From Bacillota bacterium (GTDB taxonomy: Bacteria > Bacillota > SHA-98 > UBA4971): DNA of 64,000 nt. Position numbers and translations under genes: made by a program. The DNA is taken from positions 102,093-166,092 of the forward strand of contig JAAYXB010000027.1 of assembly GCA_012516125.1 (NCBI GenBank), given 5' to 3'. Under the pieces are notes generated by a model. That model was not told where the DNA came from, did no database searches, and was given only the letters and a program-made list of their open reading frames with translations. Shown one piece after another: positions 1-64,000 of the stretch. Numbering within the stretch: position 1 is the stretch's first letter; each line of letters begins with the position of its first letter.

Positions 1-290
1 CGGGGATCCGCACCCCGTAGTTGACCACGACGAAGAGATCGACGGCAGCCTCCTTCTCGCCGACCTCCACCTTAACCCCTTTGGACAGGTTCCGGCGCCC
101 GAGCAGCTCAGCTATGCCTCCGGTGATGCCGCCGCTCATGCCGGCTATCCCCTCTACCTCAGTCGCAGCGAGACCTGCGATCACTCCCACAACCTCGCTG
201 GCGATCTTGATACTCCCCAGGCTTTCGTCGGCTCCGTGCGAACGAGCGTCATCATAATATCCCAGATCTCCTGGCTGCATGGCGTCCTGG
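1..290 (-). CDS. Asp23/Gls24 family alkaline-shock-type protein, 3' end truncated by window edge
   Basis: Not in ORF track (no stop in window). My translation of the reverse strand from the ATG at 290 reads MQPGDLGYYDDARSHGADESLGSIKIASEVVGVIAGLAATEVEGIAGMSGGITGGIAELLGRRNLSKGVKVEVGEKEAAVDLFVVVNYGVRIP, a typical Asp23 N-terminal domain. Position after accC matches B. subtilis yqhY. Confidence 0.7.
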
Positions 291-336
291 CCCTCCTTCC
301 GGCTGTATTATACCAGTTCACGTATCTCTTGGCAAA

Positions 337-1704
337 TTAAGGCTCGTCCCCGGCGACAAGAGCCAGAACGTCGTCGTTACAATAGATCGCCGCGTCGCGG
401 AACCGGGAACTGCCTATTAGCCTCCGCTGGAAAGCGACGTTCGTAGAAACACCCTCGATCTCGATCTCCTCCAGCGCCCTTGCCATCCTTTCGATGGCCT
501 CGGTGCGGTCGCGCCCCCACACGGCCACCTTCGCGATAAGCGAGTCGTAATGCGGCGGCACGTCGCAGCCCGCGAAAAGCGCGGTGTCGACCCGGACCCC
601 GGGCCCGCCCGGGAGCAGGAGCGAGGACACCCGGCCGGGCGAGGGCATGAAGTTCCGAGAGGGGTCCTCCGCGTTAATTCTGCATTCGATAGCATGGCCC
701 GAAAGCGTGATATCGTTCTGCGTGACCGCGATGGACTCGCCCGCCGCTATCATGAACTGCGCCTTCACGATGTCGATGCCTGTTACAAGCTCGGTCACGG
801 GGTGCTCCACCTGCACCCTGGTGTTCATTTCCATGAAGTAAAACGCCCCGGATGCGTCCACAAGAAACTCCATGGTGCCGGCATTAGTGTAACCCACGGC
901 GAGGGCGCCCCGCACTGCCGCCTCACCTATGGCCCTTCTCAGCCGCTCGTCCACGGCCGGCGAGGGTGATTCCTCGACGAGCTTCTGGTGCTTCCTCTGC
1001 ACCGAGCAGTCCCGCTCGCCAAGGTGGATCGCGTGCCCGTCCTCGTCCACGAGCACCTGCACCTCGACGTGCCTCGGGCGATCGAGGATCTTCTCGAGGT
1101 AGACTCCTGCCACGCCGAACGCGGCTTCAGCCTCAGCCTGGGCGAACCTGATGGCGGTCACAAGCTCCTGCCTACTCAATGCCGCGCGCATCCCCTTGCC
1201 CCCGCCGCCGGCGGCCGCTTTCACCATGACCGGGAACCCGTATTCCTCCGCGAAGGCCAGCGCCTCTTTCTCGTCCTGTATCACGCCGGGGGTGCCGGGG
1301 ATCACGGGAAGCCCGGCCGCAGCCATCGCCCGTTTCGCCTCGGCTTTGTCCCCCATGACGCTCATGACGCGCGCGCTAGGGCCTATGAATCTTATGTTGT
1401 GAGACTCACAGATCTCGGCGAAATAGGGGTTCTCGGCCAAAAAGCCATAACCCGGATGGATCGCGTCCGCCCCTGATAGCAGCGCTGCGCTGATGATATT
1501 GGGCACGTTCAGGTAGCTCTGAGTGCTGGGCCCTGGGCCTATGCAGTAAGCCTCGTCGGCCAGCCTTGTCGCAAGCGAACCCCGGTCGGCCTCGGAGTAC
1601 ACCGCGACTGTCTTTATGCCAAGCTCCTTCGCTGCTCTTATGATGCGGACCGCGACCTCGCCCCTGTTCGCCACGAGGACCTTCCTGATGGAAAGCTCTG
1701 ACAC
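337..1704 (-). CDS. accC: acetyl-CoA carboxylase biotin carboxylase subunit
   Basis: ATP-grasp biotin carboxylase sequence ([37 protein letters not shown]...). Start moved from the ORF-track M to a GTG at 1704, preceded by AGGAGGT; the upstream 65 aa of the ORF is GC-artefact extension. Confidence 0.9.
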
Positions 1705-1766
1705 GCCGTACCTCCTGCGATTTTCGATGCAGCATGTATGAATTGCAGCAACCCTGGCCTTAGAAC

Positions 1767-2255
1767 TCAGAGAGCCTCGAGGACGAAGAGGGGCTGACCG
1801 TACTCCACGGGCTCGGCGTTCTCCACCAGGATCTCCACGACCCTGCCCCTCACCTCGGCCTGTATCTCGTTCATGATCTTCATGGCTTCGATGATGCACA
1901 CCACCTGCCCTGGGGAGACCACATCCCCGATCTCGACATAAGGCTCCGCATCGGGGGCGGGTGCCCTGTAGAATGTGCCCACCATAGGGGCAGGAATCGT
2001 GATGTGGTTGTCGCGGGCTGTCACCTCTGCCCTGGCTTGCGGTGCCGCCTCAGCGAACGTGGTTTTCTCCTGCGGCGGAGCCTCGGGCTGGACGACCTCC
2101 CGTCCTTGCTGGGCGCTGGTTGGCGCGCCCGCCCGCTTCAATTTGACAGACACTCCATCCGTGGTAACCTCGATCTCCGCGATGTCATGGGCGTTCATTA
2201 TCTTCGCGAGCCCGGCGATCTCGCGTCGCAGTTCTTTGAGTCCCAACTCTTGCAG
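1767..2255 (-). CDS. accB: biotin carboxyl carrier protein
   Basis: C-terminal biotinyl domain with the EAMKIMNEI motif. True start probably internal ([16 protein letters not shown]...), about 2255; start uncertain. Confidence 0.85.
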
Positions 2256-2519
2256 CCTGCCTTCCCTGAAACTGGATGAATATACGCATTTATAGCCTTC
2301 CCGGCAACTGGAACCACTAACCACGGGGGTCGCGCCGGGGTTCCGGGCTATGCCTTGGTATATTCACCACAAGTATCGCGTTTCCTGCTTCGGCCACCCC
2401 GTGTCGGGCGCGGGCGGGCTGGCACGGGGGACTACTTTGTCATGTCACGAGTCGCCCGGCCGGACCGGTCCGTCGCCAAGCCCACGAGACCGGGGCATTT
2501 CGTATCTGACAAGGTAGGA

Positions 2520-3209
2520 CTAATCCCCCCGTTCGATTATGGTTATGTTGGCGAGCTCAAGTCCCAGGCACCTTGCCACGATGTCCCCGATTTGCTCGGC
2601 ATCGGACCGTGTCAGCTCGGGCCCTGACACAACCACATCGCAGGTGTCGCCGCGCACAAACACGAGAGCGTCCTTGTAGCCTCTCGCGCGTATGAGCGCT
2701 TCTGCCTCCGCCTCGGCCTCGGTCTTCTTCGACAGATCCACAAGCTGCGTGCTGGCAGCGGCCCGGGCCTCCTCGGACGCCCTTTCGTCGGCTATGATCT
2801 GCCGGAGAAGCTCGATATCCCTGGACCGCGCGCGACTGCGCTCAAGGCGGTACTCAGAAAAGAAGTCTTCACCGGTGACATCGGCGCCTGCCACGGTCGC
2901 GCCATTCCCCGTCGGCGCAGTGGCGGCCCGCTGGGTCGGGGTTTGCGCCGGTGTTGGGGTAGCCGTCCCTGCCTGAGTCTGGCTCTGGACCCCGGTCCCA
3001 GGGCCGGCATGTGTGGCAGCGGGCGAGCCACCGCCTGCCGAGCCACCGCTTCCCGTGGCGGCCGGCTGCGCATCGCCGCCTGCTGCGAGATCGATCCCCT
3101 TTTCCAGCGGCGCCTGGACATTCCTCGTGCCTATGAGCACCCCCAGCACCACCGCGATCACCACCATCAACGCGAAACCAGATCTCGCCCTGTCCTTCAT
3201 GAGCGTCAC
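2520..3209 (-). CDS. spoIIIAH: stage III sporulation protein AH
   Basis: N-terminal signal-anchor, then an acidic linker and a C-terminal YscJ/FliF-like region (EAEALIRARGYKDALVFVRGDTCDVVVSGPELT). Last gene of the spoIIIA operon, as in Bacillus. Confidence 0.8.
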   Translation of the reverse strand: MTLMKDRARSGFALMVVIAVVLGVLIGTRNVQAPLEKGIDLAAGGDAQPAATGSGGSAGGGSPAATHAGPGTGVQSQTQAGTATPTPAQTPTQRAATAPTGNGATVAGADVTGEDFFSEYRLERSRARSRDIELLRQIIADERASEEARAAASTQLVDLSKKTEAEAEAEALIRARGYKDALVFVRGDTCDVVVSGPELTRSDAEQIGDIVARCLGLELANITIIERGD

Positions 3210-3872
3210 CTACCTCTGTCTCGGCAATACCGCAACCTTGTGCGGCGGTATGTCAAGGACGGTCGCAACGGCCTCGGTAAGAGCGCTCCTCACGCGAGCA
3301 TCTCTCGCGCCATCTGAGACCACGAGCACCCCCTGGACCCTCGGTTCGAGCACGTTGCGGACCACGGGCACCGTGTACCCGCTTCCCCGCTCCTGCGTGG
3401 TAACCACCTCTCCGCTCGTTCTGACCTCCGTCGTCTCTCTCCTCACCCCTCCGGAGTCATGCTCCTTCGTGGTGCTCTCCTCGCGGGTGGCATTCTCGGC
3501 ATACTCATACATGCGTCCGGTTGCAAAGGTGAGCTTGACGCTTACCCTGCCGGCCCCTTCGACCTGACGAAGGACCTCCTCGAGCCTGCGTTCAAGGTAT
3601 GACTCGTGAGATCCAAGCACATCTAACGCCTCCGTTCCGGGCCCGGCGGCAACTGGCGCGGCTCCGTCTGTCGCCCCAGGGCGGAGCATGCCAGGAGTCC
3701 CGGACGGGCTCTGCAGCCTCGGCGAGAATCCGATGATTAGAAGGAGGACGCCCACGAGGCCGACAAGGATGAGCCATCCGATCTTGCGGATCTGCGGGGC
3801 CTTGAGGCCGCCGCCCGCTTCATCCCTACCTTCCAGCAGCTTCGCGATGACGTCCATGATGCCTTGGGCCAC
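3210..3872 (-). CDS. spoIIIAG: stage III sporulation protein AG
   Basis: N-terminal TM segment, then a FlgP-like C-terminal domain (VSVKLTFATGRMYEYAENATREES...VLVVSDGARDARV). Position between AF and AH. Confidence 0.8.
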   Translation of the reverse strand: MAQGIMDVIAKLLEGRDEAGGGLKAPQIRKIGWLILVGLVGVLLLIIGFSPRLQSPSGTPGMLRPGATDGAAPVAAGPGTEALDVLGSHESYLERRLEEVLRQVEGAGRVSVKLTFATGRMYEYAENATREESTTKEHDSGGVRRETTEVRTSGEVVTTQERGSGYTVPVVRNVLEPRVQGVLVVSDGARDARVRSALTEAVATVLDIPPHKVAVLPRQR

Positions 3873-3892
3873 GTCAGGTCACCTCGCATGAT

Positions 3893-4609
3893 CTACCCAC
3901 GCACCTCGACAACAACGGGGATGTCTCCCGCGAGGCCGTAGAAATCCCGTACGGCGCGCTCCACCCGTGCCGCGAGCACGGTCTCCGCCACGCCCTCCCC
4001 GTCCGGGGCATCCTGGTCTGCGACCATGCCCGCGCCGTTGCCCTGTTCCTGCCCGTGCACCTGTCCCTGTCCCTGTCCCTGTCCCTCTCCCTCTCCCTCT
4101 CCCCCTCCCCCTCCCTTTCCCTGTCTTTGCCTCTGGTCGCTACCGCGTTCGCCTTCGGGGGAACGAGTTTGCCAGCGGGCTGAGGTGACCCGCACGACCA
4201 CGCGGATTCCGGATAGATCCCCCGAAGGCGCCAGGTCCACCCGGGCGTCCACTGCCTCAGCACCCGAGGCGAGGCGAGCGAGGGACTCGACCTGTCTTTC
4301 GAGGCGTGTGCGGACGTCCCGGCTCGCTATCTCCAGCCCGGCCTGGGCTATCCTGTTCCCTTCTGCCGCGTAGTCATGCCGCCCGCCGCCTGCAGCTTCG
4401 GACAGGTCCGGAATCGAAGGCGTTGCGAGAGCCTCCTCCACAGAGGAAAGGTCCACGAGGGACCCCAGGATGATCGCCACCAGCACAAGGCCGATGACGA
4501 CCCTCGCGAACTTGCGGAGATCGTTCCGTGGAAGCAGCATCTCCGCGAACGCGAGGATGAGCGCCATGACCGCGAGATCCCGCACCCACCCGGATATGGC
4601 GTCTATCAT
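3893..4609 (-). CDS. spoIIIAF: stage III sporulation protein AF
   Basis: Two N-terminal TM helices (MIDAISGWVRDLAVMALILAFAEMLLP...) as in SpoIIIAF, operon position. Carries a GEGEGQGQGQ low-complexity insert encoded by a hexanucleotide tract around 4040-4140. Confidence 0.75.
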   Translation of the reverse strand: MIDAISGWVRDLAVMALILAFAEMLLPRNDLRKFARVVIGLVLVAIILGSLVDLSSVEEALATPSIPDLSEAAGGGRHDYAAEGNRIAQAGLEIASRDVRTRLERQVESLARLASGAEAVDARVDLAPSGDLSGIRVVVRVTSARWQTRSPEGERGSDQRQRQGKGGGGGEGEGEGQGQGQGQVHGQEQGNGAGMVADQDAPDGEGVAETVLAARVERAVRDFYGLAGDIPVVVEVRG

Positions 4610-4636
4610 CTCACGCCACCTCTTACGCCGTCTCGC

Positions 4637-5872
4637 CTACCTCATCGCGGCCGTCAAATTGGCAAGGCCGGCCACCACGGTCATGGCCGCGATGAACGCG
4701 AACGCCGACACGGCCAGGGACACAAGGACCATGACGAGCGTGTTGCCAAGGGCCCCGAGGCAGCGCGCCAGCTGCTCGTCGCCCATGGGCTGCACCACAG
4801 CGCCGGCTACTTTGTACATGGCCGCCACGGCGAAGATCTTCGCAGCAGGGACCAGACATATCATGAACACCCCGAGAAGACCGACCACCGTAAGACCGCT
4901 CTGGATGAGCACGGAGCAGCTTGCGACCATGGCGACGGCGTCGGAGAACATCTTCCCGACCACAGGGATGAACGTCCCAGAGACGAACTTCGCCGCCCGG
5001 ATCGACAGGGTGTCGGTAACGGCCGCCCCGACACCCCGCACGGCCATCACACCCACGAACAGCGTCATGAACCCGCCGAGCGCCGCCACTGCCCCATCGC
5101 GCAGGAGGGCCGACAGGCGCGTGAGCTGGACGCGTTCGGTGATCATGCTGGTCACCTCCAGCACCGCCGAGAGGAATATCAGCGGGAACACGAGGTTGTT
5201 CACGAAGCCGCTCGTGGCCCCGGCGGCAGCCACCACCGCGGGGCTCATCACCGCCGCCGACGTAACCCCTCCGGCCGCTGCGAGCAGGGCAAAGAGCAGG
5301 GGCGTTGCGGAGTGGACGAACGAGGTCATCCTGTCAACGGCGGCCGTTGCGGCCCGCGTGGTCACGAGGAAGCTGTTTATAGCCATCACAGCCAGCACCA
5401 TGAAACACGCGGCCCGGGCGATCCCCGTAGCCTGCTCCGCCCCCAGGCCCGACGCAAACTCCGAGAGCACCGAGCACATCACCGCAAGCACTATGAGCTG
5501 CCCGAGAAGGGCGAGGCTTGCCCGCACTTCGGCTGCGACCAGTCTCACGATACCCGCCGCAATCCTCCCGGGCTCGAGCCGATCCGCCGCGCCCCGCGGT
5601 GCCTTCAGCATTGCGGCAAGGTCGAGCTCGGGGAAAAACTCCTTGACGTCCGCGTCCACGTCCCGCAGGAAGCTTTCAAGGGCTGCCGTGTCCATGGCGT
5701 CCATCTGCGCCCTTACGATGTCGTCCGGGGACGCAGGGCGGCCCGGCTGCGAACCCGAGGAGGCGGCAGCGGCTTCCTGCGCCATGGGGGCCTGGGCTGA
5801 TGTGGTCGCTCTCGCTCCGTCGAGCCATGCGGCGACCGCCAGCATCAGGACCATCAGTAGCGCGACGGACAT
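4637..5872 (-). CDS. spoIIIAE: stage III sporulation protein AE
   Basis: Polytopic membrane protein that aligns along its length with B. subtilis SpoIIIAE (PLLFALLAAAGGVTSAAV..., VTDTLSIRAAKFVSGTFIPVVGKMFSDA). Start set at internal ATG 5872 (MSVALLMVLML signal peptide); the ORF-track N-terminal 54 aa is likely artefact. Confidence 0.85.
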   Translation of the reverse strand: MSVALLMVLMLAVAAWLDGARATTSAQAPMAQEAAAASSGSQPGRPASPDDIVRAQMDAMDTAALESFLRDVDADVKEFFPELDLAAMLKAPRGAADRLEPGRIAAGIVRLVAAEVRASLALLGQLIVLAVMCSVLSEFASGLGAEQATGIARAACFMVLAVMAINSFLVTTRAATAAVDRMTSFVHSATPLLFALLAAAGGVTSAAVMSPAVVAAAGATSGFVNNLVFPLIFLSAVLEVTSMITERVQLTRLSALLRDGAVAALGGFMTLFVGVMAVRGVGAAVTDTLSIRAAKFVSGTFIPVVGKMFSDAVAMVASCSVLIQSGLTVVGLLGVFMICLVPAAKIFAVAAMYKVAGAVVQPMGDEQLARCLGALGNTLVMVLVSLAVSAFAFIAAMTVVAGLANLTAAMR

Positions 5873-6168
5873 CCATGTTACCGCGGGCGCGCGGCCCCCG
5901 GGACCGCGGCATGTCCGCGCCGTCCGTCGAGCTTCCAAGCGGGTCAGACGGGCTACTGGGCGGCGATGCAGGTTTTCTGGGGCAAGCTGTTCGCGCATCA
6001 CAGGCATCCTTTCTGAGCCGGCAGGCTGGCTCAAGGCCCCGCTTCTCGGCCACGCTCCTCCAGGGATCCTCTCCCAGCCACGCCTCCTTTAGAGCCCTTC
6101 CAGGGCGGCAGCCCCTTCGCTTGCCTCCTTGGACCCCGCCAGGACGTCCAGGTTTCCGGCTCGCCAAG

Positions 6169-6579
6169 TTACCTCAGAAAACGTGTGATCGTCTCGAGCA
6201 CGGCAACGAGCACCGGGAGCGCCATGACGAGTATCATCACCTTGCCCGCGAACTCGAGCTTAGTCGCTATGGCGCCCTCGCCCGCGTCCCGGCACACCTC
6301 CGCCCCGAACCCGGCGAGGTACGCAACGCCGATCACCTTCAGGACCGCGGTGAAATACACATTGCCCGACCTGGTTCTTGACGCGAGATCGGTGAGGGCG
6401 CGCACGAGATAGCTGATGTGCCCGAGCATGGCCGCGAACACTATCACGCCCGTCACGATGCTGAGCCAGATGGCCATCTCCGGCCGCTGGGACCGGAGGA
6501 GCACCACGAGGACGGTCGCCATCACGCACACAGCAAGCACCTTAGCGATATCCAAGGCCCGCACCCCGCACTGCCGCAT
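6169..6579 (-). CDS. spoIIIAD: stage III sporulation protein AD
   Basis: Small 4-TM protein; C-terminal AVLKVIGVAYLAGFGAEVCRDAGEGAIATKLEFAGKVMILVMALPVL matches the SpoIIIAD signature. Exact start uncertain. Confidence 0.8.
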   Translation of the reverse strand: MRQCGVRALDIAKVLAVCVMATVLVVLLRSQRPEMAIWLSIVTGVIVFAAMLGHISYLVRALTDLASRTRSGNVYFTAVLKVIGVAYLAGFGAEVCRDAGEGAIATKLEFAGKVMILVMALPVLVAVLETITRFLR

Positions 6580-6585
6580 TCCAGG

Positions 6586-6786
6586 CTACCAGAGCCTGAA
6601 CACGGTGAGGATGTCATCCAGAAGCTCCTTGAACTGAAGGAGCGCAACGCCGAACACCAGGGCGGCGCCGATGACCGTGGCGGCCCAGGCGAAGTCCTTC
6701 CTGCCCACCTGCTCGAAGATGAGGGCAACGACGATGGAGATGATGCCTATCCCGGCGACCTTGAAGACGATGTCTATGCCCGGCAT
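6586..6786 (-). CDS. spoIIIAC: stage III sporulation protein AC
   Basis: About 67-aa two-TM protein (MPGIDIVFKVAGIGIISIVVALIFEQVGRKDFAWAATVIGAALVF). Start set at internal ATG 6786. Confidence 0.8.
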   Translation of the reverse strand: MPGIDIVFKVAGIGIISIVVALIFEQVGRKDFAWAATVIGAALVFGVALLQFKELLDDILTVFRLW

Positions 6787-6841
6787 TCCGTCATCTCCCT
6801 TCATCAGCGAGGGCCGGCGCCCGGTCCTGGCAGCCTGCGGC

Positions 6842-7357
6842 TCAGTACAAGAGAAGGGCTACCATAGCGCCCACGGTCACGCCGAGATACCGCCACATCC
6901 TCGCCATGCGCTCCGCCTCATCCCGCGCTCTGACCTCGTTTGCGCGAAGTCGCTCGCGCGCGAGGGCCAGGTGTCGGAGCTGGTCCTCGGCGCCGCACGC
7001 CCCGAGGGTCTCTCCGAACGCGAGCAGCGCGTCGCGGTCCTCGGGCGCGAGGGCCGACCACGCGTAGACGCGGTGCACCGCCGTCTGCCAGGCTTCGCTG
7101 GGCAGAGGTTCGGAAGACCTGATGAGATCCGCCGCAAGACGGAATATCCGCGTTCCTACGCCACGGCGAGTGCCGTATGCGCGCACCAGGGCATCAGCCA
7201 GCGGCGTCCTCGCGTAGGAAATCTCCGTCTCCAGCACGGCAAGGGCCGACGCTATCTCGGCAAGTTGGCGGGGGCGCTCGGAATAGTTCCTTGCCACTGT
7301 GTTTCCGATGAGGGTGGCGGACCCCACAACAAGGGCCGCGCCGAGGAGCTTCACCAC
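6842..7357 (-). CDS. spoIIIAB: stage III sporulation protein AB
   Basis: VKLLGAALVVGSATLIGNTVARNYSERPRQLAEI... aligns with the B. subtilis SpoIIIAB N-terminus (MLKLLGAVFIVV...YTERPRQIRQL). GTG start at 7357 with GGAGG 8 nt upstream. The ORF-track upstream extension (Gly/Ala-rich) is likely non-coding. Confidence 0.8.
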   Translation of the reverse strand: MVKLLGAALVVGSATLIGNTVARNYSERPRQLAEIASALAVLETEISYARTPLADALVRAYGTRRGVGTRIFRLAADLIRSSEPLPSEAWQTAVHRVYAWSALAPEDRDALLAFGETLGACGAEDQLRHLALARERLRANEVRARDEAERMARMWRYLGVTVGAMVALLLY

Positions 7358-7620
7358 AGGACTCGCCTCCTCACGGCGCTCCACCGGGCCCGGAGTCTCA
7401 GCTGCACCCCCAACCCCAGCTCTGACCGCAGGTCCACGTCCGCTACGACATTCAGCTCTGCCTTCAGCACCAGCACCAGCACCAGCTTCGGCTCTGGCTC
7501 CTGCTCTGGCTCCGGTTCCAGCCGTTCCCAGGCGTGTAACCAGCGGTTGTAGCCGGACCACGCTAGGCAGAGGGTCGCAGGTCTGGCCCGGGGTTGGGCG
7601 TTGCCGCGACTATCCCGATC

Positions 7621-8631
7621 CTACCGGGAAGAGCGGGCAACCAGGGTCTTCCCACTCCGTAGGTCGAGAACGGTCTCGAGCGTGCCCGGGCCATGGGCGG
7701 AGCTCAGGGTCACCACTCTCTCGAACATCTGCGCCTCGAATAGGCACCTGAGCGCGGGGCGCCTCGCGACGTCTTCCAGCGCCTCCCCGTGGGCCGTCGC
7801 CACGATGCTCACCCCGGCGTTCATGGCCTCTCGGACAGCCACCGCGTCCTCCTCCCTGCCGATCTCATCTGTAACCACGAGATCCGGCGACATGGATCTC
7901 ACGAGCATGATCAGGCCTGCGGCCTTGGGGCAGGCGTCAAGGACGTCGGTTCGCAGGCCCACGGTGTTCTGAGGGACCCCGCCGTAGCAGGCCGCTATCT
8001 CTGAGCGCTCGTCGACGATTCCAACGCGTAGGCCCGCAAGGCCAAGCGACGGGATCCCCTCGCTTGCCTGTCGGGCTATGTCGCGTAAGAGCGTTGTCTT
8101 GCCGCAGCGCGGGGGTGAGACGATGAGCGTGTGGAAGAGACGGTTGCGGGACTTGATAAGGTATGGCATGACCAGGTCAGCCGCGCCCAGCACTTCACGG
8201 GATATCCTGATGCAGAAACCTGAGACGTCCTTGATGACTTTGACGATGCCGTCGTGTACCACAGCTCGCCCCACGATTCCCACCCTGTGGCCGCCCCGCA
8301 GCGTAACGTAGCCCTGGCGGATCTCGTCCTCGTAGGAGTAAACAGACGAGCCCACCATGAGCTGAAGCGCGACGAGCGTCTCCTGGTCGCTGAGGATGTA
8401 GCCTTCGTCCGGCCCGGGTGCGACCCCGCCCCGGGACGAAACGAACACCTCGTCGTCCCCGGCAACCAGCATCACCGGGCGGCCCCGGCGCAGGCGGATC
8501 TCGTGGGTACTCGCAAGCAGCTCCGCCGGCAGCATCTGGATTGCCGATCGCAGCTTGGCGGGAAGGCAGGGCAGGATCTCGTCCACGATCACCTCGTTGA
8601 TCGGCCTTCCGCGTCGTCCTTCCGAGAGCAA
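7621..8631 (-). CDS. spoIIIAA: stage III sporulation protein AA (AAA+ ATPase)
   Basis: Walker A (SPPRCGKTTLLRDIAR) and extensive similarity to SpoIIIAA (GYVTLRGGHRVGIVGR, IVDERSEIAACYGGVPQN, DVLDACPKAAGLIMLVRSMSP). First gene of the operon. Confidence 0.9.
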   Translation of the reverse strand: MLSEGRRGRPINEVIVDEILPCLPAKLRSAIQMLPAELLASTHEIRLRRGRPVMLVAGDDEVFVSSRGGVAPGPDEGYILSDQETLVALQLMVGSSVYSYEDEIRQGYVTLRGGHRVGIVGRAVVHDGIVKVIKDVSGFCIRISREVLGAADLVMPYLIKSRNRLFHTLIVSPPRCGKTTLLRDIARQASEGIPSLGLAGLRVGIVDERSEIAACYGGVPQNTVGLRTDVLDACPKAAGLIMLVRSMSPDLVVTDEIGREEDAVAVREAMNAGVSIVATAHGEALEDVARRPALRCLFEAQMFERVVTLSSAHGPGTLETVLDLRSGKTLVARSSR

Positions 8632-8654
8632 GGCACGTCCCCCCCCCCTCTTGT

Positions 8655-8692
8655 AACCATGCTTATGCGAGGGCGGGGGTTTTATGACAAAT
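8655..8692 (-). promoter_or_regulatory. candidate sigma-E-type promoter for the spoIIIA operon
   Basis: The reverse strand reads TCATAAAA-13 nt-CATAAGCAT. This loosely resembles the ATATT / CATACA-T sigma-E elements and sits between the efp terminator and the spoIIIAA start. Weak match. Confidence 0.25.
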
Positions 8693-8697
8693 TGAAT

Positions 8698-8728
8698 GCG
8701 GAGATGGCAAGCGAATTACCATCTCCGC
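8698..8728 (-). terminator. putative efp intrinsic terminator
   Basis: On the transcribed strand: GCGGAGAUGG-UAAUUCGCUUG-CCAUCUCCGC (10-bp perfect stem) followed by AUUCAAUUUGUCAUAAAAC, about 65 nt after the efp stop. Confidence 0.45.
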
Positions 8729-8793
8729 GGCAGGCCTTGTCATGATCTCCAGCAGGATGTGCGGCGGCACACAGTGGGATCCTGGAAAACCCT

Positions 8794-9351
8794 TCAGACT
8801 CGCTCCAGGTACTGACCGGTGCGTGTGTCCACCCTGATGACATCGCCGACGTTCACGAAGAGAGGCACCTGAACCACGGCGCCCGTCTCGAGGGTGGCAG
8901 GCTTGGACCCACCTGTCGCGGTGTCGCCGCGTAGGCCTGGGTCGGTGTCGACCACGGCAAGCTCCACGAAGTTGGGAAGCTCCACCCCGATAGGCGCGCC
9001 CTCGTACATCTGCACGCCGATGACCATGTTCTCCTTCAGGTACTTCTTTGCGTCGCCAAGCGTTTCGTTGCTCAGGACGAGCTGTTCGTACGTGGACGTA
9101 TCCATGAAATAGTTGTCGTCGCCCGAGCTATAGAGATACTGCATCTCCCGGTAGTCTATGTGAGCCCGTGGGAGCTTCTCGCCTGCCCGGAAGGTCCTCT
9201 CTATGACATACCCGGTCTTGACGTTCTTGAGCCTGGAACGGACGAACGCGGAGCCCTTGCCGGGCTTCACGTGCTGGAAGTCCACGACGGTGTAGACCTC
9301 GCCGTCGAGCTCAATGGTAAGGCCTGTGTGAAAGTCGTTGGTTGATATCAT
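8794..9351 (-). CDS. efp: elongation factor P
   Basis: [47 protein letters not shown] is the canonical EF-P N-terminus. Start moved to ATG 9351. Confidence 0.9.
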
Positions 9352-9520
9352 GCACCCACCCCCGAACTGGATCAAATACACATGTAATTCGCGCCGTCTC
9401 TAGATTATCCTCTCTCGTCGGCGGATATTTGGTGCATCGGCTGGTGCATCGGCGGCGAATGTTTTATGGTGCGCGCGGTTGCACGTCCGTATCGAGCTGG
9501 ACCTCGATGTCCGAGCGGAA

Positions 9521-10597
9521 CTAGATCTCGATAAGCTCTTTCGGTGACTTCGTAAGGTTGCGCACGCCCCCATCCTCGACGACGACCAGGTCTTCGATAC
9601 GCACGCCGAGGTTCCCTGGGAGGTAGATGCCTGGCTCGACGCTCACGACCATCCCCGGCTCGAGCACCGTGGACGAGGACGGAGCAAGGCGCGGCTCTTC
9701 GTGCACCGCAAGGCCCACCCCGTGCCCGAGCCCGTGGCCGAAGTTCTCGCCGTAGCCCGCTTCCTCGATGATCCGCTGCGCTATCCCATGTGCTTCCTCG
9801 CCTTTCATGCCGGCCCTGATGCCGTCGAGCGCAGCTTCCTGCGCGCGGAGGACGATGTCGTAGATCCTGCGCTGCTCGTCCGATGCCCGCCCTAGAGCCA
9901 CGGTGCGCGTGCAGTCGCCCCGGTAGCCGTCGACGACCGCTCCGAAGTCGAGCACGATGAGCTCGCCCGGGACGAGGCGCTTGTCAGTGGCTACGGCGTG
10001 AGGCATGGCGCCGTGCGCGCCGGATGCGACTATGATATCGAAGCCGATCCTCTCGGCGCCGTTCTTCCTCATGAACCACTCCATCTCGAGCGCCACCTCG
10101 ATCTCGGTCATGCCCGGCTTCATCATCGTGAGGATGTGGGAGAACGCTGCGTCCCCAAGGGCTTCCGCCCGCCGAATCCTCTCGATTTCTTCCTCGTCTT
10201 TGACCATCCGCATCTTCTCGACGAGGCCTTCCACCGGAACCAGCTTGACGCCTTCGAGCTCGGACGCAAACGTCTCGTGCTGTTTATACGTGACGACGTC
10301 CTTCTCGAAGCCGAGGGTCGCAACTCCGATCTCGGCGAGGACCTCTTTCAACGTGTCAACCATCTTCACGCCGTGCTTGACGATGCGGAAGTCGGGTGCC
10401 TGGGACGTCGCCTGCTCGATGTAGCGGAAATCCGTGATGAGCACGGCATGACCCTGAGAAATGACCACGAACCCGGACGAACCCGTGAACCCTGTCATGT
10501 AGCGCCTGTTCTCGGGGCGCGTCACAAGGAGTGCGTCGATTCCGTGTTCCTTGAGAGACTCCCGCAGCTTCGCTATCCTCGTCGCTGTGCGTGCCAT
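9521..10597 (-). CDS. pepP: Xaa-Pro aminopeptidase (M24B family)
   Basis: Creatinase/prolidase N-domain plus metal-binding motifs (HGLGHGVGLAVHEEP, VEPGIYLPG). Start at ATG 10597 with GGAGGG RBS. Position upstream of efp matches B. subtilis yqhT. Confidence 0.85.
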   Translation of the reverse strand: MARTATRIAKLRESLKEHGIDALLVTRPENRRYMTGFTGSSGFVVISQGHAVLITDFRYIEQATSQAPDFRIVKHGVKMVDTLKEVLAEIGVATLGFEKDVVTYKQHETFASELEGVKLVPVEGLVEKMRMVKDEEEIERIRRAEALGDAAFSHILTMMKPGMTEIEVALEMEWFMRKNGAERIGFDIIVASGAHGAMPHAVATDKRLVPGELIVLDFGAVVDGYRGDCTRTVALGRASDEQRRIYDIVLRAQEAALDGIRAGMKGEEAHGIAQRIIEEAGYGENFGHGLGHGVGLAVHEEPRLAPSSSTVLEPGMVVSVEPGIYLPGNLGVRIEDLVVVEDGGVRNLTKSPKELIEI

Positions 10598-10670
10598 ATC
10601 GTACCCTCCAACCCGCTGTGTTAACCGCGAGAAGCCCATACAGGCGCTGCCGGAATCGGGATATTCTCCT

Positions 10671-12095
10671 TCACCCGCCGTTTTCCTTCTCAGTTCGTGC
10701 TACGGCGTCATCCACGGTCACTATGCGCGGCGTGATGAATATGACCATCTCAGTTTCCTTGGCCTGGACCTTCTTGTTCTTGAAAAGCTCACCTAGGATG
10801 GGGATGTCGCCGAGGATCGGGAACTTCAGCATGCTCTCGATCTCCTCACGCTGAAGCAGCCCCGCGATGGCAAGGGTCTCGCCGTCCCGTACCGTTGCCA
10901 CGAAATCGGCTTCCCTCGTTCTCACGTGCGGGTAACCCTGGGTCTGCTCCTTGCCGAGGATGGACGACACCTCCGGACGGACGTGCACCGTTATGAGGCC
11001 GTTACGGTTGACGCGCGGCGTGATGATGAGCTTTACTCCGGCCTCAATGAAGGACACGCTTTGGCTCGTCTCGCCGCCGCTGGAGCTTGTGATTATGACC
11101 GGGATCTTGTCGCCGATGAATATCCGCGCCTCCGTGCCGTCTAGTGTGGTGGTGCCGGGACGGGCAATGGTGACAGCCTTGCCCGAATCCTCAAGCATCT
11201 TGAGAAAAGGCCCTACAGCGAGCGAAAGCCCAATGAATGCGCCGGTGGTGGGGTCCGTTCTTATATAGACCTTTCCGAACCCGCCGTACTCCCCCGCTTC
11301 CTGCCAGTTTATCCCGTGCTCGTCCAGGGCATCCTTGGCGATTTCCTCAAGGCGAGCGTCGATCCGCACCATGGGGATGGGCACGTCCAGCTTCTCCACG
11401 ACCTTAGCAGCTTCATCGAGTTCCATTTGGGCACCCGAGGCTATGACCGAATTCGTGCGCTCGTCTACCTGGAGTCTGTCGGCGGGGATCACGAGGCTGA
11501 GAGCCTGCTTGATGTCGGCCGGCGAGGAGTAGCTCAGCTTGAACACCCTGGTCTCGACCTTGTCGAAGCCCTCTTTGAAACGTCCGGGGGCGGCAACCAC
11601 GAGGGTGTTGCCGACGTACCTGTAGGCGAGGCCGGTTGCGCGCGTGACAAGCTCTACCGCGTCGGTCACAGGGACGGCCTTCAGGGTTAGCGAGACCTCG
11701 CCCCTCACGGACGGGTCGGCGATGATGTTCACGCCTCCGAGCTCCGCAAGGATCTTGAGGACGTCGCGGATGTCGGCGCCTTTCAGGTCGATCGTGACAG
11801 GGTGTCCCACAGCTCGGGCGGTGCCTGCTATGGCACTCCCTGCAGGTGTCGTCTGTCCCTGTCCCTGTCCCTGTGTCTGTGTCTGCGTCTGCGTCTGTGC
11901 CTGTACCTGTGGCTGTGGCTGTGCCTGTGCTTCTCCCTGTGCACCTGGAGTTGCCTCTGCCTGAGCAGGGCCTTGCTGCTCCGGCTGAACCTGGGCCTGC
12001 GCCTGCGGCTGCTGTGGCGCCGCCAGGCACGCCAGCGTCACTACGAGCACAATCATGAAGGCGACCCGCCTGGTCAGGCGCGGACCGCTTGTCAT
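10671..12095 (-). CDS. pilQ: type IV pilus secretin PilQ family protein
   Basis: Signal peptide, Gln/Thr/Pro-rich low-complexity linker and N-domains. C-terminal secretin domain (GETLAIAGLLQREEIESMLKFPILGDIPILGELFKNKKVQAKETEMVIFITPRIV). Confidence 0.8.
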   Translation of the reverse strand: MTSGPRLTRRVAFMIVLVVTLACLAAPQQPQAQAQVQPEQQGPAQAEATPGAQGEAQAQPQPQVQAQTQTQTQTQGQGQGQTTPAGSAIAGTARAVGHPVTIDLKGADIRDVLKILAELGGVNIIADPSVRGEVSLTLKAVPVTDAVELVTRATGLAYRYVGNTLVVAAPGRFKEGFDKVETRVFKLSYSSPADIKQALSLVIPADRLQVDERTNSVIASGAQMELDEAAKVVEKLDVPIPMVRIDARLEEIAKDALDEHGINWQEAGEYGGFGKVYIRTDPTTGAFIGLSLAVGPFLKMLEDSGKAVTIARPGTTTLDGTEARIFIGDKIPVIITSSSGGETSQSVSFIEAGVKLIITPRVNRNGLITVHVRPEVSSILGKEQTQGYPHVRTREADFVATVRDGETLAIAGLLQREEIESMLKFPILGDIPILGELFKNKKVQAKETEMVIFITPRIVTVDDAVARTEKENGG

Positions 12096-13264
12096 GGTTT
12101 ACCGCCTCCCCCGAGTTCCAGCACGAACTCCTCGCCTTCCTTGATCACGGTGATGGACTTCTCCCCGATGGACTTCACCGTCACGCCTCCGACCTCGTCT
12201 CCGGGCCGCACGATGCTGCTGCCCTGGGGCGTCTTCACTATCGCGTACGCCGAGTCACCGGTGCTGATGATGCCGGTCACAAGCATGAGCGGGGGGTCCA
12301 CGCGCGGCCTCGGCGGGGCAACAGATTCCGGCGGCACGCTCTCGCGGCCGCTCTCTTTGACGGTCAGTGTTCCCTTGCTGGTAGTAGGTGCTCCTGCGGC
12401 TGTGGGGCCGCCGCCCTTGTCCGCCGTTGACGGTGGCTTGGCGGTCCCGGGCTTCCCCGCATCGTTTCCGGCGGACGGCTTCCCCGAGAGAGCCTGGGAC
12501 GGTTCCGACGCCTGGACGGCTTCACCGGCACGTGTGTCTCCCGCGCGCGGGGCGGACTCGCCCGTTGCGGTCTTGCCGGGCTTGTCCACCGGCTCGGTTG
12601 TTCCGGTCTTTCCCACCGGCTCGGCGGCTGCCACACTGCCTTTCTCGCCAGCCTGCGCCTCTTCAGGCGCAGGCTGAGGCGTCGGCGTGGGTGTGGGCGG
12701 CAACTGTGCTACCGTCACAGGCTCCGGGGGCTTCGGCACAGGCGGAGAGGAGGGTTTTGCGTCTTCCTTCGGCTCGGCCGGAGGCTTCTCCTCGGGCACG
12801 CTCGGTTTCGTCGCGGCCTTTGAAGCGTTCTTTGCTGAGGCCGTAGCGATGATCCTCCTGACCTCGTCCGGTCCCGTGTCAGGCTCCGCGCTCATGGGGC
12901 CAGGGCGCCGCCCTTGCGTGCGGTAATACCGTACAATAGAACTGTCCGGGGCAAATGGGTCCTCATCGGACCTTGCAGGAAACGAAATGGCCTCCTCCTC
13001 CTTACCCGCCTGGGTGACGGGGGGAAGCGGCTTCTGAAGCTCGCGCCACTTCTCGGGGATGGCGGGCCGGGTGACAGCCGTCGAGGGCGCCTCCGGCAAG
13101 CTCCTGTCCGCAGGCGGGCGCACAGCCCTCATGCCCACGACGACCGCGGCGGCCATCACAGCAAGAGCGAAGACAGCCACGAACCAGGCCACGGGTTTAA
13201 GTGGCGACTTCGTGCCACCTTGTCTGAGATCCACACGTGTCTTGCCGCCGAAGAGAGGTCTCAT
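12092..13264 (-). CDS. PilP-like pilus assembly protein (proline-rich, N-terminal TM)
   Basis: N-terminal TM anchor and a long Pro/Ala/Lys-rich linker. C-terminal beta domain (LMLVTGIISTGDSAYAIVKTPQGSSIVRPGDEVGGVTVKSIGEKSITVIKEGEEFVL) resembles PilP. Position between pilO and the secretin. Confidence 0.45.
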   Translation of the reverse strand: MRPLFGGKTRVDLRQGGTKSPLKPVAWFVAVFALAVMAAAVVVGMRAVRPPADRSLPEAPSTAVTRPAIPEKWRELQKPLPPVTQAGKEEEAISFPARSDEDPFAPDSSIVRYYRTQGRRPGPMSAEPDTGPDEVRRIIATASAKNASKAATKPSVPEEKPPAEPKEDAKPSSPPVPKPPEPVTVAQLPPTPTPTPQPAPEEAQAGEKGSVAAAEPVGKTGTTEPVDKPGKTATGESAPRAGDTRAGEAVQASEPSQALSGKPSAGNDAGKPGTAKPPSTADKGGGPTAAGAPTTSKGTLTVKESGRESVPPESVAPPRPRVDPPLMLVTGIISTGDSAYAIVKTPQGSSIVRPGDEVGGVTVKSIGEKSITVIKEGEEFVLELGGGGKP

Positions 13265-13833
13265 CTGCCACCCCCACCCTTTGGCACCACGTATAGGACC
13301 ATCGAGAGCGTCGCATCCAGCGTTTGCGCCCTTCCCGCATCGCTCGTCCCCCGTGGGGCAGTGAGGCGGACGCCTCTCACGCTCATCGCTCGCCCGAGGG
13401 AAAGAAGCTTGTCAAGGAATGTCTTCACCTGTTGATAAGAGCCCTGGACCTCTATCGTGAAGGGAACCTCAGCATAGGGACTGGAGGAGGACAGGGATCC
13501 GAGGGAAAGGGACACCACAGCCACTCCGGAAGCGGATGAGACGCGGTCCAGATCCCTCAGGAAGTAGGGTATGCCTGTTTCCCTTGTTACCATAGAATCG
13601 ATCGCCTGGAGGGCCTTCAAGGCCTCTTCATACTCCACCCGCAGGCTCGCGAGGGTCTCGCCCTTCTCGGCGATCGACCCGATCCTGCGGCTTATGAGGT
13701 CAAGACGTTGGGAAAGGTCCGCGGCCTCGCGCGATATGGGCGAAAGGACGTACGCATAGAACACATAGCCCGCAAGAGCCAGGCCCACGGTCAGGACGAG
13801 GATGTATCTCGGCATCTGGCTTCGGCTGCTCAC
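13261..13833 (-). CDS. pilO: type IV pilus assembly protein PilO
   Basis: N-terminal TM, coiled-coil, then a PilO-like fold. Operon position after pilN. Confidence 0.6.
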   Translation of the reverse strand: MSSRSQMPRYILVLTVGLALAGYVFYAYVLSPISREAADLSQRLDLISRRIGSIAEKGETLASLRVEYEEALKALQAIDSMVTRETGIPYFLRDLDRVSSASGVAVVSLSLGSLSSSSPYAEVPFTIEVQGSYQQVKTFLDKLLSLGRAMSVRGVRLTAPRGTSDAGRAQTLDATLSMVLYVVPKGGGGR

Positions 13834-14384
13834 GGCTTCTCGCCTCCTGTGCGAGAGAGCGTCGCCTGCGCCTGAAAGGCGAGCAGCCCTTCATTCTCGC
13901 CGGCCCTGCCAGTGCGAGCCAGGCGGACGTCGTCGAAAAGATCCGAATCCTCAAGGGCTAGCATGAGTGAGGCCACGGCCTCGAGCGACGCCGCCTCTCC
14001 GTCTATCATCGCCTTGCCGTCGTCTGCAAGGGTGAACTGCACCAGGCGCACGCCCCTGGGAAGGAGACGCGAAAGGTCGCCTAGGATCTCCTGCGCCGGG
14101 AGACCGCCCTCAACCTGTTGCGTGGCTGCGGCTAGCCTTGCCAGCACTTCGTCCTTGCTCTTGCGGGTCTCCTGGATATCGTGGTCGAGCCAGGCATAGC
14201 GGGCGTAGTCCTCCTCTTGCGCCTTCAGAGAGCGGCGCAGGTCTGCGACCTCCTGCGCCTTCACCACGTAGAGAAGGACGGCCACGAGCACGAAAGCGCA
14301 CACCGACGCTGCCGCCACTATCCGCAGGGCGCTCGTCCTGGGCGGCTTCGGTAGCCCTGGCGGCAGCAGGTCAACGCCTTTCAA
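13830..14384 (-). CDS. pilN: type IV pilus assembly protein PilN
   Basis: Single TM plus coiled-coil plus periplasmic domain (LKGVDLLPPGLPKPPRTSALRIVAAASVCAFVLVAVLLYV...). Start assigned to a TTG at 14384 that overlaps the pilM TGA stop, with GGTGGAGGA upstream. The ORF-track N-terminal 83 aa is likely artefact. Confidence 0.6.
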   Translation of the reverse strand: MKGVDLLPPGLPKPPRTSALRIVAAASVCAFVLVAVLLYVVKAQEVADLRRSLKAQEEDYARYAWLDHDIQETRKSKDEVLARLAAATQQVEGGLPAQEILGDLSRLLPRGVRLVQFTLADDGKAMIDGEAASLEAVASLMLALEDSDLFDDVRLARTGRAGENEGLLAFQAQATLSRTGGEKP

Positions 14385-15553
14385 GAGTCCTCCACCCCCC
14401 GCAGCGCAAGCCCGATTGCAACCGAAAGCGACGGCCCGTGCGCAGCGAGCACGTCGGCGAGGCGATCCGTCTTCGCCGGGGATGCGTTCTTCAGCGGGTT
14501 CCCGGGGCTCACCGCCACGCCGAGGCTGCTCTCGAGGAACTCGGCCAGCCCTGCGAGCCTCGACCCGCCGCCGGTGAGTATGACCGAGGCGATGGGCGCG
14601 TCCGCGCCGCGCCTTGTCCTCGCCTGGGCGTTGCAATAGTCGATAGACCGCCTCAGCTCTACGGCAAGCCTCGCTGCAACGCTGGCGAGCGCCTGCTCGA
14701 CAGCGCCATCCTCAGAAGCGGCGTCGTCCACCAAGGCGCCACCGGCTACCGCCGTAGAGGACGGCACCGGCACACGACACCTGCGCTTGGCTGTCTCCGC
14801 CCAACCCGCGCCGCGGCCCGTAGCCTCGGCCACGGCGGCTGTGAAGTCGTTCCCACCTATGGGAACGATCCGCGTGAACCGAAGCACGCCGCCCTCGGAG
14901 TAGGCGAGGTCGGTGGTCCCTCCTCCGATGTCCGCACAAAAGGCCGAGGACTCGGCGTTGCCGTCGCGGAATACGCGGTCCAGCGTGATAGGCTGGATGT
15001 CGAGGGCCAGCGGGTACAGCCCCGCAAGCTGCATGGTCTCGACATGGCTCTGCACGAGCTTCTTCGGGGCGGCCACGATCATGACCTCGATCTTGTCGGG
15101 TGAGCCCGCCGGGGAGCCGACGATTTGGAAGTCTATGCTCGCGTCTTTCGCAGGGTAGGGGATGTACGCCCCCGCGTCCCACTTCACCGCCTGGGCAAGT
15201 TCCTCCCTTGGCATGCGGGGGAAAAGCGCATGCCTCACCACGACATCGTCGCCTGCGATGGCAGCGTATACCTCGTTGGATCGGATGCCACCCGCGCGCA
15301 TGGCCTCCTTCACGGCGGCGGCGACCTTCGGAGGGTCGAGGACGCTCCCCTCGGCGACCGCGCCTTCGGGCGTGGGATGTACCCCGGCGCGAGTTATCTC
15401 GACCGCGCTCTTTGTTTTCGTGATCTCGACCACCTTGATGAGGGTGGTCCCGATGTCAAGCCCCACGGCGCGCTTCGCGCCGCCGAACGGAAGAAGCGGG
15501 CTCAGACGACCGCCTCCTTTCGAAGCATGAACCCTAATACTGGGCCGCCACAC
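14381..15553 (-). CDS. pilM: type IV pilus assembly ATPase-fold protein PilM
   Basis: Actin-like PilM (VGLDIGTTLIKVVEITKTKSAVEITRAGVHPTPEGAVAEGSVLDPPKVAAAVKEAM). Start uncertain by about 20 codons. Confidence 0.8.
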   Translation of the reverse strand: MWRPSIRVHASKGGGRLSPLLPFGGAKRAVGLDIGTTLIKVVEITKTKSAVEITRAGVHPTPEGAVAEGSVLDPPKVAAAVKEAMRAGGIRSNEVYAAIAGDDVVVRHALFPRMPREELAQAVKWDAGAYIPYPAKDASIDFQIVGSPAGSPDKIEVMIVAAPKKLVQSHVETMQLAGLYPLALDIQPITLDRVFRDGNAESSAFCADIGGGTTDLAYSEGGVLRFTRIVPIGGNDFTAAVAEATGRGAGWAETAKRRCRVPVPSSTAVAGGALVDDAASEDGAVEQALASVAARLAVELRRSIDYCNAQARTRRGADAPIASVILTGGGSRLAGLAEFLESSLGVAVSPGNPLKNASPAKTDRLADVLAAHGPSLSVAIGLALRGVEDS

Positions 15554-15790
15554 CTGAAACCATTCTCAAAAGTCGGGAGCGTCTTCGTACGGGACTGTTG
15601 AACTCCGCCAGCAGCTACCCGTTTAGCCCGGCACGGCGACGGTTTTGGGCGATTCGGCCCGGTCATCGTGACACGATGTGGGAACCATCAACAGTCTCTT
15701 ACTCCCGTACTTACTGCTGTGCTACACAGGCAAAGGAACCTGGAAGACGTCACCAAACCGGGAAATCGGCGCAGACTGGTGCTCCCACGC

Positions 15791-16612
15791 TTAGAACCCC
15801 GCCTGGCCAAGCCACGGGAACACGAGACGCAGTACCCAGGTCCCCGAGATACACACGATGATCGCTCCCGCCGCAATGAAAGGCCCGAACGGGATCTCGT
15901 CCTTCCTCTTCTTAAGGCCTGCGACGATCAGCCCGATCCCGACCGCCGCGCCGATGAAGCACGCGACCATGAACGACGCAAGCCCGCCCCACGGCCCGAG
16001 AAAGCTCCCCACGAGCGCCATCAGCTTGACATCTCCGCCGCCCATGCCCCCGCGGCTCAAGAGGGCGATGAGGAACACAAGCCCTCCGCAGGCAAAAAGT
16101 CCAACGATGCGCATCGTAACCTCGCGGAGGCCCCCGAGCGCCCCTGCCGCCACGCCCACCGCCATCCAGGGAAGCGTAAGCCTGTCGGGGATCACCCCAT
16201 GATTGAGATCGATCCCCGCCGCAACCACGACCAGGCTCGCCAGCACCAGGTAGTTCAGGGTCCAGACAGTGGCTCCGCGGCCTACCACGATCAAGAGAAA
16301 AATGAGCCCAACGCCGACCTCCATGGCAGGGTAAGAGATGGATATCTTCTTTCCACAGTGGCGACACCTGCCCCGGAGGAGCAGGTAACTCAGCACGGGC
16401 ACGAGCTCGAGCGGCCCGAGCGTGGTCCCGCATTCCGGACAGTGGGATCGCGGCGACACGACCGACTTCCCACGTGGGAGACGGCGAACACACACGGTGA
16501 GGAAGCTTGCCACGATTGTTCCCGCAAGAAACACTAGCAATGTTCCGATGGGCGACGTACCTCCATACGACAAAGGAACAGGGATTTCCCATTGCGCATG
16601 AGATGCTGCCAA
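15791..16612 (-). CDS. pilD: prepilin peptidase (A24 family)
   Basis: N-terminal CPECG...CRHCG zinc-finger motif followed by a polytopic peptidase domain (GGGDVKLMALVGSFLG). Track start is a TTG; true start uncertain. Confidence 0.85.
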   Translation of the reverse strand: MAASHAQWEIPVPLSYGGTSPIGTLLVFLAGTIVASFLTVCVRRLPRGKSVVSPRSHCPECGTTLGPLELVPVLSYLLLRGRCRHCGKKISISYPAMEVGVGLIFLLIVVGRGATVWTLNYLVLASLVVVAAGIDLNHGVIPDRLTLPWMAVGVAAGALGGLREVTMRIVGLFACGGLVFLIALLSRGGMGGGDVKLMALVGSFLGPWGGLASFMVACFIGAAVGIGLIVAGLKKRKDEIPFGPFIAAGAIIVCISGTWVLRLVFPWLGQAGF

Positions 16613-16936
16613 AGCACCCTGGACTCCAGGCTCCTGCGGTCAGGTGATCTCTTCGCTACAAAGCCAGAACGAGTTTGACGTTCAGCGTGATACCTTATGA
16701 CAAGGCGACAGAGCATCCCCAGGCCGCAGGAGCGAGCAGAGTCAGGATAGGCGCGTAAAACTCGACGACTGAAAGCTACCTCTTCCCAAGCCTCTCAGAC
16801 AATAGCCACTCGAGTTGTCAGGACAGATGCTACGGACGTGACGCGTTTGCCAATCCGGCACATCATGCGTCCGCGAATGATTCCCGCAACGCACGCACAT
16901 CCCTGTAGGCTACGACTCCGGCTGTTTCGGCTCTCG

Positions 16937-17329
16937 CTACTCACCAGCACCACAGGATGCACAATGCACGCCGGTCACGTTGCCCTCGTCGTCCTCGTCA
17001 AAGACGTAAGCGGTTGCGCCCTCGTCGCCCGTCACGGGGCACTTAGGCAGTTCTCCTGTTTCCAGATAACCCGCTAGCTGCTCAACGCTGTCCGGGTCTT
17101 TGCCGTTGTCAACTCGGTACAAATCGATCAGCCGCTCCAGTGTCTGCACGTTTGCCTCACATGCTTTCTTCTTTGCTGCTTGAGTGACTTTCGAGAAACT
17201 TGGTACCGCGATTGCAGCTAGGATTCCGATAATGGCAATGACTATAAGCATCTCTATCAGGGTGAAGCCTCGCCTATCGCAAACTACCCGATGGACAGCC
17301 TTTCTCACACGCATGCCTAATTCCCTCAC
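16937..17329 (-). CDS. type IV pilin (prepilin with class III signal)
   Basis: Leader ...CDRRG followed by FTLIEMLIVIAIIGILAAIAVP, the N-methylation site and hydrophobic helix. GTG start at 17329 with GAAAGGAGG 9 nt upstream. Cys-containing C-terminus. Confidence 0.8.
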   Translation of the reverse strand: MRELGMRVRKAVHRVVCDRRGFTLIEMLIVIAIIGILAAIAVPSFSKVTQAAKKKACEANVQTLERLIDLYRVDNGKDPDSVEQLAGYLETGELPKCPVTGDEGATAYVFDEDDEGNVTGVHCASCGAGE

Positions 17330-17439
17330 TGCAAATGGCCTCCTTTCTGTACTTCACACTGCGTTCCATAGGAATTGTCCCAACCTTCCGGTATCGCCCC
17401 CCTTGCGAGACTACAACATGTGACGCTATGTGACGCTCG

Positions 17440-18663
17440 CTATACGGCCTGCACCATCCTGAACATCGGCAGTATCACCGACGCCGCCACGAGGGCCACG
17501 CACAGGCCCAGGAACACGATGACGACGGGCTCTATCAGGCTCGTTAGCGACTTTATGCCCCGGTCGACTTCCTGCTCGTAAAACCCCGCCAGCTTCGTAA
17601 GCAAGCTGTCCAGGGCGCCGCCTTCCTCGCCGACTGCCATCATCTGCGTGACGACCGGTGGGAAGATCCCTGCCTGCGCCAGCGGAAGAGCGATGCCCGC
17701 GCCCTCCCTCACGCCGGACCGCACCTGCCGGAGGCCCATGGCGATGTGGCTGTTGCCAACGACTCTCTCGACGACCTCAAGGCTCTGGAGGATCGGGACG
17801 CCCGCGGCCACAAGGCTTGCTAGTGTCTGGGCGAACCGCACCACGATGACCTTCTCCATGAACCTCCCGATCACAGGAAGCTTCAGCACAGTCGAGTCAT
17901 ACCAGTAGCGGCCGCGATCCGTCCTGAGCCAGTATCCAACAGCCACCGCTGCGAGCGTCGGCACGCTGAGCACGACATACCACCTGGTCTGGACGAACTT
18001 CCCCACGCCGAACACGATCTGCGTGATCCTCGGCAGAGGGACATCAGACTGCGCGAGTACCTCGACGAACCTCGGGATCACGAACGTCATCAGGATGCCC
18101 ACCACTATCACGGCGAAGCCCGCGACGACCGCCGGGTAGGTGAGCGCGCCCTTGACCCTCTGGCGGAGGTCGTGGTCCTTCTCGTAGTAGTCCGCGAGCC
18201 GCGCGAGCACCTCGTCGAGCCGCCCGGTCACCTCCCCTGCCTCCACCATGTGGATGAAGAGCGGCGGGAACGCGCCTGTCTCGGCAAGCGCGCCCACGAG
18301 CGGGTTCCCGGCGTCCACGCGCGCCTTCGCCGCCTCGAGCACGCGCCTCTCCAGCTTGTTTTCGGCCTGACCTGCGAGCGTGTGCAGGGCGGCCGAAAGC
18401 CCCACCCCCGCCTGCATCATCACGGAAAGGTGCCGCGAGAGCCTCGCGAGGCTCTGGACCTTCAGTCTGCCGCGGACGGCTGGCCGCACCGCAGCTGGCG
18501 TGCTGCCCTCGGCCTCGCCCTTCTCTCCACCGAAAAGCCCCGTCACGAAGAGGCCCTGCGCTCGCAACAGCTCGGCCGCGGCGGCCTCATCGGCCGCCCT
18601 GATGGTGCCCTGTGTCAGACGCCCTTCAGCGTCGCGCGCCCGGTATGTGAATACCCGCTCCAC
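17440..18663 (-). CDS. pilC: type IV pilus platform protein PilC (GspF family)
   Basis: Two tandem T2SSF domains, three TM segments, about 400 aa. Confidence 0.85.
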   Translation of the reverse strand: MERVFTYRARDAEGRLTQGTIRAADEAAAAELLRAQGLFVTGLFGGEKGEAEGSTPAAVRPAVRGRLKVQSLARLSRHLSVMMQAGVGLSAALHTLAGQAENKLERRVLEAAKARVDAGNPLVGALAETGAFPPLFIHMVEAGEVTGRLDEVLARLADYYEKDHDLRQRVKGALTYPAVVAGFAVIVVGILMTFVIPRFVEVLAQSDVPLPRITQIVFGVGKFVQTRWYVVLSVPTLAAVAVGYWLRTDRGRYWYDSTVLKLPVIGRFMEKVIVVRFAQTLASLVAAGVPILQSLEVVERVVGNSHIAMGLRQVRSGVREGAGIALPLAQAGIFPPVVTQMMAVGEEGGALDSLLTKLAGFYEQEVDRGIKSLTSLIEPVVIVFLGLCVALVAASVILPMFRMVQAV

Positions 18664-18679
18664 TCCCGCGACCTCCTAC

Positions 18680-19741
18680 CTACGCGCCCCTGATGAGCCG
18701 CTTGAGCTCGTCCTGGTCCACCGCTATCGTGAGGGCGTCCTCCAGGCTCACCACGCCCTGTTCCACCCACTGCCGCAGGGACTGGTCCATGGTCTGCATT
18801 CCGAACCTCGCCCCGGTCTGGATCACCGACCGGAGCTGGTGGGTCTTGCCCTCACGGATGAGGTTTCGCACCGCTGGCGTCCCAACCATGACCTCCACGG
18901 CCGGCACCCGCCCGGGCTTGTCCTTCCTCGGGACGAGCTGCTGCGAGATCACCGCCACCAGCGTGGCGGCGAGCTGGATCCTCACCTGCTGCTGCTGATA
19001 AGGCGGGTAGACGTCGATTATCCGATCGATGGTCTGCACCGCGTCGCCCGTGTGCAGCGTGGCGAGCACCAGGTGCCCCGTTTCTGCGGCCGTGATCGCC
19101 GTGCTCATGGTCTCGAGGTCGCGCATCTCACCCACGAGGATCACGTCGGGGTCTTCCCGCAGTGCCGCCCGGAGCGCCAGGGCGAACGAGGCGGAGTCCT
19201 GCCCGATCTCGCGCTGGTTCACCATGGCCTTCTTATGTCGGTGCAGGTACTCGATGGGGTCCTCGATGGTCATCACGTGGCAGCTTCGCTCGCTGTTGAT
19301 GAGGTCCACCATCGCCGCAAGCGTGGTAGACTTGCCGCTGCCCGTCGGCCCTGTCACGACGATAAACCCGCGGCTCTTGCGGGCAAGAGTCTCGATGATG
19401 GGCGGAAGGCCAAGCTCCGCTACGGTCGGTATCTCGTGCGGGATGACCCTTATGGCTGCCCCACACGTCCCACGCTGCCGGTATGCGTTCACCCTGAAGC
19501 GCCCCACTCCAGGCAGGCCGTATGAAAAGTCCACCTGGCCCTGCTCCGCGAAAACCCGCCTGTGCTCGTCGTTCATGAGAGCCAGCACGAGCCCTTCGGT
19601 GTCCTGCGGCGAAAGAGGCGTAAACCCCTCGACAGGACGCAGGCTTCCGACCACCCTCAGGACGGGTGGAAGGCCGGTCGTGATATGTAGGTCGGATGCG
19701 CCATTCCCGACAGCTACCTTCAGCAATTCCTCTATTGACAA
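18680..19741 (-). CDS. pilT: type IV pilus retraction ATPase PilT
   Basis: MSIEELLKVAVGNGASDLHITTGLPPVLRV... plus Walker A (GPTGSGKSTTLAAM) and Asp/His boxes. Start set at TTG 19741 with AAGGAGGG 9 nt upstream, overlapping the pilB 3' end by about 10 nt. Confidence 0.85.
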   Translation of the reverse strand: MSIEELLKVAVGNGASDLHITTGLPPVLRVVGSLRPVEGFTPLSPQDTEGLVLALMNDEHRRVFAEQGQVDFSYGLPGVGRFRVNAYRQRGTCGAAIRVIPHEIPTVAELGLPPIIETLARKSRGFIVVTGPTGSGKSTTLAAMVDLINSERSCHVMTIEDPIEYLHRHKKAMVNQREIGQDSASFALALRAALREDPDVILVGEMRDLETMSTAITAAETGHLVLATLHTGDAVQTIDRIIDVYPPYQQQQVRIQLAATLVAVISQQLVPRKDKPGRVPAVEVMVGTPAVRNLIREGKTHQLRSVIQTGARFGMQTMDQSLRQWVEQGVVSLEDALTIAVDQDELKRLIRGA

Positions 19742-21570
19742 GATCGAGCGCCCTCCTTGCCATCCGGCACCGCGCACACCTTTGCAAGTTCCTCGGGCGT
19801 CGTGATCCCCAGAAGCACTTTGCGCGCGCCGTCAACCACGAGCCTGGTCATGCCCGCCTTCACCGCCGCATCCTCGATCTGCTCGGCGGGCGCGGACTTC
19901 ATGACCAACCCCCGGATGTAGTCGTCGACCACCATCACCTCGGCGATCGCCGTGCGCCCGTAACATCCCGTATTCGCGCACTGCCTGCAGCCACGGCCGC
20001 GCCTCAGCACCCTCCCCCGCTCCGCCTCCACCCGGGGCGCCGTGTCAGGCGCGAGCGCGCTCCACGCCGCCCATGTGGTCGGGTCCGCCTCGTACTCCTC
20101 GGCGCAGTATGGGCACACCTTCCGCACCAGCCTCTGCGCCACCACCGCTGTCACAGACGAGGCCACGAGATACGGCTCCACGCCCATCTCCATGAGCCGC
20201 ACGAGCGCCCCCGCCGCGTCGATGGTATGGAACGTGCTCAGCACGAGGTGCCCGGTCATCGCGAACCTTATGGCGATCTCAGCAGTCTCGCGATCCCTTA
20301 TTTCGCCCACCATGACGATGTCAGGGTCCTGCCTCAGGATGGCCCGCAGCCCCGCCGAAAACGTAAGGCCCGCCCTGGGATTCGTCTGTACCTGGTTGAG
20401 GCCAGACACGCGGAACTCCACAGGGTCTTCGATGGTGACAATGTTCTTCTCGGGGCTGTTGAGCTCGTGGAGAGCCGCATAAAGCGTCATGGTCTTCCCG
20501 CTTCCCGTCGGGCCTGTCACGAGCATGATCCCGTTGGGCCGCGCGAGCACCTGGCGGAGGCGCGCCGCATCCGCCTCCAGGAACCCAAGCTCGTCGATAC
20601 GGGTAATGGCCCCCTTTGATCGCAGGATCCTGATCTCGACCTTCTCGCCGTAGAGCGTCGGAAGCGTGGATACGCGAAGGTCGACCTCCTCGCCCTCCGC
20701 TCGTATCTCGACCCGCCCGTCCTGCGGCACCCGCCTCTCGGCGATGTCCATGCCCGCCGTGACTTTGATGCGCGAGGCCACCGCAGGGCCGAGCTCTTTC
20801 GGGAAGGTCATAACCTGCCTCAGGATGCCGTCGACCCTGTATCTCACCCGCACCTGCGACTCCTGCGGCTCGATGTGGATGTCGCTCGCGCGCGCCTTCA
20901 CAGCCTCGGAAATGATGGCGTTCGCGAGCCGCACCGCCGGGGCGCTCATCACTTGCGCGTCGTCGGCGGCCTTTCTCGCCTCGTCAGCCCTGGCCTGCTG
21001 CGCCTTTCCGGCCGCCCCCGCGACTTGGGCCTGGACCTCCTTGACAAGCTTCACGGCGGGGCCGGCGCCGTAGCACTCGGCTATCGCAGCCTCGATCTCA
21101 GCCTCGCTGGCAATGACGGGATCGACCTCGAGGCCCGTGGAGATTCTCACGTCATCGATGGCGAAAACGTCAAGGGGGTCCGCCATGGCGAGGGTGATGC
21201 GGTCGCCGACTCGCTCGATGGGGAATACCTTGTGGGACCTCACGAACGCCTCGGGGAGAAGATGCGCCACTTCCGGATTGATGATGTACCTGGCGAGCTC
21301 GACCCGGGGAATTCCAAGCTGGGTTTCGAGGGCCGTGAGCATGGTGTCCTCATCGATGAAGCCGAGGGAGACCAACACCGAACCCAGCCTTCCGCCTCTC
21401 TCCTTCTGGACGGCAAGCGCCTTATCGAGGTCTTCGTGTGTGAGGACCCCCGCGTCAATGAGGATCTCGCCAAGTTTACGCCTGCGCGCAACAGGCGCCA
21501 CCTGCGTGCCGGGCGCAGCGGCCTCGGTCACTGGTGCACGCCCCGCACCGGCTCCCCCTGCCGTGCTCAT
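19732..21570 (-). CDS. pilB: type IV pilus assembly ATPase PilB (GspE family)
   Basis: N-terminal GSPII_E N-domain, Walker A (GPTGSGKTMTLYAAL) and a C-terminal tetracysteine motif (CPYC...CRQC). Confidence 0.85.
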   Translation of the reverse strand: MSTAGGAGAGRAPVTEAAAPGTQVAPVARRRKLGEILIDAGVLTHEDLDKALAVQKERGGRLGSVLVSLGFIDEDTMLTALETQLGIPRVELARYIINPEVAHLLPEAFVRSHKVFPIERVGDRITLAMADPLDVFAIDDVRISTGLEVDPVIASEAEIEAAIAECYGAGPAVKLVKEVQAQVAGAAGKAQQARADEARKAADDAQVMSAPAVRLANAIISEAVKARASDIHIEPQESQVRVRYRVDGILRQVMTFPKELGPAVASRIKVTAGMDIAERRVPQDGRVEIRAEGEEVDLRVSTLPTLYGEKVEIRILRSKGAITRIDELGFLEADAARLRQVLARPNGIMLVTGPTGSGKTMTLYAALHELNSPEKNIVTIEDPVEFRVSGLNQVQTNPRAGLTFSAGLRAILRQDPDIVMVGEIRDRETAEIAIRFAMTGHLVLSTFHTIDAAGALVRLMEMGVEPYLVASSVTAVVAQRLVRKVCPYCAEEYEADPTTWAAWSALAPDTAPRVEAERGRVLRRGRGCRQCANTGCYGRTAIAEVMVVDDYIRGLVMKSAPAEQIEDAAVKAGMTRLVVDGARKVLLGITTPEELAKVCAVPDGKEGARSCQ

Positions 21571-21748
21571 GCTTCCTCAAAACACCCCATGACCTGCAGC
21601 GCCAGATGCCGTGACATCAGGTGCCAACAATTACATATGGTGGCAGTTGTCACAAAACGACATATTCCTTGTTAACTTGGACATCCTCGAAGTAATTCCT
21701 GCACGCCCATCCAAAAAAGAGCAAGAAGAAACGCGCTCGCCACCGGAG

Positions 21749-23002
21749 TTATGAGGATTCTCGGGGGTCACCACACGGCGAGCTGGTTTCCGGTTTCCTC
21801 CTGAGGAGACGCGCCACCTCATCGAGGACCCTGTGCGCGAGGTCCGTCTTGGGCATGAGCGGGATCTCCTCGATGCGCCCGTCGGAGTGGATGATGCTGA
21901 CCTCGTTGAGGTCGGACCCGAACCCTGCCCCAGAGCGGGTCACGTCGTTGGCCACGATGAAGTCGAGGTTCTTCGCCGCCAGCTTGGCTGCTGCATGCTC
22001 CAGGAGGTCGTGGGTCTCGGCAGCAAAGCCCACCACTACGCGCCTGCCCTTGTGCTTGCCGGCGGTGCCGATGATGTCCTCGCACATCTCAAGCTCCAGG
22101 GTCATGGGCCCGCTGCCCTTCTTGATCTTCTGCGGAGCCACCGTCGCCGGGCGCCAGTCGGCGGGAGCCGCGGCGCCGATAATGACGTCGGCCGCCTCTA
22201 GCCGTCTCATCACCGCGTCCAGCATCTCGCGGGCGGTGCGCACGCGAACCACCTCGATCCCGGCAGGGTCCGCAAGGGCGCAAGGCCCGCTCACCAGGAC
22301 CACGCTGGCGCCGCGGTCGCGCGCAGCCTCTGCCAGGGCATAGCCCATCTTGCCTGATGAGCGGTTCGATATGTGCCTTACAGGGTCAATGGGCTCCTCC
22401 GTTGGCCCGGCGGTCACGACCACCGTGAACCCGGCGAGGTCCTGCCGGACGCAGAGTACCCTTCGGACCTCCGCCACGATCTCCTCAGGCTCGGGCATCC
22501 TGCCCTTGCCCTCTGCGCCGCACGCGAGGTACCCCGTCCCGGGCTCCATCGCCCTGTACCCGAGCGCGAGAAGACGGTCGAGGTTCGCGCGGAAGATGGG
22601 GTTCTCGTACATCGCCTGGTTCATGGACGGCGCTAAGAGCACGGGCGCCTTCGTGGCCATTATGACGGTGGTGAGGAGGTCATCCGCTATCCCACACGCG
22701 ACCTTCCCGATGCAGTTCGCAGTCGCCGGAGCCACCACCACGATGTCGGCCTTCTCAGCAAGCGCCACGTGGCGCACGTTCCACTCGCCGGGGTCGGAGA
22801 ACATATCCACAGCCACCGGGTTATGCGAGAGGGTGCGGAACGTGAGCGGAGCCACGAACTTCGTCGCGGCCTCCGTCATGATGACGTGGACCTCAGCCCC
22901 CCCCTTGACAAGAAGGCTTGCGACCTCCGCAGCTTTGTACGCAGCAACTCCGCCTGTGACTCCGAGAACGACCGTCTTGCCCTCCAGCACTTTACCCTCC
23001 AT
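21749..23002 (-). CDS. coaBC: bifunctional phosphopantothenoylcysteine decarboxylase / phosphopantothenate-cysteine ligase
   Basis: Flavoprotein N-domain (KTVVLGVTGGVAAYKAAEVASLLVKGGAEVHVIMTEAA) plus DFP C-domain. Start at ATG 23002. Confidence 0.85.
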   Translation of the reverse strand: MEGKVLEGKTVVLGVTGGVAAYKAAEVASLLVKGGAEVHVIMTEAATKFVAPLTFRTLSHNPVAVDMFSDPGEWNVRHVALAEKADIVVVAPATANCIGKVACGIADDLLTTVIMATKAPVLLAPSMNQAMYENPIFRANLDRLLALGYRAMEPGTGYLACGAEGKGRMPEPEEIVAEVRRVLCVRQDLAGFTVVVTAGPTEEPIDPVRHISNRSSGKMGYALAEAARDRGASVVLVSGPCALADPAGIEVVRVRTAREMLDAVMRRLEAADVIIGAAAPADWRPATVAPQKIKKGSGPMTLELEMCEDIIGTAGKHKGRRVVVGFAAETHDLLEHAAAKLAAKNLDFIVANDVTRSGAGFGSDLNEVSIIHSDGRIEEIPLMPKTDLAHRVLDEVARLLRRKPETSSPCGDPRESS

Positions 23003-23102
23003 CTCTCCTCCCGCCCCCCTCACGGTCCATCACACTCACGGCCCATTTACACTCACGGCTCATTATGCTCGTGTGGCGCCCCGCGCGGGGGCGCCACACG
23101 CT

Positions 23103-23309
23103 CTACTTCATACCTGACTTGGGCTGCTCGAACGTGACCTTTCCGGCGAGGATCTCCTCCATGGCTATGGTTACGGGCTTGTCCGATCTGGTTTCCACGA
23201 GTTTCTTCGCCCCGTTCATGAGTTGCCTCGCCCGTTTCGCCGTCGCAACCACAAGAGCGTATCTGCTCTCGGCCTTGTCAGCGAACGCGTCAAGAGGTGG
23301 ATAAGGCAT
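23103..23309 (-). CDS. rpoZ: DNA-directed RNA polymerase subunit omega
   Basis: MPYPPLDAFADKAESRYALVVATAKRARQL matches the RpoZ N-terminus. Start moved to internal ATG 23309. Position gmk-rpoZ-coaBC as in Bacillus. Confidence 0.8.
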   Translation of the reverse strand: MPYPPLDAFADKAESRYALVVATAKRARQLMNGAKKLVETRSDKPVTIAMEEILAGKVTFEQPKSGMK

Positions 23310-23411
23310 ATTGTGGTACGTCCCTCCCGTAAACATGCATGAATCTTCAGGCAACCGCCGGCTTCCGGCAATTAGGCCCCGCACAAGGAAGCCCCGCCGC
23401 CGCGATAGGCC

Positions 23412-24044
23412 TCACCGGGCCTCGTCGCGCAAGCGCTCCACGAAGGACCTGCAGTCGCATCGTGCGATTCTGCAGCGTTCCGCCGTGATTATGGCCTTTA
23501 GCTTCTCGGCGGCCACCTCAAGATCCTCATTGACGATCACGTAATCGTAGTCGAACACGGCCTCAAGTTCCTCCACGGCTGCGCGGAGCCGCGCGCAGAG
23601 CGCGTCCGGGGCATCCCGCCCGCGCCGCGTCGCGCGCCTCTTAAGCTCCTCCATGGAGGGCGGCATGAGATAGACGAATACACCCGCCGGCCACCTTGCC
23701 CTCACCTGTCGTGCGCCCTGGATGTCCACATCAAGGATGACGTCTTGCCCTTGTTCGATTGTCTCCTCAATGAACCTGCGAGGCGTGCCGTATGAATTGC
23801 CGTATACCGTAGCCCACTCCAGCAGTTCCCCCGCCTCTTGCATCTCGCGAAACCGTTCGGGCGTGACAAAGTGATAGTGGACTCCATCGATCTCTCCGGG
23901 GCCCGGCGGACGCGTGGTGACGGACACGGAGTAACGTATACCTTCGGCTCGTTTCAATAGCTCATTCACCAGGGTGTTCTTCCCGGCACCCGAAGGGCCG
24001 GAAAGCACTACAAGGAACCCGCGCTTCCTCTGCACACCGGTCAC
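23412..24044 (-). CDS. gmk: guanylate kinase
   Basis: P-loop [17 protein letters not shown] and the GMP-binding region. Confidence 0.9.
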
Positions 24045-24307
24045 TCGCTAGCTTCGCGGCCCGAGTCTTTTCCTCCGAGCCTGTGGGCCACCGTTTCGGG
24101 CTGGACGGCGCACAGGATGACGTGGTCGCTGTCGGTCATGACGACGGCGCGCGTCCTCCTGCCGTAGGTAGCGTCTATAAGCCTGCCGCGGTCCCTGGCT
24201 TCCTGGACTATCCTCTTGATCGGAGCGGACTCGGGGCTCACGATGGCGATGATGCGGTTTGCCGCCACGATGTTCCCGAACCCAATGTTGATGAGCTTAA
24301 CGTCCAT
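24041..24307 (-). CDS. remA: RemA/DUF370 family regulator
   Basis: [74 protein letters not shown] is near-identical in pattern to B. subtilis RemA (YlzA). Lies directly upstream of gmk as in Bacillus. Confidence 0.8.
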
Positions 24308-24322
24308 GTCCGGCACCTCTCC

Positions 24323-24634
24323 CTATTTCGCCAGTCTCTTGAGCAACGCTTCCTTCTGTCTGGCCCCAAGACCCTGGACCCTTCTGGACTCGTGAATCCC
24401 TATCTCTTCCATAATCTTGCGGCTTCTGACTCTTCCGATGCGTGGCAGCGACTCCAGCAGGTATGCGACGCGCATGCGGGATATCACGTTGTCGTCGGGG
24501 CTATTCAGGATCTTCTCCAGCGTGAGGGTGCCCTGCTTCAAGCTCTCGCGGATCTGGGCTCGCTTGGAGCGCATCTCCTGAGCCTTCTTGAGAGCGGCCC
24601 TCTTCTGCTCGGCGCTCAGCTCCGGCAAAGCCAT
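24323..24634 (-). CDS. integration host factor MihF-like (actinobacterial-type mIHF) protein
   Basis: MALPELSAEQKRAALKKAQEMRSKRAQIRESLKQGTL...LLESLPRIGRVRSRKIMEEIGIHESRRVQGLGARQKEALL resembles mycobacterial mIHF, which is also gmk-adjacent in Actinobacteria. This is a from-memory comparison. Confidence 0.6.
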   Translation of the reverse strand: MALPELSAEQKRAALKKAQEMRSKRAQIRESLKQGTLTLEKILNSPDDNVISRMRVAYLLESLPRIGRVRSRKIMEEIGIHESRRVQGLGARQKEALLKRLAK

Positions 24635-24680
24635 GGTCTCACCTCCTTGCCTGTAAGACTCGAGGTAGCCTGGGGCGGGG

Positions 24681-25559
24681 TCACTCTATGTTTTGGATCT
24701 GCTCCCGGATTTTCTCGAGTTCGCTCTTGATCTCCACTACCATATGAGAGATCTCGACGTCCTGCGACTTCGACCCTATGGTATTGGCCTCCCGGTGCAT
24801 CTCCTGGACAAGGAACTCGAGCCGCCTTCCGGCCGGCTCGGCCTGTTCGATGACGGAGTGAACCTGCGCTATGTGGCTTGCAAGCCTTACGAGTTCCTCG
24901 GTGATGTTGCTCTTGTCGGCGTATATCGCCGCCTCCATTGCAATGCGCGTCTCATCAACGGGAACGTCTGCAAGGAGTTCACGCAATCGCGCTTCGAGCC
25001 TGGCTCTGTATTCCTCAACGACGACAGGGGCGCGTTTCGAAATCCCGGCTATAAGCTGCTCTATTCGGGACGTTCTATGTATGATGTCGCGGGCGAGCGC
25101 GTCCCCCTCGGCGGCCCGCATCCTGCCGAGGGCCTCCATCGCCTCGCGCGCCGCGGCCTCCACCACCCGCCAGACGGCGTCGGGGTCGATTGGCACGGCC
25201 TTAACGGTTACCACGTCTGGCAGCGTGAGGAGCGCTTCAACCCCGATCTCCCCTGCAAGCCCGAGGCGCGCCGCGAGGTCCTTCGCGGCCGCGTGGTACG
25301 CCTGCGCCAGATCGGGCCTGACCTCGACCGTTTTCAGAGGGGCGCCGGCCTCTTCGACCGTAACGACCACATCAACATGCCCGCGTGCGAGGCTCTCTGC
25401 GACGAGCGCCCGCAGCCTGTCTTCAAGCTCCGAAAGTTCCCTAGGGGCCCGCACGTTGATGTCGCGGTACCGGTGATTCGTGGAACGCACCTCGACGGTG
25501 ACACTGAGCCCTGCCCCCGTGGACGTCCCCCGACCGTACCCCGTCATGCTCTTCGGCAT
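24681..25559 (-). CDS. yicC: YicC/YloC family stress-induced protein
   Basis: MPKSMTGYGRG N-terminus, YicC_N and DUF1732 features. Position upstream of remA-gmk as in Bacillus yloC. Confidence 0.8.
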   Translation of the reverse strand: MPKSMTGYGRGTSTGAGLSVTVEVRSTNHRYRDINVRAPRELSELEDRLRALVAESLARGHVDVVVTVEEAGAPLKTVEVRPDLAQAYHAAAKDLAARLGLAGEIGVEALLTLPDVVTVKAVPIDPDAVWRVVEAAAREAMEALGRMRAAEGDALARDIIHRTSRIEQLIAGISKRAPVVVEEYRARLEARLRELLADVPVDETRIAMEAAIYADKSNITEELVRLASHIAQVHSVIEQAEPAGRRLEFLVQEMHREANTIGSKSQDVEISHMVVEIKSELEKIREQIQNIE

Positions 25560-25947
25560 CAGGCGCCACGCCTCCCGCCCCTTATTCTACTACATAGCAT
25601 TTGCAGTTCACAAGTGCTTTTTGGCATGAATTGCCGTGTTGACCACGGCAAAGCCCTCCGGCATGTCCTCCCGGCCTGCGTAACAGGATGTTTGTCTGCG
25701 TCCCGCTGGACTCCGTGCTGGACGGTCTCTTACGCGCAAGTCCTTCGAACCAGATTCTGCGCGGGGTTGATCCCTGCAGGACCGGGTTCGCCCGCAACTT
25801 GGTCCCCGGGGAGATCACCGGTGTGCCCGCTGCCGGCGGGAGCGATGGGGCGGCTACCAGAGCGGGAGCGGCGGCAAAGAAAGCCCGCAATGCGAGGCTG
25901 CAAGTGGCATGGTGGCTATCTTATGCCCAGTCGAGGTACGCGCCGGG

Positions 25948-28758
25948 TTACGCCCGCACGATAGACATTCGGCGGAGGAGGGCGCGGCGGGCCTTGCGCG
26001 TCACGACCGCGAGGGCGCTGGACCAGCCCGAGAACACCAGCACCAACAGCCAGTCGATGCTCCCGAGCGCGGTGGTATGGAAGATCTCCTGCACGGCAGG
26101 CCAGTAGATGACTGAAAGCTGCATCACCGATGACACCAGCACAGCGCCGATGAGGTACGGGTTCGACCAGGGGTTTACTTCAACTATGGAGCGGTACTCC
26201 GAGCGGCAGTGAAACACGTAGAAAAGCTGTGCCATGACGAGCGACGTGAAGGCCACGGTGCGCGCGCGCGTGATGTCCGCGTGGAGAAACAAGGATATCA
26301 GGAACGCCGCGATGGTGCACAGGCCGATGAATACGCCCTGGGACGCGATCTTGAGCCCAAGCCCCCTCGAGAACACGCCTTCCCTGGGGCGTCTTGGCTG
26401 TCTCGTCATAACATCGGGGTCTACGGGGTCAACACCCAGGGCTATGGCGGGCAGGCCGTCGGTTACCAGGTTCATCCAGAGGATCTGCATGGGCACCAGG
26501 GGCAACGGCAGGCCTACCAGCACGGCGATGAGCATCGCGAGCACCTCGCCGGCGTTGCACGCAAGCAGGTACCGTATGAACTTCCGGATATTGTCGTATA
26601 TCGCGCGGCCTTCCTCCACCGCCGCCACGATTGTGGCGTAGTTGTCGTCCGCGAGCACCATGGCGGCAGCCTCCCGCGTCACGTCAGTGCCTGACATCCC
26701 CATGGCCACGCCGATGTCTGCCTCCTTCACCGCGGGCGCGTCATTGACCCCGTCGCCCGTCATGGCGACGATATGCCCCTGGCCCTTGAGCGCCCGCACG
26801 ATCCGGAGCTTGTGCTCGGGTGACACCCTGGCGAACACCTGGGTCGTGGCGACCGCCTGGGAAAGGGCTTCGTCGGTCATGCGGTCGAGTTCCGGCCCCG
26901 TGACAGCCCGACTGTCTCTGTCCGTAAGCTCAAGGGCACGCGCCACGGCCATGGCGGTCCCGGCGTGGTCCCCGGTGACCATGAGGGTGCGAATGCCGGC
27001 GCCACGGGCGACCCTGATTGCCCGCTTCACGTCTTCCCGTGGCGGGTCCGCCATCCCTGCGAGGCCCACGAACACGAGGTTCGTCTCGACGCCGCCGTCC
27101 GTCCGGCCGTCCGGCCGAAAGCCCCTGGGAAGTTCCCGGTACGCGAGGGCGAGCACCCGCAGGCCTCGCGAGGCCATCCGGGCGTTTCGCGCCAGGATGA
27201 GGTCCCGATCGTGGCTCGTCATCGTCCTTACCCGTCCCGCGACAAGGAGAGAGCTCGAGACGTCAAGCACCGCCTCCGGCGCGCCCTTCACGTAGGCGAT
27301 GGCGCCTACGCCCCTCGGGTCCTCGTATATGCTGGTCATCATCTTGCGCTCGGGGTCGAACGGGATCTCGTGCAAGAGCGTGAGACGCCGCCCTGCTGCC
27401 GACCAATCACGAAGCAGGCCGGCTTTCGCAGCCGCGACCACGAGCGCGCCCTCTGTGGGGTCGCCCACGATGCCCCACCGGTCGGTGGACCCCCGACCGG
27501 GCCTCCCCGGCCCCGGTCGCATGACGGCCTCGGGCTTGGCGACGCGCCCGCCCTGCGTGAGCCTGGCGTTGTTGCAGTAAAGACCGATCCGGAGCGCGAG
27601 GGCGAGGTGCTCATCGCGTAGAGGGTCCACGGGCTTTCCGGCCTCGACGAACTGCCCGTGCGGAGCATAGCCCGTGCCGGTGACCTCTATCACCCTGCCC
27701 GCGAGGTCGAGTTCCGTCAGGGTCATCTGGTTTCGGGTGAGGGTGCCCGTTTTGTCGGAGCAGATGACGGTGGTGCAGCCGAGGGTTTCGACGGCGGGCA
27801 GCCGGCGCACTATGGCGTTTCGCCTGCTCATGCGCTGGACACCGAGGGCGAGGGTTATGGTCACCACCGTGGGGAGGCCCTCCGGAATCGCCGCCACCGC
27901 GAGGCTCACCCCCGCCAGGAACATCTCGATGACCCCCTCGCCACGCAGAATCCCGGCCACAGAAATGAAAGCGCAGAGGCCGATACAAACAAGCACGAGC
28001 GTGCGGCCGAGGTGCTCCAGGCGTTGCTGAAGGGGAGTCAGTTCGTCCCTGTTGTCCTGTATGAGGTGGGCGATCCGACCGATCTCCGTGTCCATGCCCG
28101 TCGCTGCCACCACTGCCTTCCCGCGCCCGCGTGTGACCACGGTGCCCATGAACACCATGTTACGCCTGTCGCCGAGCGCTGCGGCCGCAGGCAGGAGGTC
28201 GTCCGACCTCTTCGCAACCGGGACCGACTCGCCGGTCAGCGCCGACTCCTCTACCTCCAGGGCCATGGTCTCTACCAGGCGCGCATCCGCTGGTATCCTG
28301 TCGCCCACCTCGATGACGAGAAGATCGCCGGGCACGACTTCCCTGGCTTTCACCTCTACCGGCACGCCGTCCCTGATGACCCGCGCCGAGGGCGCGGCGA
28401 GTTCCTTGAGGGCCTCGAGGGAGCGCTCGGCCCGGTACTCCTGCATGAACCCGAGGATCGCGTTGAGCGTCACGATGGCCAGAATCGCGAGGGCGTCCCC
28501 CATCTCGCCCAGAGCAACGGAGATCCCGGCGGCTGCAATGAGGACGAGCACCATGAAGTCGCTGAACTGGCCCGCGAACATCTTGAGTGCCGACGTCTTC
28601 CTCGTCCCCTGGATCTCATTAGGTCCCTCGCGGCCGAGCCTCCTCTCAGCTTCCCTGGCGGAAAGGCCCGTGGCAAGGCTGGTCTTGAGGACGGACGCCA
28701 CGGCGGAGGGGCCTAGGCTGTGCCATGCGTGTTCCTTACGTTCCTGCAACGCGCTCAC
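25948..28758 (-). CDS. P-type Ca2+-transporting ATPase (YloB-like)
   Basis: CSDKTGTLT phosphorylation site, TGDHAGTAMAVA and GDGVNDAPAL motifs, ten predicted TM segments; aligns to B. subtilis YloB. Start uncertain: GTG at about 28758 or ATG 28818. The ORF-track 1022-aa version is over-extended. Confidence 0.85.
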   Translation of the reverse strand: MSALQERKEHAWHSLGPSAVASVLKTSLATGLSAREAERRLGREGPNEIQGTRKTSALKMFAGQFSDFMVLVLIAAAGISVALGEMGDALAILAIVTLNAILGFMQEYRAERSLEALKELAAPSARVIRDGVPVEVKAREVVPGDLLVIEVGDRIPADARLVETMALEVEESALTGESVPVAKRSDDLLPAAAALGDRRNMVFMGTVVTRGRGKAVVAATGMDTEIGRIAHLIQDNRDELTPLQQRLEHLGRTLVLVCIGLCAFISVAGILRGEGVIEMFLAGVSLAVAAIPEGLPTVVTITLALGVQRMSRRNAIVRRLPAVETLGCTTVICSDKTGTLTRNQMTLTELDLAGRVIEVTGTGYAPHGQFVEAGKPVDPLRDEHLALALRIGLYCNNARLTQGGRVAKPEAVMRPGPGRPGRGSTDRWGIVGDPTEGALVVAAAKAGLLRDWSAAGRRLTLLHEIPFDPERKMMTSIYEDPRGVGAIAYVKGAPEAVLDVSSSLLVAGRVRTMTSHDRDLILARNARMASRGLRVLALAYRELPRGFRPDGRTDGGVETNLVFVGLAGMADPPREDVKRAIRVARGAGIRTLMVTGDHAGTAMAVARALELTDRDSRAVTGPELDRMTDEALSQAVATTQVFARVSPEHKLRIVRALKGQGHIVAMTGDGVNDAPAVKEADIGVAMGMSGTDVTREAAAMVLADDNYATIVAAVEEGRAIYDNIRKFIRYLLACNAGEVLAMLIAVLVGLPLPLVPMQILWMNLVTDGLPAIALGVDPVDPDVMTRQPRRPREGVFSRGLGLKIASQGVFIGLCTIAAFLISLFLHADITRARTVAFTSLVMAQLFYVFHCRSEYRSIVEVNPWSNPYLIGAVLVSSVMQLSVIYWPAVQEIFHTTALGSIDWLLVLVFSGWSSALAVVTRKARRALLRRMSIVRA

Positions 28759-29049
28759 CCCTGTTCCCGCAAAAGGTGCCGGCGCCCGGGCGGCGGCGCC
28801 AGGACGCCACACACTCATTGATATGCTCTTGTCCACGGGATCATGTATCGGGACGGGCGACGCCTTCGCCAGCCTGAGGCCGCGTGTCATCGGTCGAATC
28901 AGGACGACTGACGTACACGAGCAGTCGGCCACGCCTGCTGTCGCCCGGTACCATAATGAACATGAGGGCACCCCACCCTGGACGATGCCGCGTTGACGAT
29001 CGGCTCCGGCGGCCATATACTACACGTGAACGCGTGCGGGGTGAGAGAC

Positions 29050-30927
29050 ATGACATTTGACGGAATCGTGATGGCCGCTGCCACAGCGGAACTGCGTAAA
29101 CTCCTGGAAGGGGCGAGGGTGGACTCTGTCCACCAGCCGGGGAAGCTTGACGTGCTCATCGTCGCGCGCCAGCCGGGCCGGAGCATCCGGATCATCGCGT
29201 CGGCCGAGGCGTCTTGCGCGCGCGTACATGTGAGCTTCGCCGAGCGCGAGAATCCGCCGGCGCCGCCTGCCTTCTGTATGCTCCTCAGAAAGCATCTAGT
29301 GGGCGCGAGGATCGCCCGGGTGTCCCAGCGAGACCTCGACAGGGTCCTCGAAATCGGCTTTGTGGGACCTTATGATGATCCTCCGAAGACGCTCGTCATA
29401 GAGATAATGGGAAGGCACAGCAACATCATCCTCGTGGACGACGCGTCCGGCCTCGTACTGGACAGCATTAAGCACATCGGCCCCACGCTGAGCCGTGTGC
29501 GTACCGTGCGACCTGGGTCGCCGTACGTGCTCCCGCCGTCCCAGGAAAAGCTGAACCCGCTTCGGGTATCGGCAGGCGAGTTCACGGAAGCGCTCACACG
29601 CTTCGCCGACGACTTTCCGGAGGTTTCCTGCGAGGAGTTCCTGAGCCGCGCTTTCACGGGGGTGGGGCGCGACTCGGCCACGATCATCGCATCCCGGGCG
29701 AGCCTTGCTGGGCCGGGTAGGCCATCGGGGGAGCCTCGCCTTGCCCACCTGGATCCGAACGCCGCCATGCGGTTATGGACCGAACTCGCCGCCGCCATGG
29801 CCTGCGTGCGGGACGGGCGCTTTGCGCCCTGCGCCGGGGTAGACGGGGAGACGGGTGAGGTTACGTGGATATCCGTGATTGGCCCGCCGGCATGGTCGAC
29901 GGCGGCGCGGCCGACCTCGGAGCCGCAGTGGCGTCCGGGACAACGCACGAAACAGGAGCTGGCGCCTGCGTCGGCCTCCGGGTCGTCCGGAGAGACCGTA
30001 CTCGTGTTCCCCAGCATCGGGAGCCTCCTCGACTATGCTTTCACGCCGCGTGAGAAGGCAGTGACCCTCGCCGCCGCGTCATCGGAGATATCCCGCGTGG
30101 TCGCGACCGCCATTGAGAGGCTACGGCGTAAGCTCGCCGCCCAAGAGGAGGAAATCGCGGAGGCCGAGAAAGCGGACGAACTTCGGCGAGCAGGCGAACT
30201 CATCTCGGCAAACGCCCCGTTGATAGAACAGGGTCGATCCCTAGCCCAGGTGGTGGACTACTTCGATCCGGAACTTCGCACGGTCGAGGTGAAGCTCGAT
30301 CCGCGGCTCTCGCCACATGAGAACGCCCAGGAGTACTTCAGGAGGTACTCCCGCGCAAAACGGCGCCTTGCGGCGGCGAGGGAACAGGCGGAAGGTACCC
30401 GCGTTGAGCTTGAGTATTTGGAACAGGTGGCTACCACCATCGAACAGGCGGAAAGCCTCGAAGCCATAGAGGAAATCCGGCGGGAGCTTGCGGACCAGGG
30501 ATACCTCGCCCGACCCAGGCGGGAACGGCCCAGGGGCCAGAAGGGCGGGGCCCCATCCGGGCCGCTCTCCTTCGCTGTGAACGGCCACGAAGTTCTGGTG
30601 GGACGGAACAACACGCAGAACGATGTCCTCACGCTAAAGATGGCGCGCCCTGACGATATCTGGCTGCACGCGCGGGGCGTCCCGGGCGCGCACGTGATAG
30701 TTAGAGTCGGGGCGAAGGGGCCGCAAGGGGTTTCCGACGAAGCCCTGCTCCGCGCGGCAGAGATCGCGGCATACTACAGCAGCGCACGCTCGGCGTCCAA
30801 GGCACCGGTTGACTACACCCTGAGAAAGCACGTCAGGAAGCCACGTGGAGCGCGGCCCGGGATGGTCATCTACGACCACGAGAGGACGATCATGGCGGCC
30901 CCCAGGCCCCCGGGAGAGGTGACCTGA
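29050..30927 (+). CDS. rqcH: RqcH / NFACT family ribosome quality control protein (fibronectin-binding protein A-like)
   Basis: NFACT-N (MTFDGIVMAAATAELRKLLEGARVDSVHQP...), a coiled-coil middle and NFACT-R at the C-terminus. Divergent from the Ca-ATPase as yloA/yloB are in B. subtilis. Start at ATG 29050. Confidence 0.8.
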   Translation: MTFDGIVMAAATAELRKLLEGARVDSVHQPGKLDVLIVARQPGRSIRIIASAEASCARVHVSFAERENPPAPPAFCMLLRKHLVGARIARVSQRDLDRVLEIGFVGPYDDPPKTLVIEIMGRHSNIILVDDASGLVLDSIKHIGPTLSRVRTVRPGSPYVLPPSQEKLNPLRVSAGEFTEALTRFADDFPEVSCEEFLSRAFTGVGRDSATIIASRASLAGPGRPSGEPRLAHLDPNAAMRLWTELAAAMACVRDGRFAPCAGVDGETGEVTWISVIGPPAWSTAARPTSEPQWRPGQRTKQELAPASASGSSGETVLVFPSIGSLLDYAFTPREKAVTLAAASSEISRVVATAIERLRRKLAAQEEEIAEAEKADELRRAGELISANAPLIEQGRSLAQVVDYFDPELRTVEVKLDPRLSPHENAQEYFRRYSRAKRRLAAAREQAEGTRVELEYLEQVATTIEQAESLEAIEEIRRELADQGYLARPRRERPRGQKGGAPSGPLSFAVNGHEVLVGRNNTQNDVLTLKMARPDDIWLHARGVPGAHVIVRVGAKGPQGVSDEALLRAAEIAAYYSSARSASKAPVDYTLRKHVRKPRGARPGMVIYDHERTIMAAPRPPGEVT

Positions 30928-30982
30928 GGGCCGCATCCTCACGCTGCAGCTTGGGCGGCCACATCGTCGCGTTGTCGCATCA

Positions 30983-32113
30983 TCACGCTGTGATCTGGGC
31001 GGCCGCTTCCCGCTCGAGGTCGAGCACGCGTGCGAGCACGCGCTCGCAAAGTCGGTCCACGGCCGCAAAGTCCATGCTTCGCACGTAATAGGCCTGCATC
31101 TCGTCGTGTACCAGCTTGGCCCTGTGAAGGAACTCCGTCGCCCTCCCGAGCGCCTGGTGAAATCTTTCCCTTGAGCCTGCGATGATGTCCTGGTACCTGG
31201 CGAGCACGGCCTTGTCGAGAGCCACCTTCATCTCGACAGTCCTATCGAGCTCCTTCGAAGCGTCGAAGAGATGGGGCCAGGTGCCACTTATCACCGCCAC
31301 CCCGAGGGAGGGAATCACCACGTGATCGACCTTTGACGGATCGAGGGGGCAGTGGTAGAACTCCACGTCGAGGCCGCGCTCTATGGCGGCGTCGCCGACT
31401 TTGCGGGCGAGGGTAGACTTACCTGTCCCGGGCTCGCCTTTCAGGATGTATCTGCGCGGAAGTCTGCCCACGATGGAGTCGAGGTAATGGATAGGCCCGT
31501 CTGGCGAGAGAGCGCTCGCGAAAAGGTGCCTCGACCGCCCGGGGACAGGGGACACGGGCTTATCCCCGAAGATGCCGCGCTTCATTTCGTCCGCCATGCA
31601 GTTGGCGTAGCCGAAGTCCAGCGCTTCGGTGTAGCACGCCTCCCAGTCATCGTGGACGATCTTTGCCTCTTTCAGGTAACGGAAGGCACGCTCGAAAAGG
31701 CGGGAGACCTCGCTGTTGGCGTCCATTATCTCGCGCTTTGACGCGCGAAGCGCGTTCTCGTTCCAGAAATCCCCGAGGTTTATGATCTCGTCCACCGCGC
31801 CTGGGTTTTTCGGATCGACGACGTGGGGGGCAGTGCCGTCGATGAGAGCGAGACCCAGATCATGCACTGCCACACCGTCAAGCGAATCGTTGTCCGACGA
31901 GCAGCAGAGGAACTCCACGTCGTAGCCCATGTCGACGAACCTCTGGCCGATCTTCCTCATGAGGGTGGACTTTCCGACCCCCGGCCCGCCCTTTACGATT
32001 ATGATCTTGTTCGCATCGGGCCTAATGATATACTCGTAGAATGAGAAAAACCCCTCCGGCGTGTTCGCTCCGGGGAACACCTTCTTTACCCATCCTCTGC
32101 CATGGGACTTCAT
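30983..32113 (-). CDS. tandem P-loop NTPase of unknown function (two Walker-A domains)
   Basis: Two repeated halves, each with a Walker A (GGPGVGKSTLMRKIG and GEPGTGKSTLARKVG) followed by DVEF(L/Y)(C/H)C and a DxxxG(T/V)AxHxxDP-like motif. Start at ATG 32113. Confidence 0.6.
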   Translation of the reverse strand: MKSHGRGWVKKVFPGANTPEGFFSFYEYIIRPDANKIIIVKGGPGVGKSTLMRKIGQRFVDMGYDVEFLCCSSDNDSLDGVAVHDLGLALIDGTAPHVVDPKNPGAVDEIINLGDFWNENALRASKREIMDANSEVSRLFERAFRYLKEAKIVHDDWEACYTEALDFGYANCMADEMKRGIFGDKPVSPVPGRSRHLFASALSPDGPIHYLDSIVGRLPRRYILKGEPGTGKSTLARKVGDAAIERGLDVEFYHCPLDPSKVDHVVIPSLGVAVISGTWPHLFDASKELDRTVEMKVALDKAVLARYQDIIAGSRERFHQALGRATEFLHRAKLVHDEMQAYYVRSMDFAAVDRLCERVLARVLDLEREAAAQITA

Positions 32114-32389
32114 GCTATCCCTCCCTTGTGCGCCTTTTTCCCGGGCGTCCGCCCGGCTATACGGGGGCCGGGAACGCCCGCGCGGCAGGACACAATCTAC
32201 AGGCAGGACACAGTCTACAGCATGATATTGAGGCGCGGAGGAGTAGGTGCTTGGGCACCAACGCCATCTCACATCATGATTCTGTCCACTTCATGGCATC
32301 GCTGCTCGGTAAAGCTCCGGAAGTAAAGCCCCGGAAGACGGCGGCTGTGGACAGTTAAACTGACGGCTACTTGGTAAGACTAGCAGGCA

Positions 32390-32506
32390 CGTAGAGAGAT
32401 TGCTCCCGACCTTTGGAAGGGGTTGCCGGTGACTCGAAGAGAGAGTTCAACACCGGCAACCCATCAGATGCTGACAAGCCGCGAGCAACTAACGAACCGT
32501 GGGTTA
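32390..32506 (+). repeat. MITE-like repeat, copy F (short variant)
   Basis: GATTGCTCCCGACCTTTGGAAGGGGTTGCCGGTGACTCGAAGAGAGAGTTCAACACCGGCAACCCATCAG...GGGTTAG is highly similar to copy E. The terminal TTAG overlaps the purB stop codon (32504-32506). Confidence 0.55.
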
Positions 32507-33796
32507 GACCCCGACCCGACGAAAGATATCGTCGATGTGGGCGAGGTGTCTCGAGAGGTCGAAACAAGCCTCTATATCGGTGGGCTTCAGCACGGCGGTG
32601 ATCTCGGGGTCGCCAGAGATGAGCTCCTTGAAGTTCAGCCCTTCGTCCCAGGCCCGGGCGGCGTTCCGCTGCACGAGCGCGTACGCGTGCTCACGGCTAA
32701 GCCCGCGCCCCACGAGGGCCAGCATCACAGCCTCGGAGAATACGAGGCCGCCCGTCATCTCGAGGTTGGCCTGCATTCTGTCCTTTCTTACAACGAGGCC
32801 CTCCATTACCTCGGCGAACTTCCGAAGCATGTAATCCATGAGGGTGGTCGCGTCGGGGAGCACGATCCTCTCAACAGAGGAGTTGCTGATGTCTCGCTCA
32901 TGCCACAGGGGCGTGTTTTCCATAGCAGCCATGGCGTACCCCCGCATCACTCTCGCGAGACCGGTGATCCGCTCTGAAACGATAGGATTGCGCTTGTGCG
33001 GCATGGCCGAGGACCCTTTCTGGCCCGGCCTGAACGGCTCCTGCACCTCGAATACCTCGGTGCGCTGGAGACCCCGTATCTCGGTGGCGAACTTCTCCAG
33101 GGAGCTGGCGATGATGGCGAGGGTGGTGACGTATTCTGCGTGGCGGTCGCGCGAGAGCACCTGGGTTGAGGCCTTCGCAGCCTCGAGCCCAAGCTTGCTG
33201 CATACATACTCCTCGACCCTCGGGTCCATGCTCGCATAGGTGCCGACGGCGCCCGAGATCCTGCCCACGCTCACCACCTCGCGTGCCCTCTGCATCCTCG
33301 CGAGATTGCGGCGCATCTCGGCGACCCAGACCGCCAGCTTGAGCCCGAAGGTGATAGGCTCGGCATGCACGCCGTGAGTCCTGCCGACCATGGGCGTGTT
33401 CTTGTATTCCCGAGCCTTCTCGGCAAGGACGTCGATGACCTTGCGGATGTCCCGAATGATTATGTCCGCGGCGTCCCGCAGGAGCAGCGAGAGGGCGGTA
33501 TCCACCACGTCGTACGACGTCATGCCCATGTGGATGTAGCGTGCCTCGGGGCCGACGTTCTCTGATACGTTCGTGAGGAACGCTATGACGTCGTGGTCGA
33601 CTATCGCCTCTATCTCGCGAATCCTCGCGATGTCGAACCGAGCCTTTTCCCTGATGGCCTCAACGGCGTCCGCCGGCACTCGCCCTATGCTCGCCCAGCC
33701 CTCGCAGGCCAGGATCTCGATCTCCAGCCATTTCCTGTAGCGGTTCTCTGGCTCCCAGAGTTGCTTCATCTCGGGATACGTGTAACGCTCTATCAT
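32504..33796 (-). CDS. purB: adenylosuccinate lyase
   Basis: MIERYTYPEMKQLWEPENRYRKWLEIEILACEGWA plus the fumarate-lyase signature region. Start at ATG near 33796 with GGAGG RBS. The ORF-track 49-aa N-terminal extension is artefact. Confidence 0.9.
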   Translation of the reverse strand: MIERYTYPEMKQLWEPENRYRKWLEIEILACEGWASIGRVPADAVEAIREKARFDIARIREIEAIVDHDVIAFLTNVSENVGPEARYIHMGMTSYDVVDTALSLLLRDAADIIIRDIRKVIDVLAEKAREYKNTPMVGRTHGVHAEPITFGLKLAVWVAEMRRNLARMQRAREVVSVGRISGAVGTYASMDPRVEEYVCSKLGLEAAKASTQVLSRDRHAEYVTTLAIIASSLEKFATEIRGLQRTEVFEVQEPFRPGQKGSSAMPHKRNPIVSERITGLARVMRGYAMAAMENTPLWHERDISNSSVERIVLPDATTLMDYMLRKFAEVMEGLVVRKDRMQANLEMTGGLVFSEAVMLALVGRGLSREHAYALVQRNAARAWDEGLNFKELISGDPEITAVLKPTDIEACFDLSRHLAHIDDIFRRVGV

Positions 33797-33949
33797 GCCA
33801 TGTCGCCTCCGATGCTTCGACGCGTTGGCCGCGCCCGTACCGCCCGTACCGCCGCGGCCCCCTGGGTTGGCTTCTCCTTGGCTTCTCCCGTCGCCCGCTT
33901 CCGAACCCCGAACCCCGTTCGAACCCCGGCTCACAGCCGGCACTGGACT

Positions 33950-34573
33950 TTACTCGGGCCCAAGGCGCCTTGACCCCGGGTCGACCAGTGGTACATTCTC
34001 TCCGCAGAGGGGGCATTCCTCTGGGACATAAGTCTCAAATTCCACCCTGACGAGCCGCTCGGTCCGGACGCCGAAATCCGCCTGCCCCCTGCTCCTATCC
34101 ACGATCATCCCGACGCCCGCGACTTCGCCGCCCTTCTCGGCCACGAGGTCCAGGACTTCCCTGACGGAAAGCCCGGTTGTCACAACATCCTCCACCACGA
34201 GGACCCGCTCGCCCGGCGCTATCGTAAACCCCCGGCGAAGGATCCGCCGGCCGCCCTCTCTTTCAGCGAATATGGCTCTCGCCCCGAGGCTACGCGCTAC
34301 CTCATAGGCGATGATGATCCCGCCTGTGGTGGGTCCTATGACGACGCTTACGGCGTCGCGCCTGAACCTATCCGCGAGGTGGCGAAGCACCTTCTCGGCG
34401 AGTTCGGGACGCTCGAGGAGCCGGAACTTCTCGATGTAGACTGGGCTGTGCAGCCCCGAGCTCAGCTTGAAGTGCCCCGTCAGGTACGCCCCGGTCTCCT
34501 TCAGGACCGCGAGCACCTCGTCTGAAATCGCTGATGCTAATGAAGTGGTTGAACTGGTCCTAGCCTGTCGCAT
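33950..34573 (-). CDS. pyrE: orotate phosphoribosyltransferase
   Basis: PRTase motif VLVVEDVVTTGLS. Last gene of the pyr operon. Confidence 0.85.
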   Translation of the reverse strand: MRQARTSSTTSLASAISDEVLAVLKETGAYLTGHFKLSSGLHSPVYIEKFRLLERPELAEKVLRHLADRFRRDAVSVVIGPTTGGIIIAYEVARSLGARAIFAEREGGRRILRRGFTIAPGERVLVVEDVVTTGLSVREVLDLVAEKGGEVAGVGMIVDRSRGQADFGVRTERLVRVEFETYVPEECPLCGENVPLVDPGSRRLGPE

Positions 34574-35306
34574 CCCGCCTCGCCTCCCTCACCTCGTCGA
34601 GAAGTCTTGCGGCCGCGTCCCTCGGGGAGCGAGCCCGCGTGATGGGCCTACCCACCACAAGGTAGTCCGCGCCGGCGAGCACCGCCTGCCGCGGTGTCAT
34701 ACATCTCCTCTGGTCATGCGGGTCGGCGGCCCAGGCAGGTCTCACGCCAGGGACCACCGTGATGAAATCGCGGCCGCACGCCTTACGTATCGCGTCCACC
34801 TCAAACGCCGATGCGACCACGCCGTCAAGCCCACTCTCCTTCGCAAGACGCGCCATCCGGACAACGTGCTCTACGAGACTGCAATCGCACCCCGGGGCGA
34901 TTTCCCGCGAGAAAACCTCCCCGTCTATGCTTGTAAGAAGGGTCACCGCTATAACCTTCGGCGGCCGGACCCCCCGCGCCTGGGCCGCTCCCCGCACGGC
35001 AGCGAGTCCTTCCCTCATCATCCCGGACCCGCCGAAGGCGTGCACGTCAAGGATGTCCACCCCGGGCCTCGCCAGCGCGGCCATGGCCCGTCCCACCGTG
35101 ACGGGGATGTCGTGCAGCTTGAGGTCGAGGAATATCTTCGCCCCGAGGGCCGCAAGTCTGTCGATGATCCCCGCGCCACACGAGTAGAAAAGCTCCATGC
35201 CCACTTTGTACATAGTGATCTCCGGCATGAGTCGGTCCACCAGTGAGAGGGCCTCATCCGGGCTGTTCGTGTCAAGAGCTACTATGATCTCACTGTTCTC
35301 CTCCAT
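34560..35306 (-). CDS. pyrF: orotidine 5'-phosphate decarboxylase
   Basis: MEENSEIIVALDTNSPDEALSLVDRLMPEITMYKVGMELFY, with the catalytic DLK and lysine region. Start at ATG 35306, overlapping the pyrD end. Confidence 0.85.
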   Translation of the reverse strand: MEENSEIIVALDTNSPDEALSLVDRLMPEITMYKVGMELFYSCGAGIIDRLAALGAKIFLDLKLHDIPVTVGRAMAALARPGVDILDVHAFGGSGMMREGLAAVRGAAQARGVRPPKVIAVTLLTSIDGEVFSREIAPGCDCSLVEHVVRMARLAKESGLDGVVASAFEVDAIRKACGRDFITVVPGVRPAWAADPHDQRRCMTPRQAVLAGADYLVVGRPITRARSPRDAAARLLDEVREARRDATG

Positions 35307-36324
35307 GGCTTCGCCCCTTCCCTGTGGCAAAGTCGTCTTTCGCTTTGCGCTCTTTCGGTTCGTACACGCATGCTTCGTCGGAGTGGGATCCCGCGGCGTG
35401 ACCGGCATGGCCCTTTGCGAGGCCAACGAGATCGGTTGCAGCCCGAATCCCTCGCTCTTCCAGATAGGACCTGATGCCCTCGACGACCTCGAGGCAGGCC
35501 ACGGGTGAAATGAAGTTCCCTGTGCCGATGGCGACCGCGCTCGCACCCGCGAGGAGGAACTCGATGGCGTCCTGGGGAGAGCATATCCCGCCGATGCCCA
35601 CGACAGGTATCCTCACCGCAGACGCCGCCTCCCACACAGCCCGCAGCGCAAGCGGCTTTATCGCGGGGCCCGAGAGTCCCGCAAAGACCCGCGAGAACAC
35701 GGGCCTGATCCGTTCGGAATCGATGGCAATACCGAGGTAGGTGTTCACGCACGACACCGCGTCCGCCCCACCCATCTCCGCCGCCTGGGCCGTGCCCGCG
35801 ATGCCGGCGACGTTGGGGGAAAGTTTCACAATGAGCGTTTTCCCGGTGACCCGTCGGACGGCCGCCGTCACCCTGTACACCGACTCAGGGTCGCTTGCGA
35901 ACGGTCGCCCGCCCGCGTGGATGTTGGGGCATGAGACGTTGACTTCGAGCCCGTCCACCCCGGGCGCATCCTCGAGGCAGGACGCAAGCTCGCAGAACTC
36001 CGCAAGCGAATCGCCTGAAATGTTCACGATGACAGGAACCCCGTATGCGGCTAGCCTGGGTGCCTCATCTCTAATGAACGCCGCAACCCCGGGGTTCTGG
36101 AGACCTACGGAGTTGAGAAGCCCGCATGGCGTCTCCCACAACCTCGGGGGCGGGTTGCCTGCCCGTGGCTTGAGAGTGATGCCCTTGGTCACGATCGCTC
36201 CGAGCGCGGATATGTCAAACACGCGGTCGAACTCGCGCCCGAATCCGAAAGTGCCCGATGCCGCCATCACCGGGTTTTTCATCTTGATAGCGCCGATGGT
36301 AACCGCGAGGTCAGCCGATGCCAT
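35290..36324 (-). CDS. pyrD: dihydroorotate dehydrogenase catalytic subunit (class 1B)
   Basis: MASADLAVTIGAIKMKNPVMAASGTFGFGREF..., with an NVSCPN active-site region. About 35-aa Lys/Gly-rich C-terminal tail. Confidence 0.9.
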   Translation of the reverse strand: MASADLAVTIGAIKMKNPVMAASGTFGFGREFDRVFDISALGAIVTKGITLKPRAGNPPPRLWETPCGLLNSVGLQNPGVAAFIRDEAPRLAAYGVPVIVNISGDSLAEFCELASCLEDAPGVDGLEVNVSCPNIHAGGRPFASDPESVYRVTAAVRRVTGKTLIVKLSPNVAGIAGTAQAAEMGGADAVSCVNTYLGIAIDSERIRPVFSRVFAGLSGPAIKPLALRAVWEAASAVRIPVVGIGGICSPQDAIEFLLAGASAVAIGTGNFISPVACLEVVEGIRSYLEERGIRAATDLVGLAKGHAGHAAGSHSDEACVYEPKERKAKDDFATGKGRSHGGEQ

Positions 36325-37357
36325 CGAGATCCACCTCCTCCGCCCAGAACACGGGGCCGTCGGCGCACACACGAAGGTACCCTGCGCGCCCGCTTCGGGT
36401 GGCGGCCTCCCTCGCCTTTACGGCACATCCGAGGCACGCGCCGAGACCGCACGCCATCCGTGCTTCCAGGCTAACCTGGACGGGCACGTGGAATGCCTCC
36501 CCCAGCCTTGCCACCTCGCGAAGCATGCCGGCAGGGCCGCAGGCGTAGGCGCACGCGATGTCGCCGCCTGCAAGCACGTCTCGGAGGGCGTCGGTCACAA
36601 GCCCTCTCCGCCCCACGGACCCGTCCTCCGTCACCACCTGGACCTCGCAGCACGGCCCAGTATAGCCCGTGGCCATGTCGCACCCACTCGGCGGCAGATG
36701 CGCGCCCTGCACGATTCCGGGACTTGCAGGTTCGGGATTCGCGGGGCACCCGGAAAGCAGGGCATTCCCGCATGATGCCCGCGGAATCAAGTCGAGGCCT
36801 GCAAGGAGTTCGCCGCTGCGCGCTCCAACGACGAACACAAACCCCACGCCGGAGCGAAAGATGGCATGGCTCAGCATGATCAGGGGGGCGATTCCGAGCC
36901 CTCCGGCCACCAGGGCCACCTTCACCGTCCCGCTTCCGCTGCCAACGCTGCCAATACCATTGCCGCCCTCGCTCTCACGGCTGTTGTTCCCAACGCTGCC
37001 TTCGTTTCCACCGCCGCCGACGCGAAGCATCTCGAAGCCTCTTCCCAGCGGCCCCAACACGTCGAGTTTGTCGCCCGGGCGAAGGGTCGAAAGCATTCTC
37101 GTCCCCCTGCCGACCACCTGATAGAGGATGAGAAAAGCGCCATGGGACGGTTCCACCTGGCACACGCTGAACGGGCGCCTCAAGAGCGGGTCGAGGGGCG
37201 GACCAGGGATGCGGACGTGAACGAACTGGCCCGGCACCGCGCAACGCGCGATATACTCATTCTCGAGCCGCATCCGGTAGCATCCGGGTCCTACCTGCCG
37301 GTTTTCCAGCACGATGGCTGTCGATGCTGCCGGTGCTGACCCCAAACATTCCCTCAT
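36311..37357 (-). CDS. pyrK: dihydroorotate dehydrogenase electron transfer subunit
   Basis: FAD/NAD-binding beta-barrel (RRPFSVCQ) and a C-terminal 2Fe-2S cluster (CGLGACLGC). Contains a Gly/Ser/Asn-rich insertion of about 45 aa (GGGGNEGSVGNNSRESEGGNGIGSVGSGSG). Confidence 0.8.
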   Translation of the reverse strand: MRECLGSAPAASTAIVLENRQVGPGCYRMRLENEYIARCAVPGQFVHVRIPGPPLDPLLRRPFSVCQVEPSHGAFLILYQVVGRGTRMLSTLRPGDKLDVLGPLGRGFEMLRVGGGGNEGSVGNNSRESEGGNGIGSVGSGSGTVKVALVAGGLGIAPLIMLSHAIFRSGVGFVFVVGARSGELLAGLDLIPRASCGNALLSGCPANPEPASPGIVQGAHLPPSGCDMATGYTGPCCEVQVVTEDGSVGRRGLVTDALRDVLAGGDIACAYACGPAGMLREVARLGEAFHVPVQVSLEARMACGLGACLGCAVKAREAATRSGRAGYLRVCADGPVFWAEEVDLDGIG

Positions 37358-37365
37358 CGCGGCAT

Positions 37366-38650
37366 CTAGAAACCCCCAGCCTCATACGCGAGCCGACCCG
37401 CAACTACAGTGGCGACCACCTTCCCGAAAAGCCGCCACCCACCAAACGGCGTGTTGCGCGAAAGCGAGGCAAACCGGGCAGGGTCAACCACGAAACTCGC
37501 ATCGGGGTCGAGCACTGTAACGTTAGCCTCCGCGCCAGGCACGATCCCCGGCCAGTCAAGCCCGAGGATCCTCGCAGGAGCATACGACATCCTCTCCACA
37601 AGCTGCCCAAGGGTGAGAATGCCCGGCCTGACAAGCTCGGTGACGGCGAGGGACAGCGAAGTCTCCAGTCCGATCATGCCGAACGCAGCAAGTTCGTATT
37701 CCACCTCTTTCTCCTCCGCCGTGTGGGGTGCGTGGTCAGACGCAATCACGTCTATCGTTCCGTCCGCAAGGCCCTGACGCAAGGCCTCCACGTCCCGCGC
37801 CGTGCGGAGGGGCGGGTTCACCTTGGTGTTTGTGTCGTATCCCGCCACTGCCTCGTCCGTGAGCGTGAAATGATGGGGCGTGGCCTCGCAAGTCACCAGG
37901 ATGCCCTTCTCCTTTGCGCGCCGAATAAGCTCCACGGACCCGGCGGTGCTCACGTGGGCGATGTGGAGTCTGGCCCCGGCAAGCTGAGCGAGGAAGATGT
38001 CCCTCGCCACCATGGTCTCCTCCGCGGCTGCCGGGATGCCAGGCAGGCCCAGCCTGGTGGACCAGTAACCCTCGTTGATGGCCCCGCCCGCTGAAAGCTC
38101 CATATCCTCGGCGTGGGATATCACAGGCATGCCGAACATGCTTGCGTACTCCATGGCATGACGCATAACCCTGGAATTCGTCACAGCATGGCCGTCATCG
38201 GATATCGCCACCGCCCCTGCGCGACGAAGCTCGCCTATCTCGGCGAGTTCGGCCCCGCCAAGGCCTTTCGTGATGGCCCCTACTGGAAGAACCCTGACGT
38301 GACCGGTCTCCCGGGCCCTCGACAGCACAAACCTCACGGCCGCCCCGGTGTCGAGGGGCGGGTCGGTGTTGGGCATGCACGCCACCGCCACAAACCCTCC
38401 CCTCGCCGCGGCGAGGGTGCCGGTCTTGATGGTCTCCTCGTCCTCTCTGCCGGGCTCGCGCAGGTGCACGTGCATGTCGATAAGGCCGGGCAGCACCGCT
38501 TTTCCTGACACGTCAAGGACCCGAGCGTCCTCCGCGTCGATAGCTATATCGACCGCGAGTACCTTTCCCTCTTCCACGAGTACGTCCATCGTCTCGTCCA
38601 GGCCGTTTCGCGGATCTACCACGCGGCCTCCCTTAAGCAGCAATTTCACC
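37366..38650 (-). CDS. pyrC: dihydroorotase
   Basis: [16 protein letters not shown]..., the [10 protein letters not shown] metal-binding motif and an amidohydrolase fold. GTG start at 38650 with AGGAGGAGGG upstream. The ORF-track 83-aa extension is artefact. Confidence 0.85.
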
Positions 38651-39574
38651 AGCTTTCCCTCCTCCTGAGAGCAGATAGAGCACAGCCATGCGGCACGCGA
38701 CGCCGTTGGTGACCTGCTCGTGTACGGCCGCGCTCGGGCTTTCGGCAACCTCCTCCGTAATCTCGACCCCGAGGTTCGCAGGCCCCGGGTGCAGGATGAG
38801 GACGCCGGGCTTGCACTTTTCGACTCTCTCGCGAGTGAGGCCGTACAGGTCGGAGTACTCACGAATGCTCGGGAGAAGCCCTTTCTTCTGCCTCTCAAGC
38901 TGGAGCCTGAGGACGTTCACGACGTCGGCGTCGGCCAGGGCCTCGCCGAGGTCGCACGTGACCTCAACGCCCATGCGGGAGATCTCCGGGGGAATGAGGG
39001 TCCTCGGGCCGCACACCGTCACGTGAGCGCCCAGCTTCACAAGCCCCCATATGTTGGACCTGGCGACGCGGCTGTGCAGGATGTCACCGACGATGGTCAC
39101 TTTGAGACCCTCGATGCGCCCCAACCGCTCCCTGATGGTGAAGAGGTCGAGGAGAGCCTGCGTGGGATGCTCGTGACGGCCGTCCCCAGCGTTTATCACC
39201 GAAGCCTTCACGGTGCGCGCCACCAGGTGGGGCGCACCGGCCATCTGGTGGCGGATGACTATGAAGTTGGCGCCGAGGGCCTCAAGGGTCCTCGCGGTGT
39301 CCTTGAGGTTTTCGCCTTTCGCCACGCTGCTCGTTGACGTGGCAATGTTCGTGACATCCGCGCTCATCCACTTACCGGCAAGCTCGAAGGACGTCCTCGT
39401 CCTCGTGCTCGGCTCGTAGAAGAGGTTCACCATGGTCTTGCCCCGCAGGGTGGGCAGCTTCTTGATGTCGCGCGTGAATATCTCCTTCATCGGCACGGCG
39501 GTATCCAGAATGAGCTCGATCTCCTCGCGCTCAAGGTACTCGAGACCCAACAGGTCTTTCTGTCTGAGTGGCAT
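38633..39574 (-). CDS. pyrB: aspartate carbamoyltransferase catalytic subunit
   Basis: [26 protein letters not shown]..., STRTR and HPTQ motifs. ATG 39574 with AAGGAGGAGG RBS. Confidence 0.9.
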
Positions 39575-39706
39575 CGTGTGCCTCCTCCTTTGCTCGGAAT
39601 CCCGCGCAACGCATCGCAGGGGCAGGGGCTGCAGATCGCGTCGTGTCAATGTGTAGCTTCTCCGTCATGCACCGTATCCCTCAGCCTCAATGTCCGTACA
39701 GCGAAA

Positions 39707-39810
39707 GCCTCCCTGCCGGGTGCGCGCCGGCAGGGAGGCACTGTATACACCGTACAGTTCGCCTGTCTCCCTCCCCTTCCGGCCTCGCTGGACCAGCTTA
39801 AAGGGGTTCC
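39707..39810 (-). promoter_or_regulatory. second PyrR attenuator between pyrR and pyrB
   Basis: RNA motif CCUUUAAGCUGGUCCAGCGAGGCCGGAAGGGGAGG (plus 39775-39810) is nearly identical to the leader PyrR box. It is followed by a perfect 13-bp stem hairpin GCCUCCCUGCCGG-CGCGCA-CCGGCAGGGAGGC (plus 39707-39739), then UUUCGCUGU, then the pyrB RBS. Confidence 0.6.
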
Positions 39811-39857
39811 TTCTGCCCATCTAACCAGAGCTCAGGTGGAACGTCGCAAGTTTACGC

Positions 39858-40536
<679 letters not shown>

Positions 40537-40626
40537 GTCTTCTTTGTCATAGAGACTACCAATTCAGCCGGGGCTTGTCAATACCCGGCTGCCCGGGAGC
40601 GGGTATTCTCCTTTACGACCCCGCTT

Positions 40627-41589
40627 TTACCTGACCTTCGCCGGCCCGGGCTGCTTCGTTCTGGCCGCCGCGGCCTGGCGCTGCTGCCTCGCCCTGTCCC
40701 ACATGCGCCATTCAAGCCATATGGGGCTGGCTATGAATATCGACGAGTACGTGCCGGTCATAAGGCCAATGATGAGCGCAAGGCTGAAGTCCCTGATGCT
40801 GGCCCCACCGAAGAAGAACAGCGCAAACACGGCGAGGAGCGTCGTTATCACGGTGTTCAACGATCTCGTCATCGTCTGCAGTATGCTCTTGTTGGTAAGC
40901 TCCTCCAGGGTCTCCTTCTTCCGGAGCCTGAGGTTCTCGCGTATCTTGTCGAATATGATTATGGTGTCGTTGATGGAATACCCGATGATCGTGAGCACCG
41001 CCGCGATGAAGGGGCTGTTCACCTGCCTGCCCATGAGGGCGAACGCCCCCAGTACGATTATAACGTCGTGTATGAGCGCGAGGATCGCCGCCACCGCGAA
41101 CCTGAACTCGAATCGAAGAGACACGTATATCACTATTCCGACGCACGCTATCACGACCGCCATGAGGGCCCGCCCCAGGAGTTCCCTCCCGATGACTCCC
41201 TCAACCATCTGGGATTCGATGACGCTGACCTGGCCTATCTTCTGGGACAAAGCCGCCACGATTCGCCCGACCTGCTCATCGTTGAGAGGTCGCCCGCCGA
41301 CCTGCGCCCTCACCTGCACGTCGCAGGTTCCCCGTATGGGCTGGATCACAGCTTTCCGGAGGTCCAAGTCTGCAAGCTCCCTGCTCGTGAGCACTTTGGA
41401 AACCTCACTGGCTGTGACGGGCCTTTCGAACCTGAGCCTGAGGAGCGACCCGCCGGTGAAGTCAACCCCGAGGTTCAGGCCGCGCGCGAGGAGCGCGATG
41501 ATCCCGATAGCCACAAGTATCCCTGATATGGCAAGGAACATGCGCCTCTTGCCGATTATGTCCACGGTTTCAACCTCCTTACGCGCCAA
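40627..41589 (-). CDS. secF: protein translocase subunit SecF
   Basis: SecF N-terminus (FLAISGILVAIGIIALLARGLNLGVDFTGGS) plus the SecD/SecF C-terminal membrane domain. Short Gln/Ala-rich C-terminal tail. Confidence 0.85.
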   Translation of the reverse strand: MARKEVETVDIIGKRRMFLAISGILVAIGIIALLARGLNLGVDFTGGSLLRLRFERPVTASEVSKVLTSRELADLDLRKAVIQPIRGTCDVQVRAQVGGRPLNDEQVGRIVAALSQKIGQVSVIESQMVEGVIGRELLGRALMAVVIACVGIVIYVSLRFEFRFAVAAILALIHDVIIVLGAFALMGRQVNSPFIAAVLTIIGYSINDTIIIFDKIRENLRLRKKETLEELTNKSILQTMTRSLNTVITTLLAVFALFFFGGASIRDFSLALIIGLMTGTYSSIFIASPIWLEWRMWDRARQQRQAAAARTKQPGPAKVR

Positions 41590-42772
41590 AGTACTTTGCG
41601 TATCTCTCGGGGTTCCGGTCCACCACGGCGGTTATGAGAACTCTCGTCACAACTATCGCCGTGAACATGCTGGCGAGAATGCCGAGCCCAAGGGTCACCG
41701 CGAAGCCTCTCACAGCGCCCGTCCCGTAGATATACAGCACACCGGCGGTGATAAGCGTGGTCACGTTGGAATCGAGTATACACCCGAAAGCCCGCGCGAA
41801 CCCCGCCTCGATGGCCGCCCGCAGGCGCTTTCCGCCCCGCATCTCTTCCTTGATTCTCTCGAAGATGATCACGTTGGCGTCAACAGCCATGCCTACCGAG
41901 AGGATGAGACCCGCAATGCCGGGTAGCGTCAGCACTGCATGAATGCTCGCCAGCACCGCCAGGACGATGAGACCGTATACGCCGAGCGCAATATCGGCCA
42001 TGACCCCAGGCAGCCTGTAGACTGCCAGCATGAACAGGACCACAAGGCCTGCGCCTATGATCGCAGCGACCTTGCTCTGGTCGATGGACTCTTTCCCGAG
42101 TATCGGCTCCAGCACCTCGCTGTGCAAGAGGTCGAGGGGCACCGGGAGGGCGCCTGCGCGAAGCATCATGGAGAGGTCCTTGGCTCTCTCCATGCTACCA
42201 ATACCGGTGATCTGGCCCTTGTCCTTTATGACGCTCTGCACCACGGGCGCCGACAGAAGTTCCTGGTCGAGGTATATGGAGATCGGGCGGCCGATGTTCT
42301 CGCGGGTTGCCTTCTCGAACTTCCTCGCGCCTTCGCTAGTCAGCTCGAAGTGGACCGCAGGGCGCCCGTACTCATCAGGGCCGGCCGTAGCGTTCTTCAG
42401 GTCGTTACCGGTCATGATGACATTGCCCTGCTCATCCTTGAACTCGAGCTGCGCGGTCCTCCCGATGATCTCCCTGGCCCTGTGCGGGTCCTTGACCCCG
42501 GCCAGCTCGACGACAATACGCTTTGCCCCCTGCCGGTAGATCACCGGCTCGGCCACGCCAAGCTGGTTGACTCTTCTTTCGATGACTTCCTTGGCACGCA
42601 CCACAGCATCCTCGTCGGCCTTCACCGTGTCGGTATCCCTCGCCTCGAGTACCATGCGGGTGCCACCGCGAAGGTCAAGGCCGAGGTTCATGGGAAGCTT
42701 GTAGATGGCCAGGGCACATGCGACAACTAAGATGGCGATGCCGACAAGCCTCCAGAGGGTTCCTGGCCTCAT
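41579..42772 (-). CDS. secD: protein translocase subunit SecD
   Basis: MRPGTLWRLVGIAILVVACALAIYKLPMNLGLDLRGGTRMVLEA..., SecD periplasmic domain and a C-terminal 6-TM bundle. Start at ATG 42772 with AAAGGAGG upstream; the track start at 42814 would translate the RBS. Confidence 0.85.
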   Translation of the reverse strand: MRPGTLWRLVGIAILVVACALAIYKLPMNLGLDLRGGTRMVLEARDTDTVKADEDAVVRAKEVIERRVNQLGVAEPVIYRQGAKRIVVELAGVKDPHRAREIIGRTAQLEFKDEQGNVIMTGNDLKNATAGPDEYGRPAVHFELTSEGARKFEKATRENIGRPISIYLDQELLSAPVVQSVIKDKGQITGIGSMERAKDLSMMLRAGALPVPLDLLHSEVLEPILGKESIDQSKVAAIIGAGLVVLFMLAVYRLPGVMADIALGVYGLIVLAVLASIHAVLTLPGIAGLILSVGMAVDANVIIFERIKEEMRGGKRLRAAIEAGFARAFGCILDSNVTTLITAGVLYIYGTGAVRGFAVTLGLGILASMFTAIVVTRVLITAVVDRNPERYAKYFGA

Positions 42773-42880
42773 GAATCCGGTTCCTCCTTTGCCCGCCCAA
42801 ACTGACACAACCACATTATATGAGTTGAGTTGGGGCTTGTCAACGAAACCGGCGGCCCCGCGAATTGTTGCTGCCCCGCC

Positions 42881-43543
42881 TTACAGCAGCTTGGCGCCGT
42901 TTATCTGCAGCTTGAAGTGACAGCGCAGAAACTGAGCGGCTCGCCTGCACATCACCATCCTTGTCAGGAATATCTCAAAGTAGTCCATGACTGGCGATAT
43001 CTCAGTGTCGATCTTCAGCTCGAGCGTGACGGTGCGGGCGTGGGCGTCTACTCTGATGAACGACCGGAGCACGGCGTAGTTGACGCGATCGTGGATCTCG
43101 AATGTGGCTGGGTCGGCGTTTCGCACCCTCGACCGGTGTACGTCGGACTTGTCGGCCAGGATGAGGGCCGCAGCCACGTTGTTCACCGCCTGCCCCACCT
43201 GCTCTTCGTGATTGCCTATGGCACCGGCGACGGTCGCTACCTCGGAAGGGTCCATCCCTGCCTTGAGAAGGATCATGGTAGCCAGCGCGGCCCCCACCGA
43301 CCCGTGGTGGTCGCGCCCAGCCATGTTGCCGATGTCATGCATGTACCCGGCGATCGCGGCAAGCTCCGCCTCCCTTTCGGGATGCCCGAGCCTTTCGAGA
43401 ATGTTCCGCGCTATCGTGGAAACCAGCGACGCATGTCGCACCCCATGCTCAGTGAAGCCCATGACGCCGAGGTGCTCGTTGGCTTTCTCCACGAAGACCC
43501 CCACCTCTGTTATCTTCCTCACATCGTCAAGCACAAGGGCCAT
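42881..43543 (-). CDS. HD-domain metal-dependent phosphohydrolase
   Basis: H...HD motif region (GVRHASLVSTIARNIL...AAIAGYMHDIGNMAGRDHHGSVGAA), about 220 aa, no other domain. Confidence 0.6.
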   Translation of the reverse strand: MALVLDDVRKITEVGVFVEKANEHLGVMGFTEHGVRHASLVSTIARNILERLGHPEREAELAAIAGYMHDIGNMAGRDHHGSVGAALATMILLKAGMDPSEVATVAGAIGNHEEQVGQAVNNVAAALILADKSDVHRSRVRNADPATFEIHDRVNYAVLRSFIRVDAHARTVTLELKIDTEISPVMDYFEIFLTRMVMCRRAAQFLRCHFKLQINGAKLL

Positions 43544-44051
43544 TCTCCTGCCTCCCGTTCCCAGGGACTATCCGGGTCATCCCGAAATCAGGCGCCAGCT
43601 TGGAGATACATGAAACCGCAGGCCCACACAAGGTGTGTTTGCGAGCGGGTGCAGACGGTCGTCATGGCCGCCAAGGAATAGCATGCCGGAGGCCGCGCGC
43701 CGGTATGCCGCCGGTGTGCCGCCAAGCGAGGGTGGGTTAACTCTCGTCCGTTCGACGCCCCGACGCAGCCGCCTTCGGGCAAGCCGCAAGCTACTGCGCG
43801 ACTGTGCAGTCATGCGGCGGACGATCCGCCGTTCATCCGCTGATTATGCGGCCTACAATTCGCTACCAGCTGGCCAATCCTCCAGCGACTGGTTCGCCGA
43901 AAATCGGGTGACTTGCCGACGTGCGGTTCGCCAGTGAGTAGATGATTGTGCGCGCCAATGCTCTACCCATCCGCTGTTTCGCCAGCAAACGACTCGCACA
44001 CGCCCGGCTGGCACCCGCTCGGCCGATCATGCACAGGACGATCAAAAGCCG

Positions 44052-44253
44052 CTCAGTGAGGGTGCAGAAATGCTCCCGAGCTTTGGGAGGGGTTGCCGAT
44101 GATTGCACGAGGGGTGTCAAAATCCGGCTGCCTAGCCAGACGGGCCGGATTTTGGCGAAGCGCGCCCCGCTTGGGGCGCCGTCCCCGAGCGCAACACCGG
44201 CAACCCGGCAACTACTGGAAGAGGGGCGAGAACTAACGCACCCTTACTTCGAG
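44052..44253 (+). repeat. MITE-like structured repeat, copy A (long form)
   Basis: Begins CTCAGTGAGGGTGCA and ends GCACCCTTACTTCGAG (degenerate TIRs). Core TTTGGGAGGGGTTGCCGATGATTGCACGAGGGGTGTCAAAATCCGGCTGCCTAGCCAGACGGGCCGGATTTTGG...CAACACCGGCAACCCGGCAACTACTGGAAGAGGGGCGAG is about 90% identical to copy B. Confidence 0.75.
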
Positions 44254-44419
44254 GATAAGCCAGGGGACAGACCGCTTGGCTGATCGTGCGTGGGACGATC
44301 GTCAGCCTTTGACTGTCGCAGGATGTGACGCAACACCTCGCGGGGACATAGACTGTATCGGGAAGTAAAGGATCTTCCCCCCAGCGAGCGGCAAGTCTCC
44401 GAAATCTGGAGGGAGGGAG

Positions 44420-44641
44420 ATGGCGGAGCCTCTGGCTGTAGGTGATTTCGTCACCAGGAAGTCTTATGATGGTGACGTCGTCTTCAAGGTCGTCGCCGTC
44501 GAGGGCGATAGCGTCCTGCTACGCGGCGTCCTGCTCAGGATCATGGCAGATGCCCCTACAAGCGACGTTGTGAAGGTCGAGCCGGAGCGTGCCCTCCTGG
44601 CACTGCGCTCTCTCGAACGCTTTGAAAGGAAAACAGGCTAA
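44420..44641 (+). CDS. small hypothetical protein (73 aa; possible SH3/KOW-like beta-barrel)
   Basis: Strong RBS GGAGGGAG 5 nt before the ATG. One of only four plus-strand genes in the window. Pattern VGDFVTRKSYDGDVVFKVVAVEGDSVLL resembles small Bacillus beta-barrel proteins (YkvS/DUF2187-like), from memory. Flanked by repeat copies A and B; its stop lies in the copy B TIR. Confidence 0.4.
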   Translation: MAEPLAVGDFVTRKSYDGDVVFKVVAVEGDSVLLRGVLLRIMADAPTSDVVKVEPERALLALRSLERFERKTG

Positions 44642-44835
44642 GTGGGGGTGCAAAAATGCTCCCGACTTTTGGGAGGGGTTGCCGGTGATTGCACGAGGGG
44701 TGTCAAAATCCGGCTGCCTAGCCGGACGGGCCGGATTTTGTCAAGACGCCCCGCTTGGGGCGCCGTCCCCGAGCGCAACACCGGCAACCCGGCAACTACT
44801 GGAAGAGGGGCGAGGACTAATGCACCTTCACTTAG
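44638..44835 (+). repeat. MITE-like structured repeat, copy B (long form)
   Basis: TIRs CTAAGTGGGGGTGCA...TGCACCTTCACTTAG. Internal nested inverted repeats: GGTTGCCGGTG/CACCGGCAACC, CAAAATCCGGC/GCCGGATTTTG and CGCCCC-GCTT-GGGGCG. The left TIR supplies the TAA stop of ORF 44420-44641. Confidence 0.8.
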
Positions 44836-44872
44836 GACCGCAAGTAGCGCCAGGAAAGGAGTGGTTTGAGGC

Positions 44873-45196
44873 ATGCGGACCATTACCAGAGAAGAGCTTA
44901 TGCAACTCGAACAGTACATTAAGACGCTTCCACCTCAGGACAAAGAGCCGCAGGTCCTCGCGAGCCCGCAGCAGCTCACGTTCGTCCTTGCAAGGGCCAC
45001 ATGGTTCAGGCAGCAGGCCCCCGAGGGCAGCAGAGTTCTCTGGATCGCTTCCACTGATTCAGGATACGTTACGAGGACGGTGAGCGAGGACTTCGTGGCA
45101 AACTGGGGCTCAGTGATCATGGCCGCGGATCAATTGTGGCTGGGCGTCGATGCAAACTCCGTCATCATGCTGTGGCAGCCCGGGGCGACTTTCTAG
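44873..45196 (+). CDS. hypothetical protein (107 aa)
   Basis: RBS AGGAAAGGAG 8 nt before the ATG. No recognisable motif (MRTITREELMQLEQYIKTLPPQDKEPQVLASPQQLTFVLARATWFRQQAPEGSRVLWIAS...). Lies between repeat copies B and C. Confidence 0.35.
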   Translation: MRTITREELMQLEQYIKTLPPQDKEPQVLASPQQLTFVLARATWFRQQAPEGSRVLWIASTDSGYVTRTVSEDFVANWGSVIMAADQLWLGVDANSVIMLWQPGATF

Positions 45197-45294
45197 GCGT
45201 TGGGTTGGAGGGCTCGCGACAGGGCGTGCGGGCAGGCACACAAAATCAGGTGACCCCCGGGAAACGGGCGACCTTTCCCGGGGGATTACCGAAT

Positions 45295-45382
45295 TAAGTG
45301 AAGGTGCACAAATGCATCCAACCCATGGGAGGGATCGCCGGTGACTCGGCCGGTGACCAGGACCTCACGCACCCTCACTTAG
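45295..45382 (+). repeat. MITE-like repeat, copy C (short, degenerate)
   Basis: TTAAGTGAAGGTGCAC ... GGGAGGGATCGCCGGTGACTCGGCCGGTGACC ... GCACCCTCACTTAG. Same TIRs with the internal region reduced to about 60 bp. Ends 21 bp before the stop of the lipoprotein gene. Confidence 0.6.
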
Positions 45383-45403
45383 GCGCCTCAGTGGGGCGCG
45401 TGC

Positions 45404-46192
45404 CTACCGTGAGATCGCGAACTGCTTGCTCACGCCGTACGGGATGTAGAGCACCCACTTGAGGCCTTCGAGGGTCGGGTCAGCAGCGAAGTCCTTTGTG
45501 AACTTAGGGAAGATCAAGAACCCTCTTTTCCACGATCTCGCTGCCACCGGACCGTCGATATCATTCTTCACCGGGACCGGATAATAGTAGGTCTTTGCGA
45601 TCTTCGCGGTCTCAACAGTATAGTAGGCCTCGAGCTGAGGGTATATCGACACCTCGTGGTCGAGCGTGTTCTCTATCAGGATATCGAACTTGATTTCCGC
45701 GGGAAGCTCCAGAAGGGCGAGAACGGTCACGCGGACGCCGTCGACCTCGCAGGGTTCCTTGAACATGACCCCCGGAAGGAAGCTGTCCGAAGCCCATCCG
45801 CGCCCACGCCTGCCATCGTCCACTATAGACCATCTGCCGTCGCCGGACTTTTGCGCTTTCACGTACCTGACACCGAAGTTGCCGTCGCCGTCCTTGAACA
45901 CGACTTTCACAAGGTGGTAGTCGGCGAAGGTCGCGCTCTCGCAAGACACCAGGGCAGGAACGCCCGAGCGCTTCTCCCCCGTAGCGCTTGTGTATTCCAC
46001 CCAGGACCTTGCCGCACCTGCTGCAAGTTTAATGGCCTCGGAATACTCACCCGATTCCATCGCAGTCACGTAGCGCACCGCGAGTTCCTGTGCATCCTTC
46101 GCGTCGTCGGCAAGAGCGGGACACGCTCGAACCATGGCGAGAACCAGCGCCAGCAACGACAGCGCGAACAGAACGGGCAGCTTCTTTGACAT
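45404..46192 (-). CDS. secreted/lipoprotein of unknown function
   Basis: MSKKLPVLFALSLLALVLAMVRAC is a signal peptide with a possible lipobox Cys. About 260 aa mature protein, no recognised catalytic motif. Start at ATG 46192. Confidence 0.5.
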   Translation of the reverse strand: MSKKLPVLFALSLLALVLAMVRACPALADDAKDAQELAVRYVTAMESGEYSEAIKLAAGAARSWVEYTSATGEKRSGVPALVSCESATFADYHLVKVVFKDGDGNFGVRYVKAQKSGDGRWSIVDDGRRGRGWASDSFLPGVMFKEPCEVDGVRVTVLALLELPAEIKFDILIENTLDHEVSIYPQLEAYYTVETAKIAKTYYYPVPVKNDIDGPVAARSWKRGFLIFPKFTKDFAADPTLEGLKWVLYIPYGVSKQFAISR

Positions 46193-46270
46193 ACCGCTCC
46201 CTCCCCAGCGTCCCCACGGCACACCTGGTATGTTGCACTGTGAAACCCGGACGGCCCGGCAGGCATCTCG

Positions 46271-46597
46271 TCACTGCCCTGCGAGCTCCGGCTCCTTGTC
46301 CTTCGCGGACTCGCCCTTGCCCAGCACGGCGCCGACAGCCGCCCGCGTGGTCTTTATGCGGACCTTATCTGCTATTTCAAGTACCAGCGAGTCTTCCTTC
46401 ACATCCACGATCTGACCATATATCCCGCCTACGGTGATAACATGGTTCCCCTTGCGCAGAGAGTTCAGCATCTCCCGTCTCTTCTTCTGCTGAATCTGCT
46501 GGGGTCTGATGAGGAAGAAGTAGAACACGGCGAACATGAGCGCGAACATCAGAAGACTCGAGACAAGCGACCCTTGCTGTGCCGGCATCGACTTCAC
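46271..46597 (-). CDS. yajC: preprotein translocase subunit YajC
   Basis: Single TM (LVSSLLMFALMFAVFYFFLIRPQQ) plus GDxV(I)TxGGI(Y)G motif (GNHVITVGGIYGQIVDV). Position before tgt as in Bacillus. Confidence 0.8.
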   Translation of the reverse strand: MKSMPAQQGSLVSSLLMFALMFAVFYFFLIRPQQIQQKKRREMLNSLRKGNHVITVGGIYGQIVDVKEDSLVLEIADKVRIKTTRAAVGAVLGKGESAKDKEPELAGQ

Positions 46598-46626
46598 CCC
46601 TGCCTTGTGGTTTTTTCAGCGACGTC

Positions 46627-48876
<2,250 letters not shown>

Positions 48877-48880
<4 letters not shown>

Positions 48881-49299
48881 TCCTCGCGGGCGCCTCCTCC
48901 GGACGTACGGGACATGTCAGCCCCTGTAAAGGCGCCCGGGAGCAGGTCGGCCGCCGCAACCACCCTGACGTTCCCTTTGAGGTTCGCCATGATAACCTGG
49001 ATATCGGGCCCGAATTCGGCCAGGACCTGCCTGCATATGCCGCACGGCGCGCATGGCCCTTCGGTATCTCCGACGACCGCGATCGCCGAAAACTCTCGCT
49101 CGCCCTCGGACACCGCTTTGGCGACGGCACAGCGTTCGGCGCAGATGCCCGCCGGATACGACGCGTTCTCAACGTTACAACCTGTGTACACCCGCCCGCT
49201 TCGTCCGAGGAGCGCGGCTCCCACCGGAAAGTGTGAGTACGGGGCATACGCCCGCTTCCTCGCACCCTTCGCAAGCTCGATCAACCTGGCATGATCCAT
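48877..49299 (-). CDS. cdd: cytidine deaminase
   Basis: CAERCAV and PCGICRQV zinc-binding motifs; about 130-aa homotetrameric CDA type. Confidence 0.9.
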
Positions 49300-49319
49300 T
49301 CCAACACCTCCGAACCTCT

Positions 49320-50186
49320 TTAGCGTCTCTTGTATGCCCCCAGGGTCACCGTGCTCTCCTCTCTCACCTCGAGCTTCTTCCCATCACGCGCGAACCTCGC
49401 GCTGACCTCCGAGAGCGCGCGCCTGAGCGCCTGTGGGTCGCCCACAGCCTCGATGACCACGGGGTTCACGGGAATAGGCTGCTGGTTCACAAGGATGACG
49501 GGACCTGCGCATCTTACCGACGACTGCGCGATGATGCGCTGCCCGCCCACCTCGGCCCCTCTCGCCCCGGAATAGAACAGGAGGTTAAGGATCTCCTTGA
49601 TGTCCCTCTCATGGACGATCTCGCGGCTCCGGTAGCCGTCCTGCGCGTCGTAGGCGCGTACGACCACCCCTGGCCCGACGAGCTCCGCTGCGCCGGCAAC
49701 CTCTCTTAGCTTCGCAAGCGCCTCGCGCAGCGCCCTGACCTCCTCCTGCAGTCTCTGGATGTCCTGGTACGCCTGCTTCTCCTGCTCAGCCCTTGACCAC
49801 GAGGCGAAGCCTGCACGTGCGAAGCCAAGGGCCTCCTCTGCATCTCTGGCCTCTACGCAAAGCGCCCTGGCAACCTCGGCAGGGCTTGCGGCAAGCCCGA
49901 TGGCAGCGTCGAGGCGCGAGAGCGCGTCCTTCACATACGGTACGTCCTGCACCCCGGCCTTGTCTGCGATGGAGCGGAGATGCAACGCCACCGCATACCC
50001 GCCCCGCCGCGCCATCTCCAGGTCGTCCATCTCCCCGGGAAAGCGAAAGAGCGACATCCTGCGGGCGAGGGCCACGCTGTCGAGGGCGAGAAGAAGGGCG
50101 GCACACACGAGAAGTAGACGCAGCGTGCGCTGTCGGGCCTCGCCCTGCTGCCGTCTCTCTGACCTCGAAGGCCCCCGGAGCGTCAA
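49320..50186 (-). CDS. DUF881 family protein (YlxW/YlxX-like)
   Basis: N-terminal TM plus coiled-coil; C-terminal GPGVVVRAYDAQDGY...QQPIPVNPVVIEAVGDP is the DUF881 signature. Confidence 0.7.
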   Translation of the reverse strand: MTLRGPSRSERRQQGEARQRTLRLLLVCAALLLALDSVALARRMSLFRFPGEMDDLEMARRGGYAVALHLRSIADKAGVQDVPYVKDALSRLDAAIGLAASPAEVARALCVEARDAEEALGFARAGFASWSRAEQEKQAYQDIQRLQEEVRALREALAKLREVAGAAELVGPGVVVRAYDAQDGYRSREIVHERDIKEILNLLFYSGARGAEVGGQRIIAQSSVRCAGPVILVNQQPIPVNPVVIEAVGDPQALRRALSEVSARFARDGKKLEVREESTVTLGAYKRR

Positions 50187-50189
50187 CGC

Positions 50190-51206
50190 CTACTGGCCCT
50201 CCTTTCGGAAAGCGCTCAACACAAGATTATCCTGTCTCTCGATCTCCACGCGTATGCCCCACGGTTTAAGGCTGTTCCGGATGAGCTCCAGGCTGCTCGC
50301 GAGAAGCTGAGGGTCTCCCACTGCGCGGATGACTACGGGGTTCACAGCAATGGGCTGCTGGTTCACGAGGAGCAGCGGGCCCGCGCTTCTTATCGACGAC
50401 GTAGCTACGAGCCTCTGGCCCCCTACCTCCACGCCCGACGCGCCTGCCGCGAACAGCTCGTTCACCATGTCCCTGATGTCTTTCTCCTGGACCACGTCCT
50501 CCCTCGAGTACCCGCCCGGGGCGTCGTAAACCCTGACGACGATACCCTGCCCCTCCAGCGGGCTGTAGCCTGCCGAGCGTCGCAGGCTCTCGAGCGCCGA
50601 GCGAAGGTTGTCGAGCTCCGCCTGGAGGAGCCTGAGAGCGTCCTGCGTCGTTCTGGGGGCTATCAGGGACGCCTTGCCGTTCAGGATCTCCACCTCTACA
50701 GGCCCGGACAGGCTCGCGAGGGTGGGCTCAGTCCGAAGCCTCGCCGTCGTCTCAGGCGAGAGGGCAAGGTCCTTTCCTTCCACTGTGACCTGGCCGTCCT
50801 TGCCCCGCGCCACCGTGATCACCGTCTTCCCGGTGACGCTCCTTATGGCCGGGTCCTGGCTTATTATCCACAGGACCAGCTCTCTTCGCTGGTTCTCCTC
50901 CTCGCGCGCGATGACGTCCTGCACCGCCCTGCCGTACGTCGTGATGGCCGACGCGATCTCTTCGCCGCTCACGGCCTGCTCTATCTCGAACTTGAACTTC
51001 GCGAGAGCGTCCCGCACAGCCGAGTTCCTGGCAAGGCCGGAATGCGCGCAGGTCGATTCGTAGTAGTTGGCAAGGGCTCTCGCCCCTCCGCGCACTATCT
51101 CGGTGTCGGTGATCTCCCCGGGAAACCTCAGGAGATCGAGCGACCGGGCCAGCATGGCCACATTCGCAGCCATGAGAAGAACAAGGAGCACTATGAGCGT
51201 CCTCAT
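50190..51206 (-). CDS. DUF881 family protein, tandem paralog
   Basis: GQGIVVRVYDAPGGYSREDVVQEKDIRDMVNELFAAGASGVEVGGQRLVATSSIRSAGPLLLVNQQPIAVNPVVIRAVGDP. Start at ATG 51206 (MRTLIVLLVLL TM). Confidence 0.7.
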   Translation of the reverse strand: MRTLIVLLVLLMAANVAMLARSLDLLRFPGEITDTEIVRGGARALANYYESTCAHSGLARNSAVRDALAKFKFEIEQAVSGEEIASAITTYGRAVQDVIAREEENQRRELVLWIISQDPAIRSVTGKTVITVARGKDGQVTVEGKDLALSPETTARLRTEPTLASLSGPVEVEILNGKASLIAPRTTQDALRLLQAELDNLRSALESLRRSAGYSPLEGQGIVVRVYDAPGGYSREDVVQEKDIRDMVNELFAAGASGVEVGGQRLVATSSIRSAGPLLLVNQQPIAVNPVVIRAVGDPQLLASSLELIRNSLKPWGIRVEIERQDNLVLSAFRKEGQ

Positions 51207-51406
51207 CCCAGCACCCGAAGGCTCTCGCACGCCAGAAACCTCCTCGTCCCGACTCGACCACATTATAGCAGAAAAGCCCCGCCGTATCCACAAGAGTCCA
51301 GAGCAACGCCACAAGGACTCCACGCCGCGGCGGCGTATAGTATGGACTAAGCGAAGGTGGGCGGTGGGCGGACGAGGGGCACCTCGGCCCGCCGGAAGGA
51401 GGACTT

Positions 51407-52298
51407 AGCTGTGGTACATTCGCCGACGATAGCTCTTATTCTGGCGCTTGCGATTCTCTCTACCGCAATACAGGGACAGGCGCGCGCATCGTCTCACGAA
51501 GGCTGGTTCGTACGTGGCGGGACGGTTGATGTGCGAGCCGAGCCTGCGGACGGCGCAGAGCGCGTCACCCAAGCTCACCTCGGCACAGAAGTCGTGGTCA
51601 TCGGTGAGGCGGACGATTGGGCGAAGGTGCGCATCCCAGTGCAGGGGAACTACCCTGGCTGGATAAGGAAGTCCGCTATCGTGCCGGCACGGGAAGCCGG
51701 AGCCTTCGCGAGCGCGAAGCAACTCGCAGTGGTGCGGGTCGCAAGAGCCCCCGTGTTTCGCAGCGAGCAGGGCGGCGAACCGGTGGTGGCCCAGGTTACT
51801 CTCGGCGCGCGCCTTGCCGTTCTCGGAAGGCGCGGCAGGCTTGTGCGGGTGGCCTTCCCCGGCGGCGAGTCCGGGTACATCGCCGAGGATGCTGTGGCCC
51901 TCTATGACAGGGACGGCACACCGCCGCGCCGGGGGGCGGACGACATCATCAAGACGGCAACGCAGCTTCTGGGGGTGCCATACCTCTGGGGCGGCATGAG
52001 CACTGACGGTGTGGACTGCTCCGGCTTCGTGTACACGGTGTTCTACGCCAACGGCATCGTGCTTCCGCGCGACGCTCACGAACAGTACACGGTCGGAACG
52101 CCTGTAGGTCGTGGGGACCTTCGCCCGGGCGACCTGGTGTTCTACTCCACATACGCTGCCGGAGCATCCCACGTGGGCATCTACATGGGCGAGCACAGGG
52201 TGATCCAGTCGGGGTCCAGGACACGCGGCGTCGCTGTCATCGATCTCGACGACCCACACTACGGCCCGAAGTACATCGGTGCGCGCCGGGTGCTGTAA
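51407..52298 (+). CDS. NlpC/P60 (C40) cell-wall peptidase with two SH3b-like domains
   Basis: Catalytic Cys (GVDCSGFVYTVFYANG) and His (SHVGIYMGEHRVIQS). Two SH3b-like repeats (WAKVRIPVQGNYPGWIRKSAI; VRVAFPGGESGYIAEDAV). GTG start at 51407 with GGAAGGAGGA 7 nt upstream; signal peptide. Confidence 0.75.
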
Positions 52299-52314
52299 CT
52301 CGCCGTGGAAACAC

Positions 52315-52514
52315 CTAAGTGAGGGTGCGTCAGGCCTTGTCCCTTTTCCAGTAGTTGCCGGGTTGCCGGTGTTGTACTCGGGCACGGCGCCCCAAGCGGG
52401 GCGCGCTTCGCCAAACTCCGGCCCGTCTGGCCAGCGGCCGGATCTTGACACCTCTTGTGCAATCGCCGGCAACCCCTCCCAAAAAACCGGAACCATTCTT
52501 GCACCCTCACTTAG
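52315..52514 (-). repeat. MITE-like structured repeat, copy D (long form, inverted orientation)
   Basis: Perfect 14-bp TIRs CTAAGTGAGGGTGC / GCACCCTCACTTAG. Its reverse complement aligns to copy B at about 85-90% identity. Sits between the convergent NlpC/P60 gene (stop 52298) and dgkA, whose stop (52511-52513) lies inside the TIR. Confidence 0.8.
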
Positions 52515-52894
52515 AGGAGGCGGAGGAGGGCGCGGGCCACGGGGACAAGTTTCGGCCCGAGGACCGCGGCACCCACGACGGTCGCCCACGCGGCGCTTAC
52601 AAGCACAGTTCCCGCGGCTATGTCCTTCACGGTCTTGACCCGAATTTCCCAGGTAGGGCAGGCTATATCACAGATGAGTTCGAGGGCGGTGTTGGCAAGC
52701 TCGCAGATGAGGACGAGGGCGATGGCAAGGGCGAGGCACGCAAGCTCGACCATCGATACCCCGAGGGCGCCCGCGGCCGCCAGCACAGAGGCGGCCGCGA
52801 TGAAATGAATGCGCATGTTGCGCTCGGTGGAGAGCACAGCCTTCACGCCCTGCACAGCGCAGCGAAAGCTCTCTCCGAGCGACCTGGTCTTCAC
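52511..52894 (-). CDS. dgkA: diacylglycerol/undecaprenol kinase
   Basis: DgkA three-TM fold (ESFRCAVQGVKAVLSTERNMRIHF..ELANTALELICD). Stop codon inside the TIR of repeat copy D. Confidence 0.8.
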   Translation of the reverse strand: MKTRSLGESFRCAVQGVKAVLSTERNMRIHFIAAASVLAAAGALGVSMVELACLALAIALVLICELANTALELICDIACPTWEIRVKTVKDIAAGTVLVSAAWATVVGAAVLGPKLVPVARALLRLL

Positions 52895-53400
52895 CGGCCG
52901 TCACTCCCCTCGTGACAGGCGGGAGCCCCACCCGTGGCGGCAGGCGGGGCGACCTCCGCAAGGATCTCCTTCTCGTGCGCCTCCATCTCCTCGGCATCCT
53001 CGCAAGTCTCGTGATCGTACCCGAGGAGATGCAGAAGGCCGTGGATGGCGAGGAGCACCACATGGCGGGTAAGGCCTCCTGTCTCCGACGCCTCGCGAGC
53101 GGCCGTCTCGAGCGAGATGACTATGTCGCCAAGGATGGCTGGCTCCTCCGGCACATCCTGATCATCCATTCCGAAGGACAGCACGTCAGTGGGTGCGTCC
53201 TTCCTGCGGAACTTCTTGTTCAGCTCGTGAATTCGCTCGTCATCCACAAGGGCTATGCTCACCTCGACCCCCGTGGGGTCCATTCCCTCGCGGGCAAGCC
53301 CGACTGTCACCGCACGATCCAGCGCGGCTGAAAGCTCTCCGGTGATCTCGATCCTGTCCTGGAGGTTCACGATCTCAACAGGCACGCACGACCCCTCCAT
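52891..53400 (-). CDS. ybeY: rRNA maturation endoribonuclease YbeY
   Basis: HGLLHLLGYDHE zinc-binding motif. Acidic C-terminal tail of about 30 aa. Confidence 0.85.
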   Translation of the reverse strand: MEGSCVPVEIVNLQDRIEITGELSAALDRAVTVGLAREGMDPTGVEVSIALVDDERIHELNKKFRRKDAPTDVLSFGMDDQDVPEEPAILGDIVISLETAAREASETGGLTRHVVLLAIHGLLHLLGYDHETCEDAEEMEAHEKEILAEVAPPAATGGAPACHEGSDGR

Positions 53401-53417
53401 GCAGACGAGCGCAAGGC

Positions 53418-55610
53418 CTATGCCCGCTTCGCCTCGAGGTCTTTGAGGCTAATGTCGGGATACTCGATCCTGGCGTGGAATATCCCCGTGAGCACCCGCA
53501 CGAAAGCCCGAGCGACCCCGTCGAGGTCCTTGAGCGTCAGGTCGCACTCGTCGAATTGTCCGTCAGCTAGCCTTTCCTTTATTATCTTTCGCACGAGCCC
53601 CTCGATTCGGCCGGGCGTGGGCCTGGCCAGCGACCGCACCGCCGCCTCCACCGAGTCGGCCAGCATGACTATGGCGGCCTCCTTGGTTTGGGGCTTGGGA
53701 CCGGGATAACGGAAGTCCTCCTCATCCACGGTTTCCTCGCGACCTCCGTCTGTGGCTTTGTGGTAGAAGTACGGCACGAGACTCGTCCCATGGTGCTCCC
53801 GGATGATGTCGATGATGGCCTCCGGGAGCCTGTGGCGAATCCCCAGCTCGACTCCGTCCTTCACGTGGGATGTTATGACGAGGGTGCTCAGAGTGGGAGC
53901 TATCTTGTCATGGGGATTATCCTGCATGAGCTGGTTCTCCACAAAGAAGTAGGGGCGTTTCATTTTGCCCACGTCGTGGTAGTATGAGCCCACCCGCACA
54001 AGGAGCGAGTCGGCCCCCACCGCCTCTGCGGCGGCTTCGGCCAGGTTCCCCACGATTATGCTGTGATGGTACGTCCCTGGCGCCTCCACCAGTAACCTCC
54101 TGAGGAGTGGCTGGGTCGGGTTAGAAAGCTCCAGCAGCTTGATGGAGGACGTTATGCGGAACAGATTCTCGAAGAACGGCAGAAACCCGATTGTCACCAC
54201 CGTGGACAGGACGCCGTTTATGAGGCCCAGGTACCAGAACCGCGAAATGGACGGATCTCCCACCGGTGGCCCGATGGCCGCTATAACGAGAGCCCCCGCG
54301 GCACCCACCACAGCGCCTGCCCGCATGAGGTCAGAGCGCTCCGATATCCTGGTAACGCAGAAGGTGCCCGCAAGCCCTGAGACGGTAGCTGCCGTGGCCA
54401 CAGGGAAGGATCCCCCGCCGATCACACCTGTGAGGGCGCCGAACACGATCGCGGAGAGAGCTGACAGCCTCGCGTCCACGAGCACGGCTATGAGCATGGT
54501 CCCGAGGCTCACCGGCACCAGAAAGCCCGCGCCGGGCCATGGGATGGAGCATATCACGGCGGCGGCAACCGCGATCATCACGATGACCGTGCCAAGGAGC
54601 AGCAGGAGTTTCGCGCTGAAAAAGACGTCGCGCCGATGAAGATACAGGTACACCCCGATTACGGCGACCAGCACCACAACAAGGATGAAGATACTGCCAA
54701 GCATGAAGGGGTTGAACCTCGGTGCGAGGAGCCCCAGGTCCTGCAAGATGGCGATGTGGTCTTCAGTGGCGATCTCGCCGCGCCTGATGACCACCTGGCC
54801 TTTAAGGATCATCACCGGCTTGACCTGGCGGATGGCGGCCTCGCGCGCCTTCTCTACCTTTCCGGGGTTAAGGACCAGGTTCGGGCTTATCTGGCTTGCA
54901 ACGACCTCGGTGACTGCCTTCTGGGTCGCGTCGGGCAAGCCAAGGGACCCGACGGCGTCGGCGGCCCGCTTCGTTGCGGCGTCAAGCGTCTCCTTGCTGA
55001 CCCGCATCTCTCTCATGATCCGTCCGACCACCGACTTGGCTCCCGCCCTCGCCGTCTCGAACTCCTCCTGGGAGAGGACCATAAGGGCAGCAAGGGTCTC
55101 GCGGGAGAGCCTCGTGCCGAAGTCCCTGGCGGCCCTGGCGGACAACCGGGAAACGGCGTTCTCGATGCCAGCGCCGTGCCAGGCAGGTTCGCCTCCCTGA
55201 TTGTTTACGCCCTGTTGCACCGCGCCCAGCTTCCGGCGCTCATCGGCAATGGCACTGAATATGAGATCTATGGTGTCCTCGGCGCTGATGCTCGCAGCAA
55301 GGCTGATGTCGTAGTTCGCCGGCGACGCGTTGGCCTCCTTTATGGCTTCCCTCGCCGCCTCCTCGCGTAGCCGCTCGGTGGCAGGGCGGTTGATGATGTC
55401 ACGGGACGCCTCCACGTCAACCTTGCTCGGCTGGCCGACCTCCAGGTCTACGCGCCTCGGGACGAGGATCGCCGAGAGGATCAGGACCAGCGCGATGGTG
55501 ACACCTGCCGCCACCAGGGCGCGGTGAAGCACAGGATCGGACCAGAGGCCGTTCCTCTTCTCGGGCGCCGGTGCGAGGTTTGCGGTAGGCTTTCCCGTCG
55601 GAACAGGCAC
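53418..55610 (-). CDS. pgpH: 7TM-HD (HDIG) membrane phosphohydrolase PgpH/YqfF
   Basis: Extracellular 7TM-receptor N-domain, seven TM helices and a cytoplasmic HD domain (HHSIIVGNLAEAAAEAVGAD...YYHDVGKMKRP). Position phoH-yqfF-ybeY as in Bacillus. Confidence 0.85.
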   Translation of the reverse strand: MPVPTGKPTANLAPAPEKRNGLWSDPVLHRALVAAGVTIALVLILSAILVPRRVDLEVGQPSKVDVEASRDIINRPATERLREEAAREAIKEANASPANYDISLAASISAEDTIDLIFSAIADERRKLGAVQQGVNNQGGEPAWHGAGIENAVSRLSARAARDFGTRLSRETLAALMVLSQEEFETARAGAKSVVGRIMREMRVSKETLDAATKRAADAVGSLGLPDATQKAVTEVVASQISPNLVLNPGKVEKAREAAIRQVKPVMILKGQVVIRRGEIATEDHIAILQDLGLLAPRFNPFMLGSIFILVVVLVAVIGVYLYLHRRDVFFSAKLLLLLGTVIVMIAVAAAVICSIPWPGAGFLVPVSLGTMLIAVLVDARLSALSAIVFGALTGVIGGGSFPVATAATVSGLAGTFCVTRISERSDLMRAGAVVGAAGALVIAAIGPPVGDPSISRFWYLGLINGVLSTVVTIGFLPFFENLFRITSSIKLLELSNPTQPLLRRLLVEAPGTYHHSIIVGNLAEAAAEAVGADSLLVRVGSYYHDVGKMKRPYFFVENQLMQDNPHDKIAPTLSTLVITSHVKDGVELGIRHRLPEAIIDIIREHHGTSLVPYFYHKATDGGREETVDEEDFRYPGPKPQTKEAAIVMLADSVEAAVRSLARPTPGRIEGLVRKIIKERLADGQFDECDLTLKDLDGVARAFVRVLTGIFHARIEYPDISLKDLEAKRA

Positions 55611-55621
55611 GCGTCTCCCCC

Positions 55622-56599
55622 CTATGCCTCTCCCTTCTCGTGTTCGTACCTTTCGTAAGCCCTTATGACTTTCTGGACGAGCTCGTTGCGCACCACGTCC
55701 CTGTCGGTGAGGTACACGAATTCGACCCCTTCGACGCCCCGCAGGATATGCTGGACCTCCTCGAGACCCGACAACTTCCGGCTCGGAAGGTCAATCTGGG
55801 TGAGGTCCCCTGTCACGACCACTCTCGAGCCGAACCCCATCCTCGTCAGGAACATCTTCATCTGCTCATGCGTGGTGTTCTGCGCCTCGTCCAGGATGAT
55901 GAAGGAGTCATCAAGAGTCCGCCCACGCATGTACGCAAGAGGCGCGATCTCGATGATGCCTCTCTCCATGTGCTTTCTGAACGTGTCAACGCCGACTATG
56001 TCGTATATGGCGTCATAGAGAGGCCTCAGGTACGGGTCAACCTTCTCCTGAAGATCGCCCGGCAAAAAGCCCAGCTTCTCACCGGCCTCAACCACGGGGC
56101 GCGTCAGCACGATCCGCGATATCTCCTTGTTCTTGAGGGCCGCAATGGCCATCGCCATGGCGAGATAAGTCTTGCCCGTGCCGGCGGGGCCGATGGCAAA
56201 GACTATGCCCGACCTCCGCATCGCCTCGATGTACCTCTTCTGGCCCAGGGTCTTGGCGCATATCCGCTTGCCCCTGGTGGTAACCTGGACGACGTCGCTC
56301 ATGACCTCAACGAGGCTTGTCCCACTGCCCTCTCTCACCGTGTCTATAGCATACCTGATGTCGCCCGTTGTGAGCCGATGGCCGGCCCTCACGATCTCCA
56401 GAAGCTCCGTGAGCACCTGGCGAGCCCTCGCCACCTTGACCGGGTCACCATCGATGGCCACATCGTCCCCGCGGGACGATATGGTGACGCCAAGCTCTTT
56501 CTCAACGAGTCGCAGCGTCTCGTCGCGTCTTCCGAAGAGGGCCATGGCCTCATGCACGTCCCTGAGCGGTAGCCTTTCAGGAGCGGTCTGGACGTTCAA
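55622..56599 (-). CDS. phoH: PhoH family ATPase
   Basis: Walker A (VFAIGPAGTGKTYLAMAMA) and PhoH signature (LTRPVVEAGEKLGFLPGDLQEK). Confidence 0.9.
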   Translation of the reverse strand: MNVQTAPERLPLRDVHEAMALFGRRDETLRLVEKELGVTISSRGDDVAIDGDPVKVARARQVLTELLEIVRAGHRLTTGDIRYAIDTVREGSGTSLVEVMSDVVQVTTRGKRICAKTLGQKRYIEAMRRSGIVFAIGPAGTGKTYLAMAMAIAALKNKEISRIVLTRPVVEAGEKLGFLPGDLQEKVDPYLRPLYDAIYDIVGVDTFRKHMERGIIEIAPLAYMRGRTLDDSFIILDEAQNTTHEQMKMFLTRMGFGSRVVVTGDLTQIDLPSRKLSGLEEVQHILRGVEGVEFVYLTDRDVVRNELVQKVIRAYERYEHEKGEA

Positions 56600-57797
56600 T
56601 CTCCCGCTCTTGCCTCCTCTCCCTGGCTATATCCTCTGTAGTCTCTATCGTCATCGTAAGGGTTAGGACTCCGCCTTGAGAGTACCTGACGTCTTCCCTC
56701 TCGTCAAGGACCCTGGCACCTCGTGGCAGCCTCGCCTCGAGGGCCCTTCGCGCCCTCTCGCGCGCCTCGGCCAGCACCTCATCCCTGTCGACGACCTCGG
56801 CCCGGCGGATGACCTCACGATACGTCGTGACATCAAGCCCGATGGAATACCCGGACCAGCCGCCAAGAGGTACCGCGTACGATCTTTCGTCCTCTTCGTA
56901 GTCGGCAAACGGCGGGGCCTTCGGGCCGACTACAAAGGTGAGCCCGCCGACCGCAAAGCGACGCGTCCGGGCCACCCTGCCGGTCTCCGTGACGATCTCC
57001 TTCACAAGTCTGCATTTCTCCGAATGGGTACGCCAGACCCTAGCGAGCACTATTCCGCGGGCGTTCACAACCTCGACCGTCTTCGACTCGCCATCCTGGT
57101 CCTGGGACCAAAGGATGAGCCCTGCGATCAGCACCTGGCCCTTCGTGACCGTGTCGCCCTCGCTCACGAGCGGTTCCCCGGAGAGCACGATGATGTTGGT
57201 GACGAGCGCGTTCTCCGCGGCCACCACATCCACCACACCAGGACTCATATCAGGCAGGGTCTTCTCTACAACCTCGATATTCACCATCGTTCCCCTGACG
57301 TGGACGGCCGCCCACGCAAGGTCGGGGAACTCCGCCAGGATGCTCCTGGCGACTTTTCCGGGATCGATGGACCTTTTCAGCACACCCGGGCGAAGCCCGT
57401 GCCTCGCCGCCAGCTCGAGGACGGCCTCGGGCTTCGTCCTTTCGACACCTGAGACGTCCACGAACCAGACGAACGACGAGAGCACATACAGAGCAACAGA
57501 AAAGAGGATTGCGCCGGCGACGAGGCCCTTTCGCCTGGCGAGCCTCCGCACGAGGAACGGCACGCCCACTTTCTCCTCGATTCGCCCCCGGCAATCCGTC
57601 TCCCTCAGTATCCGCCCAAGAGAGGGAAGATCGTGAAGATAGGCCCTTGCGACGAGGGAGCGGTCGTCGACCCTGGATATGTCCCAGAGGTCTATCCCGC
57701 GCGCCAGGGCCGTGTTCACGAACTTCTCAAGGGTCCTTCCCTTGACTGCTATTATAACATACCCCTTGAAGTAAGACCACAGGTCCGCGAGAGCCAC
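56577..57797 (-). CDS. yqfD: sporulation protein YqfD
   Basis: About 400-aa YqfD pattern: N-terminal soluble domain, TM, C-terminal domain. Position after yqfC. Confidence 0.8.
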   Translation of the reverse strand: MALADLWSYFKGYVIIAVKGRTLEKFVNTALARGIDLWDISRVDDRSLVARAYLHDLPSLGRILRETDCRGRIEEKVGVPFLVRRLARRKGLVAGAILFSVALYVLSSFVWFVDVSGVERTKPEAVLELAARHGLRPGVLKRSIDPGKVARSILAEFPDLAWAAVHVRGTMVNIEVVEKTLPDMSPGVVDVVAAENALVTNIIVLSGEPLVSEGDTVTKGQVLIAGLILWSQDQDGESKTVEVVNARGIVLARVWRTHSEKCRLVKEIVTETGRVARTRRFAVGGLTFVVGPKAPPFADYEEDERSYAVPLGGWSGYSIGLDVTTYREVIRRAEVVDRDEVLAEARERARRALEARLPRGARVLDEREDVRYSQGGVLTLTMTIETTEDIARERRQEREIERPDRS

Positions 57798-57827
57798 GGA
57801 CCACCCCTCCCAGTGGCGGGGTAAGCC

Positions 57828-58121
57828 TTATTCCCCCAGCGCGATGCGGTGTATACGCCCATCGATGGCTATCTCGCTCTTCGTGATCCTGCCGATGGAT
57901 AGGCCCCTGCCTTCCACCGCGACCTCGCCTCTTGAAGTCGCCACCCTGACCCGCTGCCGCGTGTATTCGACAATGCCCTGGTGATTCTCCACGGTCAGCT
58001 GCACGTTCCCCACGAGGACGATCCTCGGCATGTCGAGGAGGACGTTCTTCGGAATCTCAAAGAGGTCAGCAAGCTTCTCTTCTACGCGGCCCGTTATGCC
58101 GTCCTTGCCACCCACCTGCAT
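57828..58121 (-). CDS. yqfC: sporulation protein YqfC (YabP/YqfC family)
   Basis: 97-aa YabP-family beta protein (IVLVGNVQLTVENHQGIVEYTRQRVRVATSRGEVAVEGRGLSIGRI). Confidence 0.75.
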   Translation of the reverse strand: MQVGGKDGITGRVEEKLADLFEIPKNVLLDMPRIVLVGNVQLTVENHQGIVEYTRQRVRVATSRGEVAVEGRGLSIGRITKSEIAIDGRIHRIALGE

Positions 58122-58333
58122 CGTGCCTCCCGTCCCTTTCGGGCCAGGCCACCCTCCGCGCCACCGGACCCTTTCACAGAGCGCCTGACCGGGGAGGCGG
58201 CCGTGGTTACACCGTCAGCACTATTTAAGTGTATTCCTGCAGGCAGGGCAACTTGCCCCTAGATCCTGCCACCAGACGATGGCGCCCGGCTGCAGCCGGA
58301 GGCTTCAGCCGGGCGTTCGCATTTTGGAGTCCT

Positions 58334-58457
58334 CTTCGTGAGGGCGCAAAGATGCTCGCGACTTTGGGAGGGGTTGCCGGTGACTCAAAGAGAGAGTGCA
58401 ACACCGGCAACCCAGCAACTACTGGAAAACGGACAAGAACCGGCGTACCTTAACTTA
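58334..58457 (+). repeat. MITE-like repeat, copy E (short variant)
   Basis: CTTCGTGAGGGCGCA...GACTTTGGGAGGGGTTGCCGGTGACTCAAAGAGAGAGTGCAACACCGGCAACCCAGCAACTACTGGAAAACGGACAAG...CCTTAACTTAC. The long middle hairpin is replaced by a short ACTC...GAGT stem. The end supplies the stop of the hypothetical gene 58455-59066. Confidence 0.65.
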
Positions 58458-59066
58458 CAGCCGGATTCTGCGTCTGAGGGCACGGGGAGGGCCCAGCACC
58501 TCAGCCAGCACCACCGCACGCATGAGCTCCTCAGGCCCGAGTTCGCCGATGATGTCCGTGGCGGCCCGCGTGTCAGGCAGGTCGTACCGCCCCCGGCGTT
58601 CCTCGGTCGATGCGCTGACGCGACGCCGTGAAGGCGCGGAGGGGCGGCCCAGTCCCGTGTCCGTTGCCCATTCCCCAGCCTCCGCCCATTCCAGGCTGAG
58701 GCCTTCTTCAGAGAACCACTCCTCGGTCGAGCGCCGACGCCCTCTACGCCCGCGTGTCTCCTCAGGGGGCCGCTGGTACACCGGGTGCGCCGCGGCCGAC
58801 CCCTCGGGAGCCGGAGGTTCCGGACGGCCTTCGAGGGTGCGACCGGGCTGCACCGTCATATCGTCCCGGGCCTCGGACGCCACCGGGCCCTCAGCGGGGC
58901 TCGCCGGCACGCCCGCGCCGGTCCCTGTCCCGGGCGCCTCCGACGGTGGTATCCGGGGCCATGGGGCGCCCGCGCCCCTGGTCCTTCCCTGGCGCCCCTT
59001 TGAGACGGCCGCTATGGCCACGGCAACCATATAGAGCAGAAACAGAAGCCCGAAAATGGCATCCAT
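58455..59066 (-). CDS. hypothetical membrane-anchored, Pro/Arg/Glu-rich disordered protein (yqfB position)
   Basis: ATG immediately after the floA stop (TGATGATCTGATG), suggesting coupling. One N-terminal TM (MDAIFGLLFLLYMVAVAIAAV), then a low-complexity region. No similarity to B. subtilis YqfB that I recognise. Confidence 0.4.
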   Translation of the reverse strand: MDAIFGLLFLLYMVAVAIAAVSKGRQGRTRGAGAPWPRIPPSEAPGTGTGAGVPASPAEGPVASEARDDMTVQPGRTLEGRPEPPAPEGSAAAHPVYQRPPEETRGRRGRRRSTEEWFSEEGLSLEWAEAGEWATDTGLGRPSAPSRRRVSASTEERRGRYDLPDTRAATDIIGELGPEELMRAVVLAEVLGPPRALRRRIRL

Positions 59067-59073
59067 CAGATCA

Positions 59074-60093
59074 TCACTTCTTCTTCTCGTCTTCAGCGGG
59101 CGGCTCATCAACGGGCTCCCGCGGTTCGCTGACACCTGCTATAGACTGTCTCATGCGCGTGTCGGCCAGCACGTTCTGCAACTGGTAGTAGTCGAGGACC
59201 CCAAGCTTGCCCGAGCGGAGCGCCTCCGCAAGCGCCTTCGGGACCTCGGCCTCCGCCTGGACCACCCTCGCGCGCATCTCCTGAACCTGCGCTTTCATTT
59301 CCTGCTCTCGCGCAAGCGCTGCGAACCTCCGCTCGGCAGCCTTCGCCTGTGCGATGTTCTTGTCGGCCTCGGCCTGGTCCATCTGCAGTTGCGCGCCGAT
59401 GTTCCTTCCGACGTCCACATCGGCTATGTCGATGGAAAGTATCTCGAAGGCGGTGCCTGCGTCGAGACCTTTGCTCAGCACGGTGCGGGAGATCTTGTCG
59501 GGGTTCTCCAGCACCTCCTTGTGGCTCTCAGCCGAGCCCACGGTTGTCACCACGCCTTCGCCGACCCTCGCGATGATGGTGGCCTCACCCGCGCCGCCGA
59601 CGAGCCTGTCGATGTTGGCGCGCACCGTCACCCGGGCCTTGGCCTTGAGCTCAATGCCGTCCTTCGCGACCGCAGCCACCACGGGCGTCTCGATCACCTT
59701 CGGGTTCACGCTCATCTGAACGGCCTCCAGAACGTTTCTGCCCGCAAGGTCTATGGCGCACGCCCGCTCGAACGACAGATTGATCTCCGCCCGCTGGGCC
59801 GCGATGAGCGCGTCAACCACACGGTCGACGTTGCCTCCGGCAAGGAAGTGCGCCTCCAGCTTGTCCACGCTCACTTGAAGGCCGGCCTTCACCGCCTTGA
59901 TAAGCGGCAGGATGATCCGCCCCGGTGGAACCCGGCGCAAGCGCATCCCCACTAAGGTGAAGATGCCCACGTGCACCCCGGCTGCCCACGCGGATACCCA
60001 GAGGCCCACCGGCACGAAGTTCAGCAGGATGAGCAGACCGACGATGATAAGGACAGGCAGGATCAAGAACGCGTATACCGCTCCCATTTCCAT
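59074..60093 (-). CDS. floA: flotillin-like protein FloA (SPFH domain)
   Basis: Aligns throughout with B. subtilis FloA/YqfA ([70 protein letters not shown]). ATG 60093 with GGGAGG RBS. Confidence 0.85.
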
Positions 60094-60150
60094 TACCTCC
60101 CGGTTAGGTTTATGGCGATGGTGTGATGGTTCCCTTTCGAGGTTCACATG

Positions 60151-61494
60151 TCAGCCGCGCCGCTCACTTTCCTCCTGGACGCGCACCACGAGGCGCGCCC
60201 CCGCGACGTCCACGACTTCCACGACAGCGTCCTTCGGAATGAAATCCCCCTCTGACACCGCGTCGAGCCTTGCGCCGTCGACTAGTATGGTGCCGCTCGG
60301 TCGCATTACGGTCAGAGTCCTTCCTAGCCGGCCCAGGTAAGCCTGACGCTCGGGCGTCGCGACGTAACCTTCGCGGGCTGCTTCGCTCGTTCTCAGAATG
60401 AGCCGTCCGATGGCGGGCGACCTCCCGAGGTACTTGAACGCCGTTGCAACGATGAACGCCGTGACTACGATGGAGAATGAGATCACGAACGCGGCCTCGC
60501 GCAGATCCCTGAAGCTCAAGACGAGCGAGGCGAATATGGCGACGATCCCGCCGATGCCTGCGACGCCGAATCCGGGTATGAGGAAGGCCTCTACCATGAG
60601 CAGGATGAAGCCCAGGATGAACAGGCCCACGACCTCCCACCCCGCGATGCCCGCGATCATCCTGCCGCCGAAAAAGAGCGCGAGCGCGACTAATCCGGCC
60701 GTGCCAGGCACTCCCCACCCAGGCGAGGTGACCTCGAATAGGAGCCCCAGGAAGCCTATGATGAGAAGTATCGAGCTTACGGTCGGCTCCGTCAGGAAGC
60801 GGGCGACCTTCTCAGCCCAGTTTTGCCGCACCTCCACGAGCTCCGCGTCGGCGAACCCGAACTTGCGTAGCACCTCCCCCCTGGTGCCCGCCACGAGATC
60901 GGCGAGCCCAAGCTCCTTCGCTTTGTGCGCCGTAAGGGTGAGGAGCTTGCCCTGTCCTATGAGACCCTCTATGACTATACCGGCATCGACCATAGCCGCG
61001 GCGACCCTGGGGTCACGTCCTCTGGCCTCGGCAGTCGCCTCGAACTCGCCGCGTAGCGCGGAGACGGCCTTTTCCTCCTTCGGGATGGTCTCGGCCGCCC
61101 CGATGCTTGCGCCGGGAGCCATCGCGATCTTCTCCGCGGCGAGCGTGACCAGCGCCCCCGCCGACCATGCCCTCCCTTTAACGAAAGCCACGGAAGGCAC
61201 CCCAAGGTCGAAAATGAGATCGCGTATCTCGGTGGCGGCATCAACACGGCCTCCGAAGGTATCGACCTCGATCAGGACGCATGCGGCCCGGGCGTCCCGA
61301 GCGGCTTCGAACCCTCTCTTCAGGTACGCCGCAAGGCCCGGCTCGATAGGTCCCTCCACGCTGAGCACGTATACCATCTTGTCTTCCGGAGCCTGCTGCG
61401 AGCATACGCTGCCCGCCGCAAGCGTAAGCGCAAACCCGCCCACTAGCGCCAGGGCGAGAAGAATCACGGCGATTCGCTGGGATGGGCGCCTCAT
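60151..61494 (-). CDS. nfeD: NfeD family membrane-bound ClpP-class serine protease
   Basis: ClpP/crotonase-fold N-domain (YVLSVEGPIEPGLAAYLKRGFE...IEVDTFGGRVDAA), TM helices and a C-terminal OB-fold. Partner of floA. ATG 61494 with GAGGGG RBS. Confidence 0.8.
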   Translation of the reverse strand: MRRPSQRIAVILLALALVGGFALTLAAGSVCSQQAPEDKMVYVLSVEGPIEPGLAAYLKRGFEAARDARAACVLIEVDTFGGRVDAATEIRDLIFDLGVPSVAFVKGRAWSAGALVTLAAEKIAMAPGASIGAAETIPKEEKAVSALRGEFEATAEARGRDPRVAAAMVDAGIVIEGLIGQGKLLTLTAHKAKELGLADLVAGTRGEVLRKFGFADAELVEVRQNWAEKVARFLTEPTVSSILLIIGFLGLLFEVTSPGWGVPGTAGLVALALFFGGRMIAGIAGWEVVGLFILGFILLMVEAFLIPGFGVAGIGGIVAIFASLVLSFRDLREAAFVISFSIVVTAFIVATAFKYLGRSPAIGRLILRTSEAAREGYVATPERQAYLGRLGRTLTVMRPSGTILVDGARLDAVSEGDFIPKDAVVEVVDVAGARLVVRVQEESERRG

Positions 61495-61538
61495 TTCAAC
61501 CCCTCGCTCTACTCCGGCCCGGTGGCCTGGCTTCCGGC

Positions 61539-61584
61539 GCACAGCGAATGATGCCCGACGAGAGTCGGGCATCATTCGCTGTGC
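61539..61584 (-). terminator. 21-bp perfect-stem hairpin immediately downstream of rpsU (putative terminator or processing element, no U-tract)
   Basis: GCACAGCGAATGATGCCCGAC-GAGA-GTCGGGCATCATTCGCTGTGC begins 6 nt after the rpsU stop. The following RNA is GC-rich, so intrinsic-terminator function is uncertain. Confidence 0.4.
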
Positions 61585-61589
61585 CAAGG

Positions 61590-61769
61590 CTAGTATCGGA
61601 ACCTGCGCTTGCGCGCGGCCTCAGACTTCTTCTTCCGCCGCACGCTCGGCTTCTCGTAATGCTCGTGCTTCCGAAGTTCAGCGAAAACTCCCGACTTCTG
61701 GCACTCCCGCTTGAACCTGCGGAGCGCGCTATCGAGGGATTCGTTTTTTCCGACACGTACCTCCGACAT
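61590..61769 (-). CDS. rpsU: 30S ribosomal protein S21
   Basis: [60 protein letters not shown] 61769 with GGAGGGAGGGAG RBS. Confidence 0.85.
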
Positions 61770-61881
61770 CCGATCTCCCTCCCTCCGCAACCACGATCTT
61801 TACCCGACGGTGCTGCGACTTGAGGCAGCCAGCTGTGGTGGCGGAGACCAGTCGGGCACTCGCCGAAAAGACCTACGCGAG

Positions 61882-61911
61882 ATTATACCCCAGCGCTCGA
61901 TCATATGTCAA
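61882..61911 (-). promoter_or_regulatory. sigma-A type promoter for rpsU (TTGACA-18-TATAAT)
   Basis: The reverse strand reads TTGACATATGATCGAGCGCTGGGGTATAAT: perfect -35 and -10 hexamers, 18-nt spacer, about 110 nt upstream of the rpsU start. Confidence 0.6.
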
Positions 61912-61970
61912 TCTAGAACCTGCGCTGCGCGCCGCCTGCGCAGCAACCCGCACCGGCCTGCGCAAGGCAG

Positions 61971-62357
61971 TCATCCAGGGGGCCACCCAAGCCGCCTTCC
62001 TCCGAGAACGTGCAGGTGGATGTGGAAGACGCTCTGGCCCGCCTTCTCACCGCAGTTTCCCACCACCCGGAACCCGTCACCCACCCCCAGTTTTGATGCA
62101 AGCCTTGTGGCAACGGTCAGGAGATGCCCCATCAGGGCCTCATCGGGCTCGGCCAGCTCGGCCAGGGAACTTACGTGCCGCTTCGGGATGACGAGCACGT
62201 GAACGGGCGCCTGGGGATTGATGTCACGGAAGGCAAGCGCTTGGTCGTCTTCGTACACGACATCCGCGGGTAATTCTCGGCTGGCGATCTTGCAAAACAG
62301 GCACTCTCGTTCCGCCCCGGCGATGCGCGGACGGGTCTCGGTCTCGGTCGCTGTCAT
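61971..62357 (-). CDS. HIT family (histidine triad) nucleotide hydrolase
   Basis: CLFCKI N-terminal motif and HIHLHVLGG histidine triad. ATG 62357 with GGGAGGG RBS. The track N-terminal extension is artefact. Confidence 0.8.
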   Translation of the reverse strand: MTATETETRPRIAGAERECLFCKIASRELPADVVYEDDQALAFRDINPQAPVHVLVIPKRHVSSLAELAEPDEALMGHLLTVATRLASKLGVGDGFRVVGNCGEKAGQSVFHIHLHVLGGRRLGWPPG

Positions 62358-62379
62358 GGCAGTCCCTCCCTGATGATTA

Positions 62380-63756
62380 TTACTTCTCCCCCAGCCGCTC
62401 TGATCCTTCCTTTGCAACCTCTTGTTGAAGAACTCTTTTCGCCGTGACCCCGCTCGCGTCCGCAGCAACGACGGACACCGGGACAAGCTCTCCTGCGAGG
62501 TCCGCCTCTCCCGGAAACTCGATTCTCACGTAAGTGCTGCCGACCCCACGCACGACACCGCGACCAACCTCATAGCCCTCCACGAGCGCCTCTTCGCGGC
62601 TCCCCACCAGGCTCCGGTGGAACTTAAGCGCAAGCTCGTGCCCAAGCGCGATCATGGTCTCGCTCCGTGCGTGCCTCGTGGCGGGGTCCACCTGCCCTCC
62701 CATGCGGGCGGCCCGGGTCCCGGGCCGCGGCGAGTACGCGAACACGTGCATCCTCGAGAAAGCCATGCGCCTCGCAAACTCGCGGGATCGCGCGAACCTC
62801 TCGTCCGTTTCGCCCGGGAAGCCCACCATGATGTCGGTGGTAATGCCCACGGGCCAGACCTCCTCGCGGATCCGGTCGATAAGACGCTCGTAGTCGGACG
62901 TCCGGTATTTCCTGTTCATCATTGCCAGGATATCATCGTCCCCGCTCTGGAGCGGTATGTGGAAGTGCTTTGCGACCCTCGGAAGGCCCGCCACGGCCCG
63001 TATGAGGCGCTCACCCACATCGAGAGGCTCCACCGAGCTCACCCTCACCCGCCCGAGTCCCGGCACCTCGTGGACACGCTCTACGAGCCACGCAAGGTCC
63101 GGCCGGACGCCGTTCCCCAGCTTGCCCAGGTCCCTGCCGTACGCCCCGAGGTGGATACCGGTTAGGACGATCTCTCTGTGGCCCGCCTCCACGAACCTCT
63201 GCACCTCAGCAAGCACGCTTTCGGGGTCCCGGCTTCTGGACGCCCCACGCGCGTAAGGCACCCTGCAGTAGGAGCAGAACTCATCGCAGCCTTCCTGGAC
63301 CTTGATGAACCTGCGAGTCTTCGCGTGCGGCCCTGCGAGAGGAAGCTCCTCAAAGGGGCCACCGGGACGGCCCCCGCGCACCTCGACCACGGGACCCTGG
63401 CCCTGGATGGCTTTCTCCACAAGGTCCACGAGCTTTCCTCTCTCCCGAATCCCGGCGACCACGTCGACCCCGGGTATGGAAGCAACCTCATCGGGCGCGA
63501 CCTGCGCGTAGCAACCCACCACAGCTACGATGGCTGAACGGTTCCGCCGCTTTGCCCGGCGAATGGCTTGCCTGGACTTCTTTTCACTTGTGCTCGTGAC
63601 CGTGCACGTGTTGATGCAGTACACGTCCGCCGGGGACTCGAAGTCCACGACGTCGTAGCCGCGCTCGCGGAAAAGCCTTGCGAGGCTTTCCGTGTCATAC
63701 TGGTTCACCTTGCACCCTAGAGTGTAGAAGGCGCATCTTCGCGTCTTCTGAGGCAA
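62380..63756 (-). CDS. mtaB: MiaB-like tRNA methylthiotransferase (MtaB/YqeV type)
   Basis: N-terminal MTTase domain (Cys at FYTLGCKVNQYD, INTCTV), radical-SAM CxxxCxxC (CDEFCSYC) and a C-terminal TRAM domain. Position between rsmE and rpsU as B. subtilis yqeV. Confidence 0.8.
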   Translation of the reverse strand: MPQKTRRCAFYTLGCKVNQYDTESLARLFRERGYDVVDFESPADVYCINTCTVTSTSEKKSRQAIRRAKRRNRSAIVAVVGCYAQVAPDEVASIPGVDVVAGIRERGKLVDLVEKAIQGQGPVVEVRGGRPGGPFEELPLAGPHAKTRRFIKVQEGCDEFCSYCRVPYARGASRSRDPESVLAEVQRFVEAGHREIVLTGIHLGAYGRDLGKLGNGVRPDLAWLVERVHEVPGLGRVRVSSVEPLDVGERLIRAVAGLPRVAKHFHIPLQSGDDDILAMMNRKYRTSDYERLIDRIREEVWPVGITTDIMVGFPGETDERFARSREFARRMAFSRMHVFAYSPRPGTRAARMGGQVDPATRHARSETMIALGHELALKFHRSLVGSREEALVEGYEVGRGVVRGVGSTYVRIEFPGEADLAGELVPVSVVAADASGVTAKRVLQQEVAKEGSERLGEK

Positions 63757-64000
63757 CTACCCCATCTCCCCGGCCTCATACAGGATGATGGAAGCCACCA
63801 CGAGACCCGCCGTTTCCGTCCGGAGGATCCTCGGGCCCAGCCCGCATGTGACGGCCCCGCACGCGACAGCCTGTCCAACCTCTTCCCGGGAAAACCCACC
63901 CTCCGGCCCGACGAAGACGAGAATGTCGCGGGCGCCCCGGCGCTCCCGCAGCACCTCTCGGATGCTCCGCGATCTTTCCAGCTCCCAGAGCATGATGATG
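63757..64000 (-). CDS. rsmE: 16S rRNA (uracil1498-N3)-methyltransferase RsmE, 5' end beyond window
   Basis: C-terminal SPOUT region (DILVFVGPEGGFSREEVGQAVACGAVTCGLGPRILRTETAGLVVASIIL). The gene continues past position 64000. Confidence 0.6.
   Translation of the reverse strand, partial: IIMLWELERSRSIREVLRERRGARDILVFVGPEGGFSREEVGQAVACGAVTCGLGPRILRTETAGLVVASIILYEAGEMG

Follow-up and report, generated by a model that had tools for sequence, protein, structure and literature searches.

A non-coding MITE in the 64-kb stretch of Bacillota DNA analyzed here (hereafter the window) targets the TA within CTAG and duplicates it, and where the CTAG includes the TAG stop codon of a gene, the stop is converted in place to TAA without altering the protein. 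The whole explanation, in which a MITE inserting in CTAG with TA duplication rebuilds TAG stops as TAA and an IS630/Tc1-mariner-type enzyme acts in trans, is one to which we assign a probability of about 0.88. The hallmark of IS630/Tc1-mariner transposases is duplication of TA by strand transfer with a 2-bp stagger, and we propose that a transposase of this type (DDE) would mobilize the element in trans. Insertion is into the TA of CTAG, which is duplicated; the junction, C-TA-A, turns a TAG stop into TAA at the same position and leaves the protein intact. Insertions within coding sequence would presumably be removed by purifying selection, and those at stop codons and in intergenic positions would persist in proportion to the available sites. 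The behavior of the element is a direct consequence of known target specificity and involves no new mechanism. The resulting rule is that a TA-duplicating, CTAG-targeting element with A-first ends sits exactly on TAG stops, which become TAA with no change in the protein.

A family of short repeats with A-first ends

The repeat is non-coding, and alignment of its copies reveals two size classes of ∼192 bp and ∼120 bp, with ∼85 central bases of the full-length form swapped for ∼10 in the short form. The element proper begins at AGTGAGGGTGC, and the same 11-nt perfect terminal inverted repeat is present at both ends. BLAST and repeat finding identified six copies in the window. Copy D (52315 to 52514, plus strand), defined by its sequence, the copy alignment, and inverted-repeat matches, is full length and illustrates the organization: a C (52315) and TA (52316 to 52317) precede the 194-bp element (52318 to 52511), which is followed by TA (52512 to 52513) and G (52514), with perfect matches to AGTGAGGGTGC at 52318 to 52328 and 52501 to 52511; the inverted repeat is kept across copies. 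Copy B (44638 to 44835, minus strand) is also full length, with C at 44638, TA at 44639 to 44640, a 192-bp element at 44641 to 44832, TA at 44833 to 44834, and G at 44835; it is polymorphic, with empty-site alleles on two other contigs (see below).

The remaining four copies are also on the minus strand. Copy A (44052 to 44251) is full length and intergenic, and is flanked by direct TC...TC rather than TA, with CTCG as its target. Copy C (45294 to 45382) is an intergenic, internally deleted form of 89 bp with flanks T-TA...TA-G. Copy E (58334 to 58458) is a short form of 125 bp with a gene-side end of G-TA-AGTT and a degenerate other end, and copy F (32390 to 32507) is short and degenerate with a purB-side junction of C-TA-ACCCACGG and an approximate left boundary. 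The original prediction, made from the sequence alone, placed repeat ends on the stop codons of four window genes (a 73-aa open reading frame [ORF], dgkA, a 218-aa gene, and purB), and all of the coordinates check out. Two neighboring genes that it described as ending close to a copy also do so: a 272-aa gene (45404 to 46222) has its stop 21 nt past the end of copy C, and a gene coding for NlpC/P60 and SH3 domains (51357 to 52298, plus strand; identified by Pfam and sequence), which is convergent with dgkA, ends at 52298, 16 nt before the flanking C of copy D (52315), and is untouched by the element.

Both ends of the element have A as their first base (AGTG), such that every junction reads C-TA-A. 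Two of the three reading frames are closed within 7 nt of entering the element, by TAA at offset 0 and by TGA at offset +4 (GTGA), and thus only a single frame is able to read into it. The inverted repeat had been described as containing CTAAG/CTTAG; this sequence is present at the ends, but its C-TA and TA-G belong to the target and not to the inverted repeat. The element folds as a single long hairpin of −95 to −100 kcal/mol (z = −4.7 and −6.1). Rfam searches gave no match at the gathering threshold across the whole window, and none at an E value of ≤1 for positions 52250 to 52560; the window contains no tRNA genes.

We note a possible, very degenerate seventh copy at 15560 to 15793 (minus strand) on another stop codon. 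The gene at 15791 to 16612 ends TTC TAA, followed by GCGTGGGAGC (three mismatches to the inverted repeat), and GCTCCCGACTTTTG, a motif that the MITE also has, is found ∼200 nt downstream.

Empty and filled alleles of the insertion site

The original prediction proposed a search for empty-site alleles, and these were found, one at the allele level (copy B) and one at the species level (copy D). For copy B, two contigs from biogas-fermenter assemblies (L119 and L121) have the uninterrupted site AACAGG-CTAG-GACCGC, and the window and a further contig (L120) have the filled site. The empty allele is GAAAACAGG-C-TAG-GACCGCAAG and the filled allele is GAAAACAGG-C-TA-(element AGTGGGGG...CTTCACT)-TA-G-GACCGCAAG, a net gain of 194 bp that corresponds to the 192-bp element plus one duplicated TA within CTAG. 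Without the insertion the 73-aa gene stops at TAG, and with it at TAA, at an unchanged position. In L119 and L121 the next gene begins 38 bp after the 73-aa gene; in L120 the element is there, as in the window. An alternative arrangement, in which copies A and B form a composite transposon around the 73-aa ORF, was rejected, as only copy B is missing in L119 and L121, and copies A and C are present. The species-level empty site for copy D is in GCA_002441185.1 (L246), whose dgkA is 80% identical; the convergent order of dgkA and the NlpC/P60 gene is kept with 12 bp between them, and dgkA ends CTT TAG after 127 codons.

The same target is evident across the family. C is found at position −1 in 64 of 73 element ends and TA in 58 of 73, with nothing conserved further out, and 19 of the 33 complete copies have a perfect CTA...TAG; nearly all copies have the form C-TA-AGTGAGGGTGC...GCACCCTCACT-TA-G, with no direct repeat beyond. 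The flanks of copy A, which are direct and non-palindromic (TC...TC), support a 2-bp target duplication, and they have the look of an occasional off-target duplication of this size. Two old short copies (L042:7735-7859 and L053:4590-4714) are flanked by CCA...TGG or CAA...TGG rather than CTA...TAG; these changes are inverted and not direct, and the 2-bp duplication model needs two mutations there.

CTAG targeting accounts for the frequency of stop-codon insertions

The distribution of insertions was examined in 43 copies within 243 kb from four related Bacillota genomes, comprising the six window copies and ∼37 copies in 8-kb blocks of three related Bacillota metagenome-assembled genomes (MAGs). 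Genes in the MAG blocks were called with a codon-usage caller that we built and trained on long ORFs, with MITE masking and start trimming. In 14 of the 43 copies a gene stops at the junction TA plus the first A of the element; placement at random would give 0.04 such copies, and placement at random TA dinucleotides 0.9 (P = 2e-13). The coincidence of element ends with stop codons is thus far in excess of chance in the 243-kb sample. Two further genes stop at the TGA four bases into the element and two at 47 bases, and the remaining copies are intergenic. Of the 19 genes extending to the end of an element, 14 terminate at offset 0, where frame alone would give one-third (P = 4e-4).

No palindromic tetranucleotide is rarer in this sample than CTAG, with 133 occurrences versus 819 expected (0.16-fold), 37 of them in the 64-kb window. 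In the same 243 kb, GATC, TCGA, and CATG all reach or exceed their expected counts, and TAG still accounts for ∼30% of stops. Because CTAG is rare and never in frame inside genes, many of the CTAGs at which insertion is harmless are the stops of genes ending ...C TAG; about one in three harmless CTAG sites is a stop codon, and TAG is present on both strands of CTAG. Outside of elements there are 74 free CTAGs in coding sequence, 32 in intergenic sequence, and 16 at stops, and the occupied sites number ∼5, 24, and 14, respectively. Coding CTAGs are strongly depleted among the occupied sites (∼5 versus 74 free; P = 1e-8), whereas stop and intergenic sites are occupied alike (14:24 occupied versus 16:32 free; Fisher P = 0.82); the MAG blocks were picked for carrying the element, which inflates the occupancy fractions, but the stop-versus-intergenic comparison should be less affected. 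A model in which insertions are distributed over harmless CTAGs predicts 13.3 stop-codon copies, close to the 14 observed. As the split between stop and intergenic positions is indistinguishable for occupied and free sites, the data require no additional attraction toward gene ends. Preferential insertion at the 3′ ends of genes, as suggested in the original prediction, is therefore an accurate description but not the cause, which is the choice of CTAG as a target.

One consequence is that transposon junctions make up a noticeable share of TAA stops in these genomes, with 4 of the 18 TAA stops in the window and 13 of the 50 in the sampled 243 kb formed by the MITE.

A sister family and recurrent occupation of the same stop codons

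A scan with an internal 16-mer against one genome per species found many copies in the uncultured Bacillota MAG-64 (JACIXY01), and copies also in Yes71-24 (JASEJE01) and MAG107 (JBLNDE01). A contig binned as 'Betaproteobacteria MAG135' (L026; JBLNCC010000017.1) carries both a full-length copy of the family (family 1) and a copy of a sister family; this contig shares its project with the Bacillota MAG107, and mis-binning is probable. The sister family has the core GGGTTGCCGGTGTTGC...GGGGACGGCGC in common with family 1, but has different ends (TA-[A/G]GTAGATCGCC... and TA-[A/G]GTAGATCGCCAYAAGT...), which likewise yield stops at offsets 0 and +4. Sister-family loci are at L008:1-176 and 1230-1450, L016:50-341, L026:1451-1673, L117:3790-3900, L243:2104-2300, and L247:1201-1400. 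Both families are found in uncultured high-GC Bacillota from biogas-type metagenomes, where the copy B insertion is still polymorphic. The MITE also fragments the assemblies of its host organism: the short-read contigs L001, L002, L003, and L240 break inside the element or at its boundary, with L001 to L003 breaking inside copy D.

Several of the stop codons occupied in the window adjoin a different insertion in relatives. The dgkA stop in MAG107 (L008) adjoins a sister element with the core in the opposite orientation. The stop of the 218-aa gene adjoins three different elements: an oppositely oriented family-1 copy in L244 (an 87% identical ortholog; CTC TGA GTGAGGGTGCAGAAG) and sister-family copies in L243 and L247. 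In L117, purB ends GTC TAG with a sister-family end following directly, and the 93% identical ortholog in L116 ends ATC TGA with no element. This repeated occupation appears to reflect independent insertions at the few CTAG sites available, with a small probability left for an inversion or for an ancient insertion shared by descent.

It is conceivable, although we consider it doubtful, that the A-first ends are an adaptation of this MITE lineage and its sister family to TAG stops as safe sites, driving recurrent TAG-to-TAA turnover and perhaps also providing RNA hairpins at 3′ ends. If this were so, the stop codons reoccupied across lineages would reflect more than a shortage of sites. We regard as unlikely a related explanation, in which a function such as termination or mRNA stabilization draws the element to the 3′ ends of genes or favors its retention there, so that the overlap with stop codons would reflect function and not target sequence. 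The very stable hairpin (−95 to −100 kcal/mol) would suit such a role, as would the finding that, across lineages, the same stops carry oppositely oriented or sister-family copies (L008, L244, L243, L247, and L117), but inverted-repeat ends give a stable hairpin in any element of this kind, and repeated hits are expected when CTAG sites are scarce. Moreover, CTAGs at stops are no more occupied than intergenic ones (P = 0.82), copy D lacks a terminator-like hairpin with a T-tract, and copy B has one weak five-pair site (44659 to 44675, minus strand), with the number of such sites in that region within the range for shuffled sequences. Scans with terminator and promoter consensus sequences similarly gave nothing above shuffled-sequence expectation, and there is no match to an Rfam family.

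Genes flanked by the element keep their native C-termini

The original prediction raised the possibility that the last residues and stop codons of the flanked genes are derived from the element and are merely tolerated. We consider this very unlikely as a general account. All four window genes have native C-termini, and identical C-termini and stop positions are found in the absence of the element, the outcome that the original prediction had named as a refutation; for these four genes the possibility is refuted. The 73-aa ORF (44420 to 44641, plus strand) stops at the TAA at 44639 to 44641 (context C-TAA-GTG), and its protein sequence is identical on filled and empty contigs. This ORF resembles the N-terminal part of YabG (Pfam Peptidase_U57, residues 7 to 58 only) and covers just the first ∼57 of 280 positions of the YabG peptidase (U57) profile. 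It is conserved as a separate small gene on several contigs, whether or not the element is present, and its short length is therefore not due to the MITE.

The other three genes behave similarly. The TAA of dgkA (127 aa; 52511 to 52894, minus strand; Pfam DAGK_prokar) is composed of the duplicated TA at 52512 to 52513 and the last base of the element at 52511; its homologues are 127 aa in the eight closest (68 to 99% identity) and in three more distant sequences, and the C-terminal regions of the eight align. The 82% identical dgkA ortholog in L004 was considered as evidence for the ancestral state, but it ends in TGA with other downstream genes, and is uninformative. For the 218-aa hypothetical gene (58455 to 59111, minus strand), which has homologs and is also called on a JGI contig (L118), the TAA (58455 to 58457) consists of the junction TA and the terminal base of the element (context ACT-TA-C), and the protein end, ...LGPPRALRRRIRL (...RRRIRL), is conserved in homologs down to 51% identity. 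The TAA of purB (430 aa; 32504 to 33796, minus strand) lies at 32504 to 32506 on the copy F junction; its Pfam domains Lyase_1 and ADSL_C are complete to the end, and its C-terminus (...DDIFRRVGV) aligns with those of 430-aa orthologs ending ...FRRVGI/V/L. The length of 479 aa given for purB in the ORF list reflects an upstream GTG start.

This pattern extends to the related MAGs, where 9 of the 10 stop-junction genes tested have Pfam domains that run through to their ends. Examples are CdAMP_rec (1 to 109 of 109, ending at the last residue) and ATP-synt_A (1 to 216 of 217), and the nine of ten also include thioredoxin-reductase-like, FliD, ComEA-like HHH, AzlD, and beta-eliminating lyase proteins. 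The preponderance of offset-0 stops (14 of 19 versus one-third) likewise argues against replacement.

There are nonetheless four bona fide genes in MAG-64 that do run into the element and acquire 1 to 16 element-encoded residues, and for these genes in related genomes the predicted element-derived C-termini are borne out. A GcvPB-like gene (L042:1621-3093) and a glycerate-kinase-like gene (L042:6351-7742) each stop at the TGA four bases in and gain one residue (..A-K-stop), and a BcrAD_BadFG ATPase gene (L024:794-1606) and an ABC ATPase gene (L070:7156-7986) each stop 47 bases in and gain ∼16 residues. When the flanks of the GcvPB-like gene are joined, the sequence suggests that the original frame ran 15 codons further prior to insertion, as would be expected of a replaced C-terminus. 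Element-derived tails thus exist, but they are a minority and none are in the window; for annotation purposes, C-termini at stop-codon junctions should not be read as chimeric.

Relationship to known elements

The element shares with the IS630/Tc1-mariner group the use and duplication of a TA target, the CTAG preference (as for IS630), and short terminal inverted repeats; it differs in being non-coding (∼192 or 120 bp), and our searches recovered no transposase of its own. The AGTG ends generate TAA at both junctions. Tc1-type ends begin with CAGT, for which the junction would read TAC.

A full-length IS with matching inverted repeats that encodes a DDE (DD34-35E/D) transposase did not emerge from our searches: inverted-repeat pairs at IS spacing are absent from the window and the fetched MAG blocks, a scan of 120 metagenome loci with the 14-mer CTAAGTGAGGGTGC gave mostly chance matches and a few more MITE copies but no IS, and BLAST against plasmids and phages found no match to the element or to a parent IS. 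We therefore describe the element as one that works like an IS630-type MITE, whose membership in the family is putative on one defining feature, a cognate transposase. The MITE family and its sister family appear to be undescribed, and the family has no Rfam, plasmid, or phage match.

The target behavior has close precedents. ISY100, a member of the IS630 family, duplicates TA in vitro, with 2 of 39 insertions at AA/TT and not TA (PMC2170065), and the TC flanks of copy A are comparable to these occasional non-TA targets. IS630 of Shigella sonnei prefers the TA in 5′-CTAG-3′, as summarized in the same paper (PMC2170065, citing Tenzen et al. 1990 and Tenzen & Ohtsubo 1991). Among MITEs, RUP of Streptococcus pneumoniae and the Correia/NEMIS elements of Neisseria are similarly small, with inverted-repeat ends and TA duplication; they occur in tens of dispersed copies and fall into size subfamilies distinguished by an internal segment, and RUP and Correia are IS630-associated (PMC2229807). 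They have no sequence similarity to the element described here, the host of which is an uncultured high-GC Bacillota lineage, and CTAG targeting linked to stop-codon replacement is not described for them in the literature that we examined.

The QMITE1 and QMITE2 elements of Coxiella burnetii extend 1 to 50 bp into the 3′ ends of functional genes and sometimes supply C-terminal residues (PMC5896051), and both the exact-stop and the read-in cases reported here have counterparts among them. However, those overlaps were reported descriptively and without a target-site explanation, and the families are unrelated in sequence. The least credible alternative, to which we give almost no weight, is an IS5-type element with a CTAG/YTAA or TNA target and a 3- to 4-bp duplication, such as the IS5-related MITEPsy1 of Pseudomonas syringae; MITEPsy1 has the CTAG/YTAA target in common with our element, and GAGGGTG in the inverted repeat is similar to the end of ISPsy19 (PMC3189936), but MITEPsy1 duplicates 4 nt and the element here 2 nt, the filled copy B allele reads CTA-A...T-TAG and not CTAG...CTAG, the gain of 194 bp is 192 plus 2, and the copy B junction sequences permit no 3- or 4-bp direct repeat, which excludes an IS5/PIF-like duplication of either size.

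Other sequence features

A BLAST search with flanking sequences among the retrieved loci for further empty sites returned just one 95-bp match, between L111 and positions 25749 to 25843 of the window, which is not an orthologous locus. The ∼95-nt intergenic segment concerned (minus strand in the window) is 82% identical to L111:4038-4131 (Yes71-24), although the flanking genes are non-orthologous. It has no Rfam match even at an E value of ≤1; a small RNA that has escaped annotation, a leader, or a further repeat are all possible identities. At 61539 to 61584, near the junction of the genes at 60151 to 61587 and 61590 to 61790, there is a perfect 21-bp inverted repeat (GCACAGCGAATGATGCCCGAC / GTCGGGCATCATTCGCTGTGC) whose loop is 4 nt. 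Finally, imperfect hexanucleotide repeats (CTCGCC / CTTCAC) at 48554 to 48623, within the gene at 47792 to 48880, probably represent a low-complexity Gly/Glu-rich segment of the protein.
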